Of a DNA stretch of 5,989 nucleotides, positions 1 through 5,989 are shown in pieces. The notes beneath the pieces were generated by a model, which was given only the letters and a program-made list of their open reading frames with translations, was not told the origin of the DNA and did no database searches. The position numbers were made by a program, and so were the translations under genes. The DNA is from a virus. Taxonomy: Duplodnaviria > Heunggongvirae > Uroviricota > Caudoviricetes. The stretch lies in IMG/VR virus record IMGVR_UViG_2563366803_000001; one strand, 5' to 3'. How positions within the stretch are numbered: position 1 is the stretch's first letter; each line of letters starts with the position of its first letter.

Positions 1-235
1 TCAAAATCGGTGGAGCTGCATGACAAAGTCATCGGGCATTATCTGAACATAAAACACTATCAATAAGTTGGAGTCATTACCAATCTGTAATAAAAGCGTA
101 AACAACTGCCGCTAGGCTTGCTGATCCCGCGCAACAAAACGCCATGCTTTGCTCGCAGATGGTTGGCAACCGACGACAGTCCTGCTAAAACGTTCGTTTG
201 ATATCATTTTTCCTAAAATTGAATGGCAGAGAATC
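1..235. promoter_or_regulatory. Non-coding region upstream of proB; expected to hold the proB promoter and, from K-12 gene order, the divergent phoE promoter. Individual -35/-10 elements not resolved.
   Basis: No convincing ORF on either strand. A weak GAGA Shine-Dalgarno precedes the proB ATG at 236. The phoE assignment is from remembered K-12 gene order (phoE-proB-proA-thrW), not from sequence in the window. Confidence 0.35.
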
Positions 236-1339
236 ATGAGTGACAGCCAGACGCTGGTGGTAAAACTCGGCACCAGTGTGCTAACAGGCGGATCGCGCCG
301 TCTGAACCGTGCCCATATCGTTGAACTTGTTCGCCAGTGCGCGCAGTTACATGCCGCCGGGCATCGGATTGTTATTGTGACGTCGGGCGCGATCGCCGCC
401 GGACGTGAGCACCTGGGTTACCCGGAACTGCCAGCGACTATCGCCTCGAAACAACTGCTGGCAGCGGTAGGGCAGAGTCGACTGATTCAACTGTGGGAAC
501 AGCTGTTTTCGATTTATGGCATTCACGTCGGGCAAATGCTGCTGACCCGTGCTGATATGGAAGACCGTGAACGCTTCCTGAACGCCCGCGACACCCTGCG
601 TGCGTTGCTCGATAACAATATCGTTCCGGTAATCAATGAGAACGATGCTGTCGCTACGGCAGAGATTAAAGTCGGCGATAACGATAACCTTTCTGCGCTG
701 GCGGCGATTCTGGCGGGTGCCGATAAACTGTTGCTGCTGACCGATCAAAAAGGTTTGTATACCGCTGACCCGCGCAGCAATCCGCAGGCAGAACTGATTA
801 AAGATGTTTACGGCATTGATGACGCACTGCGCGCGATTGCCGGTGACAGCGTTTCAGGCCTCGGAACTGGCGGCATGAGTACCAAATTGCAGGCCGCTGA
901 CGTGGCTTGCCGTGCGGGTATCGACACCATTATTGCCGCGGGCAGCAAGCCGGGCGTTATTGGTGATGTGATGGAAGGCATTTCCGTCGGTACGCTGTTC
1001 CATGCCCAGGCGACTCCGCTTGAAAACCGTAAACGCTGGATTTTCGGTGCGCCGCCTGCGGGTGAAATCACGGTAGATGAAGGGGCAACTGCCGCCATTC
1101 TGGAACGCGGCAGCTCCCTGTTGCCGAAAGGCATTAAAAGCGTGACTGGCAATTTCTCGCGTGGTGAAGTCATCCGCATTTGCAACCTCGAAGGTCGCGA
1201 TATCGCCCACGGTGTCAGTCGTTACAACAGCGATGCATTACGCCGTATTGCCGGACACCACTCGCAAGAAATTGATGCAATACTGGGATATGAATACGGC
1301 CCGGTTGCCGTTCACCGTGATGACATGATTACCCGTTAA
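236..1339 (+). CDS. proB: Glutamate 5-kinase (gamma-glutamyl kinase), 367 aa
   Basis: The ORF track gives 149..1339, but the protein from the internal ATG at 236 ([19 protein letters not shown]...) matches the known ProB N-terminus and a 367-aa length. It has the amino-acid kinase fold and a C-terminal PUA-like region. TAA stop at 1337-1339 lies 11 nt before the proA start, an operon arrangement. Confidence 0.96.
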
Positions 1340-1350
1340 GGAGCTGGCCG

Positions 1351-2604
1351 ATGCTGGAACAAATGGGCATTGCCGCGAAGCAAGCCTCGTATAAATTAGC
1401 GCAACTCTCCAGCCGCGAAAAAAATCGCGTGCTGGATAAAATCGCCGATGAACTGGAAGCACAAAGCGAAATCATCCTCAACGCTAACGCCCAGGATGTT
1501 GCTGACGCGCGAGCCAATGGCCTTAGCGAAGCGATGCTTGACCGTCTGGCTCTGACGCCCGCACGGCTGAAAGGCATTGCCGATGATGTGCGCCAGGTGT
1601 GTAACCTCGCCGATCCGGTGGGGCAGGTAATCGATGGCGGCGTACTGGACAGCGGCCTGCGTCTTGAGCGTCGTCGCGTGCCGCTGGGGGTGATTGGCGT
1701 GATTTATGAAGCGCGCCCGAACGTGACGGTTGATGTCGCTTCGCTGTGCCTGAAAACAGGTAACGCAGTGATCCTGCGCGGCGGCAAAGAAACGTGTCGC
1801 ACTAACGCGGCAACGGTGGCGGTGATTCAGGACGCCCTGAAATCCTGTGGCTTACCGGCGGGTGCCGTGCAGGCGATTGATAATCCTGACCGTGCGCTGG
1901 TCAGTGAAATGCTGCGTATGGATAAATACATCGACATGCTGATCCCGCGCGGCGGGGCTGGTTTGCATAAACTGTGCCGCGAACAGTCGACGATCCCGGT
2001 GATCTCAGGTGGTATAGGCGTATGCCATATTTATGTTGATGAAAGTGCAGAGATTGCTGAAGCATTAAAAGTGATCGTCAACGCGAAAACCCAGCGTCCG
2101 AGCACATGTAATACGGTAGAAACGTTGCTGGTGAATAAAAACATCGCCGATAGCTTCCTGCCCGTATTAAGCAAACAAATGGCGGAAAGCGGCGTGACAT
2201 TACACGCAGATGCAGCTGCGCTGACACAGTTGCAGGCAGGCCCCGCGAAGGTGGTGGCGGTTAAAGCCGAAGAGTATGACGATGAGTTTCTGTCATTAGA
2301 TTTGAACGTCAAAATCGTCAGCGATCTTGACGATGCCATCGCCCATATTCGTGAACACGGCACACAACACTCCGATGCGATCCTGACCCGCGATATGCGC
2401 AACGCCCAGCGTTTTGTTAACGAAGTGGATTCGTCCGCTGTTTACGTTAACGCCTCTACGCGTTTTACCGACGGCGGCCAGTTTGGACTGGGTGCGGAAG
2501 TGGCGGTAAGCACACAAAAACTCCACGCGCGTGGCCCAATGGGGCTGGAAGCACTGACCACTTACAAGTGGATCGGCATTGGTGATTACACCATTCGTGC
2601 GTAA
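1351..2604 (+). CDS. proA: Gamma-glutamyl phosphate reductase (glutamate-5-semialdehyde dehydrogenase), 417 aa
   Basis: 417-aa ORF starting [20 protein letters not shown], with a GGAG Shine-Dalgarno (1326-1329) upstream of the ATG. Aldehyde dehydrogenase-type protein in the expected position and length for ProA after proB. Confidence 0.96.
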
Positions 2605-2610
2605 ATAAAA

Positions 2611-2677
2611 CCGGGTGATGCAAAAGTAGCCATTTGATTCACAAGGCCATTGACGCATCGCCCGGTTAGTTTTAACC
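2611..2677 (+). terminator. Possible proBA operon terminator: 11-bp stem (2611-2621 with 2655-2665, one G-U pair), 33-nt loop, then a T-rich tract
   Basis: ccgggtgatgc pairs with gcatcgcccgg and is followed by ttagttttaa, starting 7 nt after the proA stop. The loop is unusually long for an intrinsic terminator, so confidence is low. Confidence 0.3.
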
Positions 2678-2678
2678 T
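2650..2678 (+). promoter_or_regulatory. Candidate thrW promoter: -35 TTGACG (2650-2655), 17-bp spacer, -10 TAACCT (2673-2678)
   Basis: Hexamer matches with consensus spacing about 40 nt upstream of the mature tRNA 5' end. The -10 is weak (conserved T, A and final T only). Overlaps the 3' arm of the hairpin above. Confidence 0.3.
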
Positions 2679-2718
2679 TGTCCACCGTGATTCACGTTCG
2701 TGAACATGTCCTTTCAGG

Positions 2719-2794
2719 GCCGATATAGCTCAGTTGGTAGAGCAGCGCATTCGTAATGCGAAGGTCGTAGGTTCGACTCCTATTATCGGCACCA
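2719..2794 (+). tRNA. thrW: tRNA-Thr, anticodon CGT, 76 nt with encoded CCA
   Basis: 7-bp acceptor stem gccgata/tatcggc, D-loop agctcagttggtagagc, anticodon loop ttCGTaa, T-arm ggttcgactcc, discriminator A and genomic CCA (2792-2794). Confidence 0.92.
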
Positions 2795-2808
2795 TTAAAA
2801 TCAATAAG
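2750..2808. other. Approximate prophage attL: the attachment core is expected to overlap the 3' part of thrW and the short spacer before the int stop
   Basis: The integrase stop codon (2809-2811) lies 14 nt past the tRNA CCA. tRNA-targeting integrases rebuild the tRNA 3' end from phage sequence. Exact core limits cannot be set without attR or attP. Confidence 0.4.
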
Positions 2809-3972
2809 TTACACATCATTAGTACCTTCCTTATTTTTTGACTGGGACAAATTTGGGACCGATGGGTTCAGGATCGAGTCTATTTGCCGTGCGTGTTCGG
2901 TAAGGTGATTAGGTGCAAGGTGAGCATATCGACGAACCATTTCGATAGACTCCCAGCCTCCCATTTCCTGTAACACTGACAACGGGACTCCGGCTTGAAC
3001 CAGCCAACTTGCCCAGGTGTGTCTCAAGTCGTGAAATCTGAAATCATCAATACCAGCCCGTCTCAGCGCCGCTTTCCAGGCTGTGTTTGCGTCATACCGC
3101 ATCTTCCTTACTGTTGGCGCTTTCGTTCCGTCTGGTTTGGTACAGCTTTCCTTGTACACAAATACCCAACGGTGATGATTCCCGATTTGTTTTTTCAATA
3201 CGCGACATGCAGTATCATTCAGCGCAACGCCAATTGCGCGGTTTGATTTACTCTCTTCCGGGTTTATCCATGCCACCCGGCGCTGCATATCTATTTGTTG
3301 CCATTCAAGGTTGATGATGTTCGAGCGTCTTAAGCCTGTTGCCAGTGCAAATTCAACAACAGACTTTAATGGCTCCGGACATTCATCAATCAGCCTTTGT
3401 GCTTCATGGGGCTCCAGCCAGCGGATCCGTTTATTCTTTGGTTGAGGCACTTTAATAATTGGTGCCTTATCCAGCATTTTCCATTCACGCTCTGCGGCTC
3501 TTAGTAGGGCCTTTATAAATGAAAGATGCGTAGCCTTCGTTGCAACGGACGCTGGTTTTGGCGTGTATTCTGGAACAGGTTTCCCTTTTTTTCTGCATGC
3601 TTCTGCCCTGAGTTTCCAGTTTTCCTCATGACGCCGGTTCGTCATTTTCTGCATTGCTGAATAAATTTTTGATTCAGTAATGTCTCTTAGTTGCATTCCT
3701 GCGAAATGTTGAAGCCAGAATCCGATCCGGCTTTTGTCATCGTCCAGTGATTTTTTATGTGCTTTCTCTTCAAGCCACCTGACACATGCTTCCTCGAACG
3801 TTATATCAGGTATTTCACCAAGTTTACTGACCCGCCATGCTTCAGCCTTTAGCTTGTCATGGAGTTCTGTCGCCTGCCTTTTGTCCTTTGTTCCAAGAGA
3901 CTTTTTAAATCTTTTACCGTTCGGCAATGTGAAACTGGCGTACCATATTTCACCTCTGCGGAAGAGTGACAT
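2809..3972 (-). CDS. int: Phage tyrosine integrase (site-specific recombinase), 387 aa, P22 Int-like
   Basis: C-terminal catalytic signature [40 protein letters not shown] (HxxR ... Y) and an upstream R in ATGLRRSNI. The N-terminus [22 protein letters not shown] matches my recollection of P22 Int. Shine-Dalgarno GAGGAAA precedes the ATG at 3972. Confidence 0.93.
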
Positions 3973-4199
3973 TTTCTTTCCTCTGTTATGCCATCACCCG
4001 CGCTCACCTGGACAGTATGCAGCGGAGACTGAAGAGCCGCAATGCAGGCTTGTCGTGTTGTGAGGTAAGGAGATTTATTCTTAGTGGGATCTTTGCGTGT
4101 TGCCTGAAGACGCCCTGTGCGTATCCAGTTAATAGCAGTCGGTCTGGATATCTTGAGAAAATGACAGGCCTCATCGAGTGTGAGGCTGTATGGCTCCAT
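3849..4199 (-). CDS. xis: Excisionase, 116 aa, P22 Xis-like
   Basis: Starts at the internal ATG 4199-4197 ([32 protein letters not shown], helix-turn-helix-like), preceded by a strong AAGAGGTG Shine-Dalgarno. The ORF-track start at 4283 has no such site. The 116-aa length matches recalled P22 Xis. The 3' end overlaps int by 124 nt in another frame. Confidence 0.8.
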
Positions 4200-4543
4200 T
4201 ATTTCACCTCTTGCTGTGACATTGTTGAAAAACGGATACCAGCTCGTTGCTGCCAGACGATCCAACCGAGAGTCATATCCCATGCCATGTATTCGTTATC
4301 GCCGTTTTTTGCTCTCCGACGATCGACTGTTTTACCGAAACGCTTTTCCATAAATAATTCATAGGCTGCGCGTTCATCTGGCTCAACTTCCAGAGATGCC
4401 AGTGCAATCCGTGCCAGTTCTAAATCATTTTCAAGCTCAGCGCGAATCTCAGCGAATGCACTCTGTGTTAAGGCGAACTCAATGCTCTGCACTTTATTCC
4501 GTGCGCGCTCAAGCAGTGCATGGTAGTTAATTTCGGTTGTCAT
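4199..4543 (-). CDS. Hypothetical prophage early-left protein, 114 aa, unknown function
   Basis: Good GAGG Shine-Dalgarno about 9 nt upstream of the ATG at 4543. Its start overlaps the stop of the upstream gene (ATGA, 4540-4543) and its TAA stop overlaps the xis ATG (TAATG, 4197-4201). Charged N-terminal half that looks helical by eye; no motif I recognise. Confidence 0.6.
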   Translation of the reverse strand: MTTEINYHALLERARNKVQSIEFALTQSAFAEIRAELENDLELARIALASLEVEPDERAAYELFMEKRFGKTVDRRRAKNGDNEYMAWDMTLGWIVWQQRAGIRFSTMSQQEVK

Positions 4544-5418
4544 ACCCCTACCTCTTCGAATTCCAATTCCAATTGATCACCCCAGATTTCACATGACTCT
4601 GAACACGAACCGGTATCGAATCGCCTGGCCTGTACCATCGCCTGATACAAATTTCTGTAGTCGCTGTTGGCAGACATTCTGGCAATTCCGTCAAGCGTCA
4701 GGTGACCACGGTACATAATGTCTTTACCTGTTCTGCGATGACCATCCCTGACGTGTTTGCCTGTAACCAGCTCATTAAAAACTCGCATCAGACCTGGTTC
4801 GTCTTTACATGCAAGCCCCAGCTTTTGCGTTGACTTTTTGATGCAGAAAACACAGTTCCCGAGATGCTCCGGGATTTGCAAATCAAAAGGTTGTTTTCGC
4901 CACCACCGGATAACATCCGACTTATCAAAATCTGACAGCTCGGCAAGATACCGGACGCCCGATTTCGGTTTCAGCCTACGGGGTTCGTCTGCACGAATAC
5001 CCAGCCATGTGATGTAATTACCTCGCCCGAAATGGTTATCGCAGTATTTCGTGAAAGGGATGAGTTTTAGCCTGTCAGTACAGAACGCGCCGCCGATGTA
5101 TGGCGTGCCGTACTTTTTAACCATGTCCATAAACGGTTTAAGCACCGGCATTCGTGTCTGAATATCCTTTGGCTCCCATTCTGTATAACCATTTGGCTGC
5201 CCAAGCTCAGGATTTATATCGACCTGTAACACAGTTAGTGGTATGTCCCAGAACTTTACAACCTCCCGGATAAAGCGGTATGTCAGCGGATGTTCGCAAC
5301 CGGTATCCATAAAGATGTAGCAGACGTTATTGCCAGCCTTTCTTTGTTCTTCCATCAGGTGAACAAGATATGCGGATGTTCTCCCGCCAGAAAAACTAAC
5401 TACATGAGTTATGCACAT
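4540..5418 (-). CDS. PAPS-reductase-like PP-loop ATP pyrophosphatase family protein, 292 aa
   Basis: N-terminal PP-loop motif VVSFSGGRTSAYL (SGGxxS type), as in the CysH/CysD/DndC family. Cysteine motifs NCVFC and C-terminal CSESC. Start ATG 5418-5416 overlaps the 3' end of the HD-domain ORF by 10 nt. Confidence 0.8.
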   Translation of the reverse strand: MCITHVVSFSGGRTSAYLVHLMEEQRKAGNNVCYIFMDTGCEHPLTYRFIREVVKFWDIPLTVLQVDINPELGQPNGYTEWEPKDIQTRMPVLKPFMDMVKKYGTPYIGGAFCTDRLKLIPFTKYCDNHFGRGNYITWLGIRADEPRRLKPKSGVRYLAELSDFDKSDVIRWWRKQPFDLQIPEHLGNCVFCIKKSTQKLGLACKDEPGLMRVFNELVTGKHVRDGHRRTGKDIMYRGHLTLDGIARMSANSDYRNLYQAMVQARRFDTGSCSESCEIWGDQLELEFEEVGV

Positions 5419-5766
5419 TTGCGTAATTCAGATAACTCGTTGAAGCGTTCCATAAACATCCCGTAGGCATGGCCCGGTGCCAGTGGAATAACTTTGAACA
5501 TCTCTGTTGCCGGGATACCTTCCAGTACAGGCCATAAAGAGCCATCATCAAGCCCGAGATCACGGCGTTCGGTTGCCAGCATAATGAGATCGGCATATTT
5601 CACTGGCGTGCTCATAACAGGAGGTAACCCGTATTTCTCACGGATTACTGCATCTATTTTTTCTTCCATCCGTTTATAGTCAGGAAGAAGGCGTTTCAGT
5701 GGTGCGGGGATGTCCTGGCAATACGCTTCTGTTGCATCATGCATTAACGCTTCAAAAGCAAATTCC
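5409..5766 (-). pseudogene. C-terminal fragment (about 119 codons) of a YfbR/YfdR-like HD-domain 5'-deoxynucleotidase, N-terminus removed by IS2
   Basis: The frame is open from the IS2 junction. The motif ALMHDATEAYCQDIPAPLK matches the recalled YfbR metal-binding motif MYHDASEVLTGDLPTPVK, and the later VKYADLIMLATE resembles YfbR VKQADALCAYLK. The part upstream of the HD motif, about 55 residues including the first His, would lie beyond the IS2 end. Confidence 0.7.
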
Positions 5767-5807
5767 TGGATTTGCCCCTATATTTCCAGACATCTGTTAT
5801 CACTTAA
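5767..5807 (-). repeat. IS2 right terminal inverted repeat (IRR), about 41 bp
   Basis: Same sequence match as the IS2 feature above. The element boundary at 5766/5767 is set by where the recalled IS2 terminus ...CAAATCCA ends. Confidence 0.7.
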
Positions 5808-5989
5808 CCCATTACAAGCCCGCTGCCGCAGATATTCCCGTGGCGAGCGATAACCCAGCGCACTATGCGGATGCCATTCGTTATAATGCTCGAACGCCTC
5901 TGCAAGGTTCTTTGCTGCCGTTAACCCGTCTGGTTTGGGCATGATACTGATGTAGTCACGCTTTATCGTTTTCACGAAGCTCTCTGCTA
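5778..5989 (-). CDS. insD: IS2 transposase InsD (orfB), C-terminal 70 residues; 5' part outside the window
   Basis: The translation ...[68 protein letters not shown] matches the recalled IS2 InsD C-terminus. TAG stop at 5778-5780. The ORF is open to the window edge. Confidence 0.85.

Follow-up and report, generated by a model that had tools for sequence, protein, structure and literature searches.

A probable attL-only remnant of an Sf-type prophage, cut by IS2, at the thrW tRNA gene

The window analysed here, a stretch of 5,989 nucleotides, in all likelihood (a probability of roughly nine in ten) holds the attL end left by an SfIV/SfV/SfII/SfI-type temperate phage that integrated at thrW and was then cut by IS2, the remainder of the prophage having been lost by IS-mediated deletion. 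That P22 and the Sf phages integrate at thrW through the same 46-bp core has been in the literature for decades, and many E. coli genomes are already known to contain near-identical modules. The additional points are only that the element is an IS-eroded remnant reduced to attL, and that its nearest kin are Sf phages and not P22. Its proper annotation is an Sf-type (P22-family integrase) prophage remnant, attL only, and not a prophage, and it has little importance beyond that correct annotation. The window also records how, in an IS-rich Escherichia/Shigella lineage, IS2 and IS1 eroded a prophage and about 15 kb of the chromosome beside it.

Results

An integration module of the P22 family next to the 3′ end of thrW

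The window opens with proB (about 236-1339) and proA (1351-2604), followed by a lone tRNA gene, thrW, in which no base differs from thrW of K-12 (Table 1). The TAA stop of the integrase gene (2811-2809) is separated from the CCA end of the tRNA by a 14-nt spacer, TTAAAATCAATAAG (2795-2808). Compared by BLASTP with P22 Int (NC_002371), the integrase is identical at 347 of 387 residues (90%, gap-free, E = 0), and it shares 386 of 387 residues (99%) with Int of SfIV. Its catalytic domain is full-length, matching PF00589 with E = 3.2e-48 over profile positions 1-171 of 172, and it contains the complete R...HxxR...H/W...Y motif set of tyrosine recombinases, with GLRR at 215/216 (R215/216), HDLRH (H314, R317), W340 and Y349. 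Int is a tyrosine integrase of the heterobivalent type.

Table 1. Coordinates of the features in the 5,989-nt window
Feature	Position	Strand	Basis or remarks
IS1 element end, contig end	1-81	+	Upstream of proB; by sequence
thrW, tRNA-Thr(CGT), complete	2719-2794	+	ARAGORN (single tRNA); bacterial half of attL (B) and att core
att core, ATTCGTAATGCGAAGGTCGTAGGTTCGACTCCTATTATCGGCACCA, 46 bp	2749-2794	.	From tRNA anticodon loop to CCA
attL P′ arm	2795-2870	.	14-nt spacer, then TGGGAC direct-repeat pair in the 3′ coding end of int
int, intact-looking 387-aa tyrosine recombinase	2809-3972	-	ORF list; PF00589; BLASTP
xis, 116-aa excisionase (recombination directionality factor)	3849-4199	-	PHROG 2907; PF12728
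114-aa early-left ORF, unknown function	4199-4543	-	ORF list; PHROG 660 (function unknown)
PAPS-reductase-like gene, 292 aa (moron)	4540-5418	-	PF01507; PHROG 424, E = 1e-90
yfdR-like 5′-deoxynucleotidase gene, truncated	5409-5768	-	PHROG 318/6402
IS2 element end with 3′ end of an IS3-family transposase gene	5769-5989	-	Starts TGGATTTGCCCC; contig end

The xis ORF as called mechanically spans 3849-4283 and would encode 144 aa. The start equivalent to that of P22 is an internal ATG at 4199, which yields a 116-aa protein and is preceded by AAGAGGTGAAATA, including a GAGGTG Shine-Dalgarno sequence. The product is identical to P22 Xis at 101 of 116 positions (87%, gap-free, E = 5e-74 by BLASTP) and to SfI Xis at 93%; it matches the excisionase family PHROG 2907 (E = 2.3e-50) as well as PF12728 (HTH_17). 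The two genes overlap by 124 nt, with a geometry identical to that of P22 (21353-22516 and 22393-22743), and both look intact. The preliminary description of this DNA had proposed a P22-type int-xis module at thrW from protein lengths of 387 and 116 aa, like those of P22 Int and Xis, and from an integrase stop 14 nt past the tRNA CCA. All of these coordinates and lengths hold, and both proteins are close to their P22 counterparts over the full length and without gaps. Low identity to P22-family proteins was to have counted against the proposal; the BLASTP comparison with P22 and its relatives returned the opposite, at values far above chance. A scan of 2600-4700 for promoters and terminators gave hits at chance level only, and a search for short repeats in 2600-4400 returned nothing relevant.

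Aligning the window with phage attP sites revealed 46 bp (2749-2794) that are identical in P22, L, SfI and SfIV. This homology begins abruptly at 2749, to the left of which the window reads the 5′ part of thrW and the phages their P arm. The published att core of SfI, SfII, SfV, SfX and P22 consists of exactly these 46 bases (PMC3636060), and that of SfIV has been published as well (PMC3851460). The paper on phage L describes the P22 attP as a tRNA-like segment downstream of int and reports that integration rebuilds an intact thrW (PMC8022706); the same paper also places P22 attB in thrW, citing Lindsey 1992. In the window the core coincides with the 3′ portion of thrW, and int ends beside the tRNA's 3′ end. 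Since the 46 bp match the published Sf/P22 core, the phage copy can be taken to rebuild the 3′ part of the tRNA gene. Because the homology starts at 2749 while the 5′ part of thrW is chromosomal, the junction in the window is an attL (B-core-P′). The crossover would lie somewhere within the 46-bp core, and whatever is 3′ of it would be phage-derived. The placement of P22 attB in thrW, the phage origin of the 3′ portion of the tRNA and the view of the module as a case of tRNA-targeted integration had all been put forward in the preliminary description, and all of them hold. We also considered a tRNA gene carried by the phage itself, a reading that was dropped because the tRNA's 5′ 30 nt, like the spacer upstream of it, are chromosomal sequence continuous with proA.

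On the phage side of the core, the 3′ coding end of int contains two direct repeats of TGGGAC (2843-2848 and 2854-2859) that are 11 bp apart, a motif with only three copies in the whole window. The sequence TGGGACAnATTTGGGAC is unchanged in six relatives ranging from P22 to Pantoea and Edwardsiella, with variation at flanking positions. The two repeats are candidate arm-type Int sites.

IS2 truncation and absence of attR

The phage DNA extends for about 3 kb (2749/2795-5768), and its right-hand limit is an insertion element that begins at 5769 with TGGATTTGCCCCTATATTTCC... and which, from its terminal sequence, we take to be IS2. The transposase gene has its stop codon at 5778-5780 and remains coding up to the end of the contig, the ORF at 5778-5975 corresponding to the C-terminus of an rve domain; a PF13683 gene is called at this IS2 end in scaffold KE137162.1. 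The interrupted yfdR-like gene is without its first ~59 codons, and the ORF left, read from an ATG at 5744, encodes 111 aa, as compared with 178 aa for the full gene in E. coli 357900. Over 82-5768 the window matches 55 complete E. coli genomes with a thrW prophage at 98.8-99.1% identity, and in 55 of 55 the homology ends at 5768, where the IS2 end follows in the window. The yfdR′::IS2 junction is spanned in none of 5,426 complete E. coli genomes (megablast), and the exact junction had no matches in species-representative genomes. The DNA may come from an IS-rich lineage of Shigella or of an enteroinvasive-like kind.

The window corresponds, with zero mismatches, to a whole contig lying between runs of N in KE137162.1 (GCA_000408585.1; positions 9756-15744 of our extract L007). 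On the IS2 side of this contig there is a gap of roughly 5 kb, followed by ykgO, ykgM and ykgR. The same yfdR′::IS2 junction occurs in a second assembly, on a gapless contig of 2.6 Mb (L006) that leads from IS2 through IS1 to ykgO-ykgM-ykgR, with rclC/rclA beyond. In K-12, ykgO-ykgM-ykgR are found about 15 kb past the attR of CP4-6, after yagP, paoABCD, yagU, ykgJ, the ecp operon, matA and ykgL. Since the phage DNA gives way to IS elements and then to ykgO-ykgM-ykgR, a deletion appears to have claimed the remaining prophage with attR, as well as about 15 kb of chromosome. We searched for a second copy of the core and found none in the window (up to 8 mismatches, or up to 3 in a 23-nt half), and none in the 10-kb flanks of L007, which partly consist of Ns, or of the gapless L006 (up to 6 mismatches, or up to 2 in a half). 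With a single core in the window and these flanks, and phage DNA that stops at 5768/5769, the locus does not qualify as an intact prophage. The missing attR together with the IS2 cut after about 3 kb indicates a degraded remnant rather than an excisable prophage. The preliminary description had held that the lack of an attR repeat downstream would suggest such a remnant, and this is the part of it that now applies, the identity of the module being upheld. The probable loss of attR is read from the scaffold order of the draft assembly and from the related gapless contig.

Two other fates of the missing DNA were considered. The remainder of the prophage and attR could have been relocated by an IS-mediated inversion instead of being deleted, as might happen in a lineage that is rich in IS elements and rearranged, and in which the int segment of L006 is inverted relative to proBA. 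We consider this very unlikely, because ykgO-ykgM-ykgR on the source scaffold keep their K-12 order and orientation relative to proBA-thrW, an arrangement that deletion produces and inversion does not. It is highly improbable, too, that IS2 made a simple insertion in the yfdR-like gene of a complete inducible prophage, with some 35 kb and attR lying in the gap or further along the chromosome. The window does end inside IS2 with the other side out of view, and int and xis are full-length, yet the gap in the scaffold measures about 5 kb, with ykgO-ykgM-ykgR on the contig after it, while in the gapless L006, which has the identical junction, IS2/IS1 abut ykgO without phage genes or an att core.

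At its other end the window begins with 81 nt that recur in L006 at the termini of three IS1 copies, whose neighbouring PF03400/PF03811 genes support the name IS1. In KE137162.1, phoE is gone from between crl and proB, where an IS1 end and a gap of 620 Ns are found instead. In L006 (9756-20336), the segment from int to IS2 is inverted with respect to proBA, and a P4-like element, fragments of IS21, and IS1 lie between the two. This layout shows that IS elements have extensively rearranged the surroundings of thrW in the lineage.

Kinship with Sf phages and with E. coli thrW prophages

From 2749 on, the DNA of the window is 97.4-98.3% identical to that of the Shigella flexneri phages SfIV, SfV, SfII and SfI, so that int, xis and attP are nearly identical to those of sequenced Sf phages. 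By contrast, identity to the P22-like Salmonella phages ST64T, L, ES18 and ST104 is only 80.6%, and the match ends with xis. The P22-type label of the preliminary description therefore stands for the family of the integration module, and the source group is refined to SfIV/SfV/SfII/SfI in place of P22 proper, which we rejected as the identity of the element on this difference in DNA identity (about 98% versus 80.6%). The window shares with the Sf phages the 46-bp core, the P′ arm and the thrW target next to proA, and with SfIV, SfV and SfII a common sequence that reaches into the yfdR-like early gene; it differs from them in being cut by IS2 after about 3 kb.

Between xis and the yfdR-like gene, the 114-aa ORF, labelled hypothetical in E. 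coli 357900, has a TAA stop that overlaps the xis ATG by 1 nt. The PAPS-reductase-like gene that follows is shared with the E. coli prophages and absent from SfIV and SfV, and the match to Sf phage DNA is broken into two pieces around it; SfIV has orf30/31 in its stead. This gene occupies the place of two small hypothetical ORFs of SfIV/SfV, a mosaic swap common to the E. coli thrW prophages. Sf phages have a gtrA-gtrB-gtr(type) cluster adjacent to attP, at the prophage's attR end, which is missing here. The window showed no such cluster, and neither did the 10-kb flanks on L006 and L007; the intact relative in E. coli 357900 is also without gtr. With no gtr genes seen, the element cannot be called serotype-converting.

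With the SfV/e14/phiP27-type thrW prophages of E. coli 357900 and ETEC H10407, the window has in common proBA, thrW, int, xis, PAPS reductase and yfdR; those prophages are full-length with attR, whereas the window is cut at 5768. The prophage of E. coli 357900 comprises 40.4 kb between two perfect 46-bp cores, with an SfIV-type P arm (GTGGGACGTGTGAGCGCAG...) preceding the core at attR. It encodes an HK97-type head and a contractile tail and belongs to the SfV/e14/phiP27 type of phage rather than to the P22-like podoviruses. P22 itself agrees with the window in the 387- and 116-aa protein lengths, in the 124-nt overlap, in being identical to thrW over 46 bp and in having int beside the tRNA's 3′ end, but it reads GTTAAATCAAATAC 3′ of the core where the window has TTAAAATCAATAAG, and both its early-gene neighbours and the virion genes of intact relatives are unrelated. 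That the window is the end of a genuine P22-like podovirus (Lederbergvirus) prophage is hardly tenable, for all the 90% and 87% identity of Int and Xis to P22 and the common att core, given the 80.6% DNA match that stops at xis (query 31-1485) against about 98% into the early genes for the Sf phages, the yfdR-like and PAPS-reductase genes downstream where P22 has eaC/eaG/eaA, and intact relatives with HK97-type head and tail sheath/tube genes.

CP4-6 of K-12 occupies the same thrW site and has the same 46-bp repeat at both of its ends (3902-3947 and 38210-38255 in L016). It differs in its integrase, IntF, an unrelated protein of 466 aa encoded at the far (attR) end, and in its unrelated gene content. 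The preliminary description had placed an unrelated CP4-6 at this tRNA gene in K-12, in agreement with the annotation, in which CP4-6 starts inside thrW.

tRNA targets of the integrase family

We surveyed 80 relatives of Int in species-representative genomes. In 68 of these 80, a tRNA gene lies directly after int in antisense orientation: tRNA-Arg(TCT) at 34 loci, tRNA-Thr(CGT) at 22, tRNA-Lys(CTT) at 6, tRNA-Thr(TGT) at 4 and tRNA-Met at 2. All tRNA-adjacent loci with an Int identity of at least 81% are at tRNA-Thr(CGT), and relatives that are about 60-73% identical adjoin tRNA-Arg(TCT). This distribution agrees with the published split of these integrases into a thrW-specific P22 type and an argU-specific DLP12/epsilon34 type (PMC2629481). 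The DLP12/epsilon34 type is like the window in its integrase family and in an int that abuts the tRNA's 3′ end (PMC2629481), and unlike it in target tRNA and core sequence.

Discussion

In recombination of the lambda/P22 kind, attL and attR arise when Int, together with IHF, recombines attP with the core in thrW, and Xis acting with Int reverses the reaction. Our preferred reading, an Sf-type attL remnant left by IS-mediated deletion, would begin with the entry into thrW of a phage of lambdoid organisation equipped with a P22-family integration module, Int having recombined the attP core with its 46-bp identical counterpart in the tRNA gene. Regeneration of the tRNA gene's 3′ part from the core supplied by the phage would leave thrW intact, with the P′ arm and int adjoining it, then xis and the distal early-left genes. 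IS2 would later have inserted in the yfdR-like gene, and an IS-mediated deletion would then have taken whatever else the prophage contained, attR, and the neighbouring chromosome from yagP to ykgL. What remains would be a stub of ~3 kb with intact-looking int and xis and no partner site, which, attR being gone, should no longer be able to excise as a phage. We infer the order of these events, as we do the assignment of the arm sites and any residual activity of Int and Xis.

That the stub is not inert is an unlikely reading. Under it, thrW could go on serving as a landing pad thanks to the intact int, xis and attL, and the stub's Int and Xis might act in trans on elements whose match to thrW is confined to 16-24 nt at its 3′ end.

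The IS2-truncated stub also occurs on contigs L006 and L008-L015, where no more than 16-24 nt from the 3′ end of thrW come after int, and other elements follow (for example at 2987-3100 of L010). Several of these short thrW 3′ ends have a 1-nt deletion, TGGTGC-GATAATAGGA. The elements found between int and thrW include P4-like satellites (primase, AlpA, Ogr/Delta, Psu), and others contain a pair of reverse-transcriptase genes or a DprA/hydrolase pair. One carries PRiA4_ORF3, PerC and genes for the P22-type ejection proteins gp16/gp20/gp7, with no tailspike gene before the junction. These contigs suggest a tandem occupancy of thrW through a shorter core.

A different arrangement is seen in S. 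flexneri SFBU1023 (L020) and 'E. coli' ECMA0423 (L021), at 2867-4224, where the 46-bp core lies before an int of 99% identity, thrW lacks its 5′ part and there is no tRNA gene within 3 kb. This junction looks attP-like or tandem rather than like an attL. Finally, a 100%-identical Int is encoded beside tRNA-Thr(CGT) on a 5.5-kb contig (JAEWTL010000063.1; L019) of the metagenome-assembled genome 'Bacillota bacterium OH_SDB_141'; this contig was most likely mis-binned and stems from Escherichia/Shigella.

Follow-up and report, generated by a model that had tools for sequence, protein, structure and literature searches.

The window (the whole stretch of 5,989 nucleotides that was analyzed) carries one end of a lambdoid prophage, the onset of which lies just past a tRNA-Thr gene, with homology to phage SfIV from position 2749 on (blastn). 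The features of this part of the window are as follows.

2719 to 2794, plus strand: tRNA-Thr (CGT), the thrW integration site (ARAGORN; Rfam tRNA, 71.8 bits)
2809 to 3972, minus strand: tyrosine integrase of the SfIV/SfV/P22 type, 387 amino acids (Pfam Phage_integrase, E 3e-48)
3849 to 4199, minus strand: excisionase Xis, 116 amino acids (PHROG 2907 excisionase over its full length, E 2e-50; Pfam HTH_17)
4199 to 4543, minus strand: YfdT-family protein, 114 amino acids (PHROG 660; 81% identity to K-12 YfdT over 81 amino acids)
4409 to 4530, minus strand: 5' part of the 114-amino acid gene, from a third source (no match to SfIV/CPS-53 or to the ninC module of PA2 type)
4540 to 5418, minus strand: NinC orthologue, 292 amino acids, with a PP-loop ATP-pyrophosphatase/PAPS-reductase fold (PHROG 424; Pfam PF01507)
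5409 to 5766, minus strand: 3' fragment of yfdR (codons 60-178), HD-domain 5'-deoxynucleotidase-like (96.6% nucleotide identity to K-12 yfdR)
5767 to 5989, minus strand: right end of IS2, with the 3' end of insD and the terminal inverted repeat (Pfam rve_3; match to K-12 IS2A)

The integrase gene is 98% identical at the nucleotide level to int of SfIV, SfV, and SfII, and the assignment of the locus to the early-left arm of a lambdoid prophage, made in an earlier note from the sequence alone, is borne out for a prophage of the SfV/CPS-53/P22-integrase type at tRNA-Thr. The IS2 end, which is 100% identical to K-12 IS2A over 223 nucleotides through the last annotated base, breaks yfdR and has the same orientation as the genes that follow. 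Base composition is flat across the prophage part (GC 0.44-0.50), where Rfam and repeat scans detected no hidden RNA and nothing marking an autonomous unit.

Overlap and expression of the three genes

The three minus-strand open reading frames upstream of xis overlap exactly as first described: the HD gene and the 292-amino acid frame share 10 nucleotides (5409-5418), the 292- and 114-amino acid frames share ATGA (4540-4543), and the stop codon of the 114-amino acid frame and the ATG of xis share TAATG (4197-4201). The earlier note had taken this arrangement to imply co-expression as one unit, and co-transcription is indeed reasonable because the genes are co-oriented and overlapping, with no promoter-like sites between them on their strand (none on the minus strand in a scan of 2700-5989). 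Within the block, we found no convincing terminators, the seven terminator-like matches (near the 3.8 ± 2.3 expected by chance) lying inside open reading frames, and a flanking promoter and terminator of its own on the coding strand, by which a moron would be recognized, is likewise absent. We note that ninC has no recognizable Shine-Dalgarno sequence and is coupled via the upstream reading frame; as this frame is the truncated yfdR, expression of ninC here is uncertain. With yfdR destroyed by IS2 and the block severed from pL, the block is probably silent here, or expressed solely via read-through from IS2.

Overlaps of this kind are found with other partners as well. The same overlap joins yfdR and yfdS in K-12 and SfIV, and start/stop overlaps of the same type join ninB, ninC, and ninD in lambda, the Dam gene and ninC in Oslo, and ninC and gp23 in PA2. 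We conclude that the overlaps reflect the splicing and co-translation of lambdoid modules and couple any neighbors, xis included.

Mosaic origin of the block

When the block was compared with phage DNA by blastn, homology to SfIV covered positions 2749-4408 and 5411-5768, and homology to the ninC module of PA2 covered positions 4531-5420, which places breakpoints at 4408/4409, at about 4530, and at 5410/5411. The block is therefore mosaic, with segments from at least three sources that meet at gene boundaries. The start codon of ninC reuses the yfdR/yfdS-type overlap, and its first three codons are chimeric with that junction. The nearest DNA relatives of this ninC are the ninC genes in the early-left region of Stx2 phages, PA2 among them (90% nucleotide identity).

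A close described counterpart of the arrangement is the yfdQ-yfdR-yfdS-yfdT cluster of prophage CPS-53 in K-12, which lies next to torI (xis) and has the same gene order, the same position by xis, and the same 10-nucleotide overlap after yfdR; toward its 3' end, yfdT is 92.9% identical between the two. In the window, by contrast, ninC stands in place of yfdS (DUF551), YfdT has a different N-terminal third, IS2 cuts yfdR short, and yfdQ and yfdP lie outside the window.

The HD gene corresponds to CPS-53 yfdR, and the fragment is, as had been called from its motif, that of an HD hydrolase. From position 5767 on, IS2 replaces codons 1-59 of yfdR, including the codon for the first metal-binding histidine, so that the H...HD metal site is incomplete here. 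The remaining sequence is thus a pseudogene fragment, and the trio is not intact in the window. The IS2-interrupted allele is carried, for instance, by GCA_050199995.1. Alleles free of IS2, for which the earlier note had suggested a search, do exist with the HD gene intact, for example a 178-amino acid allele in ETEC H10407. The fragment reached only 20.9 bits against the YfbR-like Pfam model, the intact allele matched the HD protein of PDB entry 2gz4 (E 1e-11), and PADLOC returned only a negligible match for YfdR. YfdR shares the HD fold and motif with the YfbR-type 5'-deoxynucleotidases, and the intact protein weakly matches the YfbR-like Pfam and NCBIfam models; YfdR, however, has a much lower nucleotide affinity than YfbR and binds DnaA, and yfdQ and yfdR together with either yfdS or yfdT inhibit initiation (PMC4776307). 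The window copy differs further from YfbR-type enzymes in being a fragment without the first histidine.

The 114-amino acid protein has an all-helical conserved core (residues ~44-103), common to YfdT and the N-terminal domain of many DUF551 proteins, preceded by a variable N-terminal segment of about 45 residues. The core pattern of YfdT (IALxSLE...DERxAYELFMEKRFG...NGDxEYMAWDM...W) is present, with 20 invariant alignment columns, and the AF2 model, although of low confidence (pLDDT 73, pTM 0.45), is all-helical; searches of Pfam, NCBIfam, and PADLOC gave no match. A YfdT-type gene occupies the same position next to xis in CPS-53 and SfIV. We conclude that the 114-amino acid gene represents the yfdT already in place in the module and was not imported along with ninC.

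Distribution of yfdR, ninC, and the 114-amino acid gene

The earlier note had proposed that the three genes form an undescribed accessory system directed at nucleotides. Spelled out, this would be one dedicated nucleotide- or DNA-directed system in which the HD and PP-loop enzymes act on the same substrate or pathway; for example, the HD enzyme might supply or clear nucleotides for a modification catalyzed by NinC. In a survey of 5426 complete Escherichia coli genomes, yfdR was present in 2948 and this ninC allele in 423, with the yfdR-ninC junction in 283, the junction of ninC with the 114-amino acid gene in 179, and the complete trio in 176. Thus, yfdR lies directly upstream in 283 of the 423 genomes with this ninC allele, as it does in 61 of 77 NinC relatives from IMG/VR, and these counts, together with the tight overlaps and the occurrence of the trio beside at least three int/xis types or sites (P22-type, lambda-type, and a third context), speak for such a system. 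The notion that the trio travels regardless of the flanking int/xis type holds to this extent, but the genes mostly occur apart. About 90% of the yfdR occurrences in E. coli are without ninC, and ninC homologues without yfdR or the 114-amino acid gene are found in lambda, Oslo, PA2-type Stx phages, P1-like plasmids, and Vibrio phages. In 80 close NinC relatives from IMG/VR, the downstream gene is the 114-amino acid gene in 29, PA2 gp23 in 33, and another gene in 18, and at least five alternative neighborhoods of ninC were seen. Outside Escherichia, at 41 diverse non-lambda genomic loci, the 3 kb around the NinC homologue include a yfdR-like gene in one case and a 114-amino acid-like gene in none.

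The members of a dedicated multi-gene system would co-occur across lineages beyond other neighbors, and these three genes do not. Further, the block derives from at least three sources, its overlaps join other partners equally, and the 114-amino acid gene belongs to the module rather than to ninC. The proposal of an undescribed three-gene system is therefore not borne out, the genes being a mosaic of the named families yfdR, lambda ninC, and yfdT that mostly occur separately, and we regard a single dedicated system as unlikely.

A narrower version, confined to Escherichia prophages, deserves consideration because the frequency of yfdR upstream of ninC (283/423 and 61/77) and the presence of the trio beside differing int/xis genes make a functional link within these prophages possible. 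Such a working unit might use NinC to modify phage DNA, or to mimic or hijack DndC, and so evade restriction, whether phosphorothioate-dependent or of another kind, with the HD protein processing a nucleotide by-product or substrate and the helical protein targeting or regulating the activity. The adjacency of yfdR and ninC can, however, be attributed to linkage in one inherited operon arm, which explains it and does not disprove function; overall, we consider it improbable that the genes form a working unit of this kind.

NinC is a PP-loop protein related to a putative anti-Dnd factor

The reading of the 292-amino acid protein as having a PP-loop/PAPS-reductase fold was correct. The protein is 79.4% identical to lambda NinC over residues 2-287 (98% of its length) and matches PHROG 424 (E 1e-90) and PHROG 33262 (E 2e-90). 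In lambda, the gene is dispensable and its role unknown (PMC10695390, PMC3224144). Its product (orf-290, PHROG 424) resembles the window protein in size and in its PP-loop and cysteine motifs, and it shares the ATGA coupling to the next gene; the two differ in location, the lambda gene lying between ninB and ninD in the nin region and the window copy between yfdR and a yfdT-type gene in the early-left arm. The window protein has an SxSGGRxS PP-loop, DTG, GNCxFCxKK, and CSESCE, none of which varies among 30 homologues (51-92% identical to it), and cysteines 113, 126, 189, 192, 272, and 276 are invariant in the family. A Rossmann-like alpha/beta fold and an SGGxxS loop near the N-terminus place NinC in the PP-loop ATP pyrophosphatase/adenine nucleotide alpha-hydrolase superfamily, and its best fold matches are APS/PAPS reductases and the [4Fe-4S] PP-loop sulfurtransferases LarE, NcsA, and TtuA. 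Judging from the conserved cysteines and these fold neighbors, an Fe-S site (Cys-113 and Cys-189-x-x-Cys-192) is probable. NinC also has an extra helical insert (residues ~197-263) and a cysteine-rich flexible tail (CSESCE).

Dam-type methylases are encoded near NinC homologues at 12 of the 41 diverse non-lambda loci, and two NinC homologues among the 120 matches listed carry a fused Dam domain. This association with DNA methylases makes DNA the likely target of NinC. It also argues against a role in RNA metabolism, replication, or recombination, in which NinC would tune translation as a thiolase or adenylyltransferase of tRNA or nucleotides, or would be a partner of the nin recombination genes. 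The location of lambda-type ninC between ninB (Orf) and other nin genes would fit such a role, but NinB-like genes are near NinC homologues at only 3 of the 41 loci, and no THUMP, PUA, or similar RNA-binding domain was detected in NinC with Pfam and NCBIfam. We consider it doubtful that NinC acts in this way.

The relative that is tied to a phenotype is p0018 (PAPS::Dam) of Vibrio phage 44E38.1, to which the window protein is 55% identical over 283 aligned positions (E 5e-110). The similarity spans residues 3-282 and so takes in the NinC-like domain in full, with both its GNCVFC and its CSESCE motif. Unlike p0018, which is fused to Dam, the window NinC (292 amino acids) has PF01507 only and no Dam domain; a separate phage N6-adenine methyltransferase (Dam) is encoded elsewhere in the intact prophage of ETEC H10407. 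Transfer of p0018 together with p0019 gave an anti-Dnd phenotype (Piel et al., bioRxiv 10.1101/2021.05.05.442762; cited so in PMC13551039). Because two genes and a fused Dam domain were transferred, the share of the PAPS domain itself in this phenotype is unproven. Stand-alone phage PAPS-domain proteins are not discussed in the Dnd reappraisal paper. Another anti-Dnd protein, JSS1_004, is unrelated to NinC, being a T7 gp0.7-like kinase.

The early-left region is known as a hotspot of defence genes, and NinC could in principle serve the host rather than the phage, as a prophage-encoded defence or modification enzyme of the DndC/SspD/BrxP type that marks host DNA by phosphorothioation and excludes other phages. 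NinC has in common with these proteins an N-terminal PP-loop domain (PADLOC: SspD, E 1e-14; BrxP, E 3e-4; DndC, E ~5e-3), conserved cysteines compatible with an Fe-S cluster, and a DNA-related context. However, the SspD match covers only profile positions 2-125 of 277, so that NinC, which is phage-encoded and stands alone, matches half the profile, and neither DndD/E, SspB/C, cysteine desulfurase, nor BREX partners were found in the window or in intact relatives (including ETEC H10407); NinC thus has neither the full-length profile match nor the operon partners of a DndC or SspD. Further, the lambda orthologue sits in the lytic nin region, and the sole reported phenotype of a homologue is phage escape from Dnd. 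Host defence is accordingly a very unlikely role for NinC.

CysH enzymes carry a C-terminal catalytic motif of the ECGLH type. That NinC is a true PAPS reductase, i.e. an auxiliary metabolic gene product for sulfate assimilation as its database name has it, is scarcely credible: PF01507 scores above its gathering cut-off and CysH proteins are the best PDB sequence and Foldseek matches, but the Pfam match covers only residues 5-71, the PDB profile search aligned only ~100 residues at the N-terminus of CysH and APS reductases, the TM-scores are only 0.38-0.48, the CysH equivalog model of NCBIfam (PRK02090) gives 20.5 bits against a cut-off of 154, the invariant CSESCE stands in place of the ECGLH-type motif, the helical insert and extra invariant cysteines are present, and the SGGxxS ATP motif is intact, unlike in the aligned E. 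coli CysH.

Discussion

Taking together the homologies, mosaic breakpoints, distribution, and fold, which were observed directly, we think it likely that the block is a yfdQRST module from the end of a pL operon into which ninC has been swapped, with genes that act independently and not as a dedicated system. The region would form that end of the early-left (pL-type) operon which lies farthest from the promoter, in an SfV/CPS-53-like prophage at thrW. A lambda-type ninC and a foreign 5' segment appear to have taken the places of yfdS and of the 5' end of yfdT, with the joints falling exactly at the start/stop overlaps. Independent action as accessory genes of the pL operon is most likely for all three. 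In the intact module, YfdR would act together with YfdQ and one of YfdT and YfdS as a host-takeover module that binds DnaA and damps chromosomal initiation, with YfdR keeping only weak dNMP phosphohydrolase activity. NinC, for its part, is probably a counter-restriction Fe-S sulfur/adenylyl transferase. It may, we infer, adenylate its substrate and donate sulfur, or a related group, to nucleic acid much as DndC and SspD do, and may thereby help the phage to evade restriction that depends on phosphorothioates (Dnd-type), an effect reported for the PAPS::Dam homologue of 44E38.1.

The main value of the analysis is one of correction: the cassette consists of known accessory genes and not of a new system, and illustrates lambdoid mosaicism in textbook fashion, its module joints lying exactly within start/stop overlaps. 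Should the genes nevertheless prove to be a working unit in Escherichia prophages, ninC, an orphan of lambda for 40 years, would gain both a function and a set of partners. Given the kinship of NinC with the sole PAPS-domain protein linked to a phenotype and its recurrent link to Dam, a counter-restriction role is directly testable with lambda and E. coli. The remaining interest lies in ninC as a widespread phage gene, matched by 5032 clusters at 90% identity; in the index of the assembly collection, 2147 blocks contain this exact NinC protein.

Layout of the Window

The window contains the following features.

1-81, IS1 end
Between the IS1 end and the tRNA gene, proB, then proA
2719-2794, plus strand, tRNA-Thr(CGT)
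2809-3972, minus strand, int
3849-4199, minus strand, xis
4199-4543, minus strand, 114-aa ORF
4540-5418, minus strand, 292-aa ORF
5409-5766, minus strand, HD-domain ORF fragment
5767-5989, IS2 right end

Across int, xis, and the 3' portion of the 114-aa gene, the prophage shares 98% identity with Shigella phages SfIV, SfV, and SfII, and across the HD gene 95%; the intervening stretch is absent from these phages. The interrupting element is IS2, with positions 5767-5989 being 100% identical to the end of K-12 IS2A and reaching its last base. We note that positions 1-81 match the IS1 copy of L169 (a locus of assembly GCA_050199995.1) at 100% identity and that homology to ETEC H10407 starts only at base 82, which places the IS1 in the phoE-proB intergenic region, upstream of proB. 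The same assembly carries the IS2-truncated yfdR allele at thrW (99.9% identity, L169 581-2641) with an IS1 directly beyond the IS2, and the IS2/yfdR junction was absent from every complete E. coli genome of the collection (n = 5426). The window prophage is probably a remnant within an IS-rich (Shigella-like) genome. As for xis, a PHROG excisionase match spanning the full length favours the start at 4199. RefSeq calls a 144-aa "helix-turn-helix domain-containing protein" at 3849-4283, starting at 4283 and sharing 85 nt with the 114-aa gene. The shorter Xis of 116 aa, from the ATG at 4199, aligns with the excisionase family over its whole length and is preceded by a strong Shine-Dalgarno sequence, AAGAGGTGA; the RefSeq call is probably an over-extension.

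Gene Overlaps Lie at Mosaic Joints

The three start/stop overlaps reported in the earlier note are all exactly present: ATGTGCATAA at 5418-5409 between the HD gene and the 292-aa ORF, ATGA at 4543-4540 between the 292-aa ORF and the 114-aa gene, and TAATG at 4201-4197 between the 114-aa gene and xis. By blastn, 2749-4408 and 5411-5768 are of SfIV/CPS-53 type, 4531-5420 matches the ninC module of PA2-type Stx2 phages, and 4409-4530, where the 114-aa gene has its first ~45 codons, shows homology to neither type. The order yfdQ-yfdR-yfdS-yfdT-xis is known from CPS-53, SfIV, and SfV, and the homology blocks thus identify the window as this arrangement, with ninC and a foreign 5' segment in place of yfdS and the 5' end of yfdT. 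The right-hand joint falls within the 10-nt overlap and reads CGCAAATGCGCATGA in K-12 and SfIV, where yfdS begins at that ATG, and CGCAAATGTGCATAA in the window, where ninC begins at the same ATG and continues as PA2 ninC-like sequence. Further, the 3' end of ninC has an ATGA overlap with the 114-aa gene in the window, with gp23 in PA2, and with ninD in lambda. Because these joints are shared by differing partners, we infer that the overlaps are properties of module boundaries and, with the same coupling reaching xis, no sign of a partner-specific functional unit. Within the block, we found no promoter-like sites on the coding strand and no convincing terminators, indicating that it is not an autonomous moron.

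Identity of the Three Gene Products

The HD gene, annotated in RefSeq as a 5'-deoxynucleotidase, shares 96.6% nucleotide identity with K-12 CPS-53 yfdR and matches PHROG 318 (E 3e-107) and the HD protein of PDB entry 2gz4 (E 1e-11); we assign it to yfdR on these matches, which bear out the earlier HD-domain call. IS2 has removed its first 59 codons, including the first metal-binding histidine, and the window copy is a pseudogene fragment. IS2-free alleles with an intact HD gene, which the earlier note had sought, exist, e.g. in ETEC H10407. YfdR has much lower nucleotide affinity than YfbR and binds DnaA domain I, and multicopy yfdQ and yfdR with either yfdS or yfdT inhibit replication initiation (PMC4776307).

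The 114-aa protein is 81% identical to K-12 YfdT over residues 36-114 and 93% identical to SfV orf28/SfIV gp30 over residues 46-114. Its conserved core at residues ~44-103 recurs as the N-terminal domain in many DUF551 proteins from E. coli prophages, and its model, of modest confidence, is all-helical. By this similarity, it is assigned to the YfdT family. We note that many proteins of E. coli prophages, ~190-200 aa long, join the YfdT core to a DUF551 (YfdS-type) domain (P0165-P0240; alignment A2), in agreement with the interchangeability of yfdS and yfdT in hda-185 suppression, which suggests that their products act in one process. From the literature on the K-12 orthologues, YfdR, the YfdT-type protein, and YfdQ would belong to a separate host-takeover activity aimed at DnaA.

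The 292-aa protein, which is 79.4% identical to lambda NinC across 98% of its length and matches PHROG 424 (E 1e-90), is by these criteria its orthologue. Lambda ninC, in the order ninB-ninC-ninD, is non-essential and uncharacterised (PMC10695390, PMC3224144). The Pfam PAPS_reduct match is limited to residues 5-71, and the PADLOC SspD profile matches the N-terminal half (E 1e-14). In a 30-sequence alignment of the family, the PP-loop (SxSGGRxS), DTG, and Cys113, 126, 189 and 192 (GNCxFC), and 272 and 276 (CSESCE) are invariant. The AlphaFold model (pLDDT 86.8, pTM 0.85) is confident save for the last 16 residues, and its top PDB Foldseek matches are CysH and APS reductases (E 5e-5, TM 0.38-0.48). 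The "PP-loop enzyme" call thus stands as to loop and fold, but a true PAPS reductase is ruled out by the motifs and by the CysH equivalog model (20.5 bits against a cut-off of 154).

NinC May Act on DNA

Among 41 diverse non-lambda genomic loci, a Dam-type methylase lies within 3 kb of the NinC homologue in 12 and is adjacent in 2, and a Dam domain is fused to 2 of the 120 NinC homologues listed; this methylase is NinC's most recurrent associate found here. The NinC-Dam (N6-adenine methylase) fusions occur in Vibrio phages (P0076, P0090). In Salmonella phage Oslo, as in prophages of Sodalis and Erwiniaceae, a Dam-type methylase is the immediate neighbour of NinC; in those of Xenorhabdus and Photorhabdus, one is found ~1.2-2.4 kb downstream on the same strand (loci including L005 2477-3873, L121, and L122). 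P0076, a 479-aa "Dam methyltransferase with PAPS reductase domain" of Vibrio phage 44E38.1, is 55% identical to window NinC over residues 3-282. When its gene and the neighbour p0019 were moved into a sensitive phage, this infected a Dnd-carrying host (Piel et al., preprint 10.1101/2021.05.05.442762). This result is cited in a 2026 NAR paper as a case of a phage PAPS reductase promoting Dnd evasion, and the paper counts PAPS reductases among putative anti-defence genes (PMC13551039).

Combining the 44E38.1 result with fold and motifs, we propose, at somewhat less than even odds for chemistry and target, that NinC is a PP-loop enzyme that uses ATP, probably has an Fe-S site, and ends in a flexible tail rich in Cys. 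It would target DNA, either unaided or together with a Dam-type methylase or with sulfur-mobilising proteins of the host, and its role would be to blunt phosphorothioate-dependent or related restriction. The predicted fold is also compatible with a role that NinC may have in RNA thiolation or recombination; however, the Dam links point to DNA. That NinC is instead a phosphorothioate-modification component of host defence is unlikely, as no partner genes were found in the window or the ETEC H10407 prophage. In the window, IS2 cuts the block off from pL, and yfdR is dead; IS2 insD is oriented as the cassette is, so that read-through transcription into it is conceivable.

Co-occurrence of the Three Genes

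Occurrence in 5426 complete E. coli genomes
yfdR: 2948
Window ninC allele group: 423 (72 places on plasmids)
yfdR-ninC junction: 283
ninC-114 junction: 179
yfdR, ninC, and 114-aa gene: 176
All three with the window xis/int: 42

The three genes also adjoin an int/xis of lambda type at ybhC and occur in a third setting; wherever the upstream flank is intact, it holds yfdP and yfdQ. Among 80 IMG/VR relatives with NinC at least 92% identical, 77 have enough flank to show the upstream neighbour, which is yfdR in 61. Downstream of ninC, 29 have the 114-aa gene, 33 have PA2 gp23, 4 have an ea22-like gene, and 14 have another gene. NinC homologues occur without yfdR or the 114-aa gene in lambda, Salmonella phage Oslo (Dam-ninC), PA2-type Stx2 phages, a P1-like plasmid, and hundreds of Vibrio phages. 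The two families also differ in the phages that carry them: these are mainly Vibrio, Stx, Salmonella, and Escherichia phages for NinC, and for YfdR-like genes phages of Bacillus, Caulobacter, Escherichia, Rhizobium, Vibrio, and Pseudomonas. Across the 41 taxonomically diverse non-lambda loci, a yfdR-like gene lies within 3 kb of the NinC homologue in one and a 114-aa-like gene in none. Co-travel independent of int/xis type holds across several contexts in E. coli but not in the diverse loci: in Escherichia the trio is a recurrent, linked part of a single operon arm, but the HD/PP-loop pairing is not conserved. A dedicated three-gene system, favoured by the frequent yfdR-ninC adjacency in Escherichia, is on these counts improbable. 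Nor is it "undescribed", all parts belonging to known families annotated already in hundreds of genomes. Overall, we conclude that the arrangement is a new mosaic of a known kind, lambdoid early-left accessory genes, and that the point of lasting interest is the unsolved function of ninC rather than the trio.

One of the plasmids with ninC, the 93-kb pPEC1021-1 (L162), resembles a phage-plasmid of P1 type in having phd/doc, ead/Ea22-like genes, and a homologue of Pol III theta. Its ninC is flanked by a hypothetical gene on one side and an ead/Ea22-like gene on the other, and yfdR is absent there. In the intact related prophage of ETEC H10407 (L164), Q and the lysis genes are separated by an oppositely oriented gene for a KAP-family NTPase (12748-14079), and a GIY-YIG (LEM-3-like) gene is found close to the end with the tail fibre; both are possibly defence cargo unrelated to the trio. 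Finally, 100%-identical lambda NinB occurs in contigs (L086, L088, L090-L093, L095, L096, L100) of assemblies labelled Pseudomonas, Oceanobacillus, Neobacillus, Shewanella, Chromatium, Segatella, and others, with lambda NinD also at 100% wherever the downstream flank is present; several are ~48.4-48.5 kb, and some have coverage of ~1-10x in the contig name. These are almost certainly lambda DNA contamination, as probably are L087 (Kitasatospora) and L089 (Bradyrhizobium), which have NinC at the same 79% identity on contigs too short for a NinB/NinD check.

Follow-up and report, generated by a model that had tools for sequence, protein, structure and literature searches.

The experimental data on the YfdT family come from one study of the Escherichia coli K-12 genes yfdQ, yfdR, yfdS and yfdT (Noguchi & Katayama 2016, PMC4776307). 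A multicopy fragment carrying all four genes suppresses hda-185 over-initiation and inhibits initiation at oriC both in vivo and in vitro, and yfdQ and yfdR in multicopy, combined with either yfdS or yfdT, inhibit DnaA-dependent initiation at oriC. YfdR binds domain I of DnaA, in which Phe46 is an important residue, and is a competitor of DiaA and DnaB. YfdQ, YfdS and YfdT did not bind strongly to DnaA or YfdR; YfdT, which was visible as a gel band when the K-12 genes were overproduced, did not co-purify with DnaA or YfdR in pull-downs. Cells lacking yfdQRST showed no replication phenotype, and the authors noted that the overexpression effect is possibly an artefact (PMC4776307). They discussed lambda P, SirA of B. 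subtilis and Dps as analogous DnaA inhibitors (PMC4776307). The protein described here may share a functional class with these three and YfdR, that of phage- or stress-encoded proteins lowering initiation at oriC; it has no sequence or fold relationship to any of them.

Ea22, encoded in the exo-xis region of lambda and Stx phages, offers an analogy in how such a protein might work. Lambda Ea22 is thought to act as a coiled-coil scaffold with a swappable C-terminal domain (PMC10834534). Like our protein, Ea22 is encoded early-left and comprises a short N-terminal segment, a helical region and a small C-terminal domain. The solved C-terminal domain of lambda Ea22 is mixed alpha-beta (PMC10834534); for the YfdT core the prediction is all-alpha.

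Proteins of lambdoid phages named DUF551 or Eaa/EaA, such as gp27 of mEp460 and gp05 of JLK-2012, open with a helical leader whose last residues are ...IALASLE, and the YfdT core comes next. Their N-terminal halves are 57–83% identical to our protein, and they are encoded in matching early accessory regions. They continue through linkers into DUF551 (PF04448) at the C-terminus, in some cases with additional modules, whereas our protein ends right after the core.

Prophage Setting

The window, meaning the whole 5,989-nt stretch of DNA that was analyzed, reads proB-proA-tRNA-Thr(CGU) and then enters a prophage lying on the minus strand. Its features around the ORF of interest are as follows.

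2719–2794, plus strand: tRNA-Thr(CGU), the prophage attachment site, adjoining proA (tRNA and Rfam searches)
2809–3972, minus strand: tyrosine integrase gene (int), 387 aa (PF00589, E = 3e-48)
3849–4199, minus strand: P22-type xis, 116 aa (phrog_2907, E = 2e-50; HTH_17; 87% identical to P22 Xis)
4540–5418, minus strand: PAPS-reductase-family (PP-loop) gene, 292 aa (PF01507, E = 1.5e-8; phrog_424, E = 1e-90)
5409 to about 5766, minus strand: 3' two-thirds of yfdR, for an HD-domain 5'-deoxynucleotidase (phrog_6402, phrog_318)
5767–5989, minus strand: end of an IS2 element, comprising its terminal repeat TGGATTTGCCCC... and the transposase C-terminus (boundary good to a few bases)

An Rfam search of the window returned the tRNA only. 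The int gene overlaps xis by 124 nt. A longer, 144-aa frame for xis (3849–4283) was rejected: it is the 116-aa form that matches P22 Xis, that PGAP annotates and that is preceded by a ribosome-binding site of its own. The PAPS-reductase-family protein matches SspD in PADLOC (E = 1.3e-14), and its gene fills the slot held in K-12 and SfV by yfdS (DUF551).

At the far end, the IS2 part is 99–100% identical to elements annotated as "IS3-like element IS2 family transposase", contains an ORF at 5778–5975 and reaches the end of the window. Homology to yfdR ends at window position 5768, which corresponds to position 10969 of locus L001, where the intact gene occupies 10610–11146; compared with the intact gene of E. 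coli 2014C-3075, about 59 N-terminal codons have been lost through IS2. Because yfdR is truncated in this way, the accessory cassette in this window is probably defective and not functional in this strain. In the intact relative, E. coli 2014C-3075, the order is yfdP-yfdQ-yfdR-PAPS reductase, then our gene, then xis-int, downstream of a LexA-like repressor region.

The prophage is an SfV-like lambdoid element with a P22-type integration module at tRNA-Thr(CGU). The first-pass annotation had placed the locus among P22-like prophages. That description suits int and xis, which are of P22 type, but the element is SfV-like and lambdoid overall, not P22-like throughout. Within the early-left "ea/exo-xis" accessory operon the 114-aa ORF comes last, and the integration module follows it directly.

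Coding Status of the 114-Codon ORF

The ORF and its translation signals are located as follows.

4199–4543 including the stop codon, minus strand: variant yfdT allele (ORF and translation; K-12 YfdT match; phrog_660)
4550–4554, minus strand: GAGGT ribosome-binding site of this ORF, within the last codons of the PAPS-reductase-family gene (in AAGAGGTAGGGGTATGA)
4205–4210, minus strand: GAGGTG ribosome-binding site of xis, in codons E112-V113 of the ORF (in CAAGAGGTGAAATAATGG)

The 114 codons run on the minus strand from an ATG at 4543–4541 to a TAA at 4201–4199. The sequence 5' of the start codon reads AAGAGGTAGGGGTATGA, and the GAGGT at 4554–4550 lies 6 nt from the ATG, which bears out the strong Shine-Dalgarno sequence seen at first reading. 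The overlaps with both neighbors also proved real. The ATG forms ATGA with the TGA of the PAPS-reductase-family gene (4542–4540), and one base is common to the TAA and the ATG of xis (4199–4197), giving the TAATG of CAAGAGGTGAAATAATGG. The ribosome-binding site of xis is thus coded by the near-terminal E and V codons of our gene (GAG GTG). Four-base ATGA and TAATG overlaps are the usual packing of phage operons, and the canonical yfdS-yfdT junction is likewise TAATG in DNA alignment. Since such packing is standard, the overlaps do not point to any particular functional partnership.

The ORF is clearly a genuine protein-coding gene, correctly delimited. A broken frame in related prophages had been named beforehand as the observation that would speak against it; the frame is uninterrupted in 78 of 80 related IMG/VR loci. 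The exact 114-aa protein is present on 553 contigs. Over the core codons, dN/dS was 0.12–0.13 against mEp460 and JLK-2012, at a dS of about 1.0–1.1, and 0.14–0.38 against closer alleles. The YfdT core is under purifying selection (dN/dS 0.12–0.38, dS up to 1.1).

The whole protein is 13 kDa and acidic, with a pI of 5.3, composed of an acidic N-terminal module (pI 4.6) and a mildly basic core (pI 8.4). A promoter and terminator scan of the coding (minus) strand found no internal promoter and nothing above shuffle expectation. The promoter scan picked up one weak antisense promoter-like site at 4331–4358.

A Variant Member of the YfdT Family

The protein almost certainly belongs to the YfdT family (K-12 b2363, SfV Orf28, phrog_660), as judged from sequence and gene order. 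It had been flagged as an unknown protein, and RefSeq labels it "DNA-binding protein"; it is in fact a homolog of a named K-12 protein and is now placed in this family. BLASTP against K-12 YfdT gave 81% identity over residues 36–114 (66/81 identical, E = 1e-48). The protein matches phrog_660 over residues 3–114 (E = 5.2e-23), and 124 of 135 related representatives match the same profile in the PHROG scan. An equivalent gene occupies the equivalent position in SfV (orf28), SfII, SfIV, PhiR29 and others. The order yfdP-yfdQ-yfdR-X-yfdT-xis-int recurs in E. coli 2014C-3075, SfV, K-12 and PhiR29_2 and in 80 IMG/VR loci.

The K-12 protein (b2363, YFDT_ECOLI, of CPS-53/KpLE1) and SfV Orf28 resemble ours in core, in tail and in PHROG family. 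Their genes, like ours, follow yfdQ-yfdR-X and lie directly before a P22-type xis or its remnant, and they use the same style of translational coupling; in our case yfdQ lies beyond the window. The differences are at the N-terminus and upstream of it. K-12 YfdT has 101 aa against 114 here, and roughly the first 45 codons belong to a different module, so that full-length collinearity does not hold and residues 1–35 do not align with K-12 YfdT. The upstream gene, as described above, is yfdS in K-12 and SfV and a PAPS-reductase-family gene here. PGAP gives our allele a name other than YfdT. Because its N-terminal module is a different allele, we regard the gene as a variant of yfdT and not as an orthologous copy.

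The family is under-studied but common. The DNA from 4199 to about 4408, which covers the core, has a match in 1744 of 5426 complete E. coli genomes, about a third, nearly all at 90–95% identity; the usual annotation among the matches listed is "yfdT: protein YfdT". At least 80% of the ORF was matched in only 179 E. coli genomes.

We also considered homology between YfdT and YfdS and rejected it (E = 0.35). DUF551 (PF04448) is absent from our protein, which had no Pfam match at E ≤ 1 and no similarity to YfdS.

Mosaic Construction

The comparisons show that the 114-aa protein is a mosaic of three parts: an N-terminal hairpin, a core of about 50 aa and a short tail.

4388–4543, minus strand: N-terminal module, residues 1–52, an acidic antiparallel helical hairpin (AlphaFold2)
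4235–4384, minus strand: YfdT core, residues 54–103 (DERAAYELFMEKRFG to VDRRRAKNGDNEYMAWDMTLGWIVWQQRAG); the shared unit is about 52–105 (profile search, conservation)
4202–4234, minus strand: C-terminal tail, residues 104–114, predicted disordered (pLDDT < 50 for 106–114)

Two AlphaFold2 models placed helices at residues 2–27 and 31–52, forming a hairpin with a pLDDT of about 93. The N-terminal half had looked helical by eye, and the models agree.

The allele-specific part comprises codons 1–45. The window tracks the PAPS-reductase gene of the Ss-VASD type through the ATG of our ORF and a few bases more; from codon 46 onward (ATT GCA CTG...) DNA alignment shows canonical yfdT, and the megablast match likewise begins at I46 (window 4408). 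Codons 1–45 are a third module, most similar (about 50% identity) to the N-terminal part of a DUF551 protein from Klebsiella aerogenes. When the first 55 residues were searched by themselves, nothing beyond fragments and a few relatives in Enterobacter and E. coli was recovered. At the other end, the tail varies with the type of excisionase gene downstream: ...STMSQQEVK precedes a P22-type xis and ...SLSTAQPQEGQQ precedes an AlpA-like xis.

The variant N-terminus has a PAPS-reductase gene upstream in all 33 of its IMG/VR loci and appears in none of the 47 loci with yfdS, and the canonical N-terminus follows yfdS in 47 of 47. The gene is thus a conserved core with two flanking ends, each inherited along with its neighboring gene. 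Joints falling just inside an ORF are usual in lambdoid mosaicism. If the DnaA link is real, this natural swap of yfdS for a PP-loop enzyme together with a new YfdT N-terminus would amount to an experiment already set up for studying partner specificity.

A Portable Core

The core was searched for as a profile against 1.84 billion representative proteins (E ≤ 1e-3, clusters at 50% identity), and 368 clusters were found. Depending on the protein, which may be 46–448 aa long, it is N-terminal, internal or C-terminal, and it is usually bounded by proline-rich linkers. The near-invariant residues are E57, R58, E62, F64, D74, N80, G81, D82, Y85, A87, W88, D89, W94 and W97. AlphaFold2 modeled the core with moderate confidence (pLDDT 60–79) as a helix at 57–69, a loop with the RRAKNGD..Y motif and a helix at 88–101.

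Pfam domains fused to the core among 135 representatives were DUF551 (21 proteins), Ead_Ea22 (3), dATP/dGTP pyrophosphohydrolase (2) and DUF5490 (1). The PHROG scan of these 135 relatives returned co-occurring families that were all of unknown function. The core itself has no Pfam model, and from its distribution it is an undescribed portable module, widespread in the accessory regions of enterobacterial prophages.

Searches with the whole 114-aa protein against Pfam, NCBIfam and PADLOC gave zero matches, in keeping with the first impression that it carries no enzymatic motif. Phmmer with the protein, and the core profile, against PDB sequences found at best an unrelated oxidase (E about 7.6). 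The structure prediction and fold search proposed earlier yielded a helical model but no informative fold match: comparison with solved and predicted structures gave generic helical-hairpin matches and no specific fold.

Proposed Function and Alternatives

Our preferred reading, to which as a whole we assign a probability of about 0.5, is that this coding gene is a variant yfdT whose product acts as an adaptor. Taken alone, the claim that the protein is a non-enzymatic adaptor is rather probable. The claim that it specifically helps YfdQ and YfdR to inhibit replication initiation is less likely than not, yet in our analysis it is the single most likely mechanism.

Translation of the adaptor would be coupled between the PAPS-reductase-family gene and xis. 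The product would be an all-alpha protein in which the acidic hairpin serves as an oligomerization or partner-contact element, and the helix-loop-helix of the core, whose aromatic and acidic face is invariant, may form the target-binding surface. The disordered tail would mainly encode the ribosome-binding site of xis. By extension from the K-12 ortholog, the adaptor would act alongside YfdQ and YfdR once the prophage is induced, lowering DnaA-dependent initiation at oriC. Since K-12 YfdT did not bind DnaA in pull-downs, any role of YfdT would be auxiliary. It may be interchangeable with that of YfdS; YfdS itself matches PF04448, and since it is a DUF551 protein, the fusions of the YfdT core to DUF551 (21/135) agree with the reported interchangeability of yfdS and yfdT. 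The cassette here has no yfdS, so the variant YfdT would be its sole adaptor of this kind. The suggestion in the first-pass annotation that the gene might encode a regulator or inhibitor of host functions stands in outline, as it fits the inhibition seen with multicopy yfdQRST (PMC4776307). Should the DnaA link prove real, phages would be using YfdT-type proteins as one element of a strategy to stop host replication.

The functional support for this mechanism is overexpression of the K-12 allele, from which the first 45 residues of our protein differ, and this counts against it. The distribution of the core also speaks against a tie to YfdQ and YfdR. It is present in Stx1a-converting phages and JLK-2012, none of which is listed among phage records with a YfdQ match. 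It is also present in the nin region of one Klebsiella prophage, where the 5 kb examined on each side contains neither yfdQ nor yfdR.

The main rival builds on that distribution. As the core is found in many phages that lack a YfdQ match, its primary role need not involve YfdQ or YfdR. A hairpin-driven oligomer could display the core to a host protein and bias phage development or host survival on its own, much as is imagined for Ea22. We consider this unlikely, and it is nonetheless the best of the alternatives. Beyond the many phages and prophage regions in which yfdQ and yfdR were not found, the core is the C-terminal module of Ead/Ea22-domain proteins in 3 of 135 representatives (P0183, for example), and the Ea22 literature describes a comparable architecture whose host ligand is unknown (PMC10834534). 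Residues 3–14 of our protein (TEINYHALLERA) resemble the N-terminus of the Ea22 family (SEINYQALREKA) at 8 of 12 positions. That resemblance is marginal, however, covering 12–14 residues with a pairwise E of 0.013–0.065; the Pfam Ead_Ea22 model (PF13935) does not match our protein, and experiments on the YfdT core are confined to the yfdQRST study. Membership in the Ea22 family was accordingly rejected, with no Ead_Ea22 match and only the 12–14-residue motif aligning.

We find it doubtful that the protein is a dedicated partner or regulator of the PAPS-reductase-family enzyme, with the hairpin docking on the enzyme and the core linking it to a target. The idea draws on the perfect linkage of alleles in IMG/VR (33/33 for the variant with the PAPS reductase, 47/47 for the canonical form with yfdS). 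The search of E. coli genomes agrees, the variant always adjoining a PAPS-reductase gene among the matches listed, and through the ATGA overlap the two proteins would be translated together and made in matching amounts. Such linkage is expected in any case, since recombination has joined the parts within the ORF itself, at codon 45/46. The enzyme also occurs without a YfdT-like neighbor: homologs 79–93% identical in Stx2a-type phages are followed by an unrelated 68-aa ORF, and those in nin regions adjoin a methyltransferase or NinB. Conversely, the hairpin about 50% identical to ours in K. aerogenes follows an Ea22-like gene and not a PAPS-reductase gene. Thus the linkage behind the earlier suggestion of a PP-loop cassette partner is real (33/33), but physical linkage explains it equally well. 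A dedicated partnership is weakly supported at best and an obligatory one can be set aside; the strict co-inheritance of hairpin and upstream gene is a modest remaining point of interest.

More speculatively, and with less probability still, the core may be a docking domain through which a variety of phage modules are brought to a single host target at or near the replication-initiation machinery, with the hairpin alleles encoding which partner is recruited. The fused modules would then be DUF551, the Ea22 coiled coils and the MazG-like dATP/dGTP pyrophosphohydrolase, and two unfused proteins, the HD-phosphatase YfdR and the PAPS-reductase-like enzyme, would be tethered as well. The 114-aa allele would plug in the PP-loop enzyme.

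It is very unlikely that the protein is a regulator binding phage or host DNA through its basic RRRAKNG segment. PGAP names this allele "DNA-binding protein" and RefSeq and nr entries for many copies bear that name too, the core is mildly basic as noted above, and binding of oriC in vivo by one member of YfdQRST was left possible (PMC4776307). The PGAP name could be traced to no model, however, and the N-terminal search found no separate "DNA-binding" family. No helix-turn-helix or other DNA-binding family in Pfam or NCBIfam matched our protein even at E ≤ 1, and no fold match to a DNA-binding domain was obtained. The protein as a whole is acidic, and YfdQRST did not bind oriC tightly in vitro (PMC4776307). 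PADLOC returned no defense or anti-defense match for it.

The role proposed earlier as an excision accessory factor, aiding Xis and Int, is not supported and can be set aside as highly improbable, the distribution of the gene largely refuting it. The gene does lie directly upstream of xis, coupled to it through TAATG, and in SfV-like prophages it is always the last gene before the integration module. That much of the expected synteny with xis held up, but P22-type xis is found widely without it: P22 itself places eaC upstream of the gene for an 87%-identical Xis and lacks a YfdT homolog, and 159 phage records carry this Xis family against 36 with a YfdT-like sequence. Our protein matched neither HTH_17 nor TIGR01764, both of which match the neighboring xis. 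The variant allele precedes three types of excisionase gene or their remnants, namely P22-type xis (14 loci), a lambda-type xis/int (L020), an AlpA-like xis (L033) and xis remnants (4 loci). K-12 yfdT adjoins ypdJ, a dead xis remnant, and homologs containing the core lie far from xis, preceding an exonuclease gene in mEp460 and falling within the Klebsiella nin region.

Gene boundaries and exchange of the integration module

At both ends of the variant yfdT allele (4199-4543, minus strand), the C-terminus of one protein encodes the GAGGT ribosome-binding site of the next gene. The ending ..EEVGV of the PAPS-reductase-family protein encodes the site at 4550-4554, and the ending ..QEVK of YfdT encodes the one at 4205-4210. 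Many unrelated DUF551/YfdT-type proteins among the relatives have the C-terminal ending ..P(E/P)PQEV(K/N/Q), which suggests that a common gene-boundary sequence serves as a recombination joint.

The integration module downstream of yfdT differs among the related IMG/VR loci. At positions 4261-5726 of locus L020, a remnant of a P22-type xis start lies directly 3' of yfdT and is followed by a lambda-type xis and int beside ybhC, which shows that the integration module was swapped downstream of a fixed yfdT boundary. In L033 (4261-8066), the genes after the variant yfdT encode, in order, an AlpA-like excisionase, a 531-aa protein and an integrase in the opposite orientation. The 531-aa protein carries the cytidine/deoxycytidylate-deaminase zinc motif HAE...PCxxC and may be anti-phage deaminase cargo.

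In the window, xis also lies within a longer reading frame.

3849-4283, minus strand: longer xis-containing reading frame, 144 aa, overlapping the last 85 nt of the yfdT allele

This long form is the one annotated in the SfV GenBank record (147 aa there), whereas P22 Xis and PGAP have the 116-aa form, with its start codon in the TAATG.

The yfdT copy is damaged in 2 of the 80 related loci. In L043 the reading frame shifts after codon 19; in L035, a frameshift in the tail fuses the ORF to a xis remnant, giving 147 aa.

Cassette partners and state of the cassette

4540-5418, minus strand: PAPS-reductase-family gene, in the exact yfdS (DUF551) slot of K-12 and SfV

The best match of its product in the defence library was SspD (E 1.3e-14), with weaker matches to DndC and BrxP. 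Homologues were found in 588 phage records, some of them in the nin region beside a DNA methyltransferase. These matches and neighbours hint at a role in DNA modification, not sulfate assimilation.

In one relative (P0125), the YfdT leader and core are fused to a domain of the dATP/dGTP pyrophosphohydrolase type (PF04447, E 5e-43). The core is thus associated with enzymes that hydrolyse nucleotides in two ways, through this fusion and through the adjacent 5'-deoxynucleotidase gene yfdR.

5409-5989: region of yfdR holding an IS2 element, with the terminal repeat from about 5767 and the transposase C-terminus at 5778-5975

About 59 N-terminal codons of yfdR, which encodes an HD-domain, DnaA-binding protein, have been lost to IS2. 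Since the insertion splits yfdR and also cuts the genes downstream of it off from the early-left promoter, this strain probably has a defective cassette.

Features within the yfdT allele

4331-4358, plus strand: weak sigma-70-like site (TTTACC-16-AATAAT), antisense inside the ORF and not above shuffle expectation

The site lies about 130-160 nt upstream of xis, at a position roughly analogous to that of PaI, the antisense promoter within P22 eaC. No CII/C1-type repeat was seen.

Residues 3-14 (4502-4537), TEINYHALLERA, resemble the N-terminus of Ead/Ea22-like proteins, which in JLK-2012 reads SEINYQALREKA (8 of 12 residues identical, with a pairwise E of 0.013). This likeness could reflect common ancestry of the 5' ends or a constraint on translation initiation; a similar M-T-x-I-T-x-E-x-L motif begins several ea-region proteins.

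Follow-up and report, generated by a model that had tools for sequence, protein, structure and literature searches.

The stretch of DNA analyzed here (5,989 nucleotides, in the following termed the window) is 100% identical to positions 9756–15744 of scaffold KE137162.1 of Escherichia coli KTE102 (GCA_000408585.1; here L003), in which runs of N flank it on both sides. It represents a whole contig of KTE102 that breaks at an IS1 on the left and inside an IS2 on the right, where the window stops because the assembler broke the contig in this repeat; both window ends are assembly breaks at repeats and not biological boundaries. The open reading frames given below were taken from the ORF list (in the case of the PAPS reductase-like gene in combination with Pfam), the insD segment was identified by translation, and the IS2 end repeat was read directly from the sequence:

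236–1339: proB
1351–2604: proA
2719–2794: thrW, a tRNA-Thr gene that adjoins the prophage remnant
2809–4543, minus strand: prophage remnant beyond the PP-loop gene, consisting of int, an excisionase-like ORF and a 114-aa ORF
2809–3972, minus strand: integrase gene (int)
overlapping the integrase gene, minus strand: excisionase-like helix-turn-helix (HTH) ORF (xis)
4199–4543, minus strand: 114-aa ORF
4540–5418, minus strand: PAPS reductase-like PP-loop gene (292 aa)
5409–5766, minus strand: yfdR', the 3' two thirds of yfdR (codons 61–178 plus the stop codon at 5409–5411)
5409–5744, minus strand: 111-aa ORF, the start codon of which corresponds to Met68 of YfdR, immediately ahead of the HD motif
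5762–5766, minus strand: the five bases flanking the IS2 right inverted repeat (GGAAT on the minus strand)
5767–5807, minus strand: 41-bp right inverted repeat (IRR) of IS2 (plus strand TGG...TTAA)
5767–5989, minus strand: 3' terminal 223 bases of IS2 (IS2 bases 1109–1331)
5778–5989, minus strand: C-terminal 70 codons of insD (IS2 orfB) and its TAG stop codon at 5778–5780

At the opposite end, positions 1–81 are the last 81 bases of an IS1 that lies 154 bp upstream of the proB start codon. The KTE102 scaffold (L003 15664–16462) contains one IS1 (81 bases, 620 N, 98 bases) between proB and crl, a place occupied by phoE in other E. coli; it thus seems that IS1 has taken the place of phoE.

The right end of the window (5989–5767) matches bases 1109–1331 of the annotated IS2A of E. 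coli K-12 MG1655 in 223 of 223 positions, which places the IS2 terminus at 5767. This nucleotide identity includes the 41-bp right repeat ending in ...CA-3', the length and TGG...TTAA ends of which are as described for the IS2 IRR (PMC3299598). The insD end is likewise identical to the C-terminus of K-12 insD1 as annotated and of the 301-aa InsD ORF in a closed relative with the identical junction (L002, see below), and the distance from the insD stop codon to the IS2 terminus is 11 bases in K-12 and the window alike. The earlier reading of this DNA from its sequence alone, according to which the right end of IS2 meets an HD-domain ORF at 5766/5767, was thus correct in its coordinates. Had the junction been made by direct insertion, the flanking GGAAT would represent one of the two copies of the 5-bp target duplication; IS2A in K-12 is bordered by the 5-bp duplication ATTAC.

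When window positions 5300–5768 were compared with 5426 complete E. coli genomes by megablast, they matched, with identities of up to 99.8%, genes that carry the annotation ‘yfdR: 5'-deoxynucleotidase’ and precede a PAPS reductase family gene. When the fragment was aligned with the complete 178-aa YfdR from E. coli 2014C-3075, residues 1–59 proved to be missing and residues 60/61–178 to be kept, codon 60 (CAG) being rebuilt from the terminal CA of IS2; residues 60–178 are identical to the 178-aa RefSeq yfdR 5'-deoxynucleotidase WP_000008187.1. The proposal that IS2 truncates an HD-domain gene upstream of its HD motif is hereby substantiated and the gene assigned as yfdR: the HD dipeptide H69-D70 (5736–5741) is retained, and the N-terminal helices are gone. 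The lost part includes the VAQH50A segment, in which H50, judged by the YfbR motif, is probably the first metal-binding histidine; with residues 1–59 absent, the fragment does not contain the complete metal-binding set (H...HD...D) of the full-length domain. Membership of YfdR in its family rests on the RefSeq annotation and on PMC4776307, since the Pfam YfbR-like score stays below the cut-off (25.9 bits) even for the intact protein (24.3 bits; 20.4 bits for the fragment). We conclude that the yfdR fragment is a pseudogene. Its 111-aa ORF is deposited as EOW11119.1, ‘phage protein [Escherichia coli KTE102]’, with exactly the same protein sequence. Direct reading of the sequence upstream of Met68 (TTTTGAAGCGTTAATG) disclosed no clear Shine-Dalgarno motif, and the ORF is probably not a real gene. 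For annotation purposes, records of the 111-aa product as ‘phage protein’ or ‘HD family hydrolase’ therefore refer to a pseudogene fragment. The 90% cluster of this fragment comprises several other YfdR C-terminal alleles termed ‘partial’ whose first residue is Q60 or one close to it, one of them annotated from Salmonella enterica. Such starts could mean that other alleles carry IS2 at this position and that contigs break there, or could mark a mosaic boundary in yfdR; contig breaks alone may explain them as well.

The sequence-only reading had also pointed out that the insD stop codon is followed by the HD fragment in the same frame, with no other stop in between. Translation of the minus strand confirmed this, giving ...NRCLEI (TAG stop) GQIQEFAFEALMHDATEAY...RKCA (stop) across the junction, and the insD frame past the TAG is open up to the yfdR stop codon. 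The accompanying suspicion of coincidence was justified as well: only three IS2 codons (GGG CAA ATC) lie beyond the TAG, the remaining open frame is the native yfdR frame, and the chance of a match between the insD and yfdR frames is 1/3 for an IS2 in the orientation of the gene. The continuity of the two frames is a coincidence and has no function, a fusion protein being blocked because translation stops at the TAG; a fused InsD-YfdR' protein would require amber suppression.

The PP-loop gene downstream of yfdR' was indeed left intact, as had been assumed. The 292-aa ORF is complete, scores 35.3 bits with Pfam PF01507 (cut-off 22.5) and carries the N-terminal SGGxxS signature of PAPS reductase-like PP-loop proteins in the form of SFSGGRTS at residues 8–15. 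Its ATG (5416–5418) overlaps the yfdR stop codon (ATGTGCATAA), and no Shine-Dalgarno motif was found upstream of this ATG upon direct reading of the sequence. Owing to these two features, translation of the PP-loop gene was probably coupled to that of yfdR. With this presumed coupling broken and the phage early promoter lost from the remnant, the gene is more likely to be silent than to have been spared. In most assemblies, gene callers start the PP-loop gene at Met22 (271 aa) and thereby remove SFSGGRTS. The 271-aa call is probably a mis-annotation, and its correction would be of some value, as the call strips the PP-loop from the gene. We had considered, on the basis of the 271-aa calls, a frameshifted PP-loop gene in relatives and rejected this idea, the 292-aa ORF being intact; two indels between the closed relative and the window were located at window positions 2775 and 2789, at the att/thrW end.

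The identical IS2/yfdR' junction was found in GCA_964051545.1 (L002) on a gap-free 2.6-Mb contig, which permits the DNA beyond IS2 to be read. Here, IS2 is represented by bases 238–1331 only; bases 1–237 are absent, and a complete 768-bp IS1 (L002 8117–8884) lies directly upstream of IS2 base 238. Upstream of this IS1 are ykgO, ykgM and ykgR, with ykgL cut by the IS1, resulting in the order ykgO-ykgL'-IS1-IS2(238–1331)-yfdR'. The IS2 in this genome is thus not a complete element: IS1 occupies the place of its left repeat, its own promoter and the insC start, for which reason the remnant is immobile, and the OrfAB transposase cannot be made because insC has lost its start. The 9 bases flanking the IS1 on either side differ (AATGTTGAC versus GCGTAAGCA), and we therefore regard this IS1 as a rearrangement joint rather than a simple insertion. 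An E. coli genome of ordinary layout has ykgL, ecpRABCDE, ykgJ, yagU and paoABCD after ykgO; in L002, no ecpRABCDE, ykgJ, yagU or paoABCD lies in the interval from ykgO to the remnant (L002 7948–8116 compared with L013 20449–20710). The ecp-pao region appears to have been deleted and not moved elsewhere, and the L002 lineage may lack the E. coli common pilus operon (ecp), barring relocation of the operon to another place in the genome.

In KTE102 itself, the contig that precedes the gap likewise terminates in ykgO-ykgL' and the left end of IS1 (395 of 395 positions identical), in the same order and orientation. The gap between this contig and the IS2 end is given as 4960 N, versus 1601 bases in L002. 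Judged from this colinearity, the KTE102 gap probably has the same structure as L002, yet it may contain extra sequence, including a complete IS2 or other elements. Simple insertional disruption of the HD-domain gene, as originally proposed, does not hold: what lies beyond IS2 in L002 is IS1 and ykgL/ykgO, with no 5' part of yfdR, and the KTE102 scaffold shows the same order. It had been set beforehand that DNA unrelated to an HD-domain gene beyond the other end of the element would argue against such a disruption, and on this ground we discard it. The difference becomes obvious upon comparison with yaiX::IS2A of K-12 MG1655, the same element (100% over the 223 bases present) that likewise interrupts a coding gene. 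There, both gene halves surround a complete 1331-bp IS2 with its ATTAC duplication, whereas only the 3' gene half is present here, and L002 has IS1 in place of the IS2 left end, followed by unrelated chromosome.

The ancestral arrangement could be deduced from an IS2-free homologous prophage, a comparison that had been suggested along with the initial interpretation. E. coli 2014C-3075 (L001) harbors such a prophage, likewise integrated at thrW; it matches at 99.7% over 2997 bases, encodes the full 178-aa YfdR and has the order int, HTH, DNA-binding protein, PAPS reductase-like gene, yfdR, yfdQ, yfdP and repressor/cro region. The ancestral state is int-xis-orf-PAPS reductase-like-yfdR-yfdQ-yfdP. 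The int/xis end is 97.6–98.3% identical to the Shigella phages SfIV, SfV and SfII, identifying the element as a remnant of the SfII/SfV/SfIV group of thrW-integrating phages. A Shigella origin of the DNA, which the SfII/SfV-like integrase and the burden of IS1 and IS2 had at first suggested, was dismissed in view of the annotation of the source as E. coli KTE102. These phages and CPS-53, a cryptic prophage of K-12 (PMC4776307), share the yfdR gene family and the early-left neighborhood with the remnant but have an intact yfdR, which is truncated here; in K-12, yfdR is followed by the DUF551 gene yfdS, in the present case by the PAPS reductase-like gene.

Past the att site, the same int...yfdR'::IS2 remnant borders different elements in different assemblies. 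It is followed by thrW-proA in KTE102 (L003), and in other assemblies by P4-like satellites that carry Psu, Ogr/Delta and primase genes besides varied cargo, such as two reverse-transcriptase genes in L007 or a DprA-like and a hydrolase gene in L008; in L004, L005, L009 and L010, the P22-like ejection-protein genes gp16/gp20/gp7 come next. The attachment site beside the remnant thus seems to have been reused repeatedly. In L002, proB-proA (18754–20336, compared with window 1–1583) is inverted relative to the int...yfdR' block, and IS1 and IS21 copies as well as a P4-like element are situated between the two, which indicates a further IS-associated inversion or rearrangement.

We consider it very probable that mobile elements caused an SfII/SfV/SfIV-like prophage at thrW of E. 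coli KTE102 to decay and that the junction is a fossil of this process. According to this model, IS2 would have landed in codon 60 of yfdR in the same orientation as the gene, and an IS1 would later have come to sit at IS2 base 237/238. Either a deletion associated with IS1 or recombination of one IS1 copy with another would then have eliminated the IS2 left end, yfdR codons 1–59, the remainder of the prophage and the neighboring chromosome up to ykgL, to leave int-xis-orf-PAPS reductase-like-yfdR'-IS2(238–1331)-IS1-ykgL'/ykgO. Adjacent deletion by IS1 is a classical source of IS1-associated deletions and rearrangement joints. The present case resembles these in that IS2 base 238 and ykgL, which normally lie far apart, are joined by a complete IS1 whose 9-bp flanks do not match; it differs in that the mechanism has to be deduced from the end product, and either adjacent deletion or recombination between two IS1 copies might apply.

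Two other origins of the junction were weighed against this sequence of events. IS2 could initially have resided elsewhere in the early-left region, its right end being joined to yfdR codon 60 only later, when IS2 brought about an adjacent deletion or rearrangement that eliminated the DNA between the old IS2 site and codon 60. This would be in line with the loss of the left side of IS2, which leaves no 5-bp target duplication to be demonstrated, and with the reciprocal junction not having turned up. The left junction between the yfdR 5' part and the left inverted repeat (IRL), predicted to read CCGCAGGAAT followed by TAGACTGGCCCC, gave no hits in exact-pattern scans of genome_contigs and metagenome_contigs, collections in which the known junction was equally missed: scans of genome_contigs, viral_contigs and metagenome_contigs with the existing IRR/yfdR' junction yielded no match. 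The corresponding predicted protein (YfdR 1–61 plus IS2 left-end codons, 77 aa) was absent from a collection of ~15 billion proteins, in which short ORFs at contig ends often remain uncalled; the 111-aa fragment is present in the same collection. The absence of the 77-aa product would equally fit the IS1-related deletion proposed above. Yet IS2 transposes by a copy-out/paste-in route through a minicircle, which normally leads to simple insertions with 5-bp duplications (PMC3299598), as at yaiX, and the missing left side is already explained by the later IS1 event, so that this course of events is unlikely. An assembly artefact, i.e., an IS2 end wrongly joined to yfdR at a repeat, might be suspected given that the window ends within IS2 in a gapped scaffold. 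However, the junction is common to all 10 independent contigs examined, drawn from NCBI, ENA and Logan and including the gap-free 2.6-Mb contig, and we have ruled out the artefact at a residual probability that is vanishingly small.

Whether the junction has any functional consequence is a separate issue. The right end of IS2 contains an outward -35 element that works together with the left-end -10 only at a 17-bp spacer (PMC3299598, PMC3219604), and IS2 fusion promoters have been documented at ampC (Jaurin and Normark 1983) and acrEF (both reviewed in PMC9330008), where the same IS2 end faces an adjacent gene of the same direction. In L002, ykgM, ykgO, IS1 insAB, insD and yfdR' all point in one direction as well. 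It is therefore conceivable, albeit very unlikely, that transcription starting in the IS2 right end, or read-through from IS1 and the Zur-regulated ykgM-ykgO operon, drives the PAPS reductase-like gene, xis and int. According to the 17-bp geometry, the -35 hexamer is probably TGGAAA (5784–5789, minus strand). With the joined IS2 ends of K-12, TGGAAA is followed by 16 IS2 bases plus 1 spacer base and then TAGACT; in the window, the hexamer at the mandatory 17-bp spacing is GAATTT, with 2 of 6 matches to the -10 consensus, unlike the ampC and acrEF fusions, for which the flank supplies a usable -10 hexamer at the correct distance. A consensus scan of 5300–5989 returned 0 promoter sites versus 1.6 expected from shuffles. 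The sequence-only reading, which could not make out a convincing hybrid promoter, is in line with these results; no hybrid promoter with an outward -35 and a usable flank -10 at about 17 bp is evident from the sequence, and read-through from upstream genes is possible. Transcripts reaching the PP-loop gene would in addition encounter a gene that has no Shine-Dalgarno motif of its own and has lost its overlapping translated upstream ORF. Extremely improbable, in our view, is a rewired remnant in which zinc-starvation-induced ykgM-ykgO transcription could proceed through IS1 and the promoterless IS2 fragment to express the PAPS reductase-like gene, xis and int, or in which Met68-Ala178 of YfdR is made and still binds DnaA. 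If rewiring were true, the locus would make a small case study of an IS-built operon fusion; a DnaA-binding fragment could confer a new conditional phenotype on this E. coli lineage.

It had further been proposed that the insertion relieved the cell of a costly or toxic nucleotidase. Selection for loss of YfdR may be argued on the grounds that the protein binds DnaA and that multicopy yfdQ and yfdR together with yfdS or yfdT inhibit replication initiation (PMC4776307). However, this inhibition requires joint overexpression of these genes, and deletion of yfdQRST is without phenotype (PMC4776307). Of the 5426 complete E. coli genomes, 2654 contain at least 80% of a 951-base stretch that extends from the start of the PAPS reductase-like gene through yfdR into yfdQ, and megablast detected the IS2/yfdR junction in none of the 5426. 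With intact yfdR-yfdQ in about half of the complete genomes, the toxicity argument is unsupported. Moreover, over about 3 kb the ten junction contigs examined share 99.9% identity or more, pointing to a single event in one lineage. In lambdoid phages, the early-left operon is expected to be silent in the repressed lysogen; by analogy, a gene of the early-left operon such as yfdR should be silent here too. Adaptive inactivation is thus highly improbable, and the change at yfdR was presumably neutral.

Taken together, decay of a thrW prophage by IS2 and IS1 accounts for the locus as ordinary mobile-element damage, with no support for a regulatory or adaptive role. It is a correctly observed case of two insertion sequences eroding a prophage and the neighboring chromosome, which as such matters little; the junction nevertheless provides a clean marker for one E. 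coli lineage.
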